Shown: one piece after another, positions 1 to 64,000 of the stretch
Layout: each line of letters begins with the position of its first letter
Numbering within the stretch: the stretch's first letter is position 1
Assembly (NCBI GenBank): GCA_045617905.1
Contig: JAZLJO010000014.1
Span: 72,743-136,742, forward strand
DNA from: Candidatus Enterousia sp.
GTDB taxonomy: Bacteria > Pseudomonadota > Alphaproteobacteria > Rs-D84
Reading direction: 5' to 3'
Length of the DNA: 64,000 bases
Program-made: the position numbers and the translations under genes
The notes under the pieces: model-generated
What the model was told of the DNA's origin: nothing
Database searches by the model: none
The model's input: the letters and a program-made list of their open reading frames with translations, nothing else

Positions 1-336
1 TAATTTACCTTCATCCGTTAATGTGTATGTTTGAACCGTTTCTAAAAATTTGAAATAATCTTGTTCTATTTCCATTTCATTCAAAGGCCCCATCATCATT
101 GTTGATGCAATTGGTCCAAAATTGATTTTATCACCGTTTAATTCATACGTTCCGTTATATAAATTAACGACACGACCATTTACACGCATTTCATCATTGG
201 CAAACGTTAAAACAATATTTGCCCCACGTTCATCGGAAACAAAATTTGTGCCACGCAATGGATTTGCATTATCATTTTGTCCACATGCCGCAACCGTTAA
301 CAATGAAACAGATATTAAGACATTTTTTATATTCAT
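1..336 (-). CDS. META-domain (HslJ-like) lipoprotein, 3'-truncated by window edge
   Basis: Minus-strand ORF missing from the track because it has no in-window stop. ATG at 336 follows AAAGGGG. Signal peptide plus lipobox LTVAAC. META-domain-like pattern NGRVVNLYNGTYEL..GPIASTMMMGP. Confidence 0.5.
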   Translation of the reverse strand, partial: MNIKNVLISVSLLTVAACGQNDNANPLRGTNFVSDERGANIVLTFANDEMRVNGRVVNLYNGTYELNGDKINFGPIASTMMMGPLNEMEIEQDYFKFLETVQTYTLTDEGKL

Positions 337-429
337 TATTTACCCCTTTTCCATAATAAATTGGTTTTATGACACAAATCATACACCAGACAAAAAAATA
401 TGTAAATATGAAATAAATCATAAAAAAAT

Positions 430-457
430 ACGCATCAAACAATGATGCGTATTTTAT
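430..457. terminator. intrinsic terminator hairpin, bidirectional (acgcatca-aacaa-tgatgcgt, flanked by A6/T-run)
   Basis: Perfect 8-bp stem with T tract on both strands, immediately downstream of the minus-strand tRNA-Asp. Confidence 0.5.
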
Positions 458-462
458 AACTG

Positions 463-539
463 TGGCGGGATGTAAGGGGCTCGAACCCTCGACCTTCTGC
501 GTGACAGGCAGACGCTCTAACCAGCTGAGCTAACACCCC
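463..539 (-). tRNA. tRNA-Asp (anticodon GTC)
   Basis: Reverse complement reads GGGGTGTTAGCTCAGCTGGTTAGAGCGTCTGCCTGTCACGCAGAAGGTCGAGGGTTCGAGCCCCTTACATCCCGCCA. Canonical cloverleaf, anticodon loop CUGUCAC, T-loop GGTTCGAGCC, encoded CCA. Confidence 0.85.
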
Positions 540-866
540 AAGCGCTTTATATAATATACTGTTTGAAATATAAATGCAAGTATTTTTTAAAATTTTATCA
601 ATTAATTATACATAATTGTATATCTGAATAAAAAAACATAACCAATAAAATCTAACCAACGTTTTTTATTCATGCAGGAATCATATCACAAAATGCCAGA
701 AATCTCAATCTTTTTGTCTTTAATTATAATAAAAATCTAACGTTCGATTAATCTTTCTTCTAAAACACAAAAATATCCCGATCCACAGGTTGATTGTGAT
801 ATTGCAAATATCGACATTATTGAACGTAATTTACACCCCGATATATTAAAAATATTATTATCGGAC

Positions 867-1721
867 ATGACAACCGGGCATAACATTGTATGGGCATGTG
901 ATGATTATATTATATATGGGAATAAATATAAACCCGGCTGTCAAATCACAAAAGATTTAATCACACACAAAACAAATAAAAACATTATCCAACCACGTAT
1001 TTTAAAAGAAAAGTGTTATCAACGCGAACGCACCAAAACCCATGCCGAGGTTTTTACCCCATCCTGGATATGCAATGAAATGAACAATTATTGTGATGAA
1101 GAATGGTTTGGCAGAAAAGACGTTTTTAACACAGTAAATAATGATAACACATGGACGGCGACAACAACACCAATATATGTCCCGGGTGACAAACAATGGC
1201 ATCAATACGTTTTATCAAAACGAATTGAAATTACCTGTGGCGAGGCCCCGTATTTAGTATCACCATACGACACAACCACAGGAAAAATTATTCCAATTGA
1301 ACAACGTATCGGACAATTGGACCGAAAATTACGTGTAATAAACGAAAATATGAATTCGGAACGTTATTGGTTTGATTGGGCGGCAAAGGCATACCAAAGC
1401 ACATACGGATATGAATTTCAGGGTGATAATTTATTATTGGCACGTGAAAATCTGCTTTATACGTTTATTGATAATTACAAATTTAAATTTGGCAAAGAAC
1501 CAAATATTCAAAAACAAAAGAAAATAGCCCAAATAATCGCATGGAATATGTGGCAAATGAACGGTTTAACAGATTGCACACCGTTCAGTTCTGAATCCGG
1601 CGACTTTTATCAAATGGGCATGTTTGGCAGTGCCCCATTACCATGCCGGATTATTGATTGGGAAAAAAATTTACAAATATTTTTCAAAGATTTAAAAAAG
1701 GAAAACAGCAATGAAATTTGA
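867..1721 (+). CDS. N6-adenine DNA methyltransferase (Eco57I/TaqI-like gamma class), N-terminal fragment; reading frame breaks in an A6 run
   Basis: Motif I-like AEVFTPSWICNEM and an SAM-loop-like IEITCGEAPYL. The frame ends 10 nt after the start of the next ORF, which continues in the +1 frame. Confidence 0.55.
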   Translation: MTTGHNIVWACDDYIIYGNKYKPGCQITKDLITHKTNKNIIQPRILKEKCYQRERTKTHAEVFTPSWICNEMNNYCDEEWFGRKDVFNTVNNDNTWTATTTPIYVPGDKQWHQYVLSKRIEITCGEAPYLVSPYDTTTGKIIPIEQRIGQLDRKLRVINENMNSERYWFDWAAKAYQSTYGYEFQGDNLLLARENLLYTFIDNYKFKFGKEPNIQKQKKIAQIIAWNMWQMNGLTDCTPFSSESGDFYQMGMFGSAPLPCRIIDWEKNLQIFFKDLKKENSNEI

Positions 1722-2724
1722 TTTTTGCATTGGTAATCCACCATATCAGGAAATGAAACAAGATACTTCTGATAAACCTGTTTATGATAAATTTATGATT
1801 GCTTCATATGATATCAGTACTGTTGTAGAATTAATTACACCTGCTAGATTTTTATTTAACGCAGGAAAAACTCAAAAGCACTGGAATGAAAAAATGCTTA
1901 ATGATGAGCATTTTAAAGTTTTGCATTATTTTCCAGATGCAGGCAAGGTATTTCCTAATACAGATATTAAAGGGGGAGTAGCTGTTCATTTATACAACAA
2001 AACTCAAAAATTTGCAGCAACACAAATTTTTACATCATTCATGGAATTAAATAGCATTTTAAACAAGGTCCGTGCAAATGAAAATTTTTTTATAGATTCT
2101 TATGTTTATTCAGAAAGTAGTTATAGGTATACTCAAGAACTTATGAATGAAAAACATGAATTAGTCCAGAGATTAAAAAAATCCAGTCAAAATTTTGTTG
2201 CTTCTAATGCATTTGAAATTCTTCCGGAAATATTTTCTGAAAAAAGGAATGATGATGACATAGAAATAATAGGACGTTTTTGTAATTCTAGAACATCACG
2301 ATTTATAAAAAAGAAATATATCAATGGCCCAGATAATTTTGATAAGTATAAAATATTTTTACCTAAAGCAAATGGTTCAGGAGCATTAGGAGAAATACTT
2401 TCTACTCCACTGATTGGCCATCCACTGATTGGCCATACCCAAACATTTATATCCATAGGATTGTTTGAAAAAGAATCTGAGGCAGAAGCCTGTTTAAAAT
2501 ATATAAAAAGTAAATTTGCAAGAGTTTTGCTAGGTGTCCTTAAAATAACACAAGATAATAAGAAAAATGTTTGGAAGTATGTCCCATTACAAGATTTTAC
2601 AGAAAATTCGGATATAGATTGGTCAAAGTCTATTCATGAAATAGATTTACAATTATATAAAAAATACGGTTTGGATGATGCCGAGATTGATTTTATCGAA
2701 ACACATGTAAGGGAGATGCAGTAA
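1711..2724 (+). CDS. N6-adenine DNA methyltransferase C-terminal fragment (catalytic motif IV NPPY plus target-recognition region)
   Basis: FDFCIGNPPYQ motif IV at the N-terminus. Its frame is open upstream only back to 1696, inside the A6 run (1694-1699). Deleting one A fuses it in frame with 867-1721. Confidence 0.6.
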   Translation: MKFDFCIGNPPYQEMKQDTSDKPVYDKFMIASYDISTVVELITPARFLFNAGKTQKHWNEKMLNDEHFKVLHYFPDAGKVFPNTDIKGGVAVHLYNKTQKFAATQIFTSFMELNSILNKVRANENFFIDSYVYSESSYRYTQELMNEKHELVQRLKKSSQNFVASNAFEILPEIFSEKRNDDDIEIIGRFCNSRTSRFIKKKYINGPDNFDKYKIFLPKANGSGALGEILSTPLIGHPLIGHTQTFISIGLFEKESEAEACLKYIKSKFARVLLGVLKITQDNKKNVWKYVPLQDFTENSDIDWSKSIHEIDLQLYKKYGLDDAEIDFIETHVREMQ

Positions 2725-5700
2725 TGAAAAAACTGAATATCAAAACTCGTTCTGCTGTTGTTCCAATGTGTTATGCATATACCACACCGGAAATACAGCG
2801 ACATAATGGTTGGACAAAAATAGGTTATACTGAAAATGATGTAAAACAACGTATTGCACAGCAAACACAAACCGCGGATGTTCGGACTGTTTTACATTGG
2901 TACGAAAAAGCAATCTATGCAGATGGCAGTGGTGATACTTTTTCTGACAAAGATTTTCATACATATTTAATCAAAAATGATGTTGCGCGTTTAGATAATA
3001 CTGAATGGTTCAAAATATTACCGGATAAATCCCATGATATGTTTTTCGATTTTACTAAAAATCGTGGGGTATTAACCAGTTTTGGCGCAATTGATTATAC
3101 ATTACGCGCAGAACAAGCAAAGGCCGTTCATGATGCCAAAAGATATTTTGATGCTAAAACATCTTTAGATGAACCAGAATTTTTATGGAATGCCAAACCA
3201 AGATTTGGAAAGACATTATCAGCCTATGATTTATGTAAACAATTGGGGGCACAAAAGGTTTTAATTTTAACCAATTATCCTGCGGTCGCAAATTCTTGGT
3301 ATAATGATTATGTTAAATTTTTGGGAACAGAATCCGGATATTATTTCGTTAGCCAGGTCGATGCATTAAAAGGAAAAAAATACGTTTTAAGCCGTGAACA
3401 ATATACAAAACATTTATCAGACCCCAACCATAAGGGATGTATTGAATTTATATCGCTGCAGGATTTAAAAGGATCCAGATATTTTGGTGGACAATACGAT
3501 AAATTACAGGAAGTGGCCACGATAAAATGGGATTTGTTAATTATTGATGAAGCACATTATGCCGTAGATACATTTAAATCCGGTATTGCTTTTGATCATA
3601 TACAACGAAAATACACATTACATTTATCTGGCACCCCGTTCAAAGCCATTGCAAATATGAAATTTGATAACGATGCCATATTCAATTGGACATATGTTGA
3701 TGAACAAACCGCAAAACGTAACTGGCCAAAATATAGCGAAGAAGAAAATCCATATGCTGTGATGCCACAACTAAATATGTACACATATCAAATGTCCGAT
3801 ATTGTGCGCGATAAATTACAACACGGTGCAGATTTTGATAATGATGGTGAAGACGAGGCGTATGCATTTGATTTGAACGAATTTTTTATAACAAATGCAG
3901 ATGGAAATTTTAAACACGACGAATCTGTTGATAAATTTTTGAATGCACTGGTTACACAAACCCGTTTCCCATTCTCTACACCTGAATTACGTAATGAATT
4001 AAATCATACATTCTGGTTATTACAATATGTTGACAGTTGTAAAGCATTAGCTAAAAAGTTAAAAGAACATCCCGTATTTAAAGAATACGAGATTGTACTG
4101 GCTGCTGGTGATGGCAGACTAGATGAAGAAGAAGCAAGTATAAAAGCATACGATAAGGTTGTTAAGGCAATAAAAGAACACGATAAAACCATTACATTAT
4201 CCGTTCGTCAACTGGCAACCGGTATCACAATTCCGGAATGGACAGCAGTATTGATGTTAGGTAACATGAAAACGCCTGAATTATATATGCAGGCTGCATT
4301 TCGTGCACAAAATCCATGCTTGTTTAAAACAAAAGATGGCAAATTGCAACGGAAAGAAAATGCATATGTATTTGATTTTGATCCATCCAGAACATTAACT
4401 GTGTTTGATGACTTTGCAAACAATAACCATTCTGGGACTGCTGGGGGACGTGGCGATACAGATACACGAAAAAAACAAATAAAAGAACTTTTAAACTTCT
4501 TTCCTGTATATGGCGAAGATGATAGTGGTGAAATGATATCGTTGGATCCAGAAAAGGTTTTGACGATACCACGCAAAATTCACGCCAAAGAAGTGGTTCA
4601 TCGTGGTTTTATGAGTAACTTCTTATTCCAAAACATACATAATTTATTCAATGCCCCACAAAGCGTAATCGATGCCGTTAATAATATTGCAGCGGTTAAA
4701 GAACCAACAACAATTACCCCTAAAACAGGCGAATCATTGAATATTAATCCAGAAACCGGCGACATTGAAATACCACAAGAAACTGTTGTTGGGTTGGCCA
4801 CAGATGTATTTGGCGAAAAAATTTATGGCAAACAAGAAATTGAATCAAACAAACAACCTGCCATAAATATTCCAGACAACATAAACAAAAATTCTGTTTT
4901 AGATGAAATGAAACAGGATTGTAAAAATAATGTAATAACACCTTTAATAGATAAAGCAAAAGAAAAATACGGCAAAGATGTAACGAAAACTACAATACAA
5001 TCTATCGAAAAAAAAGCTGTTGCTGCGGCTGATTTCGAAATTAATAAAATTTATGCTGATCACCAAATTGAAAAATCCACATTAGAATCACAAAGACAAG
5101 ACGCAATTGCTGTTGCATTAACCAAAGACGACAAAAAAACCGTAGAATTACTGTATGACGCAAAACAGGCAGAATTAGATCAACAATTCAAACAAACAGT
5201 TGCAGAAAAAGAGAAAGAAATAATAAAGCAAACCTGTGAAACGATTGTTACGCAGATTGAAATTAATAAAAATAATAAAGAAAAAAATAAAAAAGAAGAC
5301 GAAATACGCGACCATTTACGTGGTTTTGCACGCAGTATACCGGCGTTTTTGATGGCATATGGGGATGAAAATACCACATTGGAAAATTTTGACACTATTA
5401 TTCCCGCCAATGTTTTTCAAGAGGTCACTGGTATAACGCTGGATCAATTTATAATGTTACGCGATGGTGCAGATTATTTTGATGAACAGACCGGTACTAC
5501 CCAGCATTTTGAAGGACATTTATTTGACCCTATTGTTTTTAATGATTCTGTTATCGAATTTTTAAATAAAAAACAAAACTTGGCAAACTATTTTGATGAA
5601 AATAATACAGAAGATATTTTTGATTACATTCCACCACAAAAAACCAACCAAATATTTACACCCAAAAAGGTTGTGAAAGAAATGGTTAATTATTTGGAAC

Positions 5701-6038
5701 AAGAAAATCCCGGATGTTTTGATGACCCAAATAAGACTTTTATCGACCTGTATATGAAATCAGGTTTGTATATAACAGAAATTGTTAAACGCCTATATAA
5801 TAGTATCGGGTTAAAATCTGCATATCCCAACGGGGCGGAAAGATTAAGACATATATTTGAAAAACAAATATACGGACTTGCCCCAACAGAAATTATATAT
5901 CGTATTGCAACAAATTATATTTTGGGTTTTGATAAAACATCACAAATAACAAAACATAATTTAAAAATGTTTGACACATTACCTTCGGCCCAAAAAGGAA
6001 CACTTGAACAGGATTTAGATAATGTTTTTAAAAATTAA
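2724..6038 (+). CDS. defence-type fusion protein: N-terminal T5orf172/GIY-YIG-like domain + SF2 (DEAH) helicase + coiled-coil linker + C-terminal methyltransferase motif-I fragment (no NPPY)
   Basis: GWTKIGYTEN...RLDNTEWF (T5orf172 signature ending EWF). Walker A RFGKTLSAY, motif II LLIIDEAHY, motif III LHLSGTP, motif VI QAAFRAQNP. C-terminal QIFTPKKVVKEMV...FIDLYMKSGLY resembles Eco57I-family motifs X/I. Start overlaps the previous stop (ATGA). Confidence 0.6.
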   Translation: MKKLNIKTRSAVVPMCYAYTTPEIQRHNGWTKIGYTENDVKQRIAQQTQTADVRTVLHWYEKAIYADGSGDTFSDKDFHTYLIKNDVARLDNTEWFKILPDKSHDMFFDFTKNRGVLTSFGAIDYTLRAEQAKAVHDAKRYFDAKTSLDEPEFLWNAKPRFGKTLSAYDLCKQLGAQKVLILTNYPAVANSWYNDYVKFLGTESGYYFVSQVDALKGKKYVLSREQYTKHLSDPNHKGCIEFISLQDLKGSRYFGGQYDKLQEVATIKWDLLIIDEAHYAVDTFKSGIAFDHIQRKYTLHLSGTPFKAIANMKFDNDAIFNWTYVDEQTAKRNWPKYSEEENPYAVMPQLNMYTYQMSDIVRDKLQHGADFDNDGEDEAYAFDLNEFFITNADGNFKHDESVDKFLNALVTQTRFPFSTPELRNELNHTFWLLQYVDSCKALAKKLKEHPVFKEYEIVLAAGDGRLDEEEASIKAYDKVVKAIKEHDKTITLSVRQLATGITIPEWTAVLMLGNMKTPELYMQAAFRAQNPCLFKTKDGKLQRKENAYVFDFDPSRTLTVFDDFANNNHSGTAGGRGDTDTRKKQIKELLNFFPVYGEDDSGEMISLDPEKVLTIPRKIHAKEVVHRGFMSNFLFQNIHNLFNAPQSVIDAVNNIAAVKEPTTITPKTGESLNINPETGDIEIPQETVVGLATDVFGEKIYGKQEIESNKQPAINIPDNINKNSVLDEMKQDCKNNVITPLIDKAKEKYGKDVTKTTIQSIEKKAVAAADFEINKIYADHQIEKSTLESQRQDAIAVALTKDDKKTVELLYDAKQAELDQQFKQTVAEKEKEIIKQTCETIVTQIEINKNNKEKNKKEDEIRDHLRGFARSIPAFLMAYGDENTTLENFDTIIPANVFQEVTGITLDQFIMLRDGADYFDEQTGTTQHFEGHLFDPIVFNDSVIEFLNKKQNLANYFDENNTEDIFDYIPPQKTNQIFTPKKVVKEMVNYLEQENPGCFDDPNKTFIDLYMKSGLYITEIVKRLYNSIGLKSAYPNGAERLRHIFEKQIYGLAPTEIIYRIATNYILGFDKTSQITKHNLKMFDTLPSAQKGTLEQDLDNVFKN

Positions 6039-6070
6039 TATATGATTTATATAACATAGCATAACTATAA

Positions 6071-6099
6071 AAAACGCCCCAAAAGGGGGCGTTTTTTAT
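6071..6099. terminator. bidirectional intrinsic terminator (aaaaACGCCCCaaaaGGGGGCGTttttt)
   Basis: GC-rich hairpin with A-run and T-run flanks between the convergent 2724-6038 (+) and parC (-). Confidence 0.6.
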
Positions 6100-8328
6100 T
6101 TTCCAAATTTACCACTGCGTGGGAAACCCAATGGAATTGTTCGTCCCTGTGATGCACGTTTTGCCACCCACGGTTTCCAATCATCTAACTTTGTTGTTCC
6201 CCGTCCTGTTGTCCATCCAAAACCATTTGCCGCATCAAAGAACATAACGTCCAAAACATATGTGCGTTCTGCGTTATATTTTTGCAATATTACCCCTTTA
6301 CCACGGGCCATTTCTGGAATTTCAGATGCAGCAAATATTAACAATTTGTCGTTTGAACCGGATACAGCAACCGTATCACCAGATGCCGGCAAACACATTA
6401 TTGCAGGATTCTGTGCATCAACATTCATAACCTGTTTACCATTTTTGGTTTGTGCAATACAGTTTTCACCGGATACAACAAATCCATTTCCATGTCGTGC
6501 AACAACCAAATATTTAGCATTCGTATCCAAAACAAATATACGAACAATTTCTTCATCCGCACCAATATCCGCCATCATACGAACAGATTCACCAAAACCA
6601 CGCGCCGATGGCAAATCGTTTGCCGATAATGTAAACATTTTCCCAGATGATGTAAACATATTAATTTTATCCGTGGACATCGCATGGAATGCCGTCTGCA
6701 ATGCATCACCTTCTTTGAATTTAACATCTAAATTATTCAAATCCATATGCCCCTTGGCGGCACGAATCCACCCCATTGTCGACAATATTACCGTCAATGG
6801 TTCTTTTTCAATAAATTCATCTGTATTAACAACGATTTCTTCAGATTGTTCCGCCCACTCTGAACGACGACGACCCAACGCTGTTTTTTTATCATAACGC
6901 TTTTTAATATCTGCAAACCATAACTTTAATTGATCATTTTGTGCAGATTCATTCGCCAATAAATCTTGTAATTTTTGCTGTTCTGCACGTAAATCCGCAT
7001 CTTCACGACGAATTTCCATTTCTTCCAATTTACGCAAACTGCGCAGACGGGTATTTAATATGGCTTCGACCTGAATGTCCGTCAAATTAAATTCTGCAAT
7101 CAATACAGTCTTTGGATCATCTTCGTTACGGATAATTTCAATAACACGATCCAAATTTAAATACACAATCAATAAACCACCCAAAACCTCCAAACGGCGT
7201 TCAATGTTTGTTAAACGCCACTTTGTACGACGTTGTAAAACATCTTTTTGATGTGCAATAAATTCACGTAAAACATCACCAATTCCCATAACACGTGGTG
7301 CCCCTTTGGAATCAATGACATTCAAATTCATATTAAACCGATATTCTAAATCTGTTGTGGCAAACAGATGGGCCATCATCTTATCAGCCGGCACATTACG
7401 ATTTTTTGGTGTAATAACAATCCGAACATCGGTTGTTGATTCATCTGCGATATCATCAACCAATGGTAATTTTTTAGAATCGATTAACCCTGCAATCTGT
7501 TCAACCAATTTTGATTTTATTATCCCGTATGGAATTTCTGTAATCACAGCCTGCCATCCACCACGTTCCAAATTTTCAACAGACCATTTTGCACGAATAC
7601 GAAATGCCCCACGTCCTGTTTCATAATTCTTAATAATGGTATCCATGCTATCAATCAAAATACCACCGGTTGGAAAATCTGGCCCCGGCATTCTTTTTAT
7701 AATCTGGGCCGTCGTCGCATCGGGGTTATCTATAACCAATGCCAATGCATCACAAACCTCGGCCACGTTGTGTGTTGGGATATTTGTTGCCATACCAACC
7801 GCAATTCCCATACCACCATTGGCCAACAAATTTGGAAAAGCACCCGGCATAACAGTCGGTTCCAGCGTTGTACCATCAAAATTTGGCATCATTTCAACAC
7901 TGTTTTCATCGATTCCTTCCATAATCAACATGGCGGCATCAGTCATTTTTGATTCAGTATAACGGTATGCCGCCTGCGGGTCACCATCAATATTACCAAA
8001 GTTTCCCTGACCATCAATTAAAGGATATCTGACCGAAAAGTCTTGGGCCAAACGCACCATCGCATCATAAACAGAACTGTCACCATGTGGATGATAATGT
8101 CCCAACACATCACCAACAACCGTGGCACACTTACGGAACGCAGCCGCAGGCGACAATTTTTGGCGTAACATGGAATACAAAATACGACGGTGCACAGGTT
8201 TCAATCCATCACGTACATCAGGCAATGCACGTGATACAATGGTACTGACCGCATATGATAAATAGCGTTCGGACAACGCCTCGGCTAATTGTTGTGAATC
8301 AATATTCTCTATTATTTCCTTACTCATG
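6096..8328 (-). CDS. parC: DNA topoisomerase IV subunit A (ParC); GyrA not excluded
   Basis: [20 protein letters not shown] active-site region. ~743 aa and no obvious GyrA box favour ParC. Start taken at MSKEII; the track's longer N-terminal extension is judged spurious. Confidence 0.65.
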
Positions 8329-8402
8329 ACGACTGAAAATTTATAACATTTCAAAAAAAATAACAACAGAAAAATAGCCCACACATTTTGTAGGCCATAT
8401 TT

Positions 8403-8678
8403 TTATCCAATTTTATGTTTTATTTCACGTATGCGCGCTAAAATTTCACGTAAATCCGCATCTGTTACAGATGGCGTCGGTCGGTTTTGCAATTCATCCG
8501 CCAAAACAATACATAACGTCGCCAACAAAGAATTTTCAGGCAATGGCCCTATTTTATCCAAAATTTCACGTGCACGTGCATCAACCATACGTCCCAAATC
8601 AATCAATCGAGATTCTTGACCGTCTTCACATCCCATGGGATAATTTTTATTAACAATCGGTATTGAAACAACACTCAT
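8403..8678 (-). CDS. zapA: cell division protein ZapA
   Basis: 91 aa with the ZapA pattern IPIVNKNYPMGCEDGQESRLIDLGRMVDARA..LLATLCIVLADEL. Overlaps the upstream gene by ATGA. Confidence 0.6.
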   Translation of the reverse strand: MSVVSIPIVNKNYPMGCEDGQESRLIDLGRMVDARAREILDKIGPLPENSLLATLCIVLADELQNRPTPSVTDADLREILARIREIKHKIG

Positions 8679-8884
8679 GATAAATTCTCTAATATTGATA
8701 TTGATTGATCAATCAGTTCAGCTGCCCTTGCGTGTTCATCCCGCAATATTTTAACCTGTTTATTCAAAACAGCAACTTCTAAATCCGTTTGCCGTCCTGC
8801 ATCATTCGCCATTCCACGCAGGCGGGATGCAGCCTCTTCCAGACTGGTTAATTCTTGAAAAATTTGTTGTTTTAAATCTGCCAT
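8675..8884 (-). CDS. DUF4164-like coiled-coil protein (ZapB-like), upstream partner of zapA
   Basis: 69-aa coiled-coil. A DUF4164–zapA pair is typical of alphaproteobacteria. Confidence 0.45.
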   Translation of the reverse strand: MADLKQQIFQELTSLEEAASRLRGMANDAGRQTDLEVAVLNKQVKILRDEHARAAELIDQSISILENLS

Positions 8885-8967
8885 ACTGCCAGTTTAAAAT
8901 ATTTTTTATATGCGTTCAATACAAAATATGATATAATATACCAGATTAATTTATGGGGAAAAAATCA

Positions 8968-10092
8968 ATGAAAACAAAAATCATATATATTTCAGGCAGT
9001 GAATTTTTTGACATGTCCGATATCCGGACCGCATTTGAACAGGTTCGGACCGCTGCATCTTTGCCAACAGACACCGTATTATTTGGCATCCCCGTTGATT
9101 CTGATGACGCATTGGCAACAATTAATACCAATAATATAAAAATTTCAATATCAAACGAAACAAATAAAATGGACGAAAATCCCCAAACAAACGTCCCAGA
9201 AATTACCGAGAATACAATTACATCTGACATAACAGATAATGATAATAATAATAATAATACAATTTCACAAAACGACCAGGTATCTGTTACAGACACAGAC
9301 ACCCCAAAGGTCCCTAAGAAATCCCGTCGTCGTATAAAAACAGAATCGGAACCTGTTTTAAATCATAAAGATACCCCACACACAGTTGACGATACAGATA
9401 TCACATCCATTTCAACAACAGACGCCACACCCGTTCCAATTTTATCGGTATTGGCAAAACATAACAATAACACAGAATCTGTTTCACAATCTGACGCCAC
9501 AGATATTCCAGATTATAAACCAACATCAGGAATCGTTTCAGAAACATCTGAAACAATTGATGATTCAAACGATGTTGAACAAAATACAATCGAACAATCC
9601 CAAAAAAATCCAATATCAATTGATGAAGAAATTGTTGCTAACGATCCCGACACAATAAACCAAATTGAAAATATTGCCGATAAAATCGCGGAAAATCCAC
9701 CAATGGAAATAACAACATTGGAAGAATTACTGGATGGGATGGAACCATTAAGTGAATTTCATGAGACAAAACAATCTATAGTTTCATGGGACGAATCTTC
9801 AACTGAAAACACAACAACATATCAAACCACCGACGCAACAACCGAAGATGGAACCGATATGACATTAGAAAAATTGGCCAAAGATTTATTAAACAGTGAA
9901 AATCAGTATTCCGAAACACCACATGAATCCCACAGTAAAATCGGCAAATTAAAAAACATATTACCATTTAAAAAAGCCAAACGCGATGATTCTGGCATAA
10001 TGGGTATGGGCGATTTATTCGGATGGGCAGGCGTGGCAAATGATGACGATTTTACCATGCCAGGATTTTTCACCAGCACATCTAAAAAATAA
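8968..10092 (+). CDS. hypothetical acidic, Asn/Asp/Thr/Ser-rich, largely disordered protein with a structured N-terminal ~60 aa
   Basis: ORF with GGGGA 9 nt upstream of the ATG at 8968 (track starts it at 8953). Low-complexity poly-N and acidic tracts. No recognisable domain. Confidence 0.45.
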   Translation: MKTKIIYISGSEFFDMSDIRTAFEQVRTAASLPTDTVLFGIPVDSDDALATINTNNIKISISNETNKMDENPQTNVPEITENTITSDITDNDNNNNNTISQNDQVSVTDTDTPKVPKKSRRRIKTESEPVLNHKDTPHTVDDTDITSISTTDATPVPILSVLAKHNNNTESVSQSDATDIPDYKPTSGIVSETSETIDDSNDVEQNTIEQSQKNPISIDEEIVANDPDTINQIENIADKIAENPPMEITTLEELLDGMEPLSEFHETKQSIVSWDESSTENTTTYQTTDATTEDGTDMTLEKLAKDLLNSENQYSETPHESHSKIGKLKNILPFKKAKRDDSGIMGMGDLFGWAGVANDDDFTMPGFFTSTSKK

Positions 10093-10108
10093 ATTCAAAT
10101 AACCACGT

Positions 10109-11011
10109 ATGGAAACTGAAAATATTCTTAGACTGTTATCGAATTCCGGATTTAATATTCTGGCATCAGATAACATGTACATATATTTAGAAAACCCGGC
10201 ATGTATAACGCGTGCATTTCAAACATTTACAGAATATGCATGGGCAATTATATGTGTTATCACAGGTATGTTGTTTTTTGGATGGGCAATATCTATGATT
10301 CGTGGTGCAAAAAACGATTTATTCACCAACACACGAAATTTGATTTTAATATTGGGAACATTAAGTATTGCCGGTCCAATTGTTAACGCAATATATGGTA
10401 ACGATTTATTCGCCCAAGGATGCAGAACAATAAATGTTTCGATAAATGAAATTAAACAAATTTTAAAAACAAAAGATTTATCCAACCTGGATAAAATTAC
10501 AAAACCAAACGATTATCCTGTTTCACAAAATAATTCCAATTCAGATTCACCTGAAAACACACCGCACGCCATATCGGCCGTTCAAACATCCGCCAAAACC
10601 GTTGTATACACAACCCCAGATGGGCAACGTTTTCAACGTTCAAATGGTTCCGCAGCATGGCGAAACTTTAACCCCGGCAATATCCAATACGGTAAATTTG
10701 CACAAAGTATGGGGGCAATTGGACGTGCGGGCCGTTGGGCCGTATTTCCAGATGAAGAAACCGGTATGGCTGCGATTCGTGCATTAATGCGAACCGGTTC
10801 ATATCGTAATTTAACAATTGCACACGCCATTGAAAAATACGCCCCACCACATGAAAATGACACTGTGGCATATTATAATCACATTGAAAAGTTAACCGGT
10901 TTATCCATTAATCGTCGTGTTGGCGATTTAAATGATACAGAATTAGACAGTATGGCACACGCCATAAAAATTATCGAAGGATGGATACCCGGCCAAACAA
11001 CATTTTTATAA
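10109..11011 (+). CDS. hypothetical membrane protein (2 TM) with conserved C-terminal domain (WRNFNPGNIQYGK...)
   Basis: ORF with hydrophobic helices at aa 40-100. C-terminal 130 aa look globular and conserved, family not recognised. Confidence 0.45.
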   Translation: METENILRLLSNSGFNILASDNMYIYLENPACITRAFQTFTEYAWAIICVITGMLFFGWAISMIRGAKNDLFTNTRNLILILGTLSIAGPIVNAIYGNDLFAQGCRTINVSINEIKQILKTKDLSNLDKITKPNDYPVSQNNSNSDSPENTPHAISAVQTSAKTVVYTTPDGQRFQRSNGSAAWRNFNPGNIQYGKFAQSMGAIGRAGRWAVFPDEETGMAAIRALMRTGSYRNLTIAHAIEKYAPPHENDTVAYYNHIEKLTGLSINRRVGDLNDTELDSMAHAIKIIEGWIPGQTTFL

Positions 11012-11022
11012 AGGGAAAAACA

Positions 11023-11646
11023 ATGTATACAAATACTGTAACAAACCAAAGATATAAAAACGTAATCACATTATCTGTAATGGTATTATTAACCGCCGTG
11101 GTATTATTATTTTATTTTTTTACAAAAAATTATGATAAACACACAAACAATAAAAATGTCACCGATACGCACATTTCACAATATGTCCAACCCCAAGAAA
11201 TAAATCTAAGCGGTTTTGACGATGGATTGGGCCATCCAACAGACAGGGTTATAAAAACAATAAAAAATCAAACCCATACAATAGATACATTTAACCATGA
11301 CATAAATGGTGATGGAACAATCGATAAAATTACACGCACACACATTGATGAAGAAACCGCACATTTTTATGACGAATACAAAATCGAATTAAATATTAAT
11401 GGTGAATTTCATAACATAACCCCAGATGATTTTAGAACCATCAATGGGGCAGATTGTGCATTACAACTGTTACATTTTACATTTAGCCCAAAATTTCATA
11501 TAAAAAAAATATCACGTCCATGGCATGATACTTGGACCACCCCAACATTGGCAACTAAAACAGAATTTGCAATATACAAAAACAAATTACAAATTACAAC
11601 AAACCAACCATTAACAAACATATGTGATGTAGCCGAATTATTTTAA
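11023..11646 (+). CDS. hypothetical N-terminally anchored protein with EF-hand/dockerin-like DINGDGTID loop
   Basis: AAGGGA 8 nt upstream of ATG 11023. One TM helix, then a DxNxDGxID calcium-binding-like motif. Confidence 0.4.
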   Translation: MYTNTVTNQRYKNVITLSVMVLLTAVVLLFYFFTKNYDKHTNNKNVTDTHISQYVQPQEINLSGFDDGLGHPTDRVIKTIKNQTHTIDTFNHDINGDGTIDKITRTHIDEETAHFYDEYKIELNINGEFHNITPDDFRTINGADCALQLLHFTFSPKFHIKKISRPWHDTWTTPTLATKTEFAIYKNKLQITTNQPLTNICDVAELF

Positions 11647-12321
11647 TAAATTAGAATCTTTCGCCGAATAAACAACTTCGCCAGATACCACATAATGATC
11701 ATACAACCCGATATCTACAACCTTTAACAGATTACTAATCTGTTCTGTCACAGCAATATCCTGTGAAGAAAATGCAGTCCCAATTGTTGGATGATTATGT
11801 ACCAGAACAACACTGCGTGCATTTAAATCCAGCGCACGCCGTAAAATTTCACGGGGATACGCCACAGTCGTATTAAATGTTCCATTTGAATGTAAATCGT
11901 CCGACAACATCCGCCAATCGGCATCAAAATACAAAACATGTAATTCTTCGACCGTTTTTCCACCCAATTTTAATACACAATAATTTTTTAATAACGCATC
12001 ATTGCGATACAGGGGGGCTTCCTTTAAACCGCCACGGTATCCATCCAACATAATTTGTCCGACAACCTTAATAAATATCGCGGTATTTCTGCCAACACCA
12101 TCAAACTCAATCAACCGATCCATAGGTGCAGTCAATATTTGATATACCCCACCAAAATGTTCAATTAAATTACGCGCCAACAAATGAACATCACGACGCG
12201 GAATTGCATAACTGATTAACAATTCCAATAATTCGTAATCGGTTAATTTATCATCCAAAAATTTTTGACGTAACCTTTCACGGTGCCCAATATACCAGGC
12301 AATTTTCTTTACATCATCCAC
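11638..12321 (-). CDS. radC: RadC-family JAB-domain protein
   Basis: HNHP..G..S.QD JAMM-like motif (LVHNHPTIGTAFSSQDI) and an N-terminal HhH region. Confidence 0.75.
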   Translation of the reverse strand: MDDVKKIAWYIGHRERLRQKFLDDKLTDYELLELLISYAIPRRDVHLLARNLIEHFGGVYQILTAPMDRLIEFDGVGRNTAIFIKVVGQIMLDGYRGGLKEAPLYRNDALLKNYCVLKLGGKTVEELHVLYFDADWRMLSDDLHSNGTFNTTVAYPREILRRALDLNARSVVLVHNHPTIGTAFSSQDIAVTEQISNLLKVVDIGLYDHYVVSGEVVYSAKDSNLLK

Positions 12322-12336
12322 AGTAAATATCCAGAT

Positions 12337-13098
12337 TTAAATCATACGTTCTGTAAATATTGTAACCCCATCTTCTGTAATCCCCAACGTATGTTCCCAT
12401 TGGGCCGACCAACCACCATCAACCGTACGTGCCGTCCATCCATCTGCATCAATCTTACATTCGGGGCGTCCCATGTTTATCATAGGTTCGATTGTAAAAA
12501 CCAATCCTGGGACCATCTTTATTTTATCAAAATGTTTATCATAAAAATGCAAAATTTCTGGTTCGTCATGCATTACCTTACCAATACCGTGACCTACAAA
12601 ATCATGCGATATTGAAAACCCATGTGGTAAAACGACAGATTCTATTACACGCCCTATTTCAGACAACGGAACCCCCGGTGCACAAACTGAAATTGCTGCA
12701 TTTAATGCATCCTGACATACCTGAACCAATTCACGTGCCTTTGGGGCAACATTACCAATCATAAACATTCGTGATGCATCACCATGGAAACCTTTGTATT
12801 CAGCGGTCAAATCAACATTAACAATATCACCATCTTTTAAAATAACATCATCACTGGGGATTCCATGAACAATAACATCATTTACAGATGTACATATACT
12901 TTTCGGATATCCATGGTAACCCAAATCAGATGAACGGGCACCATTTGCACGCAAAAATTCCACAACCATTCTATCTATTTCACCTGTTGAAATTCCGGCC
13001 CGAATATGCGGTGTTATATATTCAAAACAACGTGCAACCAAATCACCAACAACACGCAAACGTTTAAAATCTTTGGGTGCATATACAGATGGTAACAT
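12337..13098 (-). CDS. map: methionine aminopeptidase type I
   Basis: 253 aa with typical MAP1 metal-ligand motifs (VHGIP, DIVNVD, GFHGD, HDFVGHGIG, EPM). Confidence 0.85.
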   Translation of the reverse strand: MLPSVYAPKDFKRLRVVGDLVARCFEYITPHIRAGISTGEIDRMVVEFLRANGARSSDLGYHGYPKSICTSVNDVIVHGIPSDDVILKDGDIVNVDLTAEYKGFHGDASRMFMIGNVAPKARELVQVCQDALNAAISVCAPGVPLSEIGRVIESVVLPHGFSISHDFVGHGIGKVMHDEPEILHFYDKHFDKIKMVPGLVFTIEPMINMGRPECKIDADGWTARTVDGGWSAQWEHTLGITEDGVTIFTERMI

Positions 13099-13099
13099 T

Positions 13100-14092
13100 T
13101 TACATTCTCCTTTTCAAAGCCAATTTACTTGCGCGTACAGCCAATTTCAATGCAAAATCACGTAATAAAACCTCAGCCGGCATACCGGTTTGACGTAACT
13201 GTTTTTCCAATTCATTCAAACGAAATAAAACCCCGGCAATTTCCGATTCTGGCCAAATTTTTCTGGCCCGATCAAATTTATCCGCAATTTTCCAAAACGT
13301 CGCCTGTGGCAACTGTCCCGTTACCACGGCGGTCATCAATTTTTTGAAATGTGCGTCTAATTTTCGAACCAATAAATTTGGTTCTGTATTGTCATATAAC
13401 AAACGATCCAATGCCGTCATTGTCTGTGTAATATACCCCGCCGTTAATGAATATAAAAAATCATCAGTATCCGCAGCCCCAGTATCGGGCAAACATTTCT
13501 CAACATCATCCAATTCAACAATTTTTTTATCATCAACATATAATGCAATCTTTGCCAAAAAACTACGCGTAATCCCACGATCACCACCTAAATGGTTTTT
13601 CATATATATCATTGCATCTGGTGTAATCTGCACAATACCAGCAGCGGCAGATAATTCACCACGAATCAGTTGTTCCAATTTTTCTGCATTATCTGTATAA
13701 CACGGCAATATTGCGATATCACTGCCCCCTTCGAACAAAGATCGCAAACCACCACCCGCGCGTAAATCACCGGCGGTAACAATAACTGTTGCACACAAAC
13801 CAGGATGTGTCACCAAATCGGCAATCTGTTTAGCATCACCATCTGCCGCCCCAGAAATAACAACCATTTTCTGTCCACCAAACATTGATGGACTGCAACT
13901 TTCGGCAAATACAGCCTCTTGTTTTTCCCGTAATTCATCTGCATCCAATGCAAACAAATTATCTTTTTCTATATTTAATTTTTCAATCGCTTTATCGCAA
14001 TATTCATCAACTTGACCGGCATCAGGTCCATAAATTAACAATGCTTTGATTTTGGTTATTCCACCATTAAAATCCGTATCTTTCCATTTCAT
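13100..14092 (-). CDS. holA: DNA polymerase III subunit delta
   Basis: 330 aa with a LLIYGPD...  N-terminus. Conserved lptE–holA synteny. Confidence 0.6.
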   Translation of the reverse strand: MKWKDTDFNGGITKIKALLIYGPDAGQVDEYCDKAIEKLNIEKDNLFALDADELREKQEAVFAESCSPSMFGGQKMVVISGAADGDAKQIADLVTHPGLCATVIVTAGDLRAGGGLRSLFEGGSDIAILPCYTDNAEKLEQLIRGELSAAAGIVQITPDAMIYMKNHLGGDRGITRSFLAKIALYVDDKKIVELDDVEKCLPDTGAADTDDFLYSLTAGYITQTMTALDRLLYDNTEPNLLVRKLDAHFKKLMTAVVTGQLPQATFWKIADKFDRARKIWPESEIAGVLFRLNELEKQLRQTGMPAEVLLRDFALKLAVRASKLALKRRM

Positions 14093-14565
14093 TACTTGTT
14101 ATCCCCAGAATGTTTTACAGTTTCTGCAATAACACGGGTACCTATTTTATCCGCCAATACCAAAATTGTATTTTGCACTGCACTGTTATACGACGCATTG
14201 GCGGCCACCAAATAACGAACGAATGTATATGATTCGGACGCCGTTTCAACCCCACGTGCAATTTCCACATCATCACGATATAACGTATATTCTGCACGCA
14301 AAATTATTTCTTGCCATGTGGCGTTTCCCGTTTGTTCCAATGCTTTGTATTTTGTTTTAGGTTCACTTAATTTAATCATCAACACATATTCTGCCCCAGG
14401 ATTTTTTTGCCCCCCAAACTGAGCGTTTAACGCATTTCGCAATTCTATACCATTGATACCACTGATTGGTTTAACATAAATATCCGAACTGTTTCCAGTA
14501 AACATCGGCTTAAAACCACATGAACATAAAATCAAAACACATAACACAATCAATAATTTTTTCAT
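14092..14565 (-). CDS. lptE: LPS-assembly lipoprotein LptE
   Basis: Lipobox LILCSC. ~157 aa, immediately upstream of holA (conserved leuS-lptE-holA context). Confidence 0.6.
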   Translation of the reverse strand: MKKLLIVLCVLILCSCGFKPMFTGNSSDIYVKPISGINGIELRNALNAQFGGQKNPGAEYVLMIKLSEPKTKYKALEQTGNATWQEIILRAEYTLYRDDVEIARGVETASESYTFVRYLVAANASYNSAVQNTILVLADKIGTRVIAETVKHSGDNK

Positions 14566-14641
14566 ATTTAATCCGTCTATCTGTTTTCCTGTTGCATTTT
14601 TTTCATATATTACCTAGACTTTTAATAAATCGCAAGGGGGA

Positions 14642-15874
14642 ATGATGAATATTTTTGTTATGGTATTGGTCGCAATCTTTGTCGCTGGTTATTATGTCTT
14701 GACTGCACCTAATACCCGTACCCCTGAACAAGAAACGATGTATGCAATTGAACGTTCGGATCTACGTTCTGTTGCTGAATGTACAACCGCAGTACACAAT
14801 GCACAACTGCATGGCGAAACATTTGATGATATATGTGTTCAACAAAATAATATCATCAGTCAAAACGTATGTTTAAACAAATCATCAAAAATCATCCCAT
14901 GCGATTCAACAAAAACACCTGTATTAAATTATGTCATAACAACGACAAATGTTTTACCTGAATCAAAATTTAATGCAATGACAGAAATCTTGGAACAATA
15001 TTATTCAAACATAGGAACATTTGGAATATTAACGAATAAAAATATAGTTTCCGGTGGCATGCAAAGCAAATATTCTGTTCCAAACACAATCGTATCAAAT
15101 TTAAAATTACAAGATGGGCAATTAATATACATAACCCAATATGCAGTCCCCATAAAAAAAACAGTTTCCATCACCCCAACACAACAAAGCATAGGTTGTC
15201 CAAACGGAACGGTAAAAACGTATCGTTTTGGTCGTTGGCAATGCATTGCAACCAATGATAAAACCACATGTGGTGGTGATATGGTTTGGAATTCCGAACT
15301 GTTAGAATGTATGCCTGATGAAACCAGAAAACCATTATGTGCAAACAATCAAACCGCCGTTATGATTGATGATATATGGAATTGCATGGACCCAATACCA
15401 GAAAACGCATGTTCGGATAATCAGGTTTTACAAATGAATTATGACACAAACACATGGGAATGTATTTCATCCCCAACAGAAACAAACATATCTACAAAAT
15501 GTTCAAATATAAAATCGAACGATTATTATATAAAAATTGGCACAACAACACGCATTCCAATTTCATCGTGCACAGATTGTGAAAAACATATACTGGATAC
15601 AAATACGTGCAAATCGTATTGTATCCCAGATCCAACAAAAATTGGCACCCCTGGATGTTACGCGGACGCGAAAAAATGCACCGGCCAACGACATGGTTTT
15701 TATTTTGGCTTTCCAAACGCAGAATACATTACACACATACCGGATATTGAAAAAAAATATGTCCCCATAGATGCACATCATTCACAAAACAGAAAATTTA
15801 ACTGTCTAGATTGTGGCGATGGCACCATTGATACAGAAAAATCATTTCCACCATATATTGCAATATGTAAATAA
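14642..15874 (+). CDS. hypothetical secreted/anchored cysteine-rich protein
   Basis: AAGGGGGA RBS. N-terminal TM/signal. ~30 Cys spread through 410 aa. No known domain. Confidence 0.45.
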   Translation: MMNIFVMVLVAIFVAGYYVLTAPNTRTPEQETMYAIERSDLRSVAECTTAVHNAQLHGETFDDICVQQNNIISQNVCLNKSSKIIPCDSTKTPVLNYVITTTNVLPESKFNAMTEILEQYYSNIGTFGILTNKNIVSGGMQSKYSVPNTIVSNLKLQDGQLIYITQYAVPIKKTVSITPTQQSIGCPNGTVKTYRFGRWQCIATNDKTTCGGDMVWNSELLECMPDETRKPLCANNQTAVMIDDIWNCMDPIPENACSDNQVLQMNYDTNTWECISSPTETNISTKCSNIKSNDYYIKIGTTTRIPISSCTDCEKHILDTNTCKSYCIPDPTKIGTPGCYADAKKCTGQRHGFYFGFPNAEYITHIPDIEKKYVPIDAHHSQNRKFNCLDCGDGTIDTEKSFPPYIAICK

Positions 15875-16089
15875 CAAATTACTTCAGTTTATGGACTTTG
15901 TTGTTTTCCATAATTGTTGTCCGAATAATTAACCCAATAAAGCGTGGGACGAACCGAAATCCGTCCCAATAAACAATTAAAGGGTAATTATCCGCAGTCC
16001 GAGCCGTAACTCGAATCAACGAATCTCTATTTTACACGTCTGGCGTATACACTGTATACTAAATCACGTGTATTTATTTCTGGTATTAT

Positions 16090-16362
16090 CTACTTTTTTT
16101 TATAATTCATCAAAGTGCCCAAGATATATCCCAATTTTTCCCGTTTCAATACCTGCAACATTTTTTGTTCGATACCAGATATTTGCTCTCTAACCATATC
16201 TAAATCTTTTTCCAGTAATGGAATATTTGGACGGTCACTGGGATCATCTGGATCCATACAGCACAATTCATTTTCTAAATTATGTTGTTCTTTGAAACAA
16301 CTTTCTAATTGTTTTTTCAATTGTTCCTTTTCAAAATTCAAATTCATTTTTGGGTTAACCAT
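16090..16362 (-). CDS. hypothetical coiled-coil protein (operon partner of the upstream glycosyltransferase-like gene)
   Basis: 90-aa ORF 8 nt downstream of the 16371-17261 gene on the same strand. Confidence 0.35.
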   Translation of the reverse strand: MVNPKMNLNFEKEQLKKQLESCFKEQHNLENELCCMDPDDPSDRPNIPLLEKDLDMVREQISGIEQKMLQVLKREKLGYILGTLMNYKKK

Positions 16363-16370
16363 ATTTTTTC

Positions 16371-17261
16371 CTATTTTTTAATCGGTTGAAATTTTAATAA
16401 AATTTCGAATATCTCTTTTATTTTAGACATTTCTTGCAATTGTAATCTACAGTTTTCATAATTTGCTTTTTCTACTTTATTATTATATTCTTTTACGATT
16501 TCTTCTAGTGCAGATATCAATTTAGATACCATATCCTTATTTACCGCCAACGCTTGCCGTATTTTTGGGTTGTTAACTAAATCCCCCAATATACAAACCG
16601 GTGCTTTTTTCAAATAAATATTTAAATATTTTTTCTCATCTTCTTTAGAATTATACTTATTCGATAAAAAATTGTTTGACTGTTCAATTTTCTTTATCAT
16701 CTTTTCTCGTCTTATCAAATTTTTTTCAAAATCACAAATATTTTTTTCTTTTATAATTTGTAAAGCATCGCGTAAACACTTCAACAAATTATAATTATCT
16801 ATCAAATCAATTTCTCCACTAATTTTAAATCCATCCGTCCACGACGGCCCATTCATCCACCATGGTTTAATAGCCTTAGCAACTGCTTTGAACACAGCTT
16901 TAGCCTCATCACTGTATCGTTCATCATATTTATTATAAAAATCACAAAAACGCCCTAAATCGTTTTTTCCCATAAACAAAAATGGTGATTCTGTTCCAAA
17001 AACTTCTTCATTATATGACATCTGTTCCCACAACGTATTACATATAACATCACCGTCTATATATCCGACATCTCCCCAATGAGGCCAACCATTTGTGTTA
17101 AACCCTCTTCTATGAAACGCCTTATATGCCTCATAAACCGTCCCAAAACATAATTTATCTGTAAAATAACATTGTTGGGCAGAATAACCAATTTTTTCAT
17201 TTAAAAAATTCATATACTTTTCTGTATACTGTGGTATTTTAGTAATCTGGCGACGATACAT
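16371..17261 (-). CDS. putative DXD-motif glycosyltransferase (GT-A, Gly_transf_sug-like) with Lys-rich coiled-coil C-terminus; effector candidate
   Basis: Start at MYRRQ, preceded by AAAGGAG. WPHWGDVGYIDGDVI resembles the GG(I/V)YxDxD sugar-binding DXD region. Confidence 0.4.
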   Translation of the reverse strand: MYRRQITKIPQYTEKYMNFLNEKIGYSAQQCYFTDKLCFGTVYEAYKAFHRRGFNTNGWPHWGDVGYIDGDVICNTLWEQMSYNEEVFGTESPFLFMGKNDLGRFCDFYNKYDERYSDEAKAVFKAVAKAIKPWWMNGPSWTDGFKISGEIDLIDNYNLLKCLRDALQIIKEKNICDFEKNLIRREKMIKKIEQSNNFLSNKYNSKEDEKKYLNIYLKKAPVCILGDLVNNPKIRQALAVNKDMVSKLISALEEIVKEYNNKVEKANYENCRLQLQEMSKIKEIFEILLKFQPIKK

Positions 17262-17345
17262 AAGAAACTCCTTTAGACAAAAATAATTTATTCCACAGCA
17301 ATTGTCAATTTTTTTATTCGGCAATAAATTATATTTCAAAAAAAT

Positions 17346-17374
17346 CATCCGCCCAAAGGCGGACAATTTTTTAA
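17346..17374. terminator. intrinsic terminator (tCCGCCcaaagGGCGGa + T-run)
   Basis: Hairpin with T-run downstream of the acyl-CoA synthetase gene on the minus strand. Confidence 0.5.
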
Positions 17375-17403
17375 ATATCAACCAATGATACAAATATACA
17401 CTT

Positions 17404-18990
17404 TTATTCTGTCGGTAATGTAAATTCACCACGTTCTAACATTTCTTTGACCATAAAATGTTTAATTTTACGGGCCGATGTTTGTGGTAATTCATTTTCC
17501 GTTATTGCAAAATGCTTTACCCATTTATATGGGGCAATTTTAAGGTTCGACGCCTTCAACAAGACGGCAACACGTGATGTTGTAACCCCAGGGGTAACCT
17601 GAAATACTGCAAATGGAACAACTTTACCATTTATCACGTATTCAAAAACCGCGGCGGCCAATATTTCATCATTTTGCATATACAGATCTTCTAATTCATC
17701 TGGATAAACATTTTTGCCACTGTCTAAAACAATAACCTGTTTTTGACGTCCCTTTACAATTAAACGTTTTTTATTGTCTAACTTTCCCAAATCACCCGTT
17801 TTAAACCAACCGTCTTCGAATGCGGCTGCATTGGCGTTATCATTATCAATATACCCCGGCATAACCATGTTACCGCGCATCATGATTTCACCAACGCCGT
17901 CTTTATCTGGATTATTAATTTTTATTTCATTTCCCAACAATGGTCCCGCATACCACATGCGTCCATCATCACGACGAAATGCAAAATTAAAATTGGCGGG
18001 GCCGGTTGTTTCCGTCAAACCATAACAATCCCCAACAGCAAAATCCAACCGTTCAAAGAAACGACGAATCGTTGGTTTTAATGTTGCACCGGCAGACACC
18101 AAGACCTTGGTATTACCACCAAATAATTCATGTATAGGACGGGTTACCTTATTAACAATCCAACCCAAACCAATTGCACGTAAAATGCCACGCATTGATA
18201 CAACAACACGCATCAATGTATAAACATGTTTTTCTTTGGCAGCATCAATAATTTTTTTATAAAACGTTTCCCAAATACGTGGAACCGCAGGAATAACCTG
18301 TGGATGATATTTTTGAAAATCGTTCATAAATTCACGTGGATTTAAAACAGGCTGCAATAACAATTGTCCCTGCAAAACAATTGGTACAATTATATTAATC
18401 ACAACACCATATATGTGATACAATGGCAAAAATCCATAAAAAATATACCCTGGACGAATTACTGGACTATAAAACAACGCCCCCTCAGCCAACGATAAAA
18501 CATTATTATGTGTCAAACCAACAACTTTTGGATTACCGGTTGAACCAGATGTAAATGACAACATTGCAACATCATCACGCGATACATCTGCGGCCACAAA
18601 ATCATTTGGATTTGTTTCATCAATGCTTTCAATATCAAACATTTCTGCACCACCATCAACAAAATGCGATTTTTGCGCCAATGCCAATTTACAATTTGTC
18701 CGTGTCATCATATTAACATGTTCTGCCGGTGATAAACCGGTATCCAACATCAATACTTTTGCCCCCTGGGATAAAATTGCAAAATATGACCGAATAAAAT
18801 CCGGTGTATTCCCAGACAATAATGCGACCGTATCACCCTTTTTAATACCAAATTTTTGTGCCAACAAAACCGCACGTTGTTTTACTTTGTTTAACAAATC
18901 TGCATACGTTTCATTCTGTCTGACAAAGAAAATACGATCTTTGTTCTGCACGCAGGCGTTATGCAACATTTCATATATGTTTTTTACCAT
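17404..18990 (-). CDS. AMP-dependent synthetase/ligase (long-chain acyl-CoA / acyl-ACP synthetase family)
   Basis: AMP-binding signature SFTSGSTGNPKVVGLTHNN. 528 aa. AAGGA RBS. Confidence 0.75.
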   Translation of the reverse strand: MVKNIYEMLHNACVQNKDRIFFVRQNETYADLLNKVKQRAVLLAQKFGIKKGDTVALLSGNTPDFIRSYFAILSQGAKVLMLDTGLSPAEHVNMMTRTNCKLALAQKSHFVDGGAEMFDIESIDETNPNDFVAADVSRDDVAMLSFTSGSTGNPKVVGLTHNNVLSLAEGALFYSPVIRPGYIFYGFLPLYHIYGVVINIIVPIVLQGQLLLQPVLNPREFMNDFQKYHPQVIPAVPRIWETFYKKIIDAAKEKHVYTLMRVVVSMRGILRAIGLGWIVNKVTRPIHELFGGNTKVLVSAGATLKPTIRRFFERLDFAVGDCYGLTETTGPANFNFAFRRDDGRMWYAGPLLGNEIKINNPDKDGVGEIMMRGNMVMPGYIDNDNANAAAFEDGWFKTGDLGKLDNKKRLIVKGRQKQVIVLDSGKNVYPDELEDLYMQNDEILAAAVFEYVINGKVVPFAVFQVTPGVTTSRVAVLLKASNLKIAPYKWVKHFAITENELPQTSARKIKHFMVKEMLERGEFTLPTE

Positions 18991-19221
18991 ATGTGTTTCC
19001 TTTTTTGTTTATAAAAAAAATCTGGTCACCACAACACACCAGACAACAAACATTGTATATTGTTTTCTAGGAATTGCAACCTATTCTAAAAACACCACCA
19101 TAATACTGTAACATCTGCTTTTATATACTATCAACATATAGTCGATTTTCATCAATCTATATCTATATTTTGTATTTTTTAATTTATCCGAATCACTTTT
19201 TATTTAAAAAGGCAACTTTTT

Positions 19222-19248
19222 TTGACACAAAAGTTCGTTTGGTATAAT
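19222..19248 (+). promoter_or_regulatory. candidate sigma70 promoter for nrdD (TTGACA-15 nt-TGgTATAAT, extended -10)
   Basis: Consensus -35 and extended -10 about 180 nt upstream of the nrdD ATG. Confidence 0.4.
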
Positions 19249-19426
19249 ACACATAAACCGTATCTATATATGAATTGGGCAGAAAATCCGCATTTTCAAA
19301 TGTAAAGTAAAAAAAAGAAAAAAATTTACTTTTTCTATGTTGCAGCAAATTCAAAAAAACTATATGTTGTTACTATAAATTCAAAACAACCACTACATAT
19401 AGTATTTTTAAAGAATCGGGGCAACA

Positions 19427-21475
19427 ATGAGTAACGACACACAAAACGAATTAAAAATGCAGTTAATTCCTACATTTAAATCATCTTTGGCATCTGTCCA
19501 AAAACGCAATGGTGAAACGGTTGCATTTGATGGACATAAGATATTTAACGCTATCAAAGGGGCTGTTGCTTCAACCAAAGAAATATCAGACGATCAAATC
19601 GTAACAATAACACAAACCGTTTTGGATAAACTGGATGCTAAATTCACAAATCAGGTTCCGAGTGTTGAATCGATTCAAGACATTGTTATCGAAACATTAA
19701 TGGATACCCATGCATATAAAACTGCCCAAGCATATATCATATACCGTCAAAAACACACAGAAATTCGTAATTCATACATAGACGCCGTAGATGTTATTGA
19801 CAGTTACGTTGGTGGTTCAAATTGGCGCATCAAAGAAAATGCAAATATCGGTTATTCAATTGGCGGATTAATTTTACGAACCAGTGAACGCGTTACAGCC
19901 GAATATTGGTTAAATCTGTTTCCACACGAAATTGCCGAAGCACACAAAAATGCGGCAATCCATATACACGATTTAGGTTGGTTAACCGGTTATTGTGCAG
20001 GTTGGTCATTACGTGAATTATTATACGAAGGTTTTAACGGTGTTCCAGGCTATTTGCAATGTGAACCGGCAAAGCACATGGCAACCGCAATTTCACACAT
20101 GGTTAATTTCTTGGGAACATTGCAAAATGAATTTGCGGGTGCCCAGGCATTTTCATCGGTTGATACATATTTGGCACCATATGTTAGATTGGATAAATTA
20201 TCATATCCCGATGTAAAAAACGCAATGCAAACATTAATTTTTAATTGCGCCGTTCCATGTCGTTGGGGGACCCAAACGCCATTTATAAACTTTACATTTG
20301 ATTGGACCTGTCCCAAAGATTTACGTGCACAACATCCTTTTATTGGTAAACAACAGGTTGAATTTACATATGGTGATTTGCAACCAGAAATGGACATGAT
20401 TAACAAAGCATTTTTAGAAGTCATGACCGAAGGTGATGCACAGGGCCGTCCATTTACATTTCCAATTCCAACATACAATATTACAGATGATTTTCCATGG
20501 AATCATCCAAATGTAAAACCATTGTTTGAATTGGCGGCAAAATATGGTATTCCAAATTTCCAAAATTTCTTGAATTCAGATTTGAATCCAACAGATGTCC
20601 GTTCAATGTGTTGCCGTCTGCGTTTAGATGTTCGTGAATTATTAAAACGCGGTGGCGGTTTATTTGGTTCCGCAGAAAAAACGGGATCAATCGGTGTTGT
20701 AACAATTAACTTGTCCCGCCTGGGGTATTTACACAAAGGCGATCGCGATGGTCTGTTCCGCGAATTACAACAATTATTGAATTACGGCCGTCAAGCATTG
20801 GAAATCAAACGCAAGGTAATATCTAAAAATATGGAACGTGGTTTATACCCATTCACACGCCGTTATTTGGGGAATTGGAACCATCATTTTTCAACAATTG
20901 GTGTAAACGGGGCAAACGAAATGGTTCGCAATTTTACAAATGATCGTGAAAATATTGCCACCCCAATGGGTAAACAGTTGGTATTGGATGTAATGGATTT
21001 TATTCGTGAAAACCTGGCAAATTTCCAAGAAGAAACTGGCAATTTGTATAATTTAGAGGCAACCCCAGCCGAAGGTTGTTCATACCGTTTTGCAAAAACA
21101 GATACTAAAAATTATACAGATATTATTACCGCTGGAACCAAAGATGCGCCATATTACACCAATTCAACACAATTACCTGTAAACTATACAGATGATCCAT
21201 TTGTTGCACTGGAACACCAAGAAGAATTGCAACGTAAATACACGGGTGGAACAATGTTACATTTGTATATGGGCGAACCTGTATCATCTGGGGACGCAGC
21301 ACAAAAGATTGTTCGGACGATTTTTGAAAACTACAAAATACCATATATGACATTAACACCAACATTTTCAATATGTCCAAAACATGGATATTTGCCAGGG
21401 CGCCATGAATTCTGTCCAAAATGTGATGCAGAAATTGCGGCAAACCAAAATCATGAACATTCTGAAAACAATTAA
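19427..21475 (+). CDS. nrdD: anaerobic ribonucleoside-triphosphate reductase (class III) large catalytic polypeptide; lacks the glycyl-radical motif
   Basis: N-terminal ATP-cone and class III RNR core. Ends just after the Zn-ribbon CPKHGY...CPKCD, with no R(V/T)CGY motif. Confidence 0.8.
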   Translation: MSNDTQNELKMQLIPTFKSSLASVQKRNGETVAFDGHKIFNAIKGAVASTKEISDDQIVTITQTVLDKLDAKFTNQVPSVESIQDIVIETLMDTHAYKTAQAYIIYRQKHTEIRNSYIDAVDVIDSYVGGSNWRIKENANIGYSIGGLILRTSERVTAEYWLNLFPHEIAEAHKNAAIHIHDLGWLTGYCAGWSLRELLYEGFNGVPGYLQCEPAKHMATAISHMVNFLGTLQNEFAGAQAFSSVDTYLAPYVRLDKLSYPDVKNAMQTLIFNCAVPCRWGTQTPFINFTFDWTCPKDLRAQHPFIGKQQVEFTYGDLQPEMDMINKAFLEVMTEGDAQGRPFTFPIPTYNITDDFPWNHPNVKPLFELAAKYGIPNFQNFLNSDLNPTDVRSMCCRLRLDVRELLKRGGGLFGSAEKTGSIGVVTINLSRLGYLHKGDRDGLFRELQQLLNYGRQALEIKRKVISKNMERGLYPFTRRYLGNWNHHFSTIGVNGANEMVRNFTNDRENIATPMGKQLVLDVMDFIRENLANFQEETGNLYNLEATPAEGCSYRFAKTDTKNYTDIITAGTKDAPYYTNSTQLPVNYTDDPFVALEHQEELQRKYTGGTMLHLYMGEPVSSGDAAQKIVRTIFENYKIPYMTLTPTFSICPKHGYLPGRHEFCPKCDAEIAANQNHEHSENN

Positions 21476-21507
21476 ACAACGCATAACAAAGAAAAAAGGA
21501 GAGTATT

Positions 21508-21693
21508 ATGCAATCAGGTTGCACACAAAGAACACCATGTGAAATTTTTTCCCGTTCAATGGGTTTTATCCGTCCGGTATCAAATTTCAATATCGGTAAA
21601 TATTCTGAATTCTGCGAAAGAAAAACATTTACAGAAAACAACAGTTTAACGACGGGTGCACGTCACAATGATTTAATGAAAATGGCTGCATAA
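21508..21693 (+). CDS. glycyl-radical C-terminal domain of NrdD, encoded as a separate 61-aa polypeptide
   Basis: RSMGFIRPVSNFNIGKYSEFCERK aligns to the E. coli NrdD C-terminus RRVCGYLGSPDARPFNAGKQEEVKRR (radical Gly plus N-GK-E-R). Own RBS AAAGGAGAG 7 nt upstream. Fusion with nrdD needs two or more mutations. Confidence 0.6.
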   Translation: MQSGCTQRTPCEIFSRSMGFIRPVSNFNIGKYSEFCERKTFTENNSLTTGARHNDLMKMAA

Positions 21694-21697
21694 TAAA

Positions 21698-22396
21698 ATG
21701 TCTGATATTCAAATTGGGGGGGTGGTCTCGTTTACAACAATTGATTATCCTGGGAATCTGGCCGCGGTATTGTTTTTGGTTGGATGTCCATTACGATGTG
21801 CATATTGTTCGAACCCCCATTTGTTGTCTTTTCGTTCGGGTGATTATGATCCGATTAAAGTTTTTGAATGGATTCGTTCCCGCGTTGGAAAATTAGAGGC
21901 CATTGTATTTTCTGGGGGCGAAGCATTAATGCAATCTGATGCATTGATACAATATATGCAACAGGTTCGTCAATTGGGTTTTAAAATCGGATTACATACC
22001 AATGGTTTTTATCCTGAAAATTTAACGCGTGCAGCCCCATTTATTGATTGGATTGGCTTAGATTACAAGGCCACACGTGAAAAATATCCCGATTTAACGG
22101 GGCAAAATATTGCATATAACCGTATGATTGATTCACTTAACATTTGGCAATCCACGGGCAAAGATTATGAAATTCGCGTAACATGCGACCCACGTTTTAT
22201 ATCACCAAATGATTTATTAACAATTGCGAACGATTGTGCAACACGTGGTGTAAAAAATTTTGCGATTCAAAAATATATTCCACATTTTGAAACAGATACC
22301 GATAATACAACATCGGCAGATCGCGAACAATTTTTCATCCCGGACATTAAAAATACAATTAATACAATGTTTGAAAATGTAATTTGGCGTGAATAA
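21698..22396 (+). CDS. nrdG: anaerobic ribonucleotide reductase-activating protein (radical SAM)
   Basis: CPLRCAYCSNP radical-SAM cluster motif, 232 aa, immediately downstream of the nrdD pieces. Confidence 0.8.
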   Translation: MSDIQIGGVVSFTTIDYPGNLAAVLFLVGCPLRCAYCSNPHLLSFRSGDYDPIKVFEWIRSRVGKLEAIVFSGGEALMQSDALIQYMQQVRQLGFKIGLHTNGFYPENLTRAAPFIDWIGLDYKATREKYPDLTGQNIAYNRMIDSLNIWQSTGKDYEIRVTCDPRFISPNDLLTIANDCATRGVKNFAIQKYIPHFETDTDNTTSADREQFFIPDIKNTINTMFENVIWRE

Positions 22397-22420
22397 AATT
22401 CGTTTAGTCAATTTAATAAA

Positions 22421-22450
22421 AAAACACCGAATTTTTTTCGGTGTTTTTTT
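22421..22450. terminator. bidirectional intrinsic terminator (aaaaaCACCGAAtttttttCGGTGttttttt)
   Basis: Hairpin flanked by A/T runs between convergent nrdG and the 22453-23124 gene. Confidence 0.6.
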
Positions 22451-22452
22451 AT

Positions 22453-23124
22453 TTATGCGGCCCGTTGTTGATTTTGAAAAATCTGCCGTACCTGTTCTTT
22501 TCTTTGTTCAATCGCCATTATCATTATTTTCAATTTTTCCGTTCCATGTTTCATTTTCTGTTGGGTTATTTGTTCAGCCCCCGCACCGGCTGGATTTTGG
22601 ACGGGCAAATCTTTTGGATTAGTATTCGGGTTTCCCATCGCTGATGGTAATTTGGGACCATGTCGCAACGCCTGTTGACTGCGTTGTGGTATATTCGGGG
22701 CACTTTTTTCTATTTCCATCATATTGCCTTTGTATTTTTCCATAACCTGTTTTAACGTATCGACCGCTTTTTGTATCTTGCGAATATTTTCTGCACGTGC
22801 TGCGTTGTCCAGTTCTTGAACAGATTCACGTTTATTATCCAACATTGATTGTTTTGCCTGTTCTTTGGATTTATCTTCATGAAATTTACGTAAATATTGT
22901 GCTGCAACACCATTATTGGATTTTTTACTGTCAATAAAACCTTTAACCTGTTGGGTTGCCATATACATCGATTTTCCATAACTGTGTCCATGTGCCCCAT
23001 TCATGGCGACCAATGCTTTGTTCAATTCAGCATATGCCCGTTCGATAATTTTTTTATCTTCTATCGATATTTGTATACCGCTTTGGTTGACTGCATCTGC
23101 TATATTCTGCTGATTTACTGCCAT
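22453..23124 (-). CDS. hypothetical Lys/Gln-rich coiled-coil protein
   Basis: 223-aa ORF with no recognised domain. Confidence 0.35.
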   Translation of the reverse strand: MAVNQQNIADAVNQSGIQISIEDKKIIERAYAELNKALVAMNGAHGHSYGKSMYMATQQVKGFIDSKKSNNGVAAQYLRKFHEDKSKEQAKQSMLDNKRESVQELDNAARAENIRKIQKAVDTLKQVMEKYKGNMMEIEKSAPNIPQRSQQALRHGPKLPSAMGNPNTNPKDLPVQNPAGAGAEQITQQKMKHGTEKLKIMIMAIEQRKEQVRQIFQNQQRAA

Positions 23125-23278
23125 TTCTGCCCCCTTTGGTTATGGTGACGCTCACACCCACCAATTTATATATAATGCGCGCATAAGGTATTTCAACCTA
23201 ATTGTCAAGAAAATTGTTTTTTTGACAATAATCCTATTCTATGTCAGGCTGTATTTCGGACATGTCATAAAACATGCT

Positions 23279-23329
23279 GTTGCCAATAATGGGCGGCATG
23301 GATATGCCCCGCGGTCTTGCCAATAATGG
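23279..23329. promoter_or_regulatory. two direct copies of TTGCCAATAATGGG spaced 37 bp, upstream of the outer-membrane protein gene
   Basis: Exact 14-bp direct repeat at 23279-23292 and 23316-23329, 35-85 bp upstream of the ATG at 23366. Confidence 0.35.
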
Positions 23330-23365
23330 GGGCCGTCGAATTTCATCAAGACCAAAAGGAGTATA

Positions 23366-24517
23366 ATGATGAAAAAATCTGTAAAAATGGCTGTTGCCGC
23401 ATCGATGTTGGCAACACCTGCAATGGCGAATGCCGGTGCATTGAAAAACATGGAAAATCCGTTATATATGCCGGATGCCCATGGGGTATATTCGAAACTG
23501 ACAAACGGCGTTATGTTAAAAGTTGCCGACAGTTCCGAAGCACACAAGGATAAACACCACGATGGTGCAACAGAATTTCCGATTATCCGTATTCAGGAAG
23601 AATTGGGATACGGTATAACCGATCGTTGGATGGCGCATTTTTCTGCACAATACACACATGATGACGATATTTCCCGTACCGGTTTGTCTGGTGGTCGTTT
23701 AGGGACAACATATCGTTTGTTCACGCCAGAACACAATAACGGTTGGACAGTTGATGTCTATGGCGATTTACACCTGGGTGGATTAGGTGAAATGCGTGGC
23801 CAGTATAATATTGAAGGAAAAACATTGTCGACCACAGAACAAACAAAGATTGTAACGGAAGCAACCACGGCGGGAATGGAGCCAACAACAGCATTGGCAG
23901 GTTATTCTCTGAAAAATGCATCTGGTGTAATTGATTATGATAACTATTCAAATGGTATGTGGGGTTATCATGTTGGAACAAAGTTTGGTCGTGTATGGAA
24001 TGACCGCTTTACAACATCTGCATTCGTAGAAGTTTTGCGTACATTCGGTGACGACAACAGTCGTATCCGTTTGGTTGGTTCAAATACAGAGGTTTTGCCA
24101 AGTACTTCAACAGCATTGATTTTGGCAAAATTGGCCGCGCCATCTGAAGTTACTGCAAAATTCAAATCAACAACTGAAATCAATGCTGGTTTGAATACGT
24201 TTTATCAGTGGTCATCTAAATGGTCAACGGGAACATGGTTCCGTTATAACCAACATGCGTCCCAGGGCGTAGATAAAATCACAACCAATGTTTCAAGTGC
24301 TTTGGAACCAGTTAAAAAGGCATTGGAAGAAAAACTGTCTGATATGCAGGACGGATTTGACGAATACATCATTGGTTTGTCCGTTGCACACCAGTTTACA
24401 GACCATGCCCAGGTTGCACTGTATGGTGAATACACATTTGACACTGCTGAAAAACGTTCCCAGAACGGTACAGATGTCAAAGCAGAAATGGGTGTTCGTG
24501 TAAACGTAAAGTTTTAA
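23366..24517 (+). CDS. outer-membrane beta-barrel protein (porin/surface-antigen-like), C-terminal Phe
   Basis: Signal peptide MMKKSVKMAVAASMLATPAMA. Alternating amphipathic strands. Terminal ...RVNVKF. Confidence 0.55.
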   Translation: MMKKSVKMAVAASMLATPAMANAGALKNMENPLYMPDAHGVYSKLTNGVMLKVADSSEAHKDKHHDGATEFPIIRIQEELGYGITDRWMAHFSAQYTHDDDISRTGLSGGRLGTTYRLFTPEHNNGWTVDVYGDLHLGGLGEMRGQYNIEGKTLSTTEQTKIVTEATTAGMEPTTALAGYSLKNASGVIDYDNYSNGMWGYHVGTKFGRVWNDRFTTSAFVEVLRTFGDDNSRIRLVGSNTEVLPSTSTALILAKLAAPSEVTAKFKSTTEINAGLNTFYQWSSKWSTGTWFRYNQHASQGVDKITTNVSSALEPVKKALEEKLSDMQDGFDEYIIGLSVAHQFTDHAQVALYGEYTFDTAEKRSQNGTDVKAEMGVRVNVKF

Positions 24518-24553
24518 AAAACGAACATAAAATACTATAAACTATATTGGACA

Positions 24554-24582
24554 AAACCCGCCCTTTTGGGCGGTTTTTTTAT
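24554..24582 (+). terminator. intrinsic terminator (aaaaCCCGCCCttttGGGCGGttttttt)
   Basis: GC hairpin plus T-run after the OMP gene. Confidence 0.6.
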
Positions 24583-24652
24583 ACGTATATGCATATAAAA
24601 TAACTTTTTTAACGGGGCATTTTATGATATAATACCAATAACAAAAATCGGA

Positions 24653-25783
24653 TTGGAAATGAGAAAATTCAGTATTTACGCCACATTTGCGGGCATTTGT
24701 GCGTTTTTATCACACGCATCCCATGCAGCGTACCCAATATATCAGGGGGGGATTCCAAATGGTCAAATGATTGCTATGCCACAACAGCAAATGATGGTAC
24801 AACAACCGGTAATGTATGTTCCCCAACTGTCCAATCGTGCAATTTCAACCGCGGCGGCAATGAATTCACGCCATGGTAATGCCGCCAGTGCAAATCGTAT
24901 AACGGGTGCATTACCGCGGGTTGGTTCAAACGCAACAAATGCCGGCCGCCAATATTACCAGGCATCTGATTATGATCGTTTAGCCGACAGTGGTTTATAC
25001 ATTGGCCTGTCCGCGGCATACGCCATCAGTGTTATGGGCGATATGTCTGCAGATTATCAAAACGAACAAAATGCATTCTTTGTTCCCGGTGCCTTTAAAC
25101 CGGCCAGTTTTAATTACGATTCCGTTATTCCATTACAAATATCCGTTGGTGCCGCAATTAATAATGATATGCGTATTGATTTTTCATATTTGCGTTACAC
25201 CGGTCTGGGATACAACAACACCGCCGAAACGTCCGATGGGGGTGGCGGTTATGTTCAAACCAAGGTTGATGGTGGGGCAATCACCGCAAACACCACAATG
25301 TTGAACATATATTATAACATTGATTCATACACTGGATATTTGGCGGGTGGGTCATTACGTCCATATGTTGGTGCGGGTATTGGTGTATCATTGAATACCA
25401 TTGCTGATTACGTTGTTTATGATAAATCTTTTTATTCTGAAATGGATCCCGCCTATGCAGGTGCCGGTGATTTAACCGCAATTTCTGATGTTACGGCATA
25501 TCATAATGGGGGGACAACAGAACAATTCGCATTTATGTTGGAAGGTGGGCTGACCACAGAATTAAACGGCGGAATAAAAATGGATTTTTATGTCAGATAC
25601 ACCAACCTTGGGCGTGTAAAAACATCGGGTAGTAATGTTGTTTCACAGGTGGAATGGTTGTCCGATGGTGCCGGCAGTGAATACGAAGCCCCATACGACA
25701 GCGTATTCCATTATACCAATTGGTACGAAAGCGGTCGTCTAAGCACGGTTGATTTGGGCGTCCGTGCCAGATTGCAGTATTAA
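24653..25783 (+). CDS. outer-membrane beta-barrel protein, C-terminal aromatic residue (paralog-like neighbour)
   Basis: Signal peptide, Gly/Tyr/Asn-rich beta-strand pattern, terminal ...RARLQY. Confidence 0.5.
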   Translation: MEMRKFSIYATFAGICAFLSHASHAAYPIYQGGIPNGQMIAMPQQQMMVQQPVMYVPQLSNRAISTAAAMNSRHGNAASANRITGALPRVGSNATNAGRQYYQASDYDRLADSGLYIGLSAAYAISVMGDMSADYQNEQNAFFVPGAFKPASFNYDSVIPLQISVGAAINNDMRIDFSYLRYTGLGYNNTAETSDGGGGYVQTKVDGGAITANTTMLNIYYNIDSYTGYLAGGSLRPYVGAGIGVSLNTIADYVVYDKSFYSEMDPAYAGAGDLTAISDVTAYHNGGTTEQFAFMLEGGLTTELNGGIKMDFYVRYTNLGRVKTSGSNVVSQVEWLSDGAGSEYEAPYDSVFHYTNWYESGRLSTVDLGVRARLQY

Positions 25784-25805
25784 AACAAAAAATAACGGAG
25801 AGAGA

Positions 25806-27506
25806 ATGCCCAACAAAACCGCAATTTGTTCAATATTAACCATTGTGGCCGGTGTAATGGTTACACAATATTCGGCGATTGCCGCCGTCCACGTCAGCAA
25901 TGCCGCCCGCAGCCGCGCTGATGCGTATAATCAGGTCAATCAAATGATTGCCGCATCACAATCACAACAAATAACGGATGAAAATTCTTTGCCTGTTCGT
26001 GTTGCAGACGCAGATTTGGCCCGCAAATTAATCCAAGGCGACACCAGTATTCATGTAACATTTACCGATTTAAATAACTGCAAAGAAACATACCCGGCTG
26101 CAGAATTTGCATGGGACAAACCAAATGTTGGTCTGTCTTCAAACAAATCAGATCAATGCGTCGGTGTTGTAAGAATGTACGGTTATCAAATGGGCCCCGG
26201 TGGTTCAGATGCATTATTGGCCACCGCAAATTTACCAATCGATGGCAGCATAAAATGCAACATTTCAGAATTTCCAGAATCAGGTTACACCACATATGCA
26301 GGCCAGGTAACCTTCCCCGCCGATAACGAACCAACAATGGATGATGTAAAACGTGCCATGAATCGGGAATCAAAACAAAACGCCGGATTAAAAATTGCTG
26401 CAATGGCGTTAACCGGTGGTGTTATTGGAAATATGGTTGGAAACAACCCTGAAAACCCTGGGAATATTTTTGGATCAAACAAAGAAAAAATCCACAGCAC
26501 CGCAATTGGTGCAACGTCGGGCGCCGCATTGGCCGCCGCCAGTGCATATTCCGGCAAAGTTGCGGGGGACGCAATTTTAAACGCGGGTATTGCCGCCGCA
26601 GGTGGTGGAATTATTGCGAATATTAGTGCATCCACAAACCCTGACAGTAATAAATTACGTATTGAAAAATGTACAATCGACGGCAAAGACACAACCTGTC
26701 TGTGGGGTTATGCACTAGAAATCGAATCAGGAAACGATGCGTTCAATATGTTTTACGATTTTAATTCACATGTATCATATAAATGCAACAATGAATTAAA
26801 AGAATGCGAACAAATTCAATTACATGACACTGAGCTTCTTCAACCAATATCCAACAAATCTGGAACAGTATCTAAAATAGAAAAAATAAATATAGATGAT
26901 TTAAAAGCAAATCTCGGTCGGAATGAAAGATATTATATACATACAGATATCAATGACAGCAAATGCAGCGGTGGTATCAAAATATGTTTAACCCAAATAC
27001 AGCCTTCAAATGTAGATAATGACAAACTGCCGCTTATTTTAAAAGTAAAAGGTAATATTATTAAAAAGAAAATACCTGCAATGATTGAATATGAAGATGG
27101 TAATACGTTTTTTGGAAAAAACAAAGCCAGTTGGTCAGAATATAAGGATAAACATATAAACGGTACAGTTTATGGACGTCAGGCTGGTGGCATCCAAATT
27201 CCACTATTAGGAAACTATAACATTGACAATTTTGAACCTATGACCATTGGTGCCGATGATGATCATGGTAATATTATTGATTTATCCAACAAGGCCCGAT
27301 TGGGTGATACTGTCAAAGGTGCCGCCGCCGGTGCCGGTTTGGGTGCATTGTCGGGTATTCAGGGGGCCAATACAGAAATTTCTGAACGTTATGTTTCTGC
27401 GGTTGCAGAATACAACGGATCATTACAAAAAATATATTGCAAATCGGGCGAGCGATATTTGGGTAAATATAACGATATTGTTGAAATTCCAAACATACAA
27501 CAATAA
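25806..27506 (+). CDS. hypothetical secreted/membrane protein with Gly/Ala-rich segments
   Basis: GGAGAGA RBS before ATG 25806. N-terminal hydrophobic segment. No known domain. Confidence 0.4.
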   Translation: MPNKTAICSILTIVAGVMVTQYSAIAAVHVSNAARSRADAYNQVNQMIAASQSQQITDENSLPVRVADADLARKLIQGDTSIHVTFTDLNNCKETYPAAEFAWDKPNVGLSSNKSDQCVGVVRMYGYQMGPGGSDALLATANLPIDGSIKCNISEFPESGYTTYAGQVTFPADNEPTMDDVKRAMNRESKQNAGLKIAAMALTGGVIGNMVGNNPENPGNIFGSNKEKIHSTAIGATSGAALAAASAYSGKVAGDAILNAGIAAAGGGIIANISASTNPDSNKLRIEKCTIDGKDTTCLWGYALEIESGNDAFNMFYDFNSHVSYKCNNELKECEQIQLHDTELLQPISNKSGTVSKIEKINIDDLKANLGRNERYYIHTDINDSKCSGGIKICLTQIQPSNVDNDKLPLILKVKGNIIKKKIPAMIEYEDGNTFFGKNKASWSEYKDKHINGTVYGRQAGGIQIPLLGNYNIDNFEPMTIGADDDHGNIIDLSNKARLGDTVKGAAAGAGLGALSGIQGANTEISERYVSAVAEYNGSLQKIYCKSGERYLGKYNDIVEIPNIQQ

Positions 27507-27520
27507 CACATATAAATTTA

Positions 27521-27550
27521 AAACGGGGGATACAAAAGTGTCCCCCCTAA
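27521..27550. terminator. hairpin GGGGGAtacaaaagtgTCCCCC (putative terminator)
   Basis: 6-bp G/C stem downstream of 25806-27506. The T-tract is only on the minus strand. Confidence 0.35.
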
Positions 27551-27786
27551 AGAGAACAAAATCAAACCGTGCAACAAAAATTTTGGTCAAATGTATAACC
27601 CAAAAAAACAGGCTTTCTACAATAATATCATGGAATTTGATATCACACCCCAACCACGATTATTTCATATAATATGTCATAACAGCATTAACATAAATCG
27701 TAAATAAATTATTGAACGCCATAACTATACAACTTTTTTACATCCAGCATTCGGAATGTATTGCATCGCCCCCAAAGGCATAACCT

Positions 27787-29466
27787 TTAATTTATATCGC
27801 TGCTATATACCCAATAAATTTGATTATTGTATTTAATTTTTAATACATTCTTACTATCATCAGAAATGAAATGTGGTTCTGTTGAAGCATTCGTATAAAA
27901 ACGTTTTCCATCGTATTCAACCACCAACGCATGTTCCGTATTTTTTATTTGCGACATATACATTGTCATATTGCCAACATGCAACAATCTGCCACATGAT
28001 AATTCTTGTGATGAACCGGCGGGACATACCAAACCAGTTAAACACGCATTTACCCCCGATGCATTATCTTCATCAACAGACATCTTACCACCCGGACACC
28101 AAGAATTTGCAGGACATATTGAACAATCTGTAGAATTGGCCGGTAAATAATATCCACGTTCACACAAAATAAAACATTCATTTATTTTGGTTGCGCCAAC
28201 ATCAGATGTCGTGCCATTTGGACATTTTGTACACGCCACACGATTGGTAAAATATTTTTCAAACCCTGTGATAAATTGATAATCACCTGCATTACATTGC
28301 GTATTCAATTTGGTTCCATAAAAAACATTTGTCATTTGATTCGAAGCGGTATAATTTATATCAACATTTGCAAATAATCTTTGCGGAACATCCCCCGTTA
28401 ATCCGGATGCACCGTAAAATGTTTCTTGAAACATTTTATTGGCGGGCCGTCCTGATATTCCAGCGAATAAATTTTCTGGTATTGGGCCGGTTAATTTTGA
28501 ACACCCTCTAAACGTGCCTTGAAACATACTGGTGGCTGGGTTGCCGGATATTCCCACAAACAAATATTCCGGTATTGGGCCGGTTAATTTTGAACATCCA
28601 TAGAATGTTTCCAAAAACATGCTGTTAATGGGACGGCCAGATATTCCCGCAAATAAATCTTCTGGGATTGTCCCAGTTAAATTAGCACAATCTTTAAACG
28701 TATACGCAAACATACTGTCGGCTGGGGGACCGGATATTCCGGCAAACAAATTTTTCGGTATTGTCCCCGTTAATCCCGTACAATTAAAAAACACGCTTCG
28801 AAACATACTTTCGACCGGTGTCCCAATTGCCCCAGCAAATAAATCGGGCGGGACATCCCCATAAACCCCTGAATTGTTAAACGTTTCCCAAAACATAAAC
28901 GGTTGCGGCTGGCCAGATATTGAACCGAATAAATTTGGTGGCAAGGTACTTTTTAAATTTGCAGCAAATTTAAATGTTCCAACAAACATATACGGCACCC
29001 ATTCACCACTTAATGAAGAAAATAAATTTTCTGGAATATTTCCCTGTAAATTTTCACACCGTTGAAACGTTCTGTAAAAACGCGGATTTCTTTGTTCACC
29101 AACCGTCAACGTTCCAAATATATCGGATAAAGAACCACTTATTTGTGCCAGATTTTTGTTTTCTTCAAAACTGATCGTTGCAACATTTATATTTGTATTA
29201 TATGCCGTTGCAGTACCAGATATTCCAATATCATATACCCCAGAATTTTTGTAAATATGTGAATATGTTGTAGATTTTACATCTGTTTGTGATATATTTT
29301 CAATATTACCATCACCCCAATCAATTATAAAATCACCTGTTGCAGCAATAGAAAACGAAAATTGAGACGTTCCATCAATCGTTTTTACCCAAAACGCAGA
29401 TTCCGCGAATACCGCATTTGCAGAAAAAATAATAAATATATAAAAAACTATTTTTCGCAGTTTCAT
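27787..29466 (-). CDS. secreted repeat protein: ~8 tandem 31-aa BspA/DUF285-like LRR repeats (C..LTG.IPE.LFAGISG.PA.SMF..TF.G) followed by a Cys-rich furin/EGF-like C-terminal region
   Basis: Signal peptide MKLRKIVFYIFIIFSANAVFA. Near-identical 93-nt repeats at ~28380-28960. CxxCPxG..C motifs near the C-terminus. Confidence 0.55.
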   Translation of the reverse strand: MKLRKIVFYIFIIFSANAVFAESAFWVKTIDGTSQFSFSIAATGDFIIDWGDGNIENISQTDVKSTTYSHIYKNSGVYDIGISGTATAYNTNINVATISFEENKNLAQISGSLSDIFGTLTVGEQRNPRFYRTFQRCENLQGNIPENLFSSLSGEWVPYMFVGTFKFAANLKSTLPPNLFGSISGQPQPFMFWETFNNSGVYGDVPPDLFAGAIGTPVESMFRSVFFNCTGLTGTIPKNLFAGISGPPADSMFAYTFKDCANLTGTIPEDLFAGISGRPINSMFLETFYGCSKLTGPIPEYLFVGISGNPATSMFQGTFRGCSKLTGPIPENLFAGISGRPANKMFQETFYGASGLTGDVPQRLFANVDINYTASNQMTNVFYGTKLNTQCNAGDYQFITGFEKYFTNRVACTKCPNGTTSDVGATKINECFILCERGYYLPANSTDCSICPANSWCPGGKMSVDEDNASGVNACLTGLVCPAGSSQELSCGRLLHVGNMTMYMSQIKNTEHALVVEYDGKRFYTNASTEPHFISDDSKNVLKIKYNNQIYWVYSSDIN

Positions 29467-29580
29467 CCCTTCCCATATATAAGGGGATAATATAAAAAAC
29501 ACAAAATAAAATCAATAAAACATTCCCCTGGAACAACAAAAAAAACAGCTCTGAACATTGTCCAAGATGTTAAATTTTAC

Positions 29581-29625
29581 TGGCGGAGACGAAGGGATTG
29601 TCTGATTCCCATTTGCATACATTGG
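29581..29625 (-). repeat. degenerate tRNA-Ser 3'-end-like segment (copy B)
   Basis: TGGCGGAGACGAAGGGATTGTCTGATTCCC aligns with the tRNA-Ser 3' end at 30006, but the T-loop is non-canonical. Confidence 0.35.
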
Positions 29626-29754
29626 CGCAAATGGGCCCCTTTCGCTACGTAAGGCTCAAACTTCGCAAAACGGCTGGTTTTCGCCAACTGACGCCCCGAA
29701 CCCTGCAATCACAGATTGCACGATGTTTCGTCCACACCGCAACACCAACAGTAA

Positions 29755-29786
29755 TAAAAAATACCCCATCTGGGGTATTTTTTTAT
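29755..29786. terminator. hairpin ATACCCCAtctgGGGTAT with T-run (intrinsic terminator)
   Basis: Perfect 8-bp stem followed by a T7 run, between tRNA-like copies A and B. Confidence 0.45.
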
Positions 29787-29789
29787 TAC

Positions 29790-29870
29790 TGGCGGCTCAA
29801 AAGGGATTCGAACGCCCGGTAGATTTGCCCACCTGTGCGAAGTATTCTCTTTTAGACGAACTATCTCCAC
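29790..29870 (-). pseudogene. tRNA-Ser-like 3' portion (copy A): canonical T-loop and CCA but no matching 5' acceptor strand
   Basis: Minus strand reads ...GGTGGGCAAATCTACCGGGCGTTCGAATCCCTTTTGAGCCGCCA. It parallels tRNA-Ser(TGA) through the variable arm, but the 5' half does not pair. Confidence 0.35.
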
Positions 29871-30005
29871 TTTATTTTTACCGCGTACACGCCCATAATT
29901 CTCGCAAAAAATGCCTTAAAAAATAATAAAAAACGATAAAAAAAGAGTCATCATTTTTACCTAAGTTTATTTTAAATTTCTTAAGTAAAAACAATGACTT
30001 AATCC

Positions 30006-30095
30006 TGGCGGATGGTGAGGGATTCGAACCCCCGGTGGAGTTACCCCCACAACGGTTTTCAAGACCGTCGCATTCGACCGCTCTGCCAACCATCC
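30006..30095 (-). tRNA. tRNA-Ser (anticodon TGA), type II with long variable arm, CCA encoded
   Basis: GGATGGTTGGCAGAGCGGTCGAATGCGACGGTCTTGAAAACCGTTGTGGGGGTAACTCCACCGGGGGTTCGAATCCCTCACCATCCGCCA. Confidence 0.85.
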
Positions 30096-30193
30096 GAAAA
30101 GATCATGTGCTAACAACACACAACGGACACATTCTATATATTTTTTTTCTTAAACGCAACCGGAAATTACAATATAAACAAAATTTTAATTTA

Positions 30194-31162
30194 TTACATA
30201 TTTGTGGTATTTATATCAAAATCTGCAAATGCATCTTTGCAATCTGGATTCATGGTTAAATTACGCATTTCTTCGGCGGATAATATGGACTTAAATATAT
30301 CAACAATAAATCTGCATATATTATTTATCGCCGCCTGGCGATATTTTCCATGACGCGTCATCAAATACAAATTAAAATGACAATCCCATCCAGGCAATGA
30401 AAACTCCACAATATCTGGCATGTATTTAATCATAAAAAACGGCACCATTGATACCAAATTTTCCGATTGCACCAATGACAATTGCATTTCAGAATTAGAC
30501 ACAACATAATCCAACGATTTCGCCATATTTCTGCGTTCTTCGTATTTTGGATCATAAATTGCGGTTTCTGTGTTTATTACAATATGGTGATTGCATAACA
30601 AATCTTCAATTGATTTCGGAACCCCATAATCGGCAATATGTTGTCGGGTTGTTATTAACGCAATTCGCACAGGTATTTTAAACAACACATCAACATCAGG
30701 TGATCTAATATACTCATATGTTAAACACACATCTGCATTATCCATACTGTGACGGTTCATTTCCTGTAATCCAATCACCTGAAACACAATTTCTGGATGC
30801 ATTTTACGCATTTGATGCAAAAATTTTTGCTGAAACGTTGTAAAGCACATATTGGGCACTGCAATACGTATTGTTTCTGATTTTGCATTATCCAAAAAAC
30901 GATGCGGCAAAGATGACAAAACATCATTTATTTTTTTGGTAATTCTATAAACCTGATCACCGGTTGGCGTCATCTTTAACCCATGACTTTGCCGGATGCA
31001 TAATCTGGCGTTTAATATCTGTTCCAACAAACATACCTCAGATGATAAATTTGATTGTCGCATTCCCAATTCATCAGCCGCACGCTTTATCTGGCCATAT
31101 CGTGCCACAACGGCAAAATGTGCCAGCAATTTATACAATAGTATATTTTTTTGAACCGACAT
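30194..31162 (-). CDS. LysR-family transcriptional regulator
   Basis: N-terminal HTH VARYGQIKRAADELGMRQSNLS plus a LysR substrate-binding-type C-terminus. Start taken at MSVQKN. Confidence 0.7.
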   Translation of the reverse strand: MSVQKNILLYKLLAHFAVVARYGQIKRAADELGMRQSNLSSEVCLLEQILNARLCIRQSHGLKMTPTGDQVYRITKKINDVLSSLPHRFLDNAKSETIRIAVPNMCFTTFQQKFLHQMRKMHPEIVFQVIGLQEMNRHSMDNADVCLTYEYIRSPDVDVLFKIPVRIALITTRQHIADYGVPKSIEDLLCNHHIVINTETAIYDPKYEERRNMAKSLDYVVSNSEMQLSLVQSENLVSMVPFFMIKYMPDIVEFSLPGWDCHFNLYLMTRHGKYRQAAINNICRFIVDIFKSILSAEEMRNLTMNPDCKDAFADFDINTTNM

Positions 31163-31289
31163 GATAAAATTGTGACACAATAAAAAAACGCTGTCAATAT
31201 GCCGTATTTATAATTGTGATTTATATTTTTTTCATATTTCTTTTAATCCTGGGGATGTTATCATACCAATATATAAAAAAGGTGTATAT

Positions 31290-31466
31290 ATGACATACAA
31301 CACAGCAAGTTTCGGTGCATCCAAAAACAGCATTATTGATGATTTTATGGACGCCATCTGCCAAGCGTTTTCAATAAAAAATCATAATCTGTATGAAATT
31401 TATGATCCCAGCAAAGTATCTGCAAAAAAACGCATAAAAAATCTGTTCGGTTGTTTTGATAAATAA
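31290..31466 (+). CDS. small hypothetical protein (58 aa), divergent from the LysR regulator
   Basis: ATG with AAAAGGTG 8 nt upstream. Absent from the ORF track, probably below its size cutoff. Followed by a terminator. Confidence 0.3.
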   Translation: MTYNTASFGASKNSIIDDFMDAICQAFSIKNHNLYEIYDPSKVSAKKRIKNLFGCFDK

Positions 31467-31483
31467 TTATATTTTCACAAAAA

Positions 31484-31511
31484 CAAAACGCCCCATTTGG
31501 GGCGTTTTATC
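31484..31511. terminator. bidirectional intrinsic terminator (aaaACGCCCCatttGGGGCGTttt)
   Basis: GC hairpin with A/T flanks between the small ORF and the convergent autotransporter gene. Confidence 0.6.
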
Positions 31512-31519
31512 AATAATAA

Positions 31520-34500
31520 TTAGAACACATAACGTAACCCCAACGTTCCGCCGATTTCGGTGTAATCGGTATCTGTGCTGTACGTTAATTCAAAATACAA
31601 ATTTGTTGAATCGTTAATATTATGCCAATTCATACCAAATCCGTATTCCATCGCATTCTGTGCTTCATCTGTGTTATACCGTTCATTGTTTATACTTAAT
31701 ACAGTTTTTTTAGATGCATCATTTGTATAGCCAATTTTTGCATACGTCTGTAATTGACCATTTTTCATTTTCCAACGCGGTCCACCAACCAATGCGGCAT
31801 TTAATATTACATTGGTATCGCCACGCACAGTCATTACCCCATTAACATCAACATCGGACATGTTTATTGTTGTTAATTCCACAGACGGTGTCACAAATAC
31901 AGATACGGATTCTAATCCCATATCAAATACAAATTGTTTACCAATTTCCGTATTTAATGTCATGGCATTATAACCATCGGTTCCATCCAAATCGACAATA
32001 TGTTCACGAAATGCGACATCAACAAACCACCCATTTTGTGTTGTTAACATTCCATATGCACCGACCCCATATGACGTTGAATTTAAATTAACATCACTGT
32101 TATCAGATTGTGCCATTGATATATAACCCAAGGCCCCTGCATATACATCAAATGATTTACCCGCAAATAATTTTCGGTCATATCCAAATTCAACACCAGA
32201 TTGACCAACGGACACATCACCAATTTCTGCATTTTTATAAATACCGCGTGTCCAGAAACCATTTTTACCGGCATCAGTATAAACACCTGTTTTTTCATTA
32301 CGCCACATTAATTCACCAACACGTTTTTGCATACTGTTTGTCATTTGACGAACCAAGTGTTTTGATATTTTGCCAGATGCAATTCCATCGTTAACAGCCA
32401 CAGGATTCGTTTTTTCGGATGCAATTTTAACAAACCATTCATTGGCAATTTGCGACAATTCCAAATCATATATTTTCGTATATGTATCAATTGTATTATT
32501 TTGCAATTCAAATACATTATCGTTTGTATTAACCGTCGCAAATAAAATTGGTGTATCTGTTAACGCAAAACTTAGTCCATTAAATGTAACCTGTACTTTT
32601 TCATCATTGTCCAATTGCAAATCAGATATTGATACATAATCAACCGCATTTGTTTTTGCATCAATATCAAAATTAAATTTATTATTTCCTGACAAATATA
32701 ACGTCGGCAAATCCAACGATTGAATAAACCCATTGGATAAATCTAATGTTGAATTTTCCATTGAAAATTTAACTGTAATATCCGTTACATCATTTGCAAA
32801 ACCACCAAACGTTTCTGTTCCTGTATAGGCATCTGGTGTCTTTCCAAATCCAATTGTGGAATTAATTACAGATACACTTGTTGGATCATATATTTTATTA
32901 TTAAAATATACACCACCTGTATTATCACCATTTATTTCAATATCATATTTTGTATAATATTCTTTTGTACTTGCATAATCTTCATCATCCGGATCCATTG
33001 TTTCGGCGATATGTGCATCAAAATAATTTATACGTTTACCTATATTTTCCGTATCCCACTCATGCATCAATGCGATATTATCGTTTATAGTATATGTTCC
33101 ATTATTTAACGCTGATATGTTTAATATACTATTAAACTGCACTGTAATCGCATTATCAAAACGATATATTTTGGAACTTTCAAGATCTTCATATTTTTGA
33201 TAATTATTTGAAATCAAATAACTGTTACCATCAGCCAATAATGCGATATTACCAGTGCTATAAATTGCCCCACCTATCAATCCAGTGTTTTTAATTAAAT
33301 TTCCTGACAAACGTCCAATATTTCCATAAATTGCCCCACCAAGATCACTAGAATGATTGTCTATGAAACTGCCATTCATCGTTTCAATGTGTCCATAAAT
33401 TGCACCAGCCATATGTTCAGATGTGTTTCCTATAAAATCACCCGTCATATTTGTTATATCACCATATACAGCACCACCGGGACCACCAGCAGCAGAATTA
33501 TTAATAAAATTCCCCTTCATATTTGCTATATCACCGTATACAGCACCACCAACACTACTAGATTTATTATTGATAAAATCACCCGTCATGTTTGTTATAT
33601 TACCGTGTACAGCACCACCGGGACCACCAGCAGCAGAATTATTAATAAAATTCCCCTTTATATTTGCTATATCACCGAATACAGCACCACCATTACTACT
33701 TGATTTATTATTGATAAAATCACCCGTCATGTTTGTTATATTACCAAACACAGCACCACCGGGACCACCAGCAGCAGAATTATTAATAAAATTCCCCTTC
33801 ATATTTGCTATATCACCGTATACAGCACCACCAACACTACTAGATTTATTATTGATAAAATCACCAGTTATATCACCGACCGTTCCACCATAAATCTCAA
33901 TTGCCCCACCAACACTACTACTATTATTAATAAAATCACCCGTTATATTACCAATTATTCCACCCGAATTAGAAATCGCCCCACCATTAGAAGAAATATT
34001 TCCTATAAAATCACCCGTTATATTACCGACCGTTCCACCAGAATTATAAATCGCCCCACCAGGTGCATTGGTTGAATTATTAATAAAGTCGGCCTTAATA
34101 TCCCCAATTGTTCCGCCAGCATTATAAATCGCCCCCCCCGGACCGCCATAGATACCACCAACAGATTGATTCTTTATAAATTTTCCAGAAATTTGACCAA
34201 TTATACCATTACCGTTATTATAGATAGCCTTACCATTAGAACCATTGTTACCAATAAAAATTCCAGCAATATTATCAATTACCCCATTATTACCAATAGC
34301 AGAACCGTTTGCACTGTTATTATTAATAAAAACGCCCGAAATATTTCCAATATGCCCCGTTTCATTTGCTATTGCCCCATAATTACCCGCATAATTATTT
34401 ATAAATGTACCCGTTATATAATCCATATATACCAAAGAATTATTATAAACGGCCGCACCATTTCCACCACCATCGTTATTAATAAATACCCCGTTTACAC

Positions 34501-35113
34501 CACCATTAATTTCTGCAACCTGCGATGCAGAACCATAATAATAATTATTATTGGAATTATATATAACACCATTCCCATTTAACGATGGAACCGAAATAAA
34601 TACACCGTTAACCGATTCTATTAAACCATCTGTATTATGTATATTCGCCCCAAACCGTCCGCTATCAATTTCTTTTCCGTCGACAATTCGTGTCCATTTA
34701 TAAAATTTTGCCACCCATTCCCCATCCGCATTTTTTTGATACGTTTTTATAATATTGGCACTTTGCAGGCTTGGTACAGCTGCATTTTGATATTGTGCAC
34801 TTTCGGTTTCACTTAACTCAATAAATTTTAAATTATTATTTTCATACGATTTAATACTTGGAATCTTTGTATTATCATTATACTTATAACTGTAAAACTT
34901 AGCAATCCAATCACCAGATTTATCGCGTTCATACGTTTTTATAATTCCATTATCATGCAATTGTTCATCGGTGTATTGTGATACTAATAAATAAATTTCA
35001 TCTGTTTTAGTAATTTCTGAAAACAACAGATTTTTATTATCATTTTGAATTGCCACGGCATTTGCAGCCAAACAAACATTCAATGCAATTGCACTTATCA
35101 GTGTTTTTTTCAT
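31520..35113 (-). CDS. autotransporter adhesin with polymorphic-membrane-protein (Pmp)-type GGA(I/V)/FxxN repeats and C-terminal beta-barrel translocator
   Basis: Signal peptide MKKTLISAIALNVCLAANAVA. Dozens of GGAIYN/GGAVYG and GDFINN motifs. C-terminal ~280-aa beta-domain ending LGLRYVF. Confidence 0.75.
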   Translation of the reverse strand: MKKTLISAIALNVCLAANAVAIQNDNKNLLFSEITKTDEIYLLVSQYTDEQLHDNGIIKTYERDKSGDWIAKFYSYKYNDNTKIPSIKSYENNNLKFIELSETESAQYQNAAVPSLQSANIIKTYQKNADGEWVAKFYKWTRIVDGKEIDSGRFGANIHNTDGLIESVNGVFISVPSLNGNGVIYNSNNNYYYGSASQVAEINGGVNGVFINNDGGGNGAAVYNNSLVYMDYITGTFINNYAGNYGAIANETGHIGNISGVFINNNSANGSAIGNNGVIDNIAGIFIGNNGSNGKAIYNNGNGIIGQISGKFIKNQSVGGIYGGPGGAIYNAGGTIGDIKADFINNSTNAPGGAIYNSGGTVGNITGDFIGNISSNGGAISNSGGIIGNITGDFINNSSSVGGAIEIYGGTVGDITGDFINNKSSSVGGAVYGDIANMKGNFINNSAAGGPGGAVFGNITNMTGDFINNKSSSNGGAVFGDIANIKGNFINNSAAGGPGGAVHGNITNMTGDFINNKSSSVGGAVYGDIANMKGNFINNSAAGGPGGAVYGDITNMTGDFIGNTSEHMAGAIYGHIETMNGSFIDNHSSDLGGAIYGNIGRLSGNLIKNTGLIGGAIYSTGNIALLADGNSYLISNNYQKYEDLESSKIYRFDNAITVQFNSILNISALNNGTYTINDNIALMHEWDTENIGKRINYFDAHIAETMDPDDEDYASTKEYYTKYDIEINGDNTGGVYFNNKIYDPTSVSVINSTIGFGKTPDAYTGTETFGGFANDVTDITVKFSMENSTLDLSNGFIQSLDLPTLYLSGNNKFNFDIDAKTNAVDYVSISDLQLDNDEKVQVTFNGLSFALTDTPILFATVNTNDNVFELQNNTIDTYTKIYDLELSQIANEWFVKIASEKTNPVAVNDGIASGKISKHLVRQMTNSMQKRVGELMWRNEKTGVYTDAGKNGFWTRGIYKNAEIGDVSVGQSGVEFGYDRKLFAGKSFDVYAGALGYISMAQSDNSDVNLNSTSYGVGAYGMLTTQNGWFVDVAFREHIVDLDGTDGYNAMTLNTEIGKQFVFDMGLESVSVFVTPSVELTTINMSDVDVNGVMTVRGDTNVILNAALVGGPRWKMKNGQLQTYAKIGYTNDASKKTVLSINNERYNTDEAQNAMEYGFGMNWHNINDSTNLYFELTYSTDTDYTEIGGTLGLRYVF
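33420..33900. repeat. ~3.3 near-perfect tandem copies of a 144-bp (48-aa) unit inside the autotransporter passenger domain
   Basis: gggaccaccagcagcagaattattaataaaattcccctt recurs at 33475, 33619 and 33763. Translated unit: TGDFINNKSSSVGGAVYGDIANMKGNFINNSAAGGPGGAV.GNITNM. Confidence 0.8.
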
Positions 35114-35191
35114 ATTCTCTCTCCGTTTTAATATGATTTATTTCACAGGTATTATATCACAGACAAATACCGCTTTCAAATTTCAGCAATC

Positions 35192-35220
35192 AAAAACGCC
35201 CCAATTGGGGCGTTTTGTTT
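35192..35220 (-). terminator. intrinsic terminator (aaaaACGCCCCaattGGGGCGTtttgttt) after lgt
   Basis: GC hairpin with T-run on the minus strand. Confidence 0.6.
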
Positions 35221-35232
35221 CTACATAACAAC

Positions 35233-36033
35233 CTATTTCTTTCGGTATATCGCCAATAAAAATATTATTGTCCCCGCCACAAACATTATCCCCGACAGCA
35301 ATTGCCCCATCGTTAAGCCCCACGATGTCAAAAAGCCAATTTGCACATCTGGTGCTCGAAACAATTCACAAAAAACACGTGCACAGGCGTACCCAATCCC
35401 CATAATTCCGGCCAATGCCCCAGGTCGATTACGCAACGACGTAAAACGATGTAAACAAAACATTAAAACAAATAACAACACACCTTCAGTTGCGGCTTCA
35501 AACAATGGGCTGGGGTAATGAGGGACGGTATCAACACCCGCAAACATTACACCGAACGGCGAATCCGTGACCCGCCCCATCAATTCCATATTTATGAAAT
35601 TTGCAATACGTCCAAAAAACAATCCAATTGGTGCAACAACCGCCATCATATCTAATATTTTCCATGCGTTTATTTTGCGTTTTCGTGCAAACAAAATAAC
35701 CGCACACACCAAGCCAACCAGCCCACCATGAAAACTCATTCCACCATGCCACAAGGCAAATATTTCCAACGGATTCGATATAAAAAATGGTAAATTATAA
35801 AATAAAACATACCCTAAACGACCACCAAGTATCACACCAAATATCACAAACGTTAATAAATCATCCAATTGATGTTTATCCAATTTTAACTGTGTATCTG
35901 TACGAGCCATCAAATACTTAAATAAATAATACCCCCCAACAAATCCCGCAATATACGCCAACGCATACCAGCGCACAGGTAAACCAAATACAGAAAACGC
36001 AACCGGTGAAATCGGATTGATCATAACGGACAT
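35233..36033 (-). CDS. lgt: prolipoprotein diacylglyceryl transferase
   Basis: 266-aa polytopic protein with an Lgt signature region (..HGGLVG.. / YPSPLFEA). Confidence 0.8.
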   Translation of the reverse strand: MSVMINPISPVAFSVFGLPVRWYALAYIAGFVGGYYLFKYLMARTDTQLKLDKHQLDDLLTFVIFGVILGGRLGYVLFYNLPFFISNPLEIFALWHGGMSFHGGLVGLVCAVILFARKRKINAWKILDMMAVVAPIGLFFGRIANFINMELMGRVTDSPFGVMFAGVDTVPHYPSPLFEAATEGVLLFVLMFCLHRFTSLRNRPGALAGIMGIGYACARVFCELFRAPDVQIGFLTSWGLTMGQLLSGIMFVAGTIIFLLAIYRKK

Positions 36034-36054
36034 TTTATTTTTACCAATTCCTAA

Positions 36055-36354
36055 TTAATATTGTTTCAGCCGAAAAATTTCCCTAATAATTTTAACAATA
36101 TCTGTTCTGTTTTTATCTAAATTTTCCAGATAATTCAACGAACTTTTACAACTTTTTAAAAGAATTTCCACATTTTCTATATTTTTATAAGTTTCTTTAC
36201 TTTTTTCTTTTTCGTTTTTCAAACGTTCTAATTTTTTACTGTATACATCTATCAAAAACAGTTGTGTATTAACACATTCTTCATACGAGTTGGGTTGAGT
36301 TGCGTGCGTGTGTTTTAAATATTTTGATTCTTTTGCAATTTTATTGATATCCAT
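36055..36354 (-). CDS. hypothetical Lys-rich coiled-coil protein
   Basis: 99-aa ORF upstream of lgt. Confidence 0.3.
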   Translation of the reverse strand: MDINKIAKESKYLKHTHATQPNSYEECVNTQLFLIDVYSKKLERLKNEKEKSKETYKNIENVEILLKSCKSSLNYLENLDKNRTDIVKIIREIFRLKQY

Positions 36355-36431
36355 AACTATATTCCTTTTAATCTTGAAAATCGTACCAAATTATACCATA
36401 CTTATTTTGAAAATCAAAAAGGAGTTTTTCA

Positions 36432-37127
36432 ATGAGAACACAAAACAATGGTATGCAATTGTACTTTAAACGCATATTTGCATTAATGTTTGGTGCCGTT
36501 GCATTAACAGCCATTTCGGCGTTTATTACAATATCAACCCCATTGTGGTCCATGTTATTCGGCAGCACCGGTTTCAGTCCACTGTACTACATATTGGCAT
36601 TTGGTGGTGTTGGATTATCCCTGTGGACACAGGCCCGAGCATTTAATATGCGCCCCACAACCGCAGGATTAATGTTAGCAATATATTCCATTACATTGGG
36701 CATCGTAATGACACCCTTGTTATTGGTTGCCGTAACAAACAATCCATTTACAATATTGGCCGCATTTGTAATTGCCGCATTAATGTTTGCATGCATGGCT
36801 TTGTTTGGCTATAAAACAATCAAAGATCTGTCGTTTTTGGGTGTATTTTTAACAATCGGCATGATTGGATTAATATTGGTTGGATTGGCATCATTTATAT
36901 GGCCGACAATCATGGCCGGTGCATCTGGAACAATAATATGTTTAATTGGCGTATTGGTTTTTGCACTGTTTACCGCATATGACATGCAAACATTGAAGAA
37001 TGTATACAACCAAATGGGCAGTGATGAAAAACAACGTAATCAATTGGCGGTTTTGGGTGCATTGCATTTATACATATCGTTTATTGCAATGTTTGAATAC
37101 ATATTAAGCCTGTTAAATCGCGATTAA
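36432..37127 (+). CDS. Bax-inhibitor-1/YccA family membrane protein
   Basis: 7-TM, 231 aa, with the BI-1 family C-terminal pattern ...LHLYISFIAMFEYILSLL. Confidence 0.65.
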   Translation: MRTQNNGMQLYFKRIFALMFGAVALTAISAFITISTPLWSMLFGSTGFSPLYYILAFGGVGLSLWTQARAFNMRPTTAGLMLAIYSITLGIVMTPLLLVAVTNNPFTILAAFVIAALMFACMALFGYKTIKDLSFLGVFLTIGMIGLILVGLASFIWPTIMAGASGTIICLIGVLVFALFTAYDMQTLKNVYNQMGSDEKQRNQLAVLGALHLYISFIAMFEYILSLLNRD

Positions 37128-37166
37128 TTAACCAATTAACACAAAACAACAAAAAAAGGAAAACAA

Positions 37167-37349
37167 ATGGCGTATAAAATAGATAATTCAAAATGCATTG
37201 GTTGTCATACATGCATGGGTGGATGCCCGGTTGGTGCAACGTCGGTTGGACCAGACGGAAAATGCATTATAGACACAACAAAATGTATGTCATGCGGAAC
37301 ATGTGCTGCAATATGTCCAGTTGCTGCGATTACACCAGATATGAAATAA
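37167..37349 (+). CDS. 2x[4Fe-4S] ferredoxin
   Basis: CIGCHTCMGGCP and CMSCGTCAAICP cluster motifs in 60 aa. Confidence 0.75.
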   Translation: MAYKIDNSKCIGCHTCMGGCPVGATSVGPDGKCIIDTTKCMSCGTCAAICPVAAITPDMK

Positions 37350-37359
37350 AAAACAAAGA

Positions 37360-37386
37360 AACGGGGAATTTCCCCGTTTTTTTTTA
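37360..37386 (+). terminator. intrinsic terminator (aACGGGGAAttTCCCCGTttttttttt)
   Basis: Hairpin plus T9 after the ferredoxin gene. Confidence 0.65.
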
Positions 37387-37596
37387 CACCCAAAGCGTAT
37401 CTTTATTCCATTTGTTTCGTAATTTATTTCATTAATCAAATTACTGTACCCACATTATCAAATATATCAAAAATACATAACCATATATCTGCATACGTAA
37501 TATATTTTTATTCGTCAAAAACATTATCGATTTTTTATATTGCAAAAATGCGGTTTGTATATCACAATATATCCCGTTAAATTCAGAGGTTAAAAT

Positions 37597-38958
37597 ATGC
37601 CAGCAAAAACAGTTAATGATATTGTCGCATTATGCAAACGACGTGGTTTCATATTCACAGGTTCCGAAATTTATGGTGGTTTGGGTGGTGCATATGATTA
37701 TGGTCCATATGGTGTTGAATTAATGAAAAACATTAAAAATGCCTGGTGGAACGCAATGATTTATTCGCGCAATGATATCGAAGGGTTAGACGCCGCGTTA
37801 ATCAGCAATCGCTTAATGTGGAAATATTCTGGGCACGAAGGCAGTTTTTCTGACCCATTGGTTGAATGCAAAAAATGTGGTGCACGTATGCGTCAAGACA
37901 AAATGATTGACCAAACAAAATGTGATAATTGTGGCAGCACTGAAATCAGTGCCCCACGTGAATATCAATTAATGATGGGATTGTCAATCGGTGCAACAGC
38001 AGATGGTGCAATTAACGCATATTTGCGTCCAGAGACAGCCACAACGACATATGTTAATTTCAAAAATGTATTAGACGCTAAACCACATAAGTTACCGTTT
38101 GGAATTGCCCAAATTGGTAAAGCATTTCGCAATGAAATTTCACCACGTAATTTTGTATTTCGTATGCGTGAATTTGAACAGGCTGAAATGCAATATTTTG
38201 TTCGTCCAGGTGATGACGAGACACAACACGAACAATGGAAAAAAATCCGCATGGATTGGTGGATAAATGTTTTAGGAATACCCGCAGAAAAATTACGTTT
38301 CACCCCACACGATAAATTAGCCCACTATGCCAAGGCAGCCTTTGACATTGAATACGAATTTCCAGATGGGTTTGATGAAGTAGAAGGAATTCACAATCGT
38401 CAAGATTTTGATTTAGGTTCACACACAAAATCACAAAGCGAATTCAAAATCAACGCAAATGTATTGGAAAACAAAGACAGCATAACCAAATTATCATACA
38501 GTGACCCACAAACCGGTGATAATTTTATACCGTTTGTAATCGAAACCGCAATGGGTGTAAACCGTGCAATGTTGGCCGTTATGATAGAAGCATATACAGA
38601 CGAACAATTACCTGATGGTAAATCGCGCACAGTATTGAAATTAAAGCCCAAATTAGCCCCTGTAAAGGCCGCTGTTATACCGTTGGCACGAAATGTTCCA
38701 GAATTGTTGGATACTGCAAATAACATTGAAAATGAATTACGTAAATTGGCCATTGGACGCATTGAATTAGAAAATTCCGGCAACATTGGTAAAAATTACC
38801 GTAGACACGATGAAATTGGTACCCCAGTATGTATAACTGTTGATCACCAAACATTGGAAGATGATACGGTAACATTACGTCATCGAGATACAATGTCCCA
38901 AGAACGTGTTAATATTAAAGACGTCCCAAAACGTGTTCTGGAAATAATTAACAGTTAA
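37597..38958 (+). CDS. glyQS: glycine--tRNA ligase, alpha2 (GlyQS, eukaryote/archaeal-like) type
   Basis: IVALCKRRGFIFTGSEIYGGLGGAYDYGPYGVELMKN... matches the dimeric class II GlyRS N-terminus. 453 aa. Confidence 0.8.
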   Translation: MPAKTVNDIVALCKRRGFIFTGSEIYGGLGGAYDYGPYGVELMKNIKNAWWNAMIYSRNDIEGLDAALISNRLMWKYSGHEGSFSDPLVECKKCGARMRQDKMIDQTKCDNCGSTEISAPREYQLMMGLSIGATADGAINAYLRPETATTTYVNFKNVLDAKPHKLPFGIAQIGKAFRNEISPRNFVFRMREFEQAEMQYFVRPGDDETQHEQWKKIRMDWWINVLGIPAEKLRFTPHDKLAHYAKAAFDIEYEFPDGFDEVEGIHNRQDFDLGSHTKSQSEFKINANVLENKDSITKLSYSDPQTGDNFIPFVIETAMGVNRAMLAVMIEAYTDEQLPDGKSRTVLKLKPKLAPVKAAVIPLARNVPELLDTANNIENELRKLAIGRIELENSGNIGKNYRRHDEIGTPVCITVDHQTLEDDTVTLRHRDTMSQERVNIKDVPKRVLEIINS

Positions 38959-38962
38959 GGAA

Positions 38963-38986
38963 AAAACGCCCTTTGGGGCGTTTTTG
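38963..38986 (+). terminator. intrinsic terminator (aaaACGCCCtttGGGGCGTtttt)
   Basis: Hairpin plus T-run after glyQS. Confidence 0.6.
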
Positions 38987-39041
38987 TATTACATAATTTT
39001 TATGTTATAATTTCATAAAACATATAAAGGTTCTTTATACA

Positions 39042-41675
39042 ATGGAATACCAAGGTCTAACATCTGCCCAAGTAATTGCAAACCGTAAAAAATACGGTGC
39101 AAATATTTTACCAAAACAAAAAACAAAAAACATTTTTGACTTTTTATACGAAATTTTTACAGACAAACTGAATATGATTTTAGTATTCCTAGCATTGGTA
39201 TTCATTATATTATCAATTCTGGGAATGGGCAGTTTAACCGAAGCCATAGGTATACTGTTCATATTATTTTTAATTGCAATAATTGATACTGCAACAGGAT
39301 TACGTGCACAACACCATACACAAAAATTACAAGAATTAGTCACGTTGCGGCATTGCGACGTCATCAGAAATGGGAAAATACAAAAAATTAAAACAACCGA
39401 TATTGTGGTTGATGATATAATAATATTACACACAGGTGATTCTATTCATGCCGATGGCTATTTATTATCTGGTGAAATATCTGTTGATAATTCTATATTA
39501 AATGGTGAATCAGAACCCGTAAAAAAACATTCTATTAACAATTATAAATATAATCCGGACAAAAAAATTACCGGTGATTCATACGTTGATAAAAACAGTC
39601 TATTTGCAGGAACAACCATACAATCTGGTCGCGGCATAATGATTGCGACACGTGTTGGCACCGGCACAGAAAATGGAAAAATATTGACCAGCATTCAAAA
39701 CATTTCTGCCCCAAAAACATCATTGGATATTCAATTAGATAACATGGCAACCAAAATCAGCAAATGGGGAATCATTGGTGCCATAATTGTTGGTACAGCT
39801 ATAATTACAACAGATATTATTAATCTGGGCGGAATAAATGCATTTTTTACAGACAACAAATTAAATATAATTTCAAACATATTATCTGCATTGGCAATTT
39901 CGTTAACAATTATTGCAGCCGCTGTTCCAGAAGGGCTGCCATTAATTGTCAGTTTAATAATATCACAAAATGCACGTAAAATGGTTAAACATAACGTGTT
40001 GACCAAATATGCCAATAAAATACCCGAAGCCGCAAATATTCAAATACTGTGCACAGATAAAACCGGAACATTAACACATGCAAGTCTATCCCCTGTTGCA
40101 AATTTTTTAGGCAATGGGACAAAAATATCATTTATCGCCAACACCAAAACAAATGAAATATTTTTTCATAACGTTATATTGAACAGTGGTGCCACATACG
40201 ATACAAACAATAACATATCAGGTGGAAATGCAACTGGACGGGCGTTATTAAATTTAATTAAACCCAACAACAAAATTTTTACAAAATTAAAATCAGATAA
40301 AATTCAACGTGAAATTCCCTTTGACAGTTCCAACAAGTATTCTGCGACTGAAATAAAAAACGATATGCAAACATATACATATGTTATGGGGGCCCCAGAA
40401 CTGTTATTAAAAAAATGTACCAAATACATGGATGAAAACGGAAATATAAAAAAATTAAATCGTAAAAAAATAACCGATTTAATTTTAGAAAAATCTGATC
40501 AAGCCATGCGCTTAGTTGCCACAGCATATTGTAACAAGCCATTAGAAAAAAATGGCTTGCCAAATGAGATGATTTTTATATGTTTAACATCATTACGCGA
40601 TAAAATTCGTGACGGTGTTCCACACGCAGTTAAAACAATGCAAAATGCCCATGTACAAGTTGTTATGATTACAGGCGACGCATTGAATACGGCACGCGCA
40701 ATTGCATATGACACAAAAATAATGAATAAAAATTCTGATGATATTGCAATAAATGCAACTGAATTAGATAATATGTCAGATAATGAAATATTAAAAATAT
40801 TACCACGTTTGCGTGTTGTTGCACGTGCAATACCATCAACAAAATTAAAATTAGTACATTTGGCACAAAGTATGGGACTGTGTATCGGCATGTGTGGGGA
40901 CGGAACAAATGATGCACCAGCATTAAAATTAGCCGATGTAGGCTTTGCAATGGGATCAGGAACAGACGTTGCCAAATCGGCTGCCGACATAATAATCACA
41001 GATGATAATTTTGTTTCAATAACAAATGCAGTATTATTAGGGCGTACATTTTTACATAATATAAAAATGTTTTTGCATTTCCAATTACCAATAAATATTT
41101 GGTTAATGACGATTTGTTTGATTTTTCCACTGGTTACAGGGGAACCAGCATTTTGGGCAACACAAATTTTAATAATCAACATTATTATGGACAGTTTAAA
41201 TTCGTTGGCATTTGGGGGCGAGCCCCCAAAACCAGAATACATGTATGACCCAATTGTGGCTAAAGGGACCGCATTGATACCAACCAAAGACATTCATAGC
41301 ATTATATGGAGTATTACGGGGTTTATGTTTACATTTGGGTTATTGTATATTCCACAAATTGCCAACCAATTTAATACAACCGGTCAAATGATAACCGCCC
41401 GTTTTGTATTATTAATTTTTGCAGCGATGTTAAACGGATTTAACATACGATCAACAACAATAGATCCTTTGTACAAAATACAGACAAACCCAATATTTTT
41501 GTTAATAACATTATTGGTATTTTTTGCAACAATACTTATGGTACAATTTGGTGGTCCCATGTTTCATATTGATAAATTAAATACCCATCAATGGTTAATA
41601 TTGTTTTATATTTCTTTGTTAATATTACCATGGGGAATAATCGGAAAAATGCTACAAAACAAAAAACGTGGTTGA
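39042..41675 (+). CDS. cation-transporting P-type ATPase (type II, Ca2+/Mg2+-ATPase-like)
   Basis: DKTGTLT phosphorylation motif, hinge GDGTNDAPALK, TGES-like region, 10 predicted TM helices. 877 aa. Confidence 0.8.
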   Translation: MEYQGLTSAQVIANRKKYGANILPKQKTKNIFDFLYEIFTDKLNMILVFLALVFIILSILGMGSLTEAIGILFILFLIAIIDTATGLRAQHHTQKLQELVTLRHCDVIRNGKIQKIKTTDIVVDDIIILHTGDSIHADGYLLSGEISVDNSILNGESEPVKKHSINNYKYNPDKKITGDSYVDKNSLFAGTTIQSGRGIMIATRVGTGTENGKILTSIQNISAPKTSLDIQLDNMATKISKWGIIGAIIVGTAIITTDIINLGGINAFFTDNKLNIISNILSALAISLTIIAAAVPEGLPLIVSLIISQNARKMVKHNVLTKYANKIPEAANIQILCTDKTGTLTHASLSPVANFLGNGTKISFIANTKTNEIFFHNVILNSGATYDTNNNISGGNATGRALLNLIKPNNKIFTKLKSDKIQREIPFDSSNKYSATEIKNDMQTYTYVMGAPELLLKKCTKYMDENGNIKKLNRKKITDLILEKSDQAMRLVATAYCNKPLEKNGLPNEMIFICLTSLRDKIRDGVPHAVKTMQNAHVQVVMITGDALNTARAIAYDTKIMNKNSDDIAINATELDNMSDNEILKILPRLRVVARAIPSTKLKLVHLAQSMGLCIGMCGDGTNDAPALKLADVGFAMGSGTDVAKSAADIIITDDNFVSITNAVLLGRTFLHNIKMFLHFQLPINIWLMTICLIFPLVTGEPAFWATQILIINIIMDSLNSLAFGGEPPKPEYMYDPIVAKGTALIPTKDIHSIIWSITGFMFTFGLLYIPQIANQFNTTGQMITARFVLLIFAAMLNGFNIRSTTIDPLYKIQTNPIFLLITLLVFFATILMVQFGGPMFHIDKLNTHQWLILFYISLLILPWGIIGKMLQNKKRG

Positions 41676-42746
41676 TTATTCAACCACGTCTTCTTTTAAT
41701 TTTTCACGAATTTGTGCGACACGATGGGCACGAACTTCTATCATGTCATTCAAATTTGCCTTTGTTAAATCAGTCGTAAATTTGATTGAATTTGCAAACG
41801 CCAACGCATCACTGTTTCCATGCGTTTTAACCGCAAATCCTTTCAAACCTAAAAACGTTGCACCGGCATATGAACGCGGATCAATTTTATGTTTTAAACG
41901 TTTAAAAACATGAACCAAAAAGAAACCACCAACAATAGCCAAAACAGATTTTTTCAAATTTTCAACCAACACACGTTTTATCAAACGCGCAGTTCCTTCA
42001 ACCGTTTTTAATACAATATTACCAGTGAACCCATCGGTTACAACAACCTGAACATTACCAGCACTGATATCATTACCTTCAACAAAACCAACGTATTCAT
42101 ATGGTAATTCATCTTTGTGGGCCGCCAAGACATGATTTAAACGTTGTAATGTTTCATTTCCCTTGGTATCTTCTTCACCGATATTTAATACCCCCAATTT
42201 TGGTCGCGGCATTTTTCCAATAACTTCGGCATAAACACTGCCCAATATGGCAAAATCAAACAAAATAGTTTCATCACATTGAACATTTGCCCCTAAATCT
42301 AAAACAACCACACGTGAATCACCACCACCAGACGGTAACATTGTTGTAATTGCCGGTCTTGAAATACCATCAATTGTTTTTAATGCCAATTTGGATAACG
42401 ACATCAAAATACCGGTATTACCCGCACTAATAACCGCAGCACTATTACCTTCGCGGACATCTTTGATTGCCATATACATTGATGTATCCTGGGCATGACG
42501 GATAACATCACGAACCTTATCTGTTCCTTTGACAACATCCGGTGCATGAACAATTTGACAGTTACGTGCAACACGGGGATATTTTGCCATCAAACGTGTT
42601 AAAACCTGTTCATCTCCAAAAACACGAAAATGAACATTATCTTCGCCATATTGATACAAGAATTGATTTATTCCACCCAACGCAGCATTTGGGCCTTTGT
42701 CGCCCCCCATAGCATCAATAGAAATAATTTTTTTATCAGACATCAT
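41676..42746 (-). CDS. plsX: phosphate acyltransferase PlsX
   Basis: MMSDKKIISIDAMGGDKGP... Start trimmed from the track's longer ORF. plsX–rpmF synteny. Confidence 0.8.
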   Translation of the reverse strand: MMSDKKIISIDAMGGDKGPNAALGGINQFLYQYGEDNVHFRVFGDEQVLTRLMAKYPRVARNCQIVHAPDVVKGTDKVRDVIRHAQDTSMYMAIKDVREGNSAAVISAGNTGILMSLSKLALKTIDGISRPAITTMLPSGGGDSRVVVLDLGANVQCDETILFDFAILGSVYAEVIGKMPRPKLGVLNIGEEDTKGNETLQRLNHVLAAHKDELPYEYVGFVEGNDISAGNVQVVVTDGFTGNIVLKTVEGTARLIKRVLVENLKKSVLAIVGGFFLVHVFKRLKHKIDPRSYAGATFLGLKGFAVKTHGNSDALAFANSIKFTTDLTKANLNDMIEVRAHRVAQIREKLKEDVVE

Positions 42747-42818
42747 TATAATATAAAAAAAGCAGAAAGGCACCTTGGTGTGCCCTTAAATCTGCCTAAT
42801 TAATTTTTAACCCAAGCA

Positions 42819-42968
42819 TTACTTTGAACCACATGCGGCACAAACATGATGTGGACGTTTCTTTTCACCACAAGTCTTGCATACCCCACATGGCATAATT
42901 GTCAAAGCATCATGTGAACGACGTTGTGCTGAACGTGCTTTACTGGTCTTACTTTTTGGCGTTGCCAT
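42819..42968 (-). CDS. rpmF: 50S ribosomal protein L32
   Basis: MATPKSKTSKARSAQRRSH...CGEKKRPHHVC. AAGGA RBS. The track's ORF carries a spurious N-terminal extension. Confidence 0.8.
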   Translation of the reverse strand: MATPKSKTSKARSAQRRSHDALTIMPCGVCKTCGEKKRPHHVCAACGSK

Positions 42969-43107
42969 TTCAATATCCTTTTTATTTACAATTTTGTATT
43001 TTATTACAATCTGACGGCATTGCAAGAAAAACTTTCACTGCAATCCGCAATCTTTATTGTCCCTTTGGCACATAAATTGTATGCACCAAAGGAACGATCT
43101 TAATGGA

Positions 43108-46100
43108 TTATATATCCATCAACTGTTGTTGTTCCCCGCCTTCGCGTGCCAATTTTTCTGCCTTTTCTTCGGCTTTGGCAATTTCACGAACACGACGGAC
43201 ATACGCACCTGTACCAATTGGAATCAAACGACCAACAATCAGGTTTTCATTGATACCAACCAATTTATCAGTTGAACCAGAAATCGCTGCATCCACCAAT
43301 ACCTTTGTGGTTTGTTGGAACGATGCATTTGATATAAATGAACGTGACGTTAATGATGCACGGGTTAAACCAACCAACACCTGAGATGCTTCGGCTAATT
43401 TTCCCCCATCACGTGCAACACGTGCATTTTCTTCTTCAAAATCAACACGATCAACAACCTGTCCCATCAAGAATCCAGTATCCCCAGGATTCGTGATTTC
43501 AACACGACGTGTCATTTCACGTATCAAGATTTCAATATGTTTATCATTGATACTTACACCCTGCAAACGATAAACCTGTTGAATTTGTTCAACCATAAAT
43601 GTTGCCAATGCTTTTTGTCCCAAAATACGCAAAATATCTTGTGGAACAGAATCACCATCAACTAATTTATCGGCTTTGCGAACAACATCACCGCTGCGAA
43701 CCAACAAATTTGTTCCCTTTGGCACAGCATATTCGAACGGTGCAGATCCATCATCCGGTTCAATACGAATTATTATCTTAGATTTTGCATCTTCCAACTC
43801 AACTGTACCATCTATCTCAGCCAACAATGCAGGATTTGCGGGACGACGAACTTCTAATAATTCATTAACACGTGGCAAACCACCAGTAATATCCCCAGTC
43901 TTTTTCGCCTGTACTGGAATACGTGCCAAAACATCCCCAGCAGCAACCGTTGCACCATTTGCAACATTCAACACAGAATATGTTGGAACCATATATTCGG
44001 CAATCTTTTTACCACCCAAAGATACAACATTACCCTTTTCATCAACCAATGTGATTGATGGGTTTAATGCCTTTTTAGTATTCGCTTTCCAATTAATAAC
44101 CTTGCGTGAAACGATACCTGTCATTGGATCAACTTCTTCCTGATAAGAAACGTTTTCTACCAAATCTTTGAATTGAACGATACCGTCTTTTTCTGCAATT
44201 ATTGTATTGGAATATGGATCCCATTCCGCAACCTTGGCACCTTTTTCAACCTTATCCCCATTATTAACAATCAACATTGACGAATACGGTAAATCTGCTG
44301 TAAATAACTGTGTTCCAGCTTCATCAACAACAGACAATTTACCATTGCGTGACAAAACGACAACACGACCAACAGAATTCTTAATCGTATTTACACCCGT
44401 TAATTCAATTTTACCAGCAACCGGGACTTCGATAAAATGACTTTCCGCACTGCCACCGGCAATACCACCGATATGGAAAGTACGCAATGTCAACTGCGTT
44501 CCAGGTTCACCAATAGATTGTCCCGCAATAACCCCAACAGCTTCACCAACATGAACCAAAGCATTACGCGACAAATCCATACCGTAACATTTTGCACACA
44601 AACCATCACTGCAACATGTCAAAACACTGCGAACATCAACAGATGGCAAACCAGATTCATTAATTTTTCTGGCGGCAACCTTATCAATGTATTCACCTGC
44701 TGGAACTATCATTTCTTTGGTAATTGGATGAATAATATCACGTGCAGCGGTACGTCCAAATACGACATCACCCAATGCAACAGACAATGTTGCCCCCTGA
44801 TAAACAGGTTTTGCAGTAATGTATTCAGATGTTCCACAATCATGCTCTGTAATAACTGTATTTTGTGCCAATTCAACCAAACGACGTGTCAAATATCCAG
44901 CATCAGCTGTTTTCAACGCTGTATCTGACATACCCTTACGCGCACCGTGTGTAGACGTAAAGTATTCCGCCATTGTCAAACCTTCTTTAAAGTTCGAAAT
45001 AATTGGAACTTCAATAATCGAACCATCTGGTTTTGCCATCATACCACGCATACCCGACAACTGTTTAATCTGGTCCTTGGAACCACGGGCACCAGACAAT
45101 GCCATCATCAAAACCGAGTTCCAATTATCACCGGTTGTTTTACCCAATGCAGCATATGCCAAATCAGCCAATTTATCTGTTGTTTTCTGCCACAAATCGA
45201 TCAATTTGTTATGACGTTCACCACCAGATAACAAACCGTTTTGATATTGTCCTTCGATTTCTTCAGCCGCTTTGTTTGCCTCTTCTATCATGGATTTCTT
45301 TTCAACAGGAATCACAATATCATCGAAACCAATTGAAATACCACTGCGAGCTGCTTGTTCAAAACCTGTATTTTTCAACGAATCAGCTAAGATAATCATC
45401 GCCTTGTCGCCACAACGTTCATATGTTGTTGCCAACAAAGATTCAATTTCTTTTTTGCCCATAACTTTGTTTACCAAATCAAATGGCATATTATCTGATT
45501 GTGGCAACAATTGTCCCAAAATCATACGTCCCGCGGTCGTTTTATAAATTTTACCGTTGATACGGGCAATAATTGGTGTATGTAAAGTAATGGTTTTGTT
45601 TTCCAACGCCATTTTTACCTCATCCATACTGGCAAAACGTGATGATTTTTCAGTATGTTCACCATTAATCAATGAAATATAGTAAACACCCAAAACCATG
45701 TCCTGTGTCGGAACAATCATTGGCTTACCATTTGCTGGTGACAATACATTATTTGATGCCAACATCAATGTACGGGCTTCTAATTGGGCCTCTAATGAAA
45801 TTGGAACGTGAACAGACATCTGGTCACCGTCAAAGTCGGCATTAAATCCAGCACAAACCAATGGATGTAAACGTATGGCCTTGCCTTCAATCAAAACAGG
45901 TTCAAATGCCAACAATGACAAACGATGCAACGTTGGTGCACGGTTCAACAAAACCGGATGTTCATAGATAACTTTTTCCAAAATTTCCCATACGATATCT
46001 TCACCATTTTCAACCATTTTGCGTGCTGTTTTCAATGTATTCGCATAATCACCAGCCAATAAACGTGCAAAAACAAACGGTTTAAACAATTCTAATGCCA

Positions 46101-47217
46101 TTGCCTTCGGCAAACCAACCTGATGCAATTTCAAACTTGGTCCTGATACAATAACAGAACGTCCGGAATAATCAACACGTTTACCCAACAAATTCATACG
46201 GAAACGTCCTGACTTACCACGCAAAGAATCCGATAATGATTTTAATGGACGGCGGTTTTGTGAAACCATTGGACGTGCCTTGTGTCCGTTATCGAATAAT
46301 GAATCAACTGCTTCTTGCAACATACGTTTTTCATTACGAACAATAATCTCAGGTGCATGCATTTCCATGAAACGCTTTAAACGATTATTACGTATAATAA
46401 CACGACGATACAAATCATTTAAATCAGATGCCGCAATATTCCCAGCATTTAACGTTACCAACGGACGCATATCTGGTGGTATTACCGGCAAAATATCTGG
46501 CAACATCCAAGCTGGATCTGTCTTTGAATCCAAAAATGCTTCAACCAATTTCAATTGCTTAATCATTGCCTTGCGCTTAGATTCAGATTTTGTTTCCGGT
46601 AATTCTGCACGTAAACGAGTCCGTTCATCACCCATATCTAAGTTTGCAATTATGCTGCGAATGCCTTCGGCCCCAATACCGACACGAAACGCATCTGCCC
46701 CAAATTCTTCAACCGCATTTTGATATTCATCTTCACTGATAACATCATACTGTTTCAAATTAGTCAAACCTGGTTCGATAACGATGTATGCATCGTACGA
46801 AATAACCTGCTCTAATTTTTTCTGTGGCAAATTATTTAACAATGTTGCGATTTTACCTTCACGTAAAAACCATGTATGTGCAACAGGTATTGCCAATTTA
46901 ATATGTCCCATACGTTCGCGGCGAACAGATGACGAACCAACCTCAACACCACAACGTTCACAAACGACACCACGGAATTTTATTCTTTTATATTTACCAC
47001 ATGCACACTCATAATCTTTGACTGGGCCAAAAATCTGCTGACAAAACAAGCCCTCTGCCTCTGGCTTTAACGAGTGATAATTAATCGTTTCTGGTTTTTT
47101 TACCTCTCCATGAGACCACGACAGAATTTCTTCTGGTGACGCAATGGTAATACGTAATGCGTCAAATTGCTCTTTATTTTCTATTTGTCCAAATATCTTC
47201 TGCAACATATTTGTCAT
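43108..47217 (-). CDS. rpoC: DNA-directed RNA polymerase subunit beta'
   Basis: 1369 aa. Zn-finger CxxC...C.C, NADFDGD active site. AAGGAG RBS. Confidence 0.95.
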   Translation of the reverse strand: MTNMLQKIFGQIENKEQFDALRITIASPEEILSWSHGEVKKPETINYHSLKPEAEGLFCQQIFGPVKDYECACGKYKRIKFRGVVCERCGVEVGSSSVRRERMGHIKLAIPVAHTWFLREGKIATLLNNLPQKKLEQVISYDAYIVIEPGLTNLKQYDVISEDEYQNAVEEFGADAFRVGIGAEGIRSIIANLDMGDERTRLRAELPETKSESKRKAMIKQLKLVEAFLDSKTDPAWMLPDILPVIPPDMRPLVTLNAGNIAASDLNDLYRRVIIRNNRLKRFMEMHAPEIIVRNEKRMLQEAVDSLFDNGHKARPMVSQNRRPLKSLSDSLRGKSGRFRMNLLGKRVDYSGRSVIVSGPSLKLHQVGLPKAMALELFKPFVFARLLAGDYANTLKTARKMVENGEDIVWEILEKVIYEHPVLLNRAPTLHRLSLLAFEPVLIEGKAIRLHPLVCAGFNADFDGDQMSVHVPISLEAQLEARTLMLASNNVLSPANGKPMIVPTQDMVLGVYYISLINGEHTEKSSRFASMDEVKMALENKTITLHTPIIARINGKIYKTTAGRMILGQLLPQSDNMPFDLVNKVMGKKEIESLLATTYERCGDKAMIILADSLKNTGFEQAARSGISIGFDDIVIPVEKKSMIEEANKAAEEIEGQYQNGLLSGGERHNKLIDLWQKTTDKLADLAYAALGKTTGDNWNSVLMMALSGARGSKDQIKQLSGMRGMMAKPDGSIIEVPIISNFKEGLTMAEYFTSTHGARKGMSDTALKTADAGYLTRRLVELAQNTVITEHDCGTSEYITAKPVYQGATLSVALGDVVFGRTAARDIIHPITKEMIVPAGEYIDKVAARKINESGLPSVDVRSVLTCCSDGLCAKCYGMDLSRNALVHVGEAVGVIAGQSIGEPGTQLTLRTFHIGGIAGGSAESHFIEVPVAGKIELTGVNTIKNSVGRVVVLSRNGKLSVVDEAGTQLFTADLPYSSMLIVNNGDKVEKGAKVAEWDPYSNTIIAEKDGIVQFKDLVENVSYQEEVDPMTGIVSRKVINWKANTKKALNPSITLVDEKGNVVSLGGKKIAEYMVPTYSVLNVANGATVAAGDVLARIPVQAKKTGDITGGLPRVNELLEVRRPANPALLAEIDGTVELEDAKSKIIIRIEPDDGSAPFEYAVPKGTNLLVRSGDVVRKADKLVDGDSVPQDILRILGQKALATFMVEQIQQVYRLQGVSINDKHIEILIREMTRRVEITNPGDTGFLMGQVVDRVDFEEENARVARDGGKLAEASQVLVGLTRASLTSRSFISNASFQQTTKVLVDAAISGSTDKLVGINENLIVGRLIPIGTGAYVRRVREIAKAEEKAEKLAREGGEQQQLMDI

Positions 47218-47300
47218 AAATTCTGCTCCTTTTCAAGTCGCGTTAAATTGAATATCCGTATTGATCGAATGGGAAAATCCCACCCGATCAATTTTGATTT

Positions 47301-50300
47301 TTAGTCGATTTTCTTTGGTGTCAATGCTAAACCCAAACCACGTAATTCGCGAACGAACACATTAAACGCTTCGGGCGTTCCGGTTTGAATATCATCACTG
47401 CCAGAAATAATCGATTCATACATTTTATTTCGGCCAGCAATATCATCAGATTTCACAGTCAGCATTTCACGCAACAAATGTGCTGCACCATGTGCTTCCA
47501 ATGCCCATACTTCCATTTCACCCAGACGCTGACCACCCATGTGCGCTTTTCCAGATAATGGCTGTTGGGTTACTAATGAATAACTGCCGACAGAACGTGC
47601 ATGAATCTTTTCGTCTACAAAATGATGCAATTTCAACATGTACATTACACCAACGGTTACAGGACGTGCAAATTTTTCACCCGTCATACCATCGTACAAA
47701 TCGAACTGACCAGATTCAGGCAAGTTTGCCAATTTCAACATATTATGAATATCATCAGGTGTTGCACCGTCAAACGTTGGGGTTGCCATTGGAACACCAT
47801 CGCGCAACAAAGCTGCTTCGGCACGAACATCGGTATCCGTCATCTTTTCTAATTTTTCTGCGACGTCTTTACCGTATATTTTACCCATAACAGAACGCAA
47901 ATCGTCTGTAACAGCACGTTTCTGTTTAACTTCTTCCAATACCTGACCAATTTGTTCACCCAATGCACGGGCAGCCATACCAAGGTGGGTTTCCAAAATC
48001 TGACCAATATTCATACGTGAAGGCACACCCAATGGATTCAACACCAAATCAACCGGTGTACCATCCGCCAAGTGTGGCATATCTTCGACCGGAACAACCT
48101 TTGACACAATACCTTTATTACCATGACGTCCAGCCATTTTATCACCAGGTTGCAATTTCATTTTATGTGCAATATAAACTTTAACTTCTTTTAAGTCACC
48201 TGCACTTAAAGAATTGCTTTCTGTTGCTTTGGCAACTTCGGCATCTGCTTTTTCATTCAAAGCCTTTAATTTTGCAACATGTTGTTCACGCAATTCATCA
48301 ATCTTGATCTGTGCGTCTTTATTACGCACAACCAATTTTTTGACGTCTGCTGGTCTGATACCATCGAATACTTCTTGGGTTAATTTTTTGCCAACAAATG
48401 GTTTCAAACTGCCGGTACCGGAATCAATGATTTGCCCTTCTGCAATTTGGAATATCTGATCCGCAAAACCCTTTTCTATAATATTCGTTTCTTCTTCACG
48501 ATCCTTGTTAATCTTTTCAATTTTTTGCAGTTCTATCATTTGGGTACGTTCATCTTTTTTAACACCATGACGTGTTAAAACATTAACCCCAATAACAGTT
48601 CCTTCTTCATTTGGACCAACACGCAAAGAAGTATCTTTTACATTCAAAGCCTTTTCACCAAAGATATTGCGTAATAAGGCTTCTTCTGGTGTCAACAATG
48701 TTTCAGATTTTGGCGAAACACGGCCAACTAATATGTCCCCCTGCTTTACACGGGCACCGACATAAATAATACCGGATTCGTCCAAATTCTTTAATGCTTC
48801 TTCACCGACGTTTGGAATATCACGTGTTAATGTTTCTGGTCCTAATTGTGTATCACGAACACGGAATTCTTTTTCAACAATCTTAACCGAAGTGAAAACA
48901 TCTTCACGTGAAATACGTTCAGAAATAACAATAGAATCTTCATAGTTGTATCCACGCCATGGCATAAATGCCACCAATACATTACGTCCCAACGCCAATT
49001 CGCCATAATTCATAGACGAACCATCCGCAATAATATCCCCGGCCGCGATACGATCACCAACACGAACCAACGGTTTTTGATGAATTAACGTTTCACTGTT
49101 GCTGCGTTCAAATTTTTCTAAATTATAAATATCAACCCCAGTTACAACGTTGCGACTGTTCATACATTTAACAACAATACGGTTTGCATCAACAGATTCA
49201 ACAACCCCGCTGTGTTTTGCAACCGTCCCTGTACGTGAATCACGTGCAACCTCACGTTCAATCCCCGTACCAACTAATGGTGCCTGAACACGCAATAATG
49301 GCACAGCCTGACGTTGCATGTTTGATCCCATCAATGCACGGTTAGCGTCGTCATTTTCAACGAACGGTATCAATCCCGTTGCAATCGATACAACCTGACG
49401 TGGTTCAACGTCAATTAAATCGATTTCATCTTTTGGAATCATGGTAAATTCACCGTCAACACGTGCAGTAACCATTTCTTCTGCCAAAACACCTGCAGAT
49501 GTTGTTGGGGTATTTCCCTGAGCAATTTTATGTCCCAATTCCTCGTCTGCGGTTAAATACACCATTTTATCAGTAATCTTGCTGTTTTCGACAACATAAT
49601 ATGGCGTTTCAATGAAACCATATGGATTTACACGTGCGTATGTCGATAAATGGTTAATCAACCCAATATTTGCACCTTCTGGGGTATGAATCGGACACAG
49701 ACGACCATAATGCGTTGGATGAACGTCACGAACATCAATACCGGCACGGTCACGATTCAATCCACCAGGTCCCAATGCAGAAATACGACGTTTATGTTCC
49801 AACTCAGACAACGGGTTATATGAATCCATAAACTGAGATAACTGTGACGTTCCCAAAAATTCAGAAACCAATGACATTAACGGTTTTACATTAACGACGT
49901 CTTGGGGTTGCATGTTTGCAATATTTGGACTGGACAAACTTTCACGAACCAATCGTTCTATACGAACCATACCTGTGCGGAAATTTTGTTCCAACAATTC
50001 GCCAACCATACGAACACGACGATTTGATAAGTTATCAATATCATCAATTGTATCTTTACGATCAATAATATTGGTTAATGTCTTCAACACCGCCAAGAAA
50101 TCACCCTTGGTTAACAAACGTTCATCCTCTGGTTTTTTACCCGTTTCTATTCTTAAACGTTTGTTCATTTTGAAACGACCAACCGCCGACAAATCATAAT
50201 ACGCGGCATCAAAACCTTGGCGCATAAATAAATTTATTGCGGCTTCTAACGTCGGACGTTCACCCGGACGAATAATGTTATATATTTCAATCAATGCTTC

Positions 50301-51437
50301 TTCACGGTTGGTTGTTTTATCTGCAACCAATGTATTACGCATATGTGCACTGATTGTTGCATTATCAATTGAAATCAATGAAATATTTTTGACGTCCATT
50401 TTTTCTAAATCTGTCAAAACTTCTTCTGTGATTTCTGTACCGGCTGGGAAAATAACCTCATCGCCATTTTTGATTGCATCAAACAAATATTCACCAACCA
50501 GATTTTCTGTCATAATACCAAACTCTTTGGCGGCAGATGTAATTTTAGCCAAACGTTTAGCATTTATACGATCACCCTTGGATGCCAAAACCTTTTTATC
50601 TTTTGGGTTAATCAAATCATAATTCAATCGATATTTATCCAATCCTTCGAAAACGGATGTTTCACCACACCACAATTTTCCGTCAAAATTCAAGGCAATG
50701 CGTTTATAAAATGCACCCAAAATTTCTGCATCATCCATTCCACGTATTGTTGTCTTATGTGGATCGGCAATCCATTTCTTTTCATCTTCCGCTGTTGGCA
50801 AACAACGCAACAAAACTGTTGCTGGGACTTTACGACGACGATCTATGCGAACATAAATTACCCCTTTGGATTCTTCAAAATCAATCCAACTGCCGTGTTC
50901 TGGAATAATACGCGCGGTATACGTTGTTTGATTGCCTGCAATCTTCGATTCTTTGGTTGTATCAAAAACAACACCCTGGGCACGATGCATTTGTGAAACA
51001 ATAACGCGTTCAACACCAGACGCAATAAAACTGCCGCGTTCAGTCATTAACGGCACTTCGCCCATAAATATCTCTTGTTCTTTAATATCGCGTAAAGTCT
51101 TTTTACCGTCTTCTGCGACATCCCATAAAATCAACCTCAGCTTCAACTTCAATTTGCTGGAATATGTCATATTACGCAACATACATTCTTTAACCGTATA
51201 AACAGGCTGGTCCAATGTATATTCAATGAATTCCAAATCAGCAATTCCCGCATAATCTTTAATTGGGAACATAGATTTGAATACATTCTGTAACCCAATA
51301 TTTTTTCTGTTTTCTGGGGCTACATCTGCCTGTAAAAAATCTCGGTACGAATCGTACTGAATTTCAACCAAATCAGGAAGCGGGGTTTGCAAAAAACTTT
51401 TTCCAAAAGATTTTCTAAATTTTTGAATGACTGCCAT
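47301..51437 (-). CDS. rpoB: DNA-directed RNA polymerase subunit beta
   Basis: ~1378 aa with conserved RpoB blocks. Start taken at MAVIQKF; the track's start is a TTG 3 codons upstream. Confidence 0.95.
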   Translation of the reverse strand: MAVIQKFRKSFGKSFLQTPLPDLVEIQYDSYRDFLQADVAPENRKNIGLQNVFKSMFPIKDYAGIADLEFIEYTLDQPVYTVKECMLRNMTYSSKLKLKLRLILWDVAEDGKKTLRDIKEQEIFMGEVPLMTERGSFIASGVERVIVSQMHRAQGVVFDTTKESKIAGNQTTYTARIIPEHGSWIDFEESKGVIYVRIDRRRKVPATVLLRCLPTAEDEKKWIADPHKTTIRGMDDAEILGAFYKRIALNFDGKLWCGETSVFEGLDKYRLNYDLINPKDKKVLASKGDRINAKRLAKITSAAKEFGIMTENLVGEYLFDAIKNGDEVIFPAGTEITEEVLTDLEKMDVKNISLISIDNATISAHMRNTLVADKTTNREEALIEIYNIIRPGERPTLEAAINLFMRQGFDAAYYDLSAVGRFKMNKRLRIETGKKPEDERLLTKGDFLAVLKTLTNIIDRKDTIDDIDNLSNRRVRMVGELLEQNFRTGMVRIERLVRESLSSPNIANMQPQDVVNVKPLMSLVSEFLGTSQLSQFMDSYNPLSELEHKRRISALGPGGLNRDRAGIDVRDVHPTHYGRLCPIHTPEGANIGLINHLSTYARVNPYGFIETPYYVVENSKITDKMVYLTADEELGHKIAQGNTPTTSAGVLAEEMVTARVDGEFTMIPKDEIDLIDVEPRQVVSIATGLIPFVENDDANRALMGSNMQRQAVPLLRVQAPLVGTGIEREVARDSRTGTVAKHSGVVESVDANRIVVKCMNSRNVVTGVDIYNLEKFERSNSETLIHQKPLVRVGDRIAAGDIIADGSSMNYGELALGRNVLVAFMPWRGYNYEDSIVISERISREDVFTSVKIVEKEFRVRDTQLGPETLTRDIPNVGEEALKNLDESGIIYVGARVKQGDILVGRVSPKSETLLTPEEALLRNIFGEKALNVKDTSLRVGPNEEGTVIGVNVLTRHGVKKDERTQMIELQKIEKINKDREEETNIIEKGFADQIFQIAEGQIIDSGTGSLKPFVGKKLTQEVFDGIRPADVKKLVVRNKDAQIKIDELREQHVAKLKALNEKADAEVAKATESNSLSAGDLKEVKVYIAHKMKLQPGDKMAGRHGNKGIVSKVVPVEDMPHLADGTPVDLVLNPLGVPSRMNIGQILETHLGMAARALGEQIGQVLEEVKQKRAVTDDLRSVMGKIYGKDVAEKLEKMTDTDVRAEAALLRDGVPMATPTFDGATPDDIHNMLKLANLPESGQFDLYDGMTGEKFARPVTVGVMYMLKLHHFVDEKIHARSVGSYSLVTQQPLSGKAHMGGQRLGEMEVWALEAHGAAHLLREMLTVKSDDIAGRNKMYESIISGSDDIQTGTPEAFNVFVRELRGLGLALTPKKID

Positions 51438-51608
51438 AGATCTCAATCCTTTTTTTCCGTGCGCTTTGCAAACAAATATTTCTATATACGTTTTAACGTC
51501 TCAGGGCCCGCTTGGAAAAAGACTTTCCAAGCGGGCTTTCGACGGTGGGTGTCGCAATATCACACCCCCCTTTTTTTTCGGAACAAAAACTGTTCCGCCA
51601 TTATCAAA

Positions 51609-51974
51609 TTATTTCAATTCGATTTTGGCACCAGCTGCTTCCAATGTAGCTTTCATTTTTTCAGCTTCATCTTTTGCAACTGCTTCTTTGATAGCTTTTG
51701 GTGCAGATTCAACCAAAGCTTTGGCTTCACCCAAACCTAAACCTGTAATATCTTTAACAGCTTTGATAACAGCTAATTTATTTGCACCAGCTTCAGCTAA
51801 AACAACATCAAATTCTGTTTTTTCTTCAACTGCGGCTGCGGCTGGACCGGCTGCAACTGCAACAGCAGCAGCGGCACTAACGCCCCATGTTTCTTCCAAA
51901 GCTTTGGACAATTCAACTGCTTCCAAAACTGACAATTTTGACAATTCTTCAACCAATTTTTGAATGTCTGCCAT
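51609..51974 (-). CDS. rplL: 50S ribosomal protein L7/L12
   Basis: 121 aa with an Ala/Val-rich hinge and a conserved C-terminal domain. Confidence 0.9.
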
Positions 51975-52021
51975 TTTTTAACTCCTAGTTTTTATATAAT
52001 CAAAACGTTATATTTTGATAA

Positions 52022-52498
52022 TTAATTTTTCTTCCCATACTCGGCAGAAACACGTGCCAATCGCGATGCCGGTTCGACCAAAATACGTGCGATTGTTCCA
52101 CGAATTTCCAACAAGGATGGCAATTTGGATAATTGCACAACGCCGTTCACATCCAGAACATCTGCATCCATTTTACCACCAACGATTGTCAAATTTGGAT
52201 GTTCATCTGCAAATTTGGCCAACACTTTGGTAACTGCCAACGAATCAGTTGCAACCGCAACCGCCGTTGGACGTTTCATCATATCGGATACAGGTGCAAA
52301 ATCAGTGTCTTTCAACGCCAATTTCATCAAACGGTTTTTAACCACCTTGAACAAAGAAACCATTGGGCGCAATTCATTACGCAAGGCTTCCATTTCTTTT
52401 ACGGTCAAACCATGATTTTCAATAACGAAAATACCGTCTGCTTCTTTCAAGGACGACTGCAACGCAGAAATCAAATCTGATTTTTCTTCGCGTCTCAT
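52022..52498 (-). CDS. rplJ: 50S ribosomal protein L10
   Basis: 158 aa in the position between rplA and rplL. Confidence 0.85.
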   Translation of the reverse strand: MRREEKSDLISALQSSLKEADGIFVIENHGLTVKEMEALRNELRPMVSLFKVVKNRLMKLALKDTDFAPVSDMMKRPTAVAVATDSLAVTKVLAKFADEHPNLTIVGGKMDADVLDVNGVVQLSKLPSLLEIRGTIARILVEPASRLARVSAEYGKKN

Positions 52499-52713
52499 AT
52501 CTTTTATCCTTTATCCTGATTGCGAAAATTTCGCAACCCCCGTTTTGTTAAACTTTCCATCCGGTTTCCCGGAATGGGGCCTTGGTTCCTGCCCCAAAGA
52601 ATTTTATCTTTGTCTATGATGGGAATTAAGCCAATCTTTTCTGTGGCACCATCAGTCTCGGACAGAAATCTGCTTTATGGTGTGCAACATTCAATTACAC
52701 ACCATATACTTTA
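52499..52713 (-). promoter_or_regulatory. putative rplJ (L10) leader / autoregulatory 5'UTR
   Basis: 215-nt structured GC-richer spacer between rplA and rplJ, the classical site of the L10(L12)4-binding leader. Inference from synteny only. Confidence 0.3.
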
Positions 52714-53388
52714 TTATTTTACCTCTATCTTCAAGCCTGGACCTTGTGTCGTCGCAACAGACGCCCCCAAGATATATTGGCCTTTAGAGGATGCAGGTTT
52801 TACTTTCTTTAATTGTTCAACCAATGCATTTACATTTTCAACCAATTGTTCTGTTGTAAATGACATTTTACCAACACCTGCGTGGATGATACCCTTCTTT
52901 TCGGCACGGTATTCAATCTGACCCGCTTTGGCTGTTGCAACAGCTTCTGCCACATTGTTTGTTACCGTTCCCAATTTTGGATTAGGCATCAAACCCTTTG
53001 GTCCCAATATACGTGCAACCTTTGACATTTTTGGCATCATATCAGGCGTTGCAATAACGCGGTCAAAATTAATCTCACCCGCTGCAACCCTTTCAATTAA
53101 ATCTTCACCACCAACAACATCAGCCCCCGCCTTTTTAGCTTCGTCCGCACTGTTTACAGTAAACACTGCAACACGAACAGTTTTACCCGTTCCGTTCGGC
53201 AAAGACAACATACCACGAATATTTTGATCAGCCTTAGTCACATCAATTCCCAAACGAATCGCAACTTCCAAGCTTTCATCAAATTTTTTAGATACATATC
53301 CACGTAACGCTTCGATTGCATCGGTCAAAGAATAAACCTTTTCCTGATCCAATTGTGCCCACGTTTTCTGTCTTTTGGTAATTTTCAT
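52714..53388 (-). CDS. rplA: 50S ribosomal protein L1
   Basis: 224 aa. Conserved L1 family sequence. Confidence 0.9.
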   Translation of the reverse strand: MKITKRQKTWAQLDQEKVYSLTDAIEALRGYVSKKFDESLEVAIRLGIDVTKADQNIRGMLSLPNGTGKTVRVAVFTVNSADEAKKAGADVVGGEDLIERVAAGEINFDRVIATPDMMPKMSKVARILGPKGLMPNPKLGTVTNNVAEAVATAKAGQIEYRAEKKGIIHAGVGKMSFTTEQLVENVNALVEQLKKVKPASSKGQYILGASVATTQGPGLKIEVK

Positions 53389-53391
53389 ATC

Positions 53392-53823
53392 TTAATCCTC
53401 CACCTTTACGCCCATAGAACGGCACTGACCCGCAACAATATTCATCGCAGATTCAATGGTAGAGCAATTCAAATCCGGCATTTTATTTTCCGCAATTTGC
53501 TTTATTTGTTCTTGGCTAATTTTACCAACAAAATCACGACCTGGCTTATGCGAACCAAGTTTCAACCCTAATGCCTTTTTAATATAATACGACACTGGTG
53601 GCAATTTCATAACAAATTCAAAACTGCGATCTGTATAAACTGTAATAATACATGGAATTGGCATTCCAGGTTCTTTATCAGATGTTTTATCATTAAACTG
53701 TTTGCAGAATTCTGCAATATTAACACCAGCCGCACCCAACGCCGGCCCAATCGGGGGAGCAGGATTCGCCTGTTTTGCTGGGACTTCTATTTTAACTATC
53801 CCTTTTAATTCTTTTTTTGCCAT
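53392..53823 (-). CDS. rplK: 50S ribosomal protein L11
   Basis: [30 protein letters not shown]... GGAG RBS. The track's N-terminal extension was trimmed. Confidence 0.9.
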
Positions 53824-53934
53824 TGTTTTTACTCCATTTTTTATCGAGTCACGTGGTACGATGTGGCCCATCCACCACGACATTCTTGCAGAATTCTATA
53901 GAAAAAATTCTAAAAATCCACAAAAATCTTTCAC

Positions 53935-54468
53935 TTAGATACGTTCAACCTGTGTAAAATCTAACTCAACACTGGTTTCGCGTCCAAAAACCAAAATACT
54001 AACAGTCATTTTTTGTTTCAAATTATCAACTTCGGCTGCAATACCATTAAAACCTGCAAACGGACCATCCGTAACATGAACTTCTTGTCCAACAGAATAT
54101 TCTGCAACATCCGTAGAAAACGCACCATCTTCAACCTGTTTTAACAAACGGCGTGCTTCTTCTTCACTGACTGCAATAGGTTTATTTTTTGCCCCCAAAA
54201 ACATAACAACCTGAGGCATCAATTTTACCAACGAAAAGGTTTCATTATTCAAAACCATTTGAACAACAATATACCCTGGGAAAAACTTCTTTTCAGTTTT
54301 CACACGTTTTCCACCCTTAATCTCGGTAACTTCGCGTGTAGGAACCAAAATTTCCCCAAACAGCGCATTTAATCGACGTTTATCAATTTGTTCACGCAAA
54401 CCACGTGCTACTTTATCTTCACACCCTGTATGAACATTTACAACAAACCATTGCATATTATTTTCCAT
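53935..54468 (-). CDS. nusG: transcription termination/antitermination factor NusG
   Basis: NGN plus KOW domains. Start MENNMQWFVV with AAAGGGTG RBS. Confidence 0.85.
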   Translation of the reverse strand: MENNMQWFVVNVHTGCEDKVARGLREQIDKRRLNALFGEILVPTREVTEIKGGKRVKTEKKFFPGYIVVQMVLNNETFSLVKLMPQVVMFLGAKNKPIAVSEEEARRLLKQVEDGAFSTDVAEYSVGQEVHVTDGPFAGFNGIAAEVDNLKQKMTVSILVFGRETSVELDFTQVERI

Positions 54469-54488
54469 TACACACCCTTTTGTACGTT

Positions 54489-54668
54489 TTAGAAAATCCA
54501 ACCAACCAACATATTCAGCAACCCATCAATTAAAAAGAAAAACAGGGCCGCCAAACCCGAAAAAACTAAAATCATCATCGTCGCCCGCACAACCGAATCA
54601 CGCGCCGGCCATACAATTTTAAACCATTCATTACGAACCGATTTAATATATTCCAGTACTTTTTTCAT
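54489..54668 (-). CDS. secE: preprotein translocase subunit SecE
   Basis: 59-aa single-TM protein MKKVLEYIKSVRNEWFKIVWPARDSVV... between tRNA-Trp and nusG. Below the ORF-track cutoff, found by manual translation. Confidence 0.7.
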   Translation of the reverse strand: MKKVLEYIKSVRNEWFKIVWPARDSVVRATMMILVFSGLAALFFFLIDGLLNMLVGWIF

Positions 54669-54721
54669 AAAAACTATCCATAATTTCCGACCATCAACCG
54701 CATAACAGTCAAGAATCTTCT

Positions 54722-54795
54722 TGGCAGGGGCTAAAGGAATCGAACCCTTATCCGCGGTTTTGGAGACCGATATTCTACCGTTGAACTAAGCCCCT
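54722..54795 (-). tRNA. tRNA-Trp (anticodon CCA)
   Basis: AGGGGCTTAGTTCAACGGTAGAATATCGGTCTCCAAAACCGCGGATAAGGGTTCGATTCCTTTAGCCCCTGCCA. Canonical position upstream of secE-nusG. Confidence 0.85.
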
Positions 54796-54964
54796 GTATT
54801 GATCATAACTGTACACAACAACCACACGCAATTCACATGGTCTGCGATACGGTATCACACCTGACAAAAAAATCAAGTATAAATATTATACTTTTTTATC
54901 CACATTCACGCAAGCATTTTTTGGCTGACCAGCCAACTTAGATTAAAATCAACCGCTTTTTTGC

Positions 54965-54994
54965 TTGCACAACATAACAAAATTTGTCTACAAT
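54965..54994 (+). promoter_or_regulatory. candidate sigma70 promoter for the virB8-10 operon (TTGCAC-18 nt-TACAAT)
   Basis: Near-consensus hexamers ~40 nt upstream of the virB8-like start. Confidence 0.3.
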
Positions 54995-55029
54995 TATCAA
55001 AGAATTAATGAAAGCGAGGGAATTTTATT

Positions 55030-55722
55030 GTGCAAAACCGCATAGAGCCACCAGTTTTACTGTCCAGATTACTGACCTTTGTATTGGCCGGTGCGTTGGT
55101 TGTTTTAATAACACTGATCGTAACCCTGTATAAAATGTTTCCCATTAATCGCCCCCAGGTGTTTTTTTTATCAGCCAGACCCCAAAATGATTTGCAGATA
55201 ATTTTAAACGAAATCCCACCGACAAATAAAAACATGGATTGGTATAAACGTTCATTTATACGTGAATACATACGGGTGCGAAATGAAATCGTCCCGAATA
55301 TAAGTGAAATGCATAATCGTTGGTCAAATAATGCAGGTGGCCTGGTTCGTGCATGGTCAACAACACCCGTATTCCAAGAATTTACCCAAACAAAATTATG
55401 GGCAGTCATGATGAACAACGTGTTGGGAAATTATTTTACATGTCGTGTTGAATTCAAAGATGGGGCTTTGACACCACGAACACACGATACATATTCGGTA
55501 GAATTCAAATATTTTTGCACAGATATTAGTGGACAGGAATACCAAAAAGATTATACAATCGTTATAAAATTAGAACAAGAAAACACAACCCCAATGAAAT
55601 GGTTCGAAATTTTAGACAACCCGTTGGGATTACGTGTATCAGAATATAAAATAGAATCCGATAACGGTGACCCATTAAATATTGGATACCAAATGATTGG
55701 TAATCAAAACGGAATCTATTAA
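55030..55722 (+). CDS. virB8: type IV secretion system protein VirB8/TrbF family
   Basis: GTG start with GAGG RBS. N-terminal TM helix. Periplasmic domain carries an NPxG motif (DNPLGLRVSEY). Confidence 0.55.
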   Translation: MQNRIEPPVLLSRLLTFVLAGALVVLITLIVTLYKMFPINRPQVFFLSARPQNDLQIILNEIPPTNKNMDWYKRSFIREYIRVRNEIVPNISEMHNRWSNNAGGLVRAWSTTPVFQEFTQTKLWAVMMNNVLGNYFTCRVEFKDGALTPRTHDTYSVEFKYFCTDISGQEYQKDYTIVIKLEQENTTPMKWFEILDNPLGLRVSEYKIESDNGDPLNIGYQMIGNQNGIY

Positions 55723-55750
55723 CAGACATACAAAGCTAAGGAATGTTGAC

Positions 55751-57271
55751 ATGTTATTAAGAAATGCAGTCAAATTAAATACATCTATATTCTGTTTGGT
55801 ATTGGCAATGATGACTAATGTCTCATTTGCAGACGAATACGGTGTACAAACGGCTTGGGACAATCCAAGTGCCAATATGACCAGTGGCAGCAGTAAACCG
55901 GGATACGCCCAATTATCATGGGCCGCGGGCAGTGTGTTACCAATCAAATTACGTAATGGGATGGTAACAATGTTAACATTGCCAAATGGCGAACAAATTG
56001 CAGATGCCGTTGTTGGTGACAACGGTTTGTTTGCCATTGATGCCGCCCAGGGTGACCGTACAATGTTCATCAGTCCGGCACCAGAAAATCAAGGTTCGGA
56101 TACAAATTTAATTGTAACAGGGAAATCCGGCAATAAATACATATTTTATTTGCGCAGCGAACCACGAAATGCCAGTGAAATTACATATTCCCAGGTTGAT
56201 ATTGTTTTGGATGGCAATGCCACATTACCGGGTGCTGCAAATACTGCAGTTACATCGGGTGGTGCAAAATCTATATTTAAAAAATCAGCCCCTGCCCAAA
56301 GTGTCGTGGGGGTTGACGGCGAAGATTATGGTTGGATAAAATCAATGAAAATAGATCCATCTGAATTCAGATTTGATTTAGATATATTTGTTCCAAATCC
56401 AGATGATTATGTTATCGCCCCCGAACGTGTATGGCGTGATAGAATATTTACATACATTGATTTTGGTGACAAAGTTATTGCGATGACACAACGTCCGGTT
56501 GTATCACTGTTAGTCGAAGGTGGGGAAGCCCCGGTTGGTTTCCGCACAGATGGCGAAGATGGGCGTCTATTAATTGTCGAAGCGGTCGGTGATATGGTGT
56601 TGCGCAGTGGTCAACGTTTGGTATGTATAAAAAAACGTGAAAAACCGTTCTTAATCGCAGATACCGCATCTGTTATGGCATTAGCAGAGGCAAACGTTGC
56701 CCAATCCATGATGTCCAATCAATCGTTAAATAACATTGCATATACAATGAATCAAAATGCAATTAACATGAGCGGAATGAACTATACTGGAACCCCCGTT
56801 ATGATGGGTAATATGCCAAATAATTCAGCCGCTGGTTATTACATGCCAACATCGTATTCCGCGTCACAAAATTATGGTACCAATACGGGATTAACAATGA
56901 TACCAACAGAACGTGTAACGGCTGGTTCATATTTACCACAAACAAATATCCCATTAATTACCAGCAATCAAAACGGTGTTGCCGTTGAATTAAAGGCCGA
57001 CACTTCTGTCAAAGCCTTAGACGATTACTGGGCCGGATTATTATCAAAATTCAGTGGTGAAGATGGTCAAGGTTTATTAACACCATACAAAGACAAAGTA
57101 TTCTTTGCCGTTGATGAACAGGGTGTTGGTGATTTGGGGGCCGCTTCATCAACAGCACGCCTGTATCGTTTACGCATTGGTCCATTATCGGATATTGACG
57201 TAGCACAAACACTGTGTGACAAATTATTAAAATTCAATGGCACCAGTTGCAGTGTGGTTCGTATTCAATAA
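55751..57271 (+). CDS. virB9: VirB9/TrbG-like T4SS protein with Q/N/M-rich linker and C-terminal SPOR-like domain
   Basis: Signal peptide. TNLIVTGKSGNKYIFYLRS matches the VirB9 TNLxVxTxxxxYxFxL block. C-terminal YRLRIGPLSDIDVAQTLCDKLLKFNGTSCSVVRI is SPOR-like. Confidence 0.5.
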   Translation: MLLRNAVKLNTSIFCLVLAMMTNVSFADEYGVQTAWDNPSANMTSGSSKPGYAQLSWAAGSVLPIKLRNGMVTMLTLPNGEQIADAVVGDNGLFAIDAAQGDRTMFISPAPENQGSDTNLIVTGKSGNKYIFYLRSEPRNASEITYSQVDIVLDGNATLPGAANTAVTSGGAKSIFKKSAPAQSVVGVDGEDYGWIKSMKIDPSEFRFDLDIFVPNPDDYVIAPERVWRDRIFTYIDFGDKVIAMTQRPVVSLLVEGGEAPVGFRTDGEDGRLLIVEAVGDMVLRSGQRLVCIKKREKPFLIADTASVMALAEANVAQSMMSNQSLNNIAYTMNQNAINMSGMNYTGTPVMMGNMPNNSAAGYYMPTSYSASQNYGTNTGLTMIPTERVTAGSYLPQTNIPLITSNQNGVAVELKADTSVKALDDYWAGLLSKFSGEDGQGLLTPYKDKVFFAVDEQGVGDLGAASSTARLYRLRIGPLSDIDVAQTLCDKLLKFNGTSCSVVRIQ

Positions 57272-57297
57272 AAATTATATTGGTGGATTAGATTACA

Positions 57298-59850
57298 ATG
57301 AAACTAATAAAGAAAAATATTTTTAATCTGCATTCAATACCCCAAAATACCCAATGGTTATTATTGGCGGCGGCATTCATATTAGTTTTGATAATGTTAA
57401 CATTGGTGTTAACAGACCACAAATCTGCCACCGTTATTGATGATGATACACCCGTCAATTTAACAATCACACCGGATTCAAAATCCATTGATTGGACAGA
57501 TACCCCCCTGAATGTAACAAAAACGGAAACATTTACAATCGGTGCCACTGCGGCGGCAAAAGTATTATCAGTTGAATTTGCCCCAGAAATTGCGGGCATA
57601 GCCCAACCACAAGAAACCTGTTCACATATTGGTGAAATTGATGACAAAATAACATGCACAATAACAATAAAATATACCCCTAAATTGGAAATGATGGCCC
57701 AAAAGGCCACACTAACAATTAAATGGCACGTTGCTGCCGAACCGGATGAAATGCAAAAAACGGACACTATTGGATTTATTGTTGGTGCAAAAAATACAAA
57801 AAAAATCGTAACGGCCAACACTGAAAGTGAAACACAAAATAAAAAAATAGATGACACAGATAAAAATGCAACGTCTGAAAAAACGGTGACAACGCCCCCT
57901 GTGGAAAAAGATATTGTTGCGTCAACACCAACAGCGGCATCCACCATCCCAACAATCACACCAGACGAATATGACGATGTTGATGATACAGATAACGTGA
58001 TCGATATTATTGACACCCCAAAGGTAAATAATACAAAAACAGAAAAAACTGTATCACAACCCATATCACCCACACCGGAAAAATCAAACGTTGTTCCACG
58101 TGCCGAATCGTGTTCAGATTTTGCATTTCCGGGATACGACACAGGCGGTAAACAAATTGGTTGGATACGTCCCGAAAAAGGTTCATATTATTTTCACCCC
58201 TTTTCCGATAAAAAATGTGACACCCCAACCGGTAAATATAATCCAGATACCGGTATGATTTATGATATAAATAATGCCGGCAAAAAAATTGGAACCGATG
58301 CCGACCATATGGGTCGTACCAATATTCGTGCCAACGGCGTATTACCACAATTGTCGTCCAAACCCGCAAAAAATATTAACCGTGCGAAACAATTTGATTC
58401 CATCGAATCTCTTCAAAATTCAGGTGGGATGACACGTTTCAATCCAAATGCCAAAGAAGGTGAAAATGCCGCCCGCAATATTGACACCGGATTAAATATA
58501 ACCCGTAAACAGGATCCCACAATTGTTGGAACCAGTGGCACAGCCAGATTTTCATCTGACCCGTTTGACAGAACATTTGTATTACGTCAATATAAACCGA
58601 TTCCCGCCACAATAGTATCAGAGGTTCGTGCAGACCCATCACTGTATGATGGGAAAACAAAATCTTTACCCGTCCGTGCAACGGTTGACCGTAATGTATA
58701 TTCAGACAATGGACGCACAATTATTATACCAACCGGAACATTATTATTGGGTTATGTTAATGGAGAAATTCCTGGTCCCTATAAATCAATTGGTCGAATG
58801 AATATCAGTTGGTATCAATTTATTTTGCCAAATGGTGTAGAATTTAATTTTGAAGGTAATCCAGAGACAGATCCATTTTCAGGTGATTCACAGGGCCGTT
58901 CCGGTGTTCCAGGCCACGGCAGTACCGATTATGTTCAACAAATGGTTATGCCAATGTTAACGGCAATTATTCCGGCGGCGGTAAATATGATTGCGCCAAT
59001 ATCCGATAAATTTGTAAATCAAATTAATTTGGATAACAATACCGTCGTGCAATCGGGTACGGTTCGTTCATCGGAATTGGCAAAAAATGAAATTGTTACC
59101 GCTTGGAACAAGGTTGCACAAAAATTAATGGTTGATATGTTGGATAATACCGTTCCGCCATTTTCCATTGCCGCCGGCACACGTATAACCGTATATACCC
59201 CCGAAGATTTAGTTATTACATGTGGGAAAGATGATTCAAAAAAATGTTCTGTAAACAACGTAAAAGCCAACTCGAAAAAGGAATCTGATAAGCGTGCCAC
59301 TTGGAGTCATCAAGGCATAAAAGTGCCGAACGATGGCTCTTGGACTGGTCAGGTTGCCAGTCTGGATTTGGAAGATTTTTGTATGAAAAATCCCAAAGAT
59401 GAAAATGCAAAAACCGCAAAACCATATGCTGAGATTGCTGGGGACATAGAAAAATTAGGTTACAGTTATAACACAATTGCAATGTATTGCCAGGCCAGTC
59501 AATATGAAGCTATAAATAGTGTTAAGCAAAAGGCTGTATATCAAAATCAACAAAGCAGTTCCAATCAAAACAGCATAGCCGCAATTGGTGGGGGCGAAAT
59601 AGGCACTAAAAAATACAATGAAAATGTCTTGGGATTAAAATACGATGAAAATGGTGCGATTGAAAACCCATTTGCAAAACCCGCCACCCCAGAATCCGAA
59701 CCACAGGCTGCAACAATCACATGTGAAGACGGCACCGTCCCAGATACCAATGGTTGTTGTACCGGTGAAATATACACAGATATGGGCGAACAGGGATTTA
59801 ATTGTTGCCCCGAAACAGGTGGCGATTGTTTCCCACCAATACCAATGTAA
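57298..59850 (+). CDS. virB10: VirB10/TrbI-family T4SS protein with extended N-terminal linker and Cys-rich C-terminal tail
   Basis: TM WLLLAAAFILVLIML. C-terminal barrel region RATVDRNVYSDNGRTIIIPTGTLLLGYV...RMNISWYQFILPNGVEF matches the VirB10 signature. Confidence 0.6.
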   Translation: MKLIKKNIFNLHSIPQNTQWLLLAAAFILVLIMLTLVLTDHKSATVIDDDTPVNLTITPDSKSIDWTDTPLNVTKTETFTIGATAAAKVLSVEFAPEIAGIAQPQETCSHIGEIDDKITCTITIKYTPKLEMMAQKATLTIKWHVAAEPDEMQKTDTIGFIVGAKNTKKIVTANTESETQNKKIDDTDKNATSEKTVTTPPVEKDIVASTPTAASTIPTITPDEYDDVDDTDNVIDIIDTPKVNNTKTEKTVSQPISPTPEKSNVVPRAESCSDFAFPGYDTGGKQIGWIRPEKGSYYFHPFSDKKCDTPTGKYNPDTGMIYDINNAGKKIGTDADHMGRTNIRANGVLPQLSSKPAKNINRAKQFDSIESLQNSGGMTRFNPNAKEGENAARNIDTGLNITRKQDPTIVGTSGTARFSSDPFDRTFVLRQYKPIPATIVSEVRADPSLYDGKTKSLPVRATVDRNVYSDNGRTIIIPTGTLLLGYVNGEIPGPYKSIGRMNISWYQFILPNGVEFNFEGNPETDPFSGDSQGRSGVPGHGSTDYVQQMVMPMLTAIIPAAVNMIAPISDKFVNQINLDNNTVVQSGTVRSSELAKNEIVTAWNKVAQKLMVDMLDNTVPPFSIAAGTRITVYTPEDLVITCGKDDSKKCSVNNVKANSKKESDKRATWSHQGIKVPNDGSWTGQVASLDLEDFCMKNPKDENAKTAKPYAEIAGDIEKLGYSYNTIAMYCQASQYEAINSVKQKAVYQNQQSSSNQNSIAAIGGGEIGTKKYNENVLGLKYDENGAIENPFAKPATPESEPQAATITCEDGTVPDTNGCCTGEIYTDMGEQGFNCCPETGGDCFPPIPM

Positions 59851-59855
59851 AAAAA

Positions 59856-59888
59856 TATATGCTTGCCATCGGCAAGCATATATTTTTC
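59856..59888 (+). terminator. intrinsic terminator (ATATGCTTGCCatcgGGCAAGCATAT + T5)
   Basis: Perfect 11-bp stem after virB10. Confidence 0.65.
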
Positions 59889-60200
59889 CCACACAACCCA
59901 CCAAACACAAATTGATATTATACCGTTTATCGTTTTTCCCTGTATAATTTATACATTAACATTTTCCAAATATTTATCGTTTTAATCGTCACCAGATATG
60001 TATTAATTTTACAACGAATTGTTTTCATCAAAAAAATTATATTAAATGCCGGGGCATGTATTTCAATCGCACTGTGGTACCAATGTATATTTACATATCT
60101 ATACCCGTCGCCATTTACACCAAAGAAACACATTAAATTGTTTTTTATATTATTTATACCAATTATCCCATGAATATTATTCATAATTAAATACAATTAA

Positions 60201-60233
60201 AACAAACCGCCACAAAAGTGGCGGTTTGTTTTA
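60201..60233 (-). terminator. intrinsic terminator (AAACCGCCACaaaaGTGGCGGTTT) after yidC
   Basis: 10-bp stem with a T-run on the minus strand. Confidence 0.6.
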
Positions 60234-61790
60234 TTATTTTGCACGTTTTTGCAAAATATAAATTTGAGCAATTCCGCACAGATTTGATACCGTCCAATAC
60301 AAAACCAATCCCGCTGGGAAAAATGCAAACATAACCGTAAATATAATTGGCATCCAACGCATTGCTCGCTGTGTTGCAACCGCCATATCATTACCATTTG
60401 ATGTTGTACGTGTCGTATTTTGCATTTTTTGTTGCAACCACATTGTTCCCCCCATCAATATCGGCAATATAAAATATGGATCCATAACTGCCAAATCAGA
60501 TATCCATAAAAACTGTGCACTGCGCATTTGAACAGACACCAATAATGCTTTGTACAAAGCAAAGAAAATCGGAATCTGAATCAACATCGGTAAACATCCG
60601 GACATCGGCGATGTTTTATGTGTTTGATACAAACGCAACAATTCCATCTGCATACGTGCTTTGTCATTTGCATATAATTTTTGAATACGTGCCATTTCCG
60701 GTTGCATTTTTTGCATTGCAATCATTGATGTGAATGATTTACGCGTCAATGGCCATATCAATAAACGCAACATTATTGTAAATAAAATAATCGCGATACC
60801 ATAATTACCAACAATGGCATTTAATGAATTTAATGACCACAACATCGGCCGTGTCAAAAATGCAAATGTCCCGTAATCCATGGTTTTATTTATTCCAATA
60901 ATTTTACCCGACGCGGCATTTAATACATTCTGATCACGTGGTCCAGCAAACATTTGCGTTGTAAATGAACGCGATTGACCGGCCGGTAATACAACCGGTG
61001 CAACATTTATATCGGCAACATAAATATCTGCATTCTTACGAATACGCATTGTTTGATCTGATGCATTTACCTGAGCAATTGTTTCCCAATATTGATCGGC
61101 AAATCCTAAAAAACCATTAACAGTTGAATACATATATGATTTTTTATCTAAATCAATCCAATCAATATTTTCAATATCTGAATTTATGTATGCAATTGCC
61201 CCAGTATCAACACCAGTATTTTTATTTTTTACGTCACGTGCCATACGTACAAATGGGGCCACAGATACATCATGATGTGTTACATTATTTATAGTATCTG
61301 TAATCGTTACAATATTTCCATCAATTGAGAATTCACGACGATACGAAACACCGTCTATGGCACGCCAAACATATGCGGCGCCATCACGTGTCCATACCGT
61401 ATTCGCCATAGGCCCCGTGGTCCCCGTCATTTGAAAACCGATTTCTGCATAACATTCTGCACAGTCCAATAATGTAACTGCAGACGCATTATCCGAAAAA
61501 TCATTTAATTTAATATTTGAAATTCGTAATCCCTGAACACGTGCGGATATTTTTTCAGAATTAAATTCATCCACCGGCACAGCCGAAATATCTATATCAT
61601 CCAAAAACTTTATGTTTGTATTATCGACATTTGTTTTATTAAAACCGCCAAATATCCATAACAATGCAACGAATACACCCGTCCACATAAAAAACGATTT
61701 TAATTGGAATTTTTTATTATTGTTTTCTGCATTACGATTTGCATTCCATTGTGCAAACCCAGAATTTTGATTATTTAAAAATTGAACCAT
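60234..61790 (-). CDS. yidC: membrane protein insertase YidC
   Basis: Conserved C-terminal 5-TM core (...MQKMQPEMARIQKLY...LYWTVSNL...). Start MVQFLNN with AAAGGTGA RBS. Confidence 0.85.
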   Translation of the reverse strand: MVQFLNNQNSGFAQWNANRNAENNNKKFQLKSFFMWTGVFVALLWIFGGFNKTNVDNTNIKFLDDIDISAVPVDEFNSEKISARVQGLRISNIKLNDFSDNASAVTLLDCAECYAEIGFQMTGTTGPMANTVWTRDGAAYVWRAIDGVSYRREFSIDGNIVTITDTINNVTHHDVSVAPFVRMARDVKNKNTGVDTGAIAYINSDIENIDWIDLDKKSYMYSTVNGFLGFADQYWETIAQVNASDQTMRIRKNADIYVADINVAPVVLPAGQSRSFTTQMFAGPRDQNVLNAASGKIIGINKTMDYGTFAFLTRPMLWSLNSLNAIVGNYGIAIILFTIMLRLLIWPLTRKSFTSMIAMQKMQPEMARIQKLYANDKARMQMELLRLYQTHKTSPMSGCLPMLIQIPIFFALYKALLVSVQMRSAQFLWISDLAVMDPYFILPILMGGTMWLQQKMQNTTRTTSNGNDMAVATQRAMRWMPIIFTVMFAFFPAGLVLYWTVSNLCGIAQIYILQKRAK

Positions 61791-61806
61791 TTTATTTTTC
61801 ACCTTT

Positions 61807-62334
61807 TTATTTTTTTGCCCCACGATGCTTATATGCAACATACCAATTCAACGCATATAAACCAACGCCAACACATATACAGATATCCGCAACATTAAAT
61901 GATGGATAATGCCATGCACCAATATGAAAATCCAAGAAATCAATCACCGCCCCAAAACGTATGCGATCGATTAAATTACCAAATGCGCCACCACAAATTA
62001 ATGCCAATGGCACACGTTCCGCATTTTCAGCACGCATGAACATATAATGTCCCAAAAAACCAATAACAAATGCTGTTAACAGAATTATAATCAATGGTGC
62101 AAATTCACCGATATTTCTAAATAATGAAAATGCCGTCCCCGGATTCCACGTAAATACAATATTAAAAAAATTTGTTACATGTGTTATAAAATATGGATAC
62201 GGCACCAATTCCCAGGCAGCCCCCACAACCGGCACATGTCCCGATACCATGTATAACAATACACCTTTGGAAAAAACATCGGCAACAATAACTGCCAATG
62301 CAATCGTAATATATTTTATCCAACCATTCTTCAT
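61807..62334 (-). CDS. lspA: lipoprotein signal peptidase (signal peptidase II)
   Basis: NPGTAFSLF and FNVADICI catalytic Asp regions. Start at MKNGW with AAAGGG RBS. Confidence 0.8.
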   Translation of the reverse strand: MKNGWIKYITIALAVIVADVFSKGVLLYMVSGHVPVVGAAWELVPYPYFITHVTNFFNIVFTWNPGTAFSLFRNIGEFAPLIIILLTAFVIGFLGHYMFMRAENAERVPLALICGGAFGNLIDRIRFGAVIDFLDFHIGAWHYPSFNVADICICVGVGLYALNWYVAYKHRGAKK

Positions 62335-62442
62335 ATACATCCCTTTGATTACATAGCAAAATATACCACGCGATAATACAAAATCAAATACAAATCGCAT
62401 ATCCAATCATGGTTATGCGATTTAATTTATACATAAAACATA

Positions 62443-64000
62443 CTATTTATCTGGTGCATTATCCGCATCCAACATCGTATAATTATTCGCACGCAATAAA
62501 TCCAGTGTTTCATCAATTTGTTTTTCATCAACCCCCAATATTCCCAAAACGTTGTAACCTAACATAAATGATGTTTCAATTGTTTCAGGTAATGCCTGTG
62601 ATGCACCATCTTTGACCAATACACGCGATTCTGCTAAATTACGTGCCCGTGCAAAAATTTTTACGCGTGGGACGATACTACGAACAATTTGTACAACATT
62701 TTGTGATTCTGCCGCATTATCCAATGCAACAACGACCGCACGTGTATTACGATTTAAGCCCATTTCACGCAAAACATCCGCATTTTTACAATTACCGTAT
62801 ACAACATTATCACCCCGTTCACGTCCCATCATTACCGAATCAACCCCCAAATCAATTGCAACATACGAAACGTTATGCATAGTCAACATTTTTGCAACGA
62901 TCTGACCAACACGTCCAAAACCACATATAACAACCGACGGGGCATCTGCACCACGCATATTCTTTGCCTGTGCCGCGGCCTGAGTTAACAATTTACCAGA
63001 CCGTTGCAATCTGTCATAAATCGCCAATAACAATGGTGTTACCATTATGGACAATATGATTGTCGCAGTTAAAATCTCTTGATGAGAATTTGACAACACA
63101 TCAATCCCTGATGTCCGCATTGTCTGCAACATTAACAAACCAAATTCCCCCCCCTGTGACAAAATCAATGCGATTTTTGCTGCATCATTTACAGGTACAT
63201 GACGAACACGGGCCACAATAAATATTGCCCAGAATTTAACTGCAACCAATCCAATAACACCCGCCAATATCATATACCAACGCGATAACAACAACGGTAA
63301 ATTCAATCCCATTCCTAATGAAATAAAAAAGAATGCCAAAAATAGTGTTGCATATGGACTGATTTCAGCAACAATTTGATGTCGATAAATTGTTTCTGAC
63401 ATCAACATACCGGCCAAAAATGCCCCTAACCCGGCAGGCAATCCAATTAATGTAATCATCACAGCCCAGAATACAATATTTAACATTGTTGCTAATAAAA
63501 ATGCTTCTTTGGATTTTAATTTTGATACCTGACGCATTAATGGGTTTAAAACAAAACGCCCAACCACAGCCGCCCCAACCACCAATGCAGCAGACGATAC
63601 CGTAATATCAATAACAGACGCACCAAAACTGAACGTTTTACCGGCAAATACGGGTAACATTGCCAACAATGGAATCGATAACAAATCCTGAAATAATAAT
63701 ATGGAAAATGTTTGACGCCCCATATCGGTATTTACCTGATTTCTGTCTGCCAATAATTGCAAATCTTCAGACGTACTGGACATCGCCAACATTAATGAAA
63801 CCATTACGCATACCATAACCGACCAATTAGTTATCCCAAACAACATTGGAAATAACATCACAGCCACCATCATAACCTGGGTTATGCCAAAACCAAATAT
63901 CGTTCGACGCATTTCCCATAAACGACGCATATTGATTTCCAACCCCAAATTAAACCACAAAAATAATATTCCCAATTCACCCAGGAAACTCCATGTTTCG
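62443..64000 (-). CDS. monovalent cation:proton antiporter (KefB/KefC-type) with C-terminal RCK/TrkA-N domain; 5' end runs off the window
   Basis: CPA2 TM core plus VVICGFGRVGQIVAKML Rossmann (RCK). Frame stays open to position 64000. Confidence 0.7.
   Translation of the reverse strand, partial: ETWSFLGELGILFLWFNLGLEINMRRLWEMRRTIFGFGITQVMMVAVMLFPMLFGITNWSVMVCVMVSLMLAMSSTSEDLQLLADRNQVNTDMGRQTFSILLFQDLLSIPLLAMLPVFAGKTFSFGASVIDITVSSAALVVGAAVVGRFVLNPLMRQVSKLKSKEAFLLATMLNIVFWAVMITLIGLPAGLGAFLAGMLMSETIYRHQIVAEISPYATLFLAFFFISLGMGLNLPLLLSRWYMILAGVIGLVAVKFWAIFIVARVRHVPVNDAAKIALILSQGGEFGLLMLQTMRTSGIDVLSNSHQEILTATIILSIMVTPLLLAIYDRLQRSGKLLTQAAAQAKNMRGADAPSVVICGFGRVGQIVAKMLTMHNVSYVAIDLGVDSVMMGRERGDNVVYGNCKNADVLREMGLNRNTRAVVVALDNAAESQNVVQIVRSIVPRVKIFARARNLAESRVLVKDGASQALPETIETSFMLGYNVLGILGVDEKQIDETLDLLRANNYTMLDADNAPDK

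Follow-up and report, generated by a model that had tools for sequence, protein, structure and literature searches.

A low-GC segment between a tRNA-Asp gene and parC, in a 64,000-nt stretch of DNA from Candidatus Enterousia sp. (the window), carries three translationally coupled ORFs on the plus strand, at 867-1721 (284 aa), 1711-2724 (337 aa) and 2724-6038 (1104 aa), here termed modules A, B and C. We lean towards reading them as an intact, mobile, ATP-dependent, Type ISP-like restriction-modification system in which a half-methylase and its target reader are common to both partners. The domain content of the three proteins, their conserved catalytic residues and the three fusion topologies in which the modules occur are directly evident. 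Pfam, PADLOC and NCBIfam profile searches (Eco57I, MTase_II, ResIII, T5orf172) agree with the domains assigned to all three ORFs by an earlier, sequence-only reading of this DNA. Its suggestion that the 1104-aa protein has an orphan lobe completed in trans gains support from comparative data, in which the missing part proves to be ORF2.

Module A (ORF1, 867-1721) is the front half, or N-lobe, of a gamma-class N6-adenine methylase, encoded as a stand-alone gene. It matches PADLOC MTase_II PDLC03390 (1e-96) and contains motifs X (EVFTPSW), I (EITCGEAPY), II (YGYE) and III (IDW); the stretch FTPSWICNEM, initially read as motif I, we take to be motif X under the standard gamma-class nomenclature, with EITCGEAPY as motif I. 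ORF1 is 43–80% identical to the A genes of all architectures described below, the methylase motifs being invariant, and the identities of A across phyla are the highest among the three modules. At 867 ORF1 begins with an internal, conserved Met, while the starts of its relatives lie 26–28 codons upstream: the ancestral start reads ..ATG GAT GCG GAT TGT.. in relatives and ..GTT GAT TGT.., with no start codon, in the window. Despite this loss, the frame is open from 741 onward, and positions 789-866 are an in-frame remnant of the ancestral N-terminus, now without a start codon, whose translation, VDCDIANIDIIERNLHPDILKILLSD, aligns to the N-termini of homologues (MDA(G/D/N)CDI...). The start of ORF1 is identical in a sister genome. 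Because the ancestral start codon of A has been lost, the window copy of the system may be impaired.

Module B (ORF2, 1711-2724, plus strand; 29.5% GC) contributes the catalytic C-lobe, from GNPPYQ onwards, and a target-recognition domain (TRD). It opens with MKFDFCIGNPPYQ, ends in the conserved tail SDIDWSKSIHEIDLQLYKKYGL, and matches Pfam Eco57I (2.9e-14), PADLOC MTase_II PDLC03375 (5.5e-36) and positions 1012-1359 of the REase_MTase_IIG model PDLC03626 (2.8e-32). An SD-like AAGGA (1698-1702) precedes its ATG at 1711, the two spanning 1698-1713 inside the end of ORF1, and ORF1 and ORF2 overlap by 11 nt. Deletion of one A from the run at 1702-1705 would join the two ORFs, as in the sister genome (..KKETAMKFDF..). 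A split between A and B with the same 11-nt overlap is found in a relative that is 55–61% identical, and separate A and B genes are a common natural form.

Module C (ORF3, 2724-6038, plus strand) is the restriction subunit, its start overlapping the ORF2 stop (TAATG). Residues 17-98 (2772-3017) form a T5orf172/GIY-YIG-type nuclease domain, for which the Pfam PF10544 match is marginal (4e-4; 21.3 bits against a cut-off of 20) and in which Y17, K32, G34, R43, H79 and E94 are invariant in 13 divergent members. The SF2 ATPase/translocase core (3096-4400) displays motifs GKT, DEAH, SGTP and QAAFRAQ and is matched by Pfam ResIII (residues 125-306, 2.2e-11), weakly by Helicase_C (residues 433-528), and by PDLC03626 at profile positions 333-623 (5.1e-17). 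Beyond it lies a long, mostly helical, K/E-rich linker (4640-5306, approximately residues 640-860), delimited from sequence and modelled only at residues 835-869, where it is a single long helix (model residues 2-35). The C-terminal region (5307-6035, residues ~862-1104) comprises a helical subdomain and a second methylase N-lobe with FTPKKVV (motif X), FIDLYMKSGLY (motif I-like) and YGLAPTE. As described earlier, this lobe is partial and has no NPPY; motifs IV-VIII and the TRD, missing from ORF3, are found on ORF2. Motif X and a motif I-like D..K-S-G, with an acidic residue and one Gly of motif I, are invariant in the C lobe; YGLAPTE has no acidic motif II residue, and this residue is absent in all lineages examined. 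The lobe is divergent from A, profile comparison of the two recovering motif X alone at a probability of 22%, and it stops exactly at the point where B begins. ORF3 has at least 8000 homologues, the best 120 of which are 1026–1129 aa long and 60–100% identical, and unfused homologues finish at the same ..LD..F tail; an annotated 1104-aa protein from an Alphaproteobacteria MAG (MCQ2599044.1) differs from ORF3 at 2 positions. Since thousands of full-length homologues of ~1100 aa share this end, ORF3 is, on comparative evidence, intact and not decayed, and the notion of a decayed Type ISP gene can be set aside.

The arrangement of the modules was compared in a census of 80 species-representative loci found with A. 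The gene order A, B, C and the presence of A hold throughout the 80 loci, and the family always has two N-lobes and one C-lobe. B is fused to C in 30 loci, giving chains of ~1310–1390 aa, free in 17 and fused to A in 13, the remainder being disrupted or cut by contig ends; one plasmid carries A, C and B, in that order, as three separate genes. The C-terminal part of ORF3 is matched by 884 representative proteins, and 25 of the 72 near-complete ones run straight into MKFD..GNPPYQ and the TRD. Moreover, the end of ORF3 and the start of ORF2 (..LDNVFKN followed by MKFDFCIGNPPYQ) are colinear with the natural fusion P0188 (..LKQIFGTEN MKFDVVVGNPPYQ), and the Pfam Eco57I alignment crosses the split point in A-B and C-B fusions alike. 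From these natural fusions we infer that B would also pair with A and C as separate chains.

AlphaFold models of ORF3(835-1104) with ORF2 and of ORF1 with ORF2 are in line with this pairing. The former (pLDDT 88.9, pTM 0.76) is a complete gamma-class methylase fold in which ORF3 supplies strands b1-b3 and ORF2 the strands from b4 on, with structural matches to CamA (1e-14), LlaBIII (4xqk, 1e-11) and LlaGI (5ffj, 1.5e-10). The latter (pLDDT 82.9, pTM 0.77) is likewise a complete methylase fold and matches CamA at 3e-11. Both models match CamA, LlaBIII/LlaGI, BrxX/PglX, BpuSI, DrdV and MmeI, the best being CamA, LlaBIII/LlaGI and BrxX, and only the pairs possess the Eco57I-type (PF07669) motif order X, I, II, III, IV (NPPY) together with a complete Rossmann fold. 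As modelled, both pairings are structurally complementary. The C-terminus of the 1104-aa protein, previously suspected of being half a domain, is thus predicted to be an N-lobe that forms a complete fold together with ORF2, and this prediction joins the colinear natural single chains in favouring completion in trans. The “separate full” methylase once placed beside it is better described as one of two alternative pairings of ORF2, with two N-lobes for one C-lobe.

One B family occurs in both fusion contexts: the window B shares 77% identity with the B of an A-B fusion (P0278) and 51% with that of a C-B fusion (P0188). In the sister genome, A and C are nearly identical to their window counterparts (278/281 and 1102/1104 residues, respectively), but B is identical at just 170/310 positions (55%), its ends being identical, and B is therefore the variable, swapped specificity cassette of the system. 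Fused genes retain a start codon at the start position of B, preceded in non-Bacteroidetes by an SD-like run, so a free B would be allowed in every architecture and could possibly be made from fused genes as well. Part of the SD-like signal in fused genes could stem from a conserved K-K-G-E peptide or from fusions of recent origin.

In the proposed mechanism, B, which has the catalytic half (NPPY, strands b4-b7) and the TRD without the cofactor-binding half (motifs X, I-III), would receive the latter from A, and A·B would be the protective methylase. The second N-lobe of C, a GIY-YIG/T5orf172 nuclease joined to an SF2 translocase, would dock on the same B, and C·B would be a restriction enzyme whose specificity, owing to this docking, would be exactly that of the methylase. 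Type ISP enzymes use ATP to translocate away from their site and cut when two enzymes collide; by analogy, C·B on meeting a site that is unmethylated would translocate at the expense of ATP and cleave with its GIY-YIG domain. B would pair with both lobes in vivo, methylation would be the task of A·B and restriction that of C·B, and the system would presumably have a defence role. In loci where B is fused to A or to C, one N-lobe has no dedicated B, and lobe exchange or a free B from the internal start would then be needed.

The commonest architecture, the single C-B chain, is covered by the PADLOC REase_MTase_IIG model, and it is possible, though less likely, that C·B needs no lobe exchange and combines methylation and cutting in one self-sufficient, bifunctional enzyme of Type ISP/IIG-like character. 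A would then be auxiliary, perhaps a regulator or an additional or maintenance methylase lobe and not the sole source of modification, and the three proteins may form one stable complex. The C lobe's invariant motif X and D..K-S-G, the passage of the Pfam Eco57I alignment from that lobe into B, and the bifunctional nature of LlaBIII and LlaGI, the closest solved multidomain analogues, are all consistent with such an enzyme. A dispensable A is, however, hard to explain when A is present in every locus, is the most conserved module across phyla and has invariant canonical AdoMet motifs. In none of the lineages examined does the C lobe have the acidic residue of motif II. In addition, with B in common, A·B and C·B would both methylate one and the same base, which would make a second active methylase superfluous.

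We consider it unlikely that the block is a decaying relic here, with a frameshift-split methylase, a lost ORF1 start and no remaining restriction, that would at most methylate in the manner of the orphan-like DnmA of Bacillus subtilis. The ancestral ATG-GAT of ORF1 is indeed missing, an additional A in the window shifts the frame away from that of the fused sister allele, and the DnmA-YeeB-YeeC cluster was found to be non-restricting (PMC9973331). Nevertheless, the three ORFs are intact in all other respects and coupled in translation, an SD and an ATG are available to ORF2 itself, and the split between A and B is a common natural architecture that recurs with the same 11-nt overlap in the 55–61% identical relative. 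Moreover, the 26 codons upstream of ORF1 are open and conserved, its start is the same in the sister genome, and C differs at just 2 of 1104 residues between the two genomes. Least probable of all, in our estimation, is a non-cleaving, methylation-dependent defence or regulatory module whose methylase serves self-marking only, be it by blocking replication in a BREX-like manner or through a helicase-nuclease directed at other substrates. BrxX/PglX are among the best structural matches, and T5orf172 domains are poorly characterised, the Pfam match here being marginal; yet the GIY-YIG catalytic constellation is invariant, BREX and DISARM partner models have no match among the three ORFs of what is an operon of three genes only, and the nuclease-translocase-methylase-TRD layout is that of Type ISP enzymes.

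The favoured system, with B shared between A and C, resembles the Type ISP enzymes LlaGI and LlaBIII (5ffj, 4xqk) in the order of its activities, namely nuclease, SF2 ATPase, gamma-class N6-adenine methylase and TRD, and the succession of an SF2 helicase-like ATPase and a gamma-class methylase with TRD that is expected of Type ISP is found here. Lactic-acid-bacterial plasmids carry both (for LlaGI/LlaBIII, PMC3553950). No sequence similarity is detectable between LlaGI/LlaBIII and the system described here. Unlike those enzymes, which are single polypeptides with an N-terminal Mrr/PD-(D/E)xK nuclease, it employs a GIY-YIG/T5orf172 nuclease, comprises three polypeptides cut inside the methylase fold, and always has the extra stand-alone N-lobe of A, even beside single-chain relatives. 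ORF3 and ORF2 match the front and back ends of the 1359-position PADLOC model PDLC03626, whose length is fitted by the C-B fusions, while the window enzyme is in three pieces and does not have restriction and complete methylase domains on one polypeptide as Type IIG enzymes do. PADLOC also treats A and B as independent “Type II methyltransferases” (MTase_II PDLC03390 and PDLC03375), and its models do not capture A, B and C as one unit with two N-lobes per C-lobe.

Naturally split DNA methylases that build one fold from two polypeptides include M.AquI and M.EcoHK31I alpha/beta, C5-cytosine methylases with one partner each. Here, in contrast, the break falls between motifs III and IV of an N6-adenine gamma-class fold, whose C-half has two alternative N-half partners. 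Much like HsdS of Type I systems (M2S and R2M2S), an exchangeable B would serve both a methylase and a translocating restriction complex, and B is the recombining, variable part; unlike HsdS, it carries the methylase's own catalytic NPPY half, and the three ORFs have no Pfam, NCBIfam or PADLOC match to HsdR, HsdM or HsdS. The ResIII match notwithstanding, the system is not of Type III, in which a ResIII-containing Res with a C-terminal PD-(D/E)xK nuclease accompanies a beta-class Mod, as its nuclease is an N-terminal T5orf172 domain and its methylase motif order is gamma-class. The possibility that the 1104-aa protein is simply a standard Type III Res or Type I HsdR thus falls to its N-terminal T5orf172 domain, the lack of an HsdR match and the presence of a methylase-like C-terminus. 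The same three activities occur in one operon in the DnmA (YeeA)-YeeB-YeeC cluster of B. subtilis and Vibrio crassostreae, which encodes an IIG/IIL-type N6-adenine methylase, a T5orf172/GIY-YIG protein and an SF2 helicase. That cluster, too, is located in mobile or defence-island contexts and, in B. subtilis, showed no restriction in tests (PMC9973331). As described, that cluster has a single MmeI-like methylase, and its helicase and T5orf172 domain, the latter C-terminal, belong to two proteins (PMC9973331); in the present system a single protein joins an N-terminal T5orf172 domain, the helicase and a second N-lobe, the methylase is divided between chains, and none of the three ORFs has an MmeI-family Pfam match.

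The tRNA-Asp (GTC) gene (463-539, minus strand; ARAGORN and Rfam tRNA, 68 bits) is the left neighbour of the block and lies outside the system, its 5′ end pointing toward the block. Given its minus-strand orientation, the spacer and block are on its 5′, promoter side and not 3′ of it, and classical tRNA 3′-end integration, implied by the label “tRNA-Asp island,” does not apply. The window, searched with the three proteins, yielded no further copy of A, B or C and, as originally reported, no integrase; the statement that att repeats are lacking needs only the amendment that a weak AT-rich 50-nt repeat, 70% identical, is present. The hallmarks of a tRNA-integrated island (an integrase, an att repeat from the tRNA 3′ end and a position 3′ of the tRNA) are therefore lacking. 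On the left, homology to relatives spans ~444-607 only, followed on the plus strand by an AT-rich leader (608-866; 24.5% GC over 541-866) belonging to the acquired segment, with promoter-like sites at 587-616 and 830-858. Homology to relatives lacking the block restarts at ~6061-6067, and the right boundary is a bidirectional hairpin terminator (6067-6099; ATAAAAAACGCCCC / GGGGCGTTTTTTAT), a perfect 14-nt inverted repeat (6067-6080/6086-6099) adjoining the parC stop codon. It does serve both the block and parC, as first described, but it is parC's own terminator, kept in relatives without the block and used also by the operon.

The view of the block as accessory has held up well. Its GC content is below that of every other stretch of equal length in the window, and it is absent downstream of parC in 80 ParC relatives. 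Homologues reside on 85 plasmid records, mainly of enterococci and lactic acid bacteria (NCBI-annotated), and a near-full-length match occurs in one unannotated human-gut phage record. These comparisons mark the block as accessory, horizontally acquired and mobile.

The idea that this might be a novel enzyme family does not stand, as PADLOC/REBASE-derived models match all three ORFs, NCBI annotates the plasmid homologues, and the parts are thus already recognised. No published description was found of a half-methylase shared between a methylase front half and a nuclease-helicase, and in this very widespread family it is the sharing of B between two N-lobes that lacks a description. Being common to A·B and C·B, B would play an HsdS-like role, achieved by splitting the methylase fold itself.

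The block consists of three plus-strand genes, ORF1 (867-1721, 284 aa), ORF2 (1711-2724, 337 aa) and ORF3 (2724-6038, 1104 aa), whose overlaps of 11 nt (ORF1/ORF2) and 1 nt (ORF2/ORF3, TAATG) indicate a single translationally coupled operon. The best reading of this operon is an ATP-dependent, Type ISP-like restriction-modification system made of three modules: A (ORF1), the front half or N-lobe of a gamma-class N6-adenine methylase; C (ORF3), a T5orf172/GIY-YIG nuclease followed by an SF2 ATPase, a linker and a second N-lobe; and B (ORF2), the NPPY catalytic half with a TRD, which would be common to A and C. The HMM checks called for by the sequence-only reading were run, and they recovered Pfam Eco57I in ORF2 (2.9e-14) and ResIII (2.2e-11), T5orf172 (4e-4, just over the cut-off) and a weak Helicase_C in ORF3. 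In PADLOC, ORF1 matched the MTase_II model PDLC03390 (1e-96), ORF2 matched MTase_II PDLC03375, and the 1359 positions of REase_MTase_IIG PDLC03626 were matched by ORF3 at 333-623 and by ORF2 at 1012-1359; an NCBIfam search of the three ORFs returned nothing further. All of the motifs previously named are present in the ORFs, with the correction that FTPSWICNEM of ORF1, formerly called motif I, is motif X in standard methylase nomenclature.

The earlier suggestion that ORF3 might be a decayed gene can be set aside, as it has at least 8000 homologous clusters, and the best 120 homologues (60-100% identity, 1026-1129 aa) cover 93-100% of the query. An exact look-up of the window ORF3 in the contig index returned no entry. 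When the last 270 residues of ORF3 were searched against 1.84 billion representative proteins, 884 were matched, and the best 150 of these included 72 near-complete proteins. Forty-seven of the 72 end at the same ..GTLE..LD..F tail as ORF3, and the other 25 run straight on into an ORF2-like sequence made up of MKFD..GNPPYQ, a TRD and a ..SDIDWS..I..QLY.KYGL tail. The end of the window ORF3 and the start of ORF2 are colinear with these natural C-B fusions, with zero residues missing. One representative C-type protein of 1381 aa (P0143) instead continues from its N-lobe into a different extension of ~280 aa, with a PD-(D/E)xK-like motif (GDGDF...DFKVSK). Within the nuclease domain of ORF3, Y17, K32, G34, R43, H79 and E94 are invariant among 13 divergent members, and ORF3 has the SF2 motifs GKT, DEAH, SGTP and QAAFRAQ. 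The only PDB matches of the ORF3 family profile, over residues ~257-306 (window ~3490-3640, DEAH...LSGTP), were Snf2-type ATPases at non-significant E values of 0.2-2, a sequence hint that the motor may be Snf2-like rather than HsdR- or Res-like.

That the orphan methylase lobe of ORF3 is completed in trans, as had been proposed, is supported both by this colinearity and by structural modeling. Sequence searches of the three ORFs, and of the A-B and C-B family profiles, against PDB chains yielded no meaningful match, and fold comparison alone succeeded. In a model of ORF3 residues 835-1104 with ORF2, based on an alignment of natural C-B fusions (pLDDT 88.9, pTM 0.76), strands b1-b3 (FID, IYGLA and KMF) are predicted to come from ORF3 and b4 (FDFCIG) onwards from ORF2. 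The second model joined ORF1 from the upstream VDCDI, the ETA linker of the allele in a sister MAG (an Alphaproteobacteria MAG with near-identical A and C) and ORF2, based on an alignment of natural A-B fusions (pLDDT 82.9, pTM 0.77); here, b1 (IEIT) and b2 (GYEFQ) are contributed by ORF1 and b4 (FDFCIG) by ORF2. Foldseek ranked the same PDB proteins for both models, with CamA at 1e-14 (C-tail plus B) and 3e-11 (A plus B), and with further matches to LlaBIII/LlaGI, BrxX/PglX, M.BseCI, BpuSI, DrdV and MmeI. The Pfam Eco57I domain likewise crosses the junction in natural A-B and C-B fusions alike. If the usual methylase strand order holds, as the matches to solved methylases imply, b1 and b4 would be adjacent in the sheet. 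In that case neither half should be a stable domain alone, an argument for both lobes depending on B. Sequence likeness between the two lobes is confined to the FTP motif X region, whether ORF1 is compared with the ORF3 tail by BLASTP (E 0.002) or the lobe profiles by hhalign (probability 22%), and their homology therefore rests on structure and colinearity rather than sequence. In module A, EITCGEAPY, YGYE and IDW are invariant. The C lobe has an invariant D..K-S-G and motif X, and in all lineages examined its motif II carries Ala/Lys-Pro instead of the usual acidic residue, making cofactor binding by this lobe appear doubtful.

The genomic contexts of ORF3 homologues fall into two arrangements, one with A, B and C as separate genes, as in a 55-61% identical relative sharing the 11-nt overlap of the window, and one with an A-B fusion beside C. 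Single-chain C-B proteins, in turn, have a separate A protein of 308-319 aa encoded next to them. When one genome per species was scanned with an A profile, at least 582 stretches matched, distributed among Firmicutes, Bacteroidetes, Alphaproteobacteria, Verrucomicrobia, Synergistetes, Planctomycetes, Fibrobacter, Mycoplasmopsis, Treponema, Melainabacteria and one Methanocorpusculum MAG. Of 80 loci kept for the census, 30 encode a free A beside C-B, 17 encode three separate genes and 13 encode A-B beside C, with 15 cut by contig ends and five frameshifted or disrupted. The order A, B, C holds in every census locus, and A is always present, the loci having been found via the A profile. Plasmid records add further variants, including A, C and B as three separate genes in L. 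plantarum, A, IS256, B and C in B. longum, and a free A beside C-B in Enterococcus and Lactococcus. Cultured carriers include E. faecium p211b-a (NZ_CP091211), L. cremoris pUC047G (NZ_CP068665), B. longum I2-2-3 p1 (NZ_CP065398) and L. plantarum A8 (NZ_CP058734). From these architectures it follows that two N-lobes and one C-lobe are constant in the family, whose loci differ only in where the C-lobe is attached. The Methanocorpusculum sp. MAG carries a complete operon of separate A, B and C genes (L080, 7980-13276) on a contig that binning assigned to a methanogenic archaeon; the operon was either transferred between domains or misbinned.

Module B appears to be exchangeable. Comparison of the window with the sister MAG proteins (MCQ2599044.1 and MCQ2599378.1; P0127 and P0121) revealed identity at 1102/1104 residues in C and 278/281 in A versus only 170/310 (55%) in B, where the first 14 and last ~32 residues are the same. 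This contrast looks like replacement of a specificity cassette by recombination. Compared with B modules from fused genes, the window B shares 77% identity with one joined to A and 51% with one joined to C. ORF2 has the lowest GC content of the block (29.5%). Together with the exchange of B, the A/B junction differs between the two genomes, being fused in the sister MAG (..KKETAMKFDF..) and split in the window, which, judging from the sister protein, seems to have one extra A in the run at 1702-1705. A programmed -1 frameshift at A AAA AAG (1693-1699) was considered and rejected, because the -1 frame meets a stop within a few codons, and the frame of ORF2 is +1. Silent B cassettes were also rejected, as no second copy of A, B or C was found in the 64-kb window, as was invertase-driven phase variation, no recombinase having been seen in the block.

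It is conceivable that even fused genes supply a free B. In the window, the ATG of B and the SD-like run before it lie at 1698-1713 (plus strand). The start position of B is occupied by ATG, GTG or TTG in 39 of 46 fused genes (examples among L001-L090 are L021:1934-5989, L024:8920-12957 and L044:3060-7040). In the 37 non-Bacteroidetes genes, the longest upstream SD match averages 5.3 nt, versus 1.6 nt at other in-frame Met codons, while the nine Bacteroidetes genes have ATG at this position in eight cases and an A/T-rich leader without an SD. This pattern suggests an internal translation start for free B and would fit its production in every architecture. Alternatively, the start codon and SD at this position could stem from conservation of the peptide or from fusions that arose recently.

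The window copy of ORF1 is peculiar in its start. In relatives, A begins ATG GAT GC. GAT TGT, and the window has GTT GAT TGT; the ancestral ATG GAT is deleted, the frame is open over 741-866 with the 26 codons before ATG 867 conserved, and an upstream stop codon lies 16 codons above GTT GAT TGT. The first usable ATG, at 867, is a conserved internal Met, entailing the loss of ~26 conserved residues, and the sister MAG annotation starts A at the same Met. A promoter-like site at 830-858 would put the transcript start at ATG 867, making a leaderless ORF1 mRNA possible. Either the window copy may be impaired, or ORF1 may start at a rare codon.

The block is accessory, as had been suspected: in a comparison of the parC/tRNA-Asp locus, A, B and C were absent downstream of parC in all 80 metagenomic loci with a ParC 74-89% identical. 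The tRNA-Asp (463-539) lies on the minus strand, which places the block on its 5' side and not, as first described, 3' of it; an Rfam search of the spacer found no ncRNA. The parC-like gene (mechanical ORF 6096-8384, minus strand) ends beside a 14-nt perfect inverted repeat (6067-6099). Its GTG start adds a 19-aa hydrophobic extension, and translation probably begins at 8327 with the Met of MSKEIIEN, where full-length matches of relatives begin (query residue 1), MSKEIIEN having also served as a search pattern for those relatives. Nearby, a 379-aa ORF (8953-10092) in which N, T, D, S and E abound and low-complexity runs occur may encode a secreted, surface or disordered protein. Homology of the window to relatives covers only ~444-607 and resumes from ~6061. 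The intervening segment (608-6060) has 32.9% GC, and every other 5.45-kb stretch of the window is higher (minimum 34.1%). The parC to tRNA-Asp interval spans 0.76-8.4 kb in relatives, with the tRNA in either orientation, and is so rearranged among them that no exact empty site or insertion scar was found; the absence of the block is clear. In two of these intervals (L108 and L159, of L091-L170), inspection by eye showed a small reverse-strand ribosomal protein L33-like gene, a further tRNA-like stretch and a small ORF whose N-terminus resembles that of a lipoprotein; in L170, a C-lobe-like ORF lies 8.6 kb downstream of parC. The sole candidate for att repeats, an imperfect AT-rich direct repeat of 50 nt (584-633 and 6025-6074), coincides with the ends of homology, is 70% identical and was judged unconvincing; it may be due to chance in AT-rich DNA. 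In other genomes, the family neighbors resolvases, integrases and prophage genes, and 85 plasmid records carry it; one unannotated human-gut phage record matches it over nearly the full length.

The feature is real, intact and widespread, and the window copy itself may be impaired at the ORF1 start. Its parts are already recognized by databases; its organization is mechanistically unusual. The combination was rightly regarded as a non-standard layout, failing the definitions of Type ISP (a single chain with an Mrr nuclease, both lacking here) and of Types I and III (methylase class and subunits). It also fails that of Type IIG (a complete methylase in the nuclease chain), and it differs from the DnmA-YeeB-YeeC cluster of Bacillus subtilis (PMC9973331) in domain fusion and methylase kind. 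No description of a tripartite, two-lobes-one-core arrangement was found in the literature, with REBASE and many subscription papers outside the scope of the search, and an earlier description is accordingly possible.

Tentatively, and as a possibility we do not favor outright, the system may embody a hitherto undescribed restriction-modification principle. The Rossmann fold of the methylase would be split between motifs III and IV, and the C-half, comprising the catalytic loop and TRD, would be a free or internally initiated subunit alternating between two N-halves. With the cofactor-competent N-half A, it would form a methylase; with the second N-half, tethered to the GIY-YIG-translocase, it would form a restriction enzyme. 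Modification and restriction would then have one swappable specificity cassette in common, yet be physically exclusive. A host-adapted start of translation would persist inside fused genes and maintain the supply of free B.

If B does serve both partners, the family would have found a second way, independent of the HsdS of Type I systems, to hold methylase and nuclease to one specificity that can change fast, and would have done so by cutting the methylase fold itself. It is present in at least 582 species representatives from many phyla, as well as on plasmids of enterococci and dairy bacteria, and annotation pipelines currently label its parts as unrelated 'Type II methyltransferases', 'helicase' and 'restriction endonuclease'. 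Handling A, B and C as one unit would improve defense-system annotation and the interpretation of methylomes. A natural split methylase with exchangeable halves is also attractive for programmable methylases or nucleases, and the system has practical relevance for phage resistance in dairy starters and for the biology of Enterococcus plasmids.

Follow-up and report, generated by a model that had tools for sequence, protein, structure and literature searches.

A one-base frameshift uncouples the two halves of a predicted Eco57I-family methyltransferase gene at a conserved module joint

In the 64-kb stretch of DNA analysed here (the window), the gene of a predicted gamma-class N6-adenine DNA methyltransferase of the Eco57I family (PF07669) is divided into two overlapping reading frames by one additional base. 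This base turns an A3 run into A4 at positions 1702-1705 (+ strand), within the spacer between a Shine-Dalgarno-like AAGGA and the ATG of the second frame, and merely uncouples the N-terminal half (N) from the C-terminal half (C). Together with the gene that follows, the locus is, judged from its sequence, a three-module restriction-modification system. In it N would be the half of a gamma-class m6A methyltransferase that binds AdoMet, and C would contribute strand β4, the catalytic loop with NPPY and the target-recognition domain (TRD); the third module (R-N′) would join an SF2 helicase to a nuclease-like T5orf172 domain and a degenerate N-like domain. With about even confidence, we read the interruption as a tolerated fission at a natural joint between modules, or in the opposite direction as a fusion in the sister genome described below, and neither as an ON/OFF switch nor as a dead gene. 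The separate halves would then still assemble into an active enzyme, as we infer for species in which they are encoded by separate genes.

The first frame, ORF1 (867-1721, + strand, frame 0, 284 aa), comprises the N-half and overlaps ORF2 (1711-2724, + strand, frame +1, 337 aa), the C-half, by 11 nt. ORF2 begins at the junction methionine conserved in the family, and its frame is open from after TAA 1693-1695. The last seven codons of ORF1 (ENSNEI and TGA 1719-1721) form an out-of-frame tail. The stop codon of ORF2 shares one nucleotide with the ATG of ORF3 (TAATG), which encodes R-N′ (2724-6038, + strand) with T5orf172, SF2 helicase and a C-terminal FTP-motif domain. A tRNA-Asp(GTC) gene on the minus strand (463-539; ARAGORN) flanks the operon on the left, and the sister genome has the same context (ARAGORN; contig L003, 9596-9672). 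Upstream of ORF1, positions 783-866 (+ strand) are an open in-frame remnant of the conserved N-terminal segment of the family (VDCDIANIDIIERNLHPDILKILLSD) and contain none of ATG, GTG and TTG; both the window and the sister lack the ancestral start, which reads MDADCDIAGIDIIER... in the relatives L078, L064 and L001. Apart from the junction the operon contains no stops or frameshifts, and both halves and R are full-length. An earlier reading of the sequence alone had described the two overlapping methyltransferase frames, an AAAAAA at 1694-1699 and a continuous protein of about 618 aa after removal of one base. All of this proved correct: deletion of one base anywhere in 1696-1710 gives a rejoined protein of 618 aa.

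The 120 best database homologues of the rejoined protein are all 525-752 aa long, and 118 of them cover at least 99%. They are overwhelmingly predicted single-chain Eco57I-family m6A methyltransferases of about 650 aa, which agrees with the proposal that a +1 frameshift splits what is normally a single methyltransferase gene. Pfam PF07669 matched ORF2 with E=2.9e-14 (54 bits, cutoff 25.3) and the rejoined protein with 55.8 bits. Motif X (FTP, 1053-1061, ORF1 residues 63-65) and a motif-I-like EITCGEAPYL (1227-1256, ORF1 residues 121-130) lie in the first frame and motif IV (NPPY, 1735-1746, ORF2 residues 9-12) in the second, so that motif I does precede motif IV as had been stated; the order X, I, IV and C-terminal TRD, spread over the two frames, is that of the gamma class. 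ORF2 starts with MKFDFCIG, corresponding to strand β4, followed by NPPY, the TRD and a conserved C-terminus. In PADLOC, ORF1 matched PDLC03390 (E=1e-96) and ORF2 matched PDLC03375 as well as the C-terminus of PDLC03626. An AF2 model of the rejoined protein (mean pLDDT 73.5, high over ORF1 residues 60-230) retrieved CamA, BrxX, M.BseCI, LlaBIII, DrdV and MmeI in Foldseek with probability 1.0 and E-values from 6e-10 to 6e-4, at TM-scores of only about 0.3. On this modelled structure, the rejoined protein is predicted to combine a Rossmann methyltransferase fold with a TRD. Only the fold search succeeded here; the family sequence profile found no match at E≤1 among all PDB chains, and a search of NCBIfam gave nothing informative.

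The position of the additional base was determined by comparison with a sister metagenome-assembled genome (MAG GCA_024402715.1), which was located via a protein-cluster look-up; exact look-ups of ORF2 and ORF3 among contigs gave no match. The sister is 98.5% identical to window positions 1-1759 and carries an intact fused gene (product P0127) at the chromosomal site of the split gene. At the junction it reads TTAAAAAAGG-AAACAGCAATG, and the window reads TTAAAAAAGGAAAACAGCAATG. The A6 run (1694-1699, + strand), which encodes Lys-Lys (AAA AAG) and in which the sequence-only reading had placed the frameshift, is alike in both genomes; the difference is GGAAAC in the sister against GGAAAAC in the window. 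The additional base thus lies beside the A6 run and not within it. Likewise, the rejoined sequence KDLKRKTAMKFDF proposed earlier has to be replaced by KDLKKETAMKFDF, as present in P0127.

Over the approximately 15 kb that were compared, the junction indel is the only out-of-frame coding indel. The remaining single-base indels are non-coding: three are located in intergenic homopolymer runs (347, 422, 630), and a fourth at 15875, at the edge of the alignment, is not in a homopolymer. The N-halves differ by five synonymous changes and one non-synonymous change; few changes have accumulated since the frameshift. R differs by five synonymous and two non-synonymous changes, and ORF3 differs from the sister protein P0122 by two amino acids. 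Positions 1706-1752 hold no differences between window and sister that are informative on an entry of the frameshift together with the recombined cassette. Further downstream, a cassette of 815 bp (1753-2567, + strand), which represents the TRD allele, is unalignable or only about 72% identical, while its flanks are 98-100% identical. This cassette is polymorphic in metagenomes and breaks the assembly of the sister (55-nt contig overlap). The split allele itself occurs exactly once among 15 billion proteins, on one contig, and the junction DNA pattern with variable A-run lengths had no match in JGI metagenome contigs.

The N-terminus of ORF3 is T5orf172 (GIY-YIG-like; E=4e-4, 21.3 bits, cutoff 20) and not Mrr, and its helicase belongs to SF2 (ResIII, Helicase_C). 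ORF3 is collinear with residues 1-973 of the R-N′-C fusion P0135 and ends where related single-chain enzymes of 1260-1560 aa run on into the C-half; an NPPY and a TRD of its own are absent. Neither Pfam nor PADLOC gave a match to its C-terminal 200-300 aa, even with E≤10 allowed, and in a profile-profile comparison of the N-half with the R C-terminus the alignment was confined to the 20 columns of the FTP motif (hhalign probability 40%; BLASTP E=0.002). We regard N′ as the probable remnant of a methyltransferase half because of the collinearity with P0135, not because of direct homology to N.

In relatives, the modules are found in three arrangements: N-C fused beside R-N′, all three separate, and N alone beside R-N′-C. 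Six of 80 species-representative loci are split at the same linker; all six have retained the junction methionine, and none has further frame breaks (in tblastn, each half aligned to the query as a single HSP, or one HSP spanned an in-frame stop). The junction ...KKD TAA CG ATG... is common to two related species (L064 and L078), in which N, C and R (1117 aa) are intact. Their N-halves differ with dS=0.32 and dN=0.011 (dN/dS=0.035), and therefore appear to be under purifying selection in the split state. The two are split in a frame different from that of the window, and because of this different frame they do not, as outgroups, polarise window fission against sister fusion. In L006, L007 and L008 a Bro-N gene is even inserted between N and C. 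Among the best 150 C-half representatives about 36 stand alone from Met1 and about 44 are R-N′-C fusions of 1260-1560 aa, and in one locus (L090) an R-N′-C gene directly follows a separate N of 333 aa that is 46% identical to ORF1. P0135 and P0143 are single-chain examples among distant relatives. Cultured carriers of the family are Allobaculum mucilyticum 128, Peptoniphilus senegalensis JC140, Selenomonas infelix ATCC 43532 and Prevotella amnii DSM 23384. The window has the geometry of the naturally split two-gene form, with N ending in the linker and C starting at the junction methionine behind a Shine-Dalgarno-like motif; this is comparable to L064, L078, L079, L086, L068, L087 and L006. 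Nevertheless, N stops cleanly before the ATG in the natural splits, whereas in the window it overlaps ORF2 by 11 nt and ends in a foreign tail of seven residues.

The C-half appears to keep a ribosome-binding site and an ATG of its own even where it is fused to N. Of 121 fused homologues, 119 have a methionine 6-11 residues ahead of GNPPY, and the one exception that was examined at the DNA level (L075) uses GTG. For 49 of the 59 fused loci in genomes (83%), an SD-like motif is located 4-20 nt upstream of the junction ATG, compared to 15% of 700 other in-frame ATGs of these genes (Fisher P=4e-27). Of the ten loci that lack the motif, nine are Prevotella, Bacteroidaceae or Bacteroidales genomes, and initiation in the phylum of these bacteria is largely not SD-led. 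The SD match also exceeds that of synonymous-codon shuffles (mean 5.0 vs. 3.2 nt, Wilcoxon P=4e-8, 48 loci). In the sister, AAGGA (1697-1701 of the window, + strand) and ATG are separated by 8 nt; the indel falls into this spacer, between two elements that are conserved inside the fused genes, and extends it to 9 nt, so that ORF2 as found retains its native start and an SD of its own.

Several observations speak against a tolerated fission: the allele was seen once, the tail of N is unlike that of the clean natural splits, the loss of the start codon in the lineage of window and sister can be read as incipient decay, the N-half of the relative L001 is broken elsewhere by an internal frameshift, and assembly errors, too, take the form of single-base homopolymer indels. 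Compared to the intact P0127 the gene does carry the disruption of a pseudogene, a +1 frameshift in addition to the missing ancestral start, and a recent inactivation would mean that a reduced gut-symbiont genome is losing this methyltransferase, with the frameshift as its first or second lesion. The frameshift is strain-specific, the ancestral start is already missing from both window and sister, the relative L001 has a frameshift within N, and the nearest named relatives (Candidatus Enterousia, order Rs-D84) have genomes below 1 Mb. We nevertheless think this unlikely. Both halves and R are otherwise full-length, and an intact R beside a dead M would be either harmful or useless; the break lies exactly in the SD-ATG spacer of the module joint instead of at random among about 1850 coding bases; the split genes of L064 and L078 are apparently under purifying selection; and the ratio of five synonymous to one non-synonymous changes suggests that the N-half has been constrained after the loss of its start codon. 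Somewhat less likely again is a sequencing or assembly artefact, in which the true sequence would be A3 and the gene fused like that of the sister. This would fit a single-base homopolymer indel known from one contig only, in a region bordering a polymorphic cassette that breaks the sister's assembly. On the other hand, it would be the sole out-of-frame coding indel in about 15 kb, the other single-base indels are non-coding, as real variation would give, and A3 to A4 is short for a systematic homopolymer error. Neither pseudogenisation nor sequencing error explains why the break is placed exactly between a conserved internal SD and its ATG, at a joint that is stably split elsewhere.

The suggestion that slipped-strand mispairing in A6 turns the methyltransferase reversibly ON and OFF (a phasevarion) is not supported and largely refuted, and the same very low probability is given to slippage in A4. 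Methyltransferases of restriction-modification systems are classical phase-variable genes, the frame break adjoins an A run, and the more distant L001 has A7 at this run. However, the indel is outside A6, and A6 is of equal length in four genomes (window, sister, L064 and L078). Phase-variable mod genes were called at ≥9 mononucleotides, with 7-8 as the shortest shown to switch (PMC5909438), and runs of 4 and 6 are below these lengths. Runs of this kind are also common in the window, where 123 runs of A and 103 of T are at least 6 bases long, about one per 280 bp, and 17 of these A-runs are located in the M-R operon. Moreover, C would be made in both frames because it has its own start. Still less credible is a programmed recoding, by ribosomal frameshifting or transcriptional slippage, that restores the fused protein. 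A_AAA_AAG (1694-1700), which we take to be a dnaX-type -1 slippery heptamer, is present in the frame of ORF1, but a -1 shift leads into the third frame with a stop at TGA 1712-1714 (GKQQ*). Joining ORF1 to ORF2, which is in frame +1, requires a shift of +1, for which the sequence contains no known signal; the heptamer was therefore rejected as a recoding site. It is moreover not conserved in the family (L002: TTAAAAGGAG). Transcriptional slippage was rejected as well, since A6 is shorter than the tracts known for it.

A tolerated fission or fusion at the module joint may be part of a wider arrangement, which we put forward tentatively and hold to be possible rather than probable. The C-half would be translated alone from its conserved internal SD and ATG even when fused, and would serve as a shared specificity and catalytic module that completes the Rossmann fold of N for methylation and, docked on N′ of the nuclease-helicase, guides restriction. 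Splitting one methyltransferase fold would in this way give a Type-I-like division of labour, and the frameshift of the window would be one natural state of a fusion/fission polymorphism. If this is true, an internal start would free a module of catalytic loop and TRD that moves between methylating and restricting partners, which would explain a common specificity of modification and restriction in a large, uncharacterised and horizontally mobile family, and a single swap of the 815-bp cassette could retarget the whole system. The candidate system is that of a widespread gut-bacterial Eco57I-type family. For annotation, pipelines would label the locus a frameshifted pseudogene and readers would call it phase-variable; neither label is safe because the family, in our comparative reading, consists of modules that function whether joined or separate.

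The predicted N6-adenine methyltransferase with C-terminal TRD is shared with Type ISP and Type IIG-IIL enzymes (LlaGI, LlaBIII, MmeI, DrdV, BpuSI) and with the gamma-class proteins CamA, BrxX/PglX and M.BseCI. The likeness to Type ISP extends to the long relatives of 1260-1560 aa, which combine nuclease, SF2 helicase, methyltransferase and TRD in a single chain and which PADLOC assigns to REase_MTase_IIG. In contrast to the single polypeptide of Type ISP, the window divides this chain over three ORFs and has T5orf172 (GIY-YIG-like) as its nuclease-like domain in place of Mrr or PD-(D/E)xK. An assignment to Type III, which pairs a beta-class Mod with a Res bearing a helicase and a C-terminal PD-(D/E)xK nuclease, was rejected: the methyltransferase is Eco57I-like gamma-class and not a beta-class Mod, and R, although it has a ResIII helicase, carries an N-terminal T5orf172 and a C-terminal methyltransferase-like remnant. 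Phase-variable Mod proteins (PMC5909438) resemble the locus in their conserved 5′ and 3′ ends around a swappable central TRD allele (window vs. sister) and in a frame break beside a homopolymer. The window differs by lacking a repeat of switching length, by an invariant tract with the indel outside it, and by its gamma-class, not beta-class, methyltransferase.

By its described composition, the DnmA(YeeA)-YeeB-YeeC cluster of Bacillus subtilis is similar: a single operon, carried by a mobile island, encodes an MmeI-like m6A methyltransferase together with an SF2 helicase and a T5orf172 protein (PMC9973331). There, however, helicase and T5orf172 are separate and DnmA is a complete methyltransferase; module sharing or an internal start is not described. 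A functional internal start in a restriction-system gene is known from McrB, which is made in a long and a short form by internal translation initiation, the C-terminal product being capable of assembly with a partner (PMC12707154); McrB is of an unrelated family, the short form in McrBC is regulatory, and no methyltransferase is involved. The two-polypeptide methyltransferases M.AquI and M.EcoHK31I form one catalytic fold from two chains encoded by adjacent or overlapping genes (PMC3404938), and they show, as does fragment complementation of split methyltransferases, the principle of one fold from two separately translated chains that is proposed for the window. These are C5-cytosine enzymes divided behind motif VIII or at motif IX, whereas the window divides a predicted N6-adenine Rossmann fold just before β4 and motif IV, and its family occurs fused, split and with the C-half joined to the restriction subunit.

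The predicted methyltransferase is distributed over two reading frames on the plus strand, ORF1 (867-1721, frame 0, 284 aa), comprising the AdoMet-binding half (N), and ORF2 (1711-2724, frame +1, 337 aa), comprising beta4, NPPY and the target-recognition domain, TRD (C). The two overlap by 11 nt, and the ORF2 frame is open after a TAA at 1693-1695. The stop codon of ORF2 overlaps by 1 nt with the start of ORF3 (2724-6038, 1104 aa), which encodes the nuclease-helicase subunit R-N'. ORF2 opens with a Pfam match to the C-terminal part of PF07669 (Eco57I methylase, profile 73-171 of 171), ORF3 carries the T5orf172, ResIII and Helicase_C domains, and ORF1 had no Pfam match. Rejoining ORF1 and ORF2 yields a 618-aa protein, and the best 120 homologues among 5.8 billion clusters are all single proteins (525-752 aa), 118 of them covering at least 99% of it. 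Thus, the sequence-only reading was right that a frameshift splits a methyltransferase gene. Its placement of the frameshift in the AAAAAA run (A6, 1694-1699) did not hold.

The 90% cluster of ORF1 includes an unbroken N+C protein, P0127 (MCQ2599378.1), of the Alphaproteobacteria bacterium MAG GCA_024402715.1, here called the sister, whose contigs match the window at 98.5-98.7% identity and have the context tRNA-Asp ... parC in common with it. The junction sequence is GATTTAAAAAAGG-AAACAGCAATG in the sister and GATTTAAAAAAGGAAAACAGCAATG in the window; therefore A6 is unchanged, and the extra base lies in an A3 run extended to A4 (1702-1705). The intact protein reads KDLKKETAMKFDF across the junction, whereas shortening of A6 would give KDLKRKTAMKF instead. 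Six indels separate window and sister over the ~15 kb shared, four of them single bases in non-coding DNA, and the junction indel is the sole one that is out of frame in a coding region. Intergenic homopolymers differ at 347, 422 and 630 (T4/T3, A7/A6, A7/A8), around the tRNA-Asp gene and 5' of the methyltransferase gene; a single non-homopolymer base indel lies at 15875, at the very edge of the alignment. In addition, an (AAT)3 repeat differs in length by 9 nt in frame (9242-9250) within ORF 8953-10092, which encodes an Asn/Asp/Thr-rich, low-complexity protein. About 26 codons 5' of the ORF1 ATG (783-866) are open and homologous to the conserved N-terminus of the family, without any ATG, GTG or TTG. 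Relatives begin with MDADCDIAGIDIIER, where window and sister have ..PQVDCDIANIDIIER; the ancestral start is missing in both and was therefore lost before the two strains diverged.

A Met located 6-11 residues before GNPPY (MKFDFVIGNPPY and variants) is present in 119 of 121 fused homologues. One exception, checked in the DNA, is GTG; in two Akkermansia loci the junction ATG is replaced by ATA or ATC. For 59 fused genes from different species (among the related loci L002, L003 and L009-L088), a Shine-Dalgarno (SD)-like match of at least 4 nt occurs 4-20 nt 5' of the junction ATG in 83%, compared to 15% of 700 other in-frame ATGs, and a match of at least 6 nt in 32% compared to 1%. Synonymous-codon reshuffles with fixed amino acids gave a mean match of 3.2 nt versus 5.0 nt observed (P=4e-8). 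Enrichment and match length together argue that the DNA 5' of the junction Met is selected for likeness to a ribosome-binding site. Ten loci are devoid of an SD-like motif, nine of them from Prevotella, Bacteroidaceae or Bacteroidales, whose phylum is not known to rely on SD; the linker is A-rich there, and the tenth (L022) belongs to Selenomonadaceae. When the rejoined protein was modelled with AF2 (pLDDT 73.5), strand 284-290 (FDFCIGN, beta4) came directly after the Met. Together with the Foldseek neighbours (CamA, BrxX/PglX, M.BseCI, LlaBIII/LlaGI, DrdV, MmeI, BpuSI), the model predicts that the joint is the boundary between the AdoMet-binding half and beta4, NPPY and TRD.

Across the family, the modules N, C and R-N' are combined in three ways. 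Fused N-C plus R-N' (arrangement A) is found in 74 of 80 species-representative loci as well as in L002 and the sister, with an R ORF of 1095-1216 aa directly 3' in 39 loci. Separate N, C and R-N' genes (arrangement B) are present in the other six (L064, L078, L079, L086, L087, L068); all six retain the junction Met, and the alignments of their halves show no additional frame breaks. The ENA and Logan contigs L006, L007 and L008 also show arrangement B, with a Bro-N gene between N and C. In L006 (1147-2064) this 305-aa gene sits exactly between the halves, as in L007 and L008, and its end (..ENEI, then stop) has the same 11-nt overlap onto the C-half ATG. The closest N-half relatives of the window, L064 (Alphaproteobacteria bacterium SIG46) and L078 (Ca. 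Enterousia sp.), share 81-82% aa identity with it; their junction reads ...AAG GAC TAA CG ATG..., and N, C and a 1117-aa R are intact. Between the N-halves of L064 and L078, dS is 0.32 and dN 0.011 (dN/dS 0.035), so that the split state appears to be selectively maintained in these two. N alone plus R-N'-C (arrangement C) is represented by L090 (GCA_948585055.1, 3997-8975), where a 333-aa N-half, 46% identical to ORF1, stops at the linker directly 5' of a 1324-aa helicase-N'-C protein whose final ~340 aa are the C-half. The latter protein is common, with entries in 268 collection blocks. Among the best 150 C-half representatives ~36 stand alone from Met1 and ~44 are 1260-1560-aa fusions, and ORF3 is collinear with residues 1-973 of one fusion (P0135), ending where its MKFDVVIGNPPY starts; both observations fit the three arrangements. 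In L001 (1312-3295, Logan SRR34436978) the N-half is ~80% identical and frameshifted elsewhere, around N-half residue 103; the frame is kept across its junction, which has an A7 run. L001 and L002 both have a resolvase gene 5' of the methyltransferase.

Taken alone, the frameshift is a commonplace indel of one base. The extra A turns arrangement A into arrangement B and leaves the start signals of C untouched: the SD-like AAGGA (1697-1701) before the ORF2 ATG is now separated from it by 9 instead of 8 nt. The two halves would still assemble after the split, and for this reason we read the locus as a tolerated fission, to which we give about an even chance. Apart from the indel, N, C and R are undamaged, and since divergence from the sister N has acquired five synonymous and one non-synonymous change and R five and two. 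Against this reading, the split allele was seen once, N ends in seven foreign residues, the ancestral start codon is lost in the lineage although 783-866 is still open and homologous, and relatives of the organism have reduced genomes. An early pseudogene, as the sequence-only reading had offered, is unlikely in our view, and a sequencing or assembly artefact, conceivable because the indel is a single base, slightly less likely still. Alternatively, the sister may carry a fusion; the outgroups, whose split is in a different frame from that of the window, do not tell the two directions apart.

Slippage in A6 had also been proposed as an ON/OFF switch of the methyltransferase. A survey of phase-variable mod genes set a minimum of 9 for mononucleotide tracts and cited 7-8 as the shortest with switching shown (PMC5909438), whereas the junction runs are 6 and 4. 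The 6-run, one of 226 A or T runs of at least 6 in the 64-kb window, is identical in length in window, sister and two other species, and the indel lies outside it, making phase variation very improbable. That programmed recoding restores the fused protein is hardly credible and not supported by the reading frames: a -1 slip on the dnaX-type heptamer A_AAA_AAG (1694-1700, in the frame of ORF1) would terminate at TGA 1712-1714, and ORF2 is reached by a +1 shift, not -1. In the fused gene of the sister the same slip would leave the N-half by itself, terminated at that TGA; the wider family does not conserve the heptamer.

ORF3 stops exactly where related single-chain enzymes run on into MKFDVVIGNPPY, and looks like a Type ISP-like enzyme lacking the C-half. 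Its C-terminal FTP-motif domain N' (5646-6035, aa ~975-1104) has a degenerate motif I (FIDLYMKSGLY; FLDPNSKSGLF in P0135). N' gave no profile matches and aligns with the methyltransferase half only at the FTP motif, so that a relationship between them is weak at the sequence level. Within the C-half, an 815-bp cassette covering the TRD part (1753-2567) is another allele than that of the sister (~72% identity or unalignable) between flanks 98-100% identical on both sides. This difference most probably reflects a recombinational specificity swap, as with mod alleles in Type III systems. The methyltransferase gene of the sister is divided between two contigs, the end of L003 (11750-11804) and the beginning of L004 (1-55), which share 55 identical nt. 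This break in the assembly graph falls on the conserved 3' flank of the cassette and suggests that several of its alleles were present in that metagenome.

Of interest are the position of the indel and the insight that the family comparison gives into a modular, largely uncharacterised restriction-modification family. The change of partner of C, from N to R-N' or back, and the conserved internal start suggest, tentatively, that C might be made separately and serve both partners. If true, this would explain one specificity common to methylation and restriction. No description of such an arrangement was found in the literature; the closest precedents are the two-chain C5 methyltransferases M.AquI and M.EcoHK31I (PMC3404938) and internal initiation in mcrB (PMC12707154).

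What the first reader, a model, noticed from the sequence alone, without database searches (positions are those of the whole stretch)
5600..6038. Helicase fusion protein ends in a methyltransferase motif-I lobe without a catalytic NPPY motif
The last ~140 aa of the 1104-aa protein (QIFTPKKVVKEMVNYLEQENPGCFDDPNKTFIDLYMKSGLYITEIV...) reproduce the TPxxIxxxM / SAM-loop arrangement of Eco57I-family MTases. The ORF then stops, directly before a strong terminator. A similar but non-identical motif-I region occurs in the upstream MTase (AEVFTPSWICNEM). This looks like either the remnant of an ancestral nuclease-helicase-MTase-TRD single-chain enzyme truncated at its 3' end, or a deliberately retained SAM-sensing or dimerisation half-domain.
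Basis: inference. Interest (0 to 1): 0.55.

Follow-up and report, generated by a model that had tools for sequence, protein, structure and literature searches.

The report
Restriction helicase carrying half a methyltransferase
The helicase-nuclease protein ends in a real but incomplete DNA-methyltransferase domain, and the missing catalytic and DNA-reading half is a separate gene just upstream, next to a second "front half" gene, so one back half appears to serve two front halves in a widespread, uncharacterised restriction-modification family.

Summary
Residues ~963-1104 of the 1104-aa protein (window 5610-6035) are the motif X-I-II-III half of a gamma-class N6-adenine methyltransferase. The protein has no NPPY motif and stops before a strong terminator.

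This is not a decayed 3' truncation. In single-chain relatives (1300-1530 aa) the same domain runs directly into "MKFDVVIGNPPYQ" plus a DNA-recognition domain. The window's ORF-B (1711-2724) matches that segment end to end: 50% identity to P0197 residues 1087-1430. The helicase matches P0197 residues 1-1072 at 48%.

The "upstream MTase" with AEVFTPSWICNEM (ORF-A, 867-1721) is also only a front half.

Every informative locus examined had two front halves (A, and the helicase tail C) but one NPPY+TRD half (B), apart from one locus where no B was found. These were 49 of 50 species-level loci, plus plasmid and metagenome loci. B is fused to C, fused to A, placed after both, or free.

The tail is as conserved as the helicase core. 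An AlphaFold model of tail plus ORF-B folds confidently and matches CamA and the Type ISP enzymes LlaBIII and LlaGI.

Best reading: a Type ISP-like restriction-modification system with a naturally split methyltransferase fold and a shared, swappable catalytic/specificity cassette. I found no publication describing it.

The parts
867..1721 (+). ORF-A, 284 aa. This is a free-standing 'front half' (A-type) of a gamma-class N6A methyltransferase. Motif X is AEVFTPSWICNEM (nt 1044-1082). Motif I is IEITCGEAPYL (1224-1256). Motif II is YGYEFQGDN with the canonical Glu (1404-1430). Motif III-like is WQMNGL (1551-1568). There is no NPPY.
   Evidence: PADLOC MTase_II PDLC03390 gives E = 1e-96 and Pfam gives no hit. 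Homologues are either fused in frame to a B module or free. N-half-only homologues (A, or the variant A') precede single-chain genes on plasmids.
1686..1721 (+). The A|B junction. A purine-rich SD-like AAAAAAGGA lies 8 nt before the ORF-B ATG (1711). ORF-A's stop (1719-1721) lies 11 nt inside ORF-B. A short A-run (GGAAAAC) has one more A than the fused allele in a 99%-identical strain.
   Evidence: The same -11 overlap recurs in L010, L029 and L035. Other loci show -4, +1 to +20, and up to 1.5 kb.
1711..2724 (+). ORF-B, 337 aa. This is the 'back half' cassette. It holds beta4 plus motif IV (MKFDFCIGNPPYQ, nt 1711-1749), motifs V-VIII, the target-recognition domain, and a conserved C-terminal helix (DIDWSKSIHEIDLQLYKKYG, nt 2611-2670).
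   Evidence: Pfam Eco57I covers profile positions 73-171 only. PADLOC PDLC03375 and PDLC03626 match, the latter at positions 1012-1359 of 1359. ORF-B is 50% identical over aa 1-336 to P0197 residues 1087-1430. E values are 1e-83 to 1e-105 to the segment that follows the tail domain in other single-chain proteins.
2406..2436 (+). A perfect 15-nt tandem repeat (2.1 copies) encoding PLIGH-PLIGH inside ORF-B. Copy number varies from 1 to 7 among homologues.
   Evidence: This is the low-confidence loop of the AF2 model (residues 461-483).
2724..6038 (+). ORF-C, 1104 aa. It is a nuclease-translocase subunit ending in the C-type methyltransferase front half. Its start overlaps the ORF-B stop (TAATG).
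   Evidence: There are at least 120 orthologues at 60-100% identity, nearly all 1094-1129 aa, all ending at the same junction.
2772..3017 (+). T5orf172 (GIY-YIG-superfamily) putative nuclease domain, aa 17-98.
   Evidence: Pfam PF10544 at E = 4e-4, 21.3 bits against a cut-off of 20. The same domain is found in single-chain relatives.
3096..4307 (+). SF2 helicase-like ATPase, made of ResIII (aa 125-306) and Helicase_C (aa 433-528). It carries the motifs PRFGKTL, IIDEAH, LSGTPF and FRAQN.
   Evidence: PADLOC REase_MTase_IIG profile positions 333-623 also match.
4584..5303 (+). Poorly conserved, K/E-rich linker, aa 621-860.
   Evidence: Mean identity among orthologues is 40%, against 70% for the flanking domains.
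5304..5609 (+). Conserved region before the methyltransferase half, aa 861-962 (LRGFARSIPAFLMAYG..., helices plus a beta-hairpin). It always travels with the front half, including in helicase-less C-B proteins.
5610..6035 (+). C-type methyltransferase front half, aa 963-1104. Motif X is NQIFTPKKVVKEM (nt 5646-5684). Motif I is the non-canonical TFIDLYMKSGLY (5736-5786). The motif II region is QIYGLAPTE, with no Glu (5865-5891). Motif III is KMFDTLP (5964-5984). The last helix is LEQDLDNVFKN (6003-6035). The protein ends exactly where beta4 (MKFD) begins in single-chain relatives.
6067..6099 (.). GC-rich hairpin flanked by an A-run and a T-run. It can serve as a bidirectional intrinsic terminator between ORF-C and the convergent gyrA/parC-like gene (6096..8384, -).

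Best explanation
The locus 867-6038 is a three-gene, Type ISP-like restriction-modification system in which the gamma-class adenine-methyltransferase fold is naturally split between motif III and motif IV.

ORF-C supplies a GIY-YIG-type (T5orf172) nuclease, an SF2 translocase and, at its C-terminus, the SAM-side half of the methyltransferase fold (motifs X, I, II-region and III; strands beta1-3). ORF-B supplies the other half (beta4/NPPY through motif VIII), the target-recognition domain and a conserved docking helix. ORF-A supplies a second, different SAM-side half.

Shown:
- The tail is homologous to the front half that is covalently joined to a B module in single-chain relatives, and it ends exactly at that joint.
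- ORF-C plus ORF-B are colinear with such an enzyme.
- Apart from one locus with no detectable B, every informative locus examined has two front halves (A-type and C-type) and one back half, in many fusion and fission arrangements.
- B cassettes are exchanged between near-identical strains while A and C stay constant.

Inferred:
- The free B polypeptide completes the fold in trans with either front half.
- With ORF-A it forms a helicase-free modification methyltransferase.
- With the ORF-C tail it gives the nuclease-translocase its sequence-recognition module (possibly also methylating), as the MTase-TRD does in LlaGI and LlaBIII.
- B would therefore act like a shared specificity subunit, but the shared unit includes half of the catalytic fold.
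For: 1. Homology and exact break point. The tail profile finds internal copies followed at once by MKFDVVIGNPPYQ in 1300-1530-aa proteins, with the same non-canonical motif I, F(I/A)DLYxKSG. Pfam Eco57I positions 1-171 and N6_Mtase bridge the tail and NPPY in those proteins.

2. Colinearity. ORF-C aa 1-1094 aligns to P0197 residues 1-1072 at 48% identity. ORF-B aa 1-336 aligns to P0197 residues 1087-1430 at 50%. ORF-B hits 30 or more such proteins over its full length.

3. Modelling. A model of window tail plus window ORF-B has pLDDT 82.6 and pTM 0.76. The motif X-III blocks score 91-95, and the strand/helix order is beta1-alphaA-beta2-alphaB-beta3-beta4(NPPY)-beta5-beta6-beta7. It matches CamA (E = 2.8e-12), LlaBIII (1.4e-9), LlaGI (6e-9), HsdM, DrdV and BrxX. 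The tail alone models at pLDDT 62.

4. Selection. The tail is as conserved as the helicase core. All motif residues are invariant in 19 diverse orthologues.

5. Stoichiometry rule. Of 50 informative loci from different species, 49 have A and B directly upstream of helicase-C. Of these, 27-32 are split and 15-17 fused.
- Single-chain loci L014, L015, L017, L018 and L019 each have an N-half-only A or A' gene upstream.
- L013 is A | hel-C | B.
- L021 is A' | hel | C-B.
- The type-3 proteins P0184, P0229 and P0251 (P0221 is an N-terminally incomplete example) are hel-C-A'-B in one chain.

6. B is a free polypeptide in most type-2 loci. Junction offsets are -11, -4, +1 to +20, or up to 1.5 kb with unrelated genes between. 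In all 58 junctions B begins at or within one codon of an ATG, and most have a GGAG- or GGA-like SD just upstream, even inside fused genes.

7. Cassette swapping. P0393 has an A part 99% identical to the window's but a B part only 53% identical.
Against: - No tool here could model or test a two-chain complex. Trans-complementation of the tail by B is inferred from covalent relatives.
- In about a third of type-2 loci B is fused to A. In those, the A half would occupy B's beta4 edge, and the tail would need a free B (from internal initiation) or displacement of A.
- The type-3 proteins carry both front halves and one back half in a single chain. Both front halves may therefore be engaged at once in a way the either/or model does not predict.
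- The C-type half lacks the canonical motif II acidic residue (YGLAPTE against YGYE or YGIE in A and A') and has Lys where motif I normally has its first Gly. C with B may not bind SAM normally.
- The rise in AF2 confidence from the tail alone to the chimera is confounded by a different, more diverse alignment.
- The frameshift that separates ORF-A from ORF-B in this particular assembly could be an assembly error. There is only one assembly, and a near-identical strain is fused.
Confidence: 0.6

Rival explanations
1. Docking-module model. ORF-A plus ORF-B (fused or not) form the one real methyltransferase and recognition unit. The helicase tail is a catalytically dead pseudo-half that no longer completes a fold with B. 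Instead it binds the A·B enzyme elsewhere, for example by mimicking a second MTase protomer as in Mod2Res or M2S assemblies, and so tethers the nuclease-translocase to the recognition unit.
For: - B is fused to A in 15-17 of 50 loci.
- Type-3 chains hold both front halves with one back half.
- The C-type half lacks the motif II Glu and has K in place of the first motif I Gly, whereas A and A' are canonical.
- Every architecture keeps an A-type half, even when C is covalently joined to B.
Against: - In single-chain relatives the identical tail sequence motifs are contiguous with beta4/NPPY and model as one Rossmann domain at pLDDT above 90.
- The motif X, I and III residues that line the cofactor pocket are invariant in type-2 tails. 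A mere docking surface would not need that.
- An isolated three-strand half-sheet has an exposed edge and core, and it models poorly alone.
Confidence: 0.25
2. Decaying-remnant model. The helicase gene is a 3'-truncated single-chain enzyme, the ORF-A/ORF-B split is a frameshift pseudogene, and the locus is a defunct restriction system with at most an orphan methylase.
For: - Single-chain ancestors or relatives exist.
- The window's A|B split differs from a 99%-identical strain by one base in an A-run.
- Clearly degraded derivatives exist elsewhere: P0124, P0125, P0250 and P0311, and an IS256 insertion in L012.
- A related but different MTase-helicase-T5orf172 cluster in B. subtilis is reported to be non-functional as an RM system (PMC9973331).
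Against: - More than 560 species-level loci and thousands of proteins end at the same residue.
- The tail is under purifying selection as strong as that on the helicase core.
- The split junction occurs in many independent forms, with start codon and SD retained.
- The full-length ORFs are intact.
- The family is spread at 66-75% tail identity across phyla, which indicates active horizontal transfer of a working unit.
Confidence: 0.05
3. SAM-sensor model. The half-domain binds S-adenosylmethionine by itself and gates the helicase-nuclease allosterically, without a partner half.
For: Motif X, motif I and the motif III Asp are conserved. Type I and Type III enzymes are known to use SAM as an allosteric cofactor (established knowledge).
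Against: - In gamma-class MTases the cofactor pocket is built from both halves, with motif IV contributing.
- The tail lacks the ribose-binding motif II acid.
- It models poorly alone.
- It ends precisely at a strand boundary that is completed by B in relatives.
Confidence: 0.05

Closest known systems
[quoted passage not shown]
   Same: The module order is the same: nuclease, SF2 helicase-like ATPase, linker, gamma-class N6A methyltransferase, TRD. The single-chain relatives of this family reproduce that order. The tail+ORF-B model matches LlaBIII and LlaGI at Foldseek E = 1e-9 to 6e-9. By analogy, the MTase-TRD is expected to act as the DNA-recognition module for the translocase.
   Different: - There is no detectable sequence similarity (phmmer and profile searches against PDB returned nothing).
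- The nuclease is T5orf172/GIY-YIG-like, not Mrr/PD-(D/E)xK.
- In the window the enzyme is not a single polypeptide, because the methyltransferase fold itself is cut between motifs III and IV.
- The back-half gene lies upstream of the helicase gene.
- An extra front-half protein (A) is always present, which Type ISP systems are not known to have.
Eco57I-family / Type IIG-IIL methyltransferase domains (Pfam PF07669; MmeI, DrdV, BREX PglX/BrxX) and CamA
   Same: ORF-B is a member of PF07669, over profile positions 73-171. Single-chain relatives match positions 1-171 across the tail/NPPY joint. CamA is the best structural match, and DrdV and BrxX also match.
   Different: Those enzymes carry the whole fold on one chain and have no helicase. 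The C-type motif I (DLYMKSG) and the motif II region (GLAPTE) depart from the family consensus (DPACGSG; GxE).
Type I and Type III systems, and Type IIB BcgI / BsaXI (shared recognition subunit)
   Same: One recognition unit serves both modification and restriction, and the nuclease-motor subunit cannot find DNA sequences alone. B cassettes vary while partner subunits stay constant, like HsdS.
   Different: In those systems the shared subunit is a TRD protein (HsdS, BcgI-B, BsaXI-S) or a complete methyltransferase (Mod). Here the shared unit contains half of the catalytic Rossmann fold, and two different N-terminal halves are encoded for it.
Naturally split or engineered split C5-methyltransferases (M.AquI alpha/beta from my own knowledge; split M.SssI, PMC3404938)
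   Same: They show that a DNA methyltransferase fold can be assembled from two polypeptides.
   Different: They are a different class (C5), have a different break point, one partner for each half, and no link to a helicase-nuclease.
DnmA-YeeB-YeeC cluster of Bacillus subtilis / Vibrio (PMC9973331)
   Same: It is a three-gene cluster combining an MmeI-like gamma MTase, an SF2 helicase and a T5orf172 protein, found in defence islands.
   Different: DnmA is a complete methyltransferase, and the helicase and T5orf172 are separate proteins. No half-domain on the helicase is reported. I ran no test of sequence relationship here.

Membership tests
Gamma-class N6-adenine DNA methyltransferase fold (front half) | Motif X (TP..v..M helix) followed by the motif I loop, beta2 and beta3, in that order, N-terminal to motif IV | tested here: met
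   The order is NQIFTPKKVVKEM, then FIDLYMKSG, then QIYGLAP, then FDTLP. It aligns in register with canonical A' halves. AF2 secondary structure gives helix, beta1, alphaA, beta2, alphaB, beta3.
Gamma-class N6-adenine DNA methyltransferase fold (front half) | Catalytic motif IV (N/D)PP(Y/F/W) on the same chain | tested here: not met
   There is no such motif anywhere in the 1104-aa protein. It is the first motif of ORF-B (MKFDFCIGNPPYQ).
Gamma-class N6-adenine DNA methyltransferase fold (front half) | Canonical cofactor-binding residues: Gly-rich motif I and an acidic residue at the end of beta2 | tested here: inconclusive
   Motif I keeps D and SG but has K for the first Gly. The motif II position is Ala (GLAPTE). 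The same deviations occur in single-chain relatives, where this half is the only one fused to NPPY. Whether it binds SAM cannot be told from sequence.
Pfam Eco57I (PF07669) | A significant match to the family profile | tested here: inconclusive
   The tail alone gives no hit. ORF-B gives E = 2.9e-14 on profile positions 73-171. In P0197 and P0259, profile positions 1-171 cover the homologous tail end plus NPPY. Membership of the tail therefore rests on transitivity.
Type ISP restriction-modification enzymes | A single polypeptide carrying nuclease, helicase, MTase and TRD | tested here: not met
   The window has three ORFs. Single-chain versions exist only in relatives.
Type ISP restriction-modification enzymes | An Mrr-family (PD-(D/E)xK) N-terminal nuclease | tested here: not met
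   The N-terminus matches T5orf172, in the GIY-YIG clan. P0184 also matches MUG113.
Type ISP restriction-modification enzymes | An SF2 helicase-like ATPase upstream of a gamma MTase-TRD | tested here: met
   ResIII and Helicase_C hits. The tail+B model matches the LlaBIII and LlaGI MTase-TRD.
Type ISP restriction-modification enzymes | ATP-driven translocation from an asymmetric site and cleavage on head-on collision; one-strand methylation | not testable with these tools
   This needs biochemistry.
Type I restriction-modification | Separate HsdR (PD-ExK plus SF2), a complete HsdM, and an HsdS with two TRDs | tested here: not met
   No NCBIfam or Pfam HsdR, HsdM or HsdS assignment. The methyltransferase fold is divided, and B carries one TRD after its half-fold.
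PADLOC 'REase_MTase_IIG' PDLC03626 (REBASE-derived single-chain model, 1359 positions) | A match along the whole model in one protein | tested here: not met
   ORF-C matches positions 333-623 and ORF-B matches positions 1012-1359, on two different proteins.

The most novel reading that the evidence does not exclude
A half-fold 'time-share'. One free catalytic/TRD half-domain (B) alternately completes a Rossmann fold with two rival SAM-side halves. With the small protein A it methylates (self-protection). With the tail of the nuclease-translocase it licenses restriction. The modification/restriction balance would then be set by competition for half of an active site. It could be re-tuned in evolution, and possibly by short homopolymer indels at the A|B junction, by fusing B to one rival or the other. 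The same break point would also serve as the recombination joint for specificity-cassette exchange.
Probability: 0.35. Interest if true: 0.85.

Novelty: new variant of a known kind. Interest (0 to 1): 0.68.

Why it matters
If the model holds, this is a restriction-modification design in which the shared 'specificity subunit' includes half of the methyltransferase catalytic fold, and two different complementary halves are encoded for it. That would be a natural split-enzyme switch between protecting and attacking DNA.

The family is large. More than 8000 close proteins were retrieved, and at least 563 loci among species-representative genomes. It moves across phyla in gut and rumen microbes, including Faecalibacterium prausnitzii, Akkermansia, Treponema, Finegoldia and a Methanocorpusculum MAG, and on lactic-acid-bacteria and enterococcal plasmids. 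It has no solved structure or biochemical study that I could find.

Three practical consequences follow.
- Annotation pipelines currently call the parts 'DEAD/DEAH box helicase', 'restriction endonuclease subunit M', 'restriction endonuclease' or 'Eco57I domain protein'. They miss that the three belong together.
- The clean, modular B cassette offers a natural scaffold for swapping recognition specificity.
- The exact natural break point could guide engineered split adenine methyltransferases.

Tried and rejected
- Direct domain and structure-by-sequence searches with the isolated tail found nothing significant. These were Pfam, NCBIfam, PADLOC, and PDB by phmmer and by profile. The Csn2 and lectin hits at E > 0.03 are noise.
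- hhalign of the tail profile against an ORF-A profile aligned only the FTP motif (E = 0.068, probability < 1%). Both alignments were too shallow. This was replaced by the representative-library search and by an HMM built from types 1-3.
- AF2 of the tail alone gave pLDDT 62. Its Foldseek hits were only suggestive (the CamA rows fill the top eight, best E = 0.1).
- I considered a -1 programmed frameshift at A_AAA_AAG in the A|B overlap. The -1 frame hits a stop after four codons, and B lies in the +1 frame (worked out from the sequence). Junction types are also too varied for a general recoding signal. Rejected.
- I looked for invertible or silent B cassettes, as in phase-variable systems. There are no meaningful inverted repeats in window 1-9000 and no recombinase next to the window locus, although several related loci have a resolvase gene.
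- I first misread second weak tail-HMM hits in ~550-aa proteins as tandem front halves. Inspection showed these are simple C-B proteins.
- Literature searches for a description of this split found none. The nearest papers are on Type ISP enzymes, on DnmA-YeeB-YeeC, and on frameshifted H. pylori Type ISP genes.
- The look-up of encoding contigs for P0289 returned nothing.

Full report
**1. What is at the coordinates**

The + strand carries three tightly packed ORFs.
- ORF-A is 867..1721 (284 aa).
- ORF-B is 1711..2724 (337 aa). Its ATG lies 11 nt inside ORF-A.
- ORF-C is 2724..6038 (1104 aa). Its start overlaps the ORF-B stop as TAATG.

ORF-C has an N-terminal T5orf172 domain (aa 17-98), a ResIII/Helicase_C SF2 ATPase (aa 125-528), and no Pfam hit after aa 528.

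The finding's interval 5600-6038 encodes aa ~960-1104. It contains NQIFTPKKVVKEM (975-987), TFIDLYMKSGLYITEIV (1005-1021), QIYGLAPTE (1048-1056) and KMFDTLP (1081-1087). There is no (N/D/S)(P/S/A)P(Y/F/W) motif anywhere in the protein.

The ORF is followed by a hairpin at 6067-6099 with dG -20.5 kcal/mol and z = -4.8. Beyond it lies a convergent gyrA/parC-like gene.

**2. Is the tail really a methyltransferase half?**

Searches with the isolated tail fail against Pfam, NCBIfam, PADLOC and PDB. Its AF2 model alone is poor (pLDDT 62), with only suggestive CamA matches.

The decisive evidence is comparative. I built a profile of the last 214 aa from 19 orthologues (alignment A1) and searched it against 1.84 billion cluster representatives. 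It found 1006 proteins.
- In at least 19 full-length proteins of 1300-1530 aa the domain is internal. It is immediately followed by '(M/L)KFD(V/A)(V/I)(V/I)GNPPYQ' and about 340 further residues.
- These proteins share the tail's unusual motif I, F(I/A)DLYxKSG, and 'YG.AP(S/T)'. The odd motifs are therefore the family norm, not decay.
- In those proteins Pfam Eco57I positions 1-171 span the end of the tail domain and NPPY. N6_Mtase covers motif X to NPPY in P0193.
- An HMM of the tail aligns in register with canonical front halves, 'qifTPkkvvkkM...fiDlYvkSGlyi' against 'EVFTPKRIVKKM...FLEPAAGEGAFL' (20-24 bits).

**3. Where the other half is**

ORF-B begins MKFDFCIGNPPYQ. It matches Pfam Eco57I only from profile position 73 onward. 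It also matches positions 1012-1359 of a 1359-position PADLOC single-chain 'REase_MTase_IIG' model, while ORF-C matches positions 333-623 of the same model.

BLASTP against the 1431-aa single-chain protein P0197 gives:
- ORF-C aa 1-1094 = P0197 residues 1-1072, 48% identity.
- ORF-B aa 1-336 = P0197 residues 1087-1430, 50% identity.

ORF-B matches more than 30 such proteins over its full length, exactly after their tail domain. So ORF-C and ORF-B together are colinear with a single-chain nuclease-helicase-MTase-TRD enzyme. The break falls precisely between the last helix of the front half and beta4.

I built a chimera of window tail (aa 865-1104) plus window ORF-B, aligned with 21 natural C-B sequences (alignment A3). 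It folds with pLDDT 82.6 and pTM 0.76. The motif X-III region scores 91-95, and the strand order is that of a class-I methyltransferase. Foldseek returns CamA (E = 2.8e-12), the Type ISP enzymes LlaBIII (1.4e-9) and LlaGI (6e-9), HsdM, DrdV, M.BseCI, BrxX and BsaXI. One caveat applies: the alignment differs from that used for the tail alone, so the gain in confidence is not a clean complementation test.

**4. ORF-A is a second front half**

ORF-A has motif X (AEVFTPSWICNEM), motif I (IEITCGEAPYL), a canonical motif II (YGYEFQ) and no NPPY. It matches PADLOC MTase_II at E = 1e-96.

In relatives it is either fused in frame to a B module ('...FKDLKGDAKMKFDFCIGNPPYQ') or separate.

**5. The rule across architectures**

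I fetched 80 loci from different GTDB species that carry the tail and classified their ORFs with HMMs for A, B, tail and helicase. Of the 50 informative loci:
- 49 have A and B directly upstream of a helicase that stops 0-4 residues after the tail in most cases.
- 27-32 are split and 15-17 fused.

Junctions are very diverse. Overlaps of 11 or 4 nt occur, gaps of 1-20 nt, and up to 1.5 kb with unrelated small genes between. In all 58 junctions, including the fused ones, B begins at or within one codon of an ATG, and most have a GGAG- or GGA-like element just upstream.

On plasmids and metagenome contigs the other architectures obey the same rule of two front halves and one back half.
- A | hel-C-B: Pediococcus pRS5, L. 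backii.
- A' | hel-C-B: E. faecium, B. cereus, Paenisporosarcina.
- A | hel-C | B: L. plantarum.
- A' | hel | C-B: L021.
- hel-C-A'-B in one chain: P0184, P0229 and P0251; P0221 is an N-terminally incomplete example.
- Treponema saccharophilum pTS1 repeats the window's A | B | hel-C order.

**6. Selection and mobility**

Among 119 orthologues the front half (aa 963-1104) is 72.8% identical to the window on average, with 36.6% invariant columns. The helicase core scores 70.0% and 35.0%, and the linker 40%.

B modules are hypervariable. A strain whose A part is 99% identical to the window's carries a B part only 53% identical, joined at MKFDFCIGNPPYQE and at the conserved C-terminal helix.

The family occurs at 66-75% tail identity in Alphaproteobacteria, Verrucomicrobia, Clostridia, Spirochaetes, Actinobacteria and an archaeal MAG.

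In the window the locus has lower G+C (31-35%) than its neighbours (38-42%). It sits between a tRNA-Asp gene and the gyrA/parC-like gene, which is consistent with an island.

**7. Mechanism**

Shown: the homology, the break point, the colinearity, the stoichiometry rule, the conservation and the cassette exchange.

Inferred: B completes the fold in trans with either front half. A with B would be a stand-alone modification enzyme. C with B would be the recognition module (perhaps also methylating) of the nuclease-translocase, as in Type ISP enzymes (PMC4666363, PMC4872093).

The main rival is that the tail is a pseudo-half that docks the motor onto an A·B enzyme without completing a fold. Three observations favour it:
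- the fused A-B loci;
- the type-3 chains;
- the missing motif II Glu and the Lys in motif I of the C-type half.

Two observations argue against it:
- the pocket-lining motifs are invariant;
- the same sequence is covalently continuous with B in relatives.

A decayed remnant and a stand-alone SAM sensor are both unlikely (see the rival explanations).

**8. Comparison with known systems and novelty**

Functionally the closest are the Type ISP enzymes, but four differences stand out.
- There is no sequence-level relationship to any solved structure.
- The nuclease is of a different superfamily.
- The enzyme is not a single polypeptide here.
- An additional front-half protein is universal.

Type I, Type III and Type IIB systems share a recognition subunit between modification and restriction, but they never share half of the catalytic fold. 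Split C5-methyltransferases show that fold complementation is feasible (PMC3404938).

Database models for the individual parts exist (PADLOC/REBASE-derived). I found no paper describing the split or the two-front-halves rule. I therefore rate it a new variant of a known kind.

Noticed in passing
window 2406-2436 (ORF-B aa 233-242): A perfect 15-nt tandem repeat encodes PLIGH-PLIGH. Homologous B modules carry 1 to 7 copies of the pentapeptide: P0352 has 1, the window has 2, P0342 has 4, and P0289 has 7 (as TPLIG). The repeat lies just before the conserved TQTFISIG. It is an in-frame, copy-number-variable spacer, reminiscent of the length-variable repeats that change spacing in Type I HsdS proteins. 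This segment is the only region of the AF2 model with pLDDT below 50.
   Followed up: partly
window 1686-1721; P0393 (MCQ2599378.1): A strain with a 99%-identical ORF-A has A fused in frame to a different B cassette (53% identity to the window's B). The window differs at the joint by one extra A (GGAAAAC against GGAAAC). The A-run 5' of the GGA varies from A3 to A7 among five related loci. This could reflect indel-driven toggling between fused and split states, or an assembly error in this window.
   Followed up: partly
window 463-539 (-), and G+C profile of window 1-9000: A tRNA-Asp(GTC) gene lies about 330 nt upstream of ORF-A. The RM locus (31-35% G+C) lies between it and a gyrA/parC-like gene at 6096-8384 (38-42% G+C). 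This layout suggests a small genomic island at a tRNA gene. I did not look for an integrase or flanking direct repeats beyond a general repeat scan.
   Followed up: partly
L001-L003 (3148-3744), L007 (2287-2883), L010-L011 (2196-2786): A serine recombinase (Resolvase, PF00239) gene sits immediately upstream of ORF-A homologues in several related loci. L001-L003 also have phage terminase and ParB-methylase genes nearby. 'Eco57I domain' genes are reported as enriched targets of programmed inversions (PMC9881135). No recombinase or inverted repeat accompanies the window's locus.
   Followed up: partly
P0124, P0125, P0205, P0228, P0250, P0311; L012 2645-3829: Degraded or rearranged derivatives exist. 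Some short proteins join the N-part of A directly to the helicase tail. P0311 joins the N-part of B to the helicase from about aa 335 through to the tail. In a Bifidobacterium longum plasmid, an IS256 insertion between A and B removes B's NPPY start.
   Followed up: no
L042 3759-4995; L048 4827-5087: In some Pseudobutyrivibrio loci, small unrelated genes lie between A and B. One pair resembles DUF4160 and its partner. There is also an XRE-type HTH gene on the opposite strand, which could be a controller (C) protein.
   Followed up: no
L079 (Methanocorpusculum sp. MAG, JAFQBW010000045.1): A locus with 69% tail identity and a split A | B junction is assigned to an archaeal MAG from goat caecum. 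This is either inter-domain transfer or a binning artefact.
   Followed up: no
window 6096-8384 (-): As listed, the gyrA/parC-like ORF starts at a GTG and has a hydrophobic 20-aa leader ([20 protein letters not shown]) before a plausible ATG start (MSKEIIEN...). The real start is probably the internal ATG.
   Followed up: no
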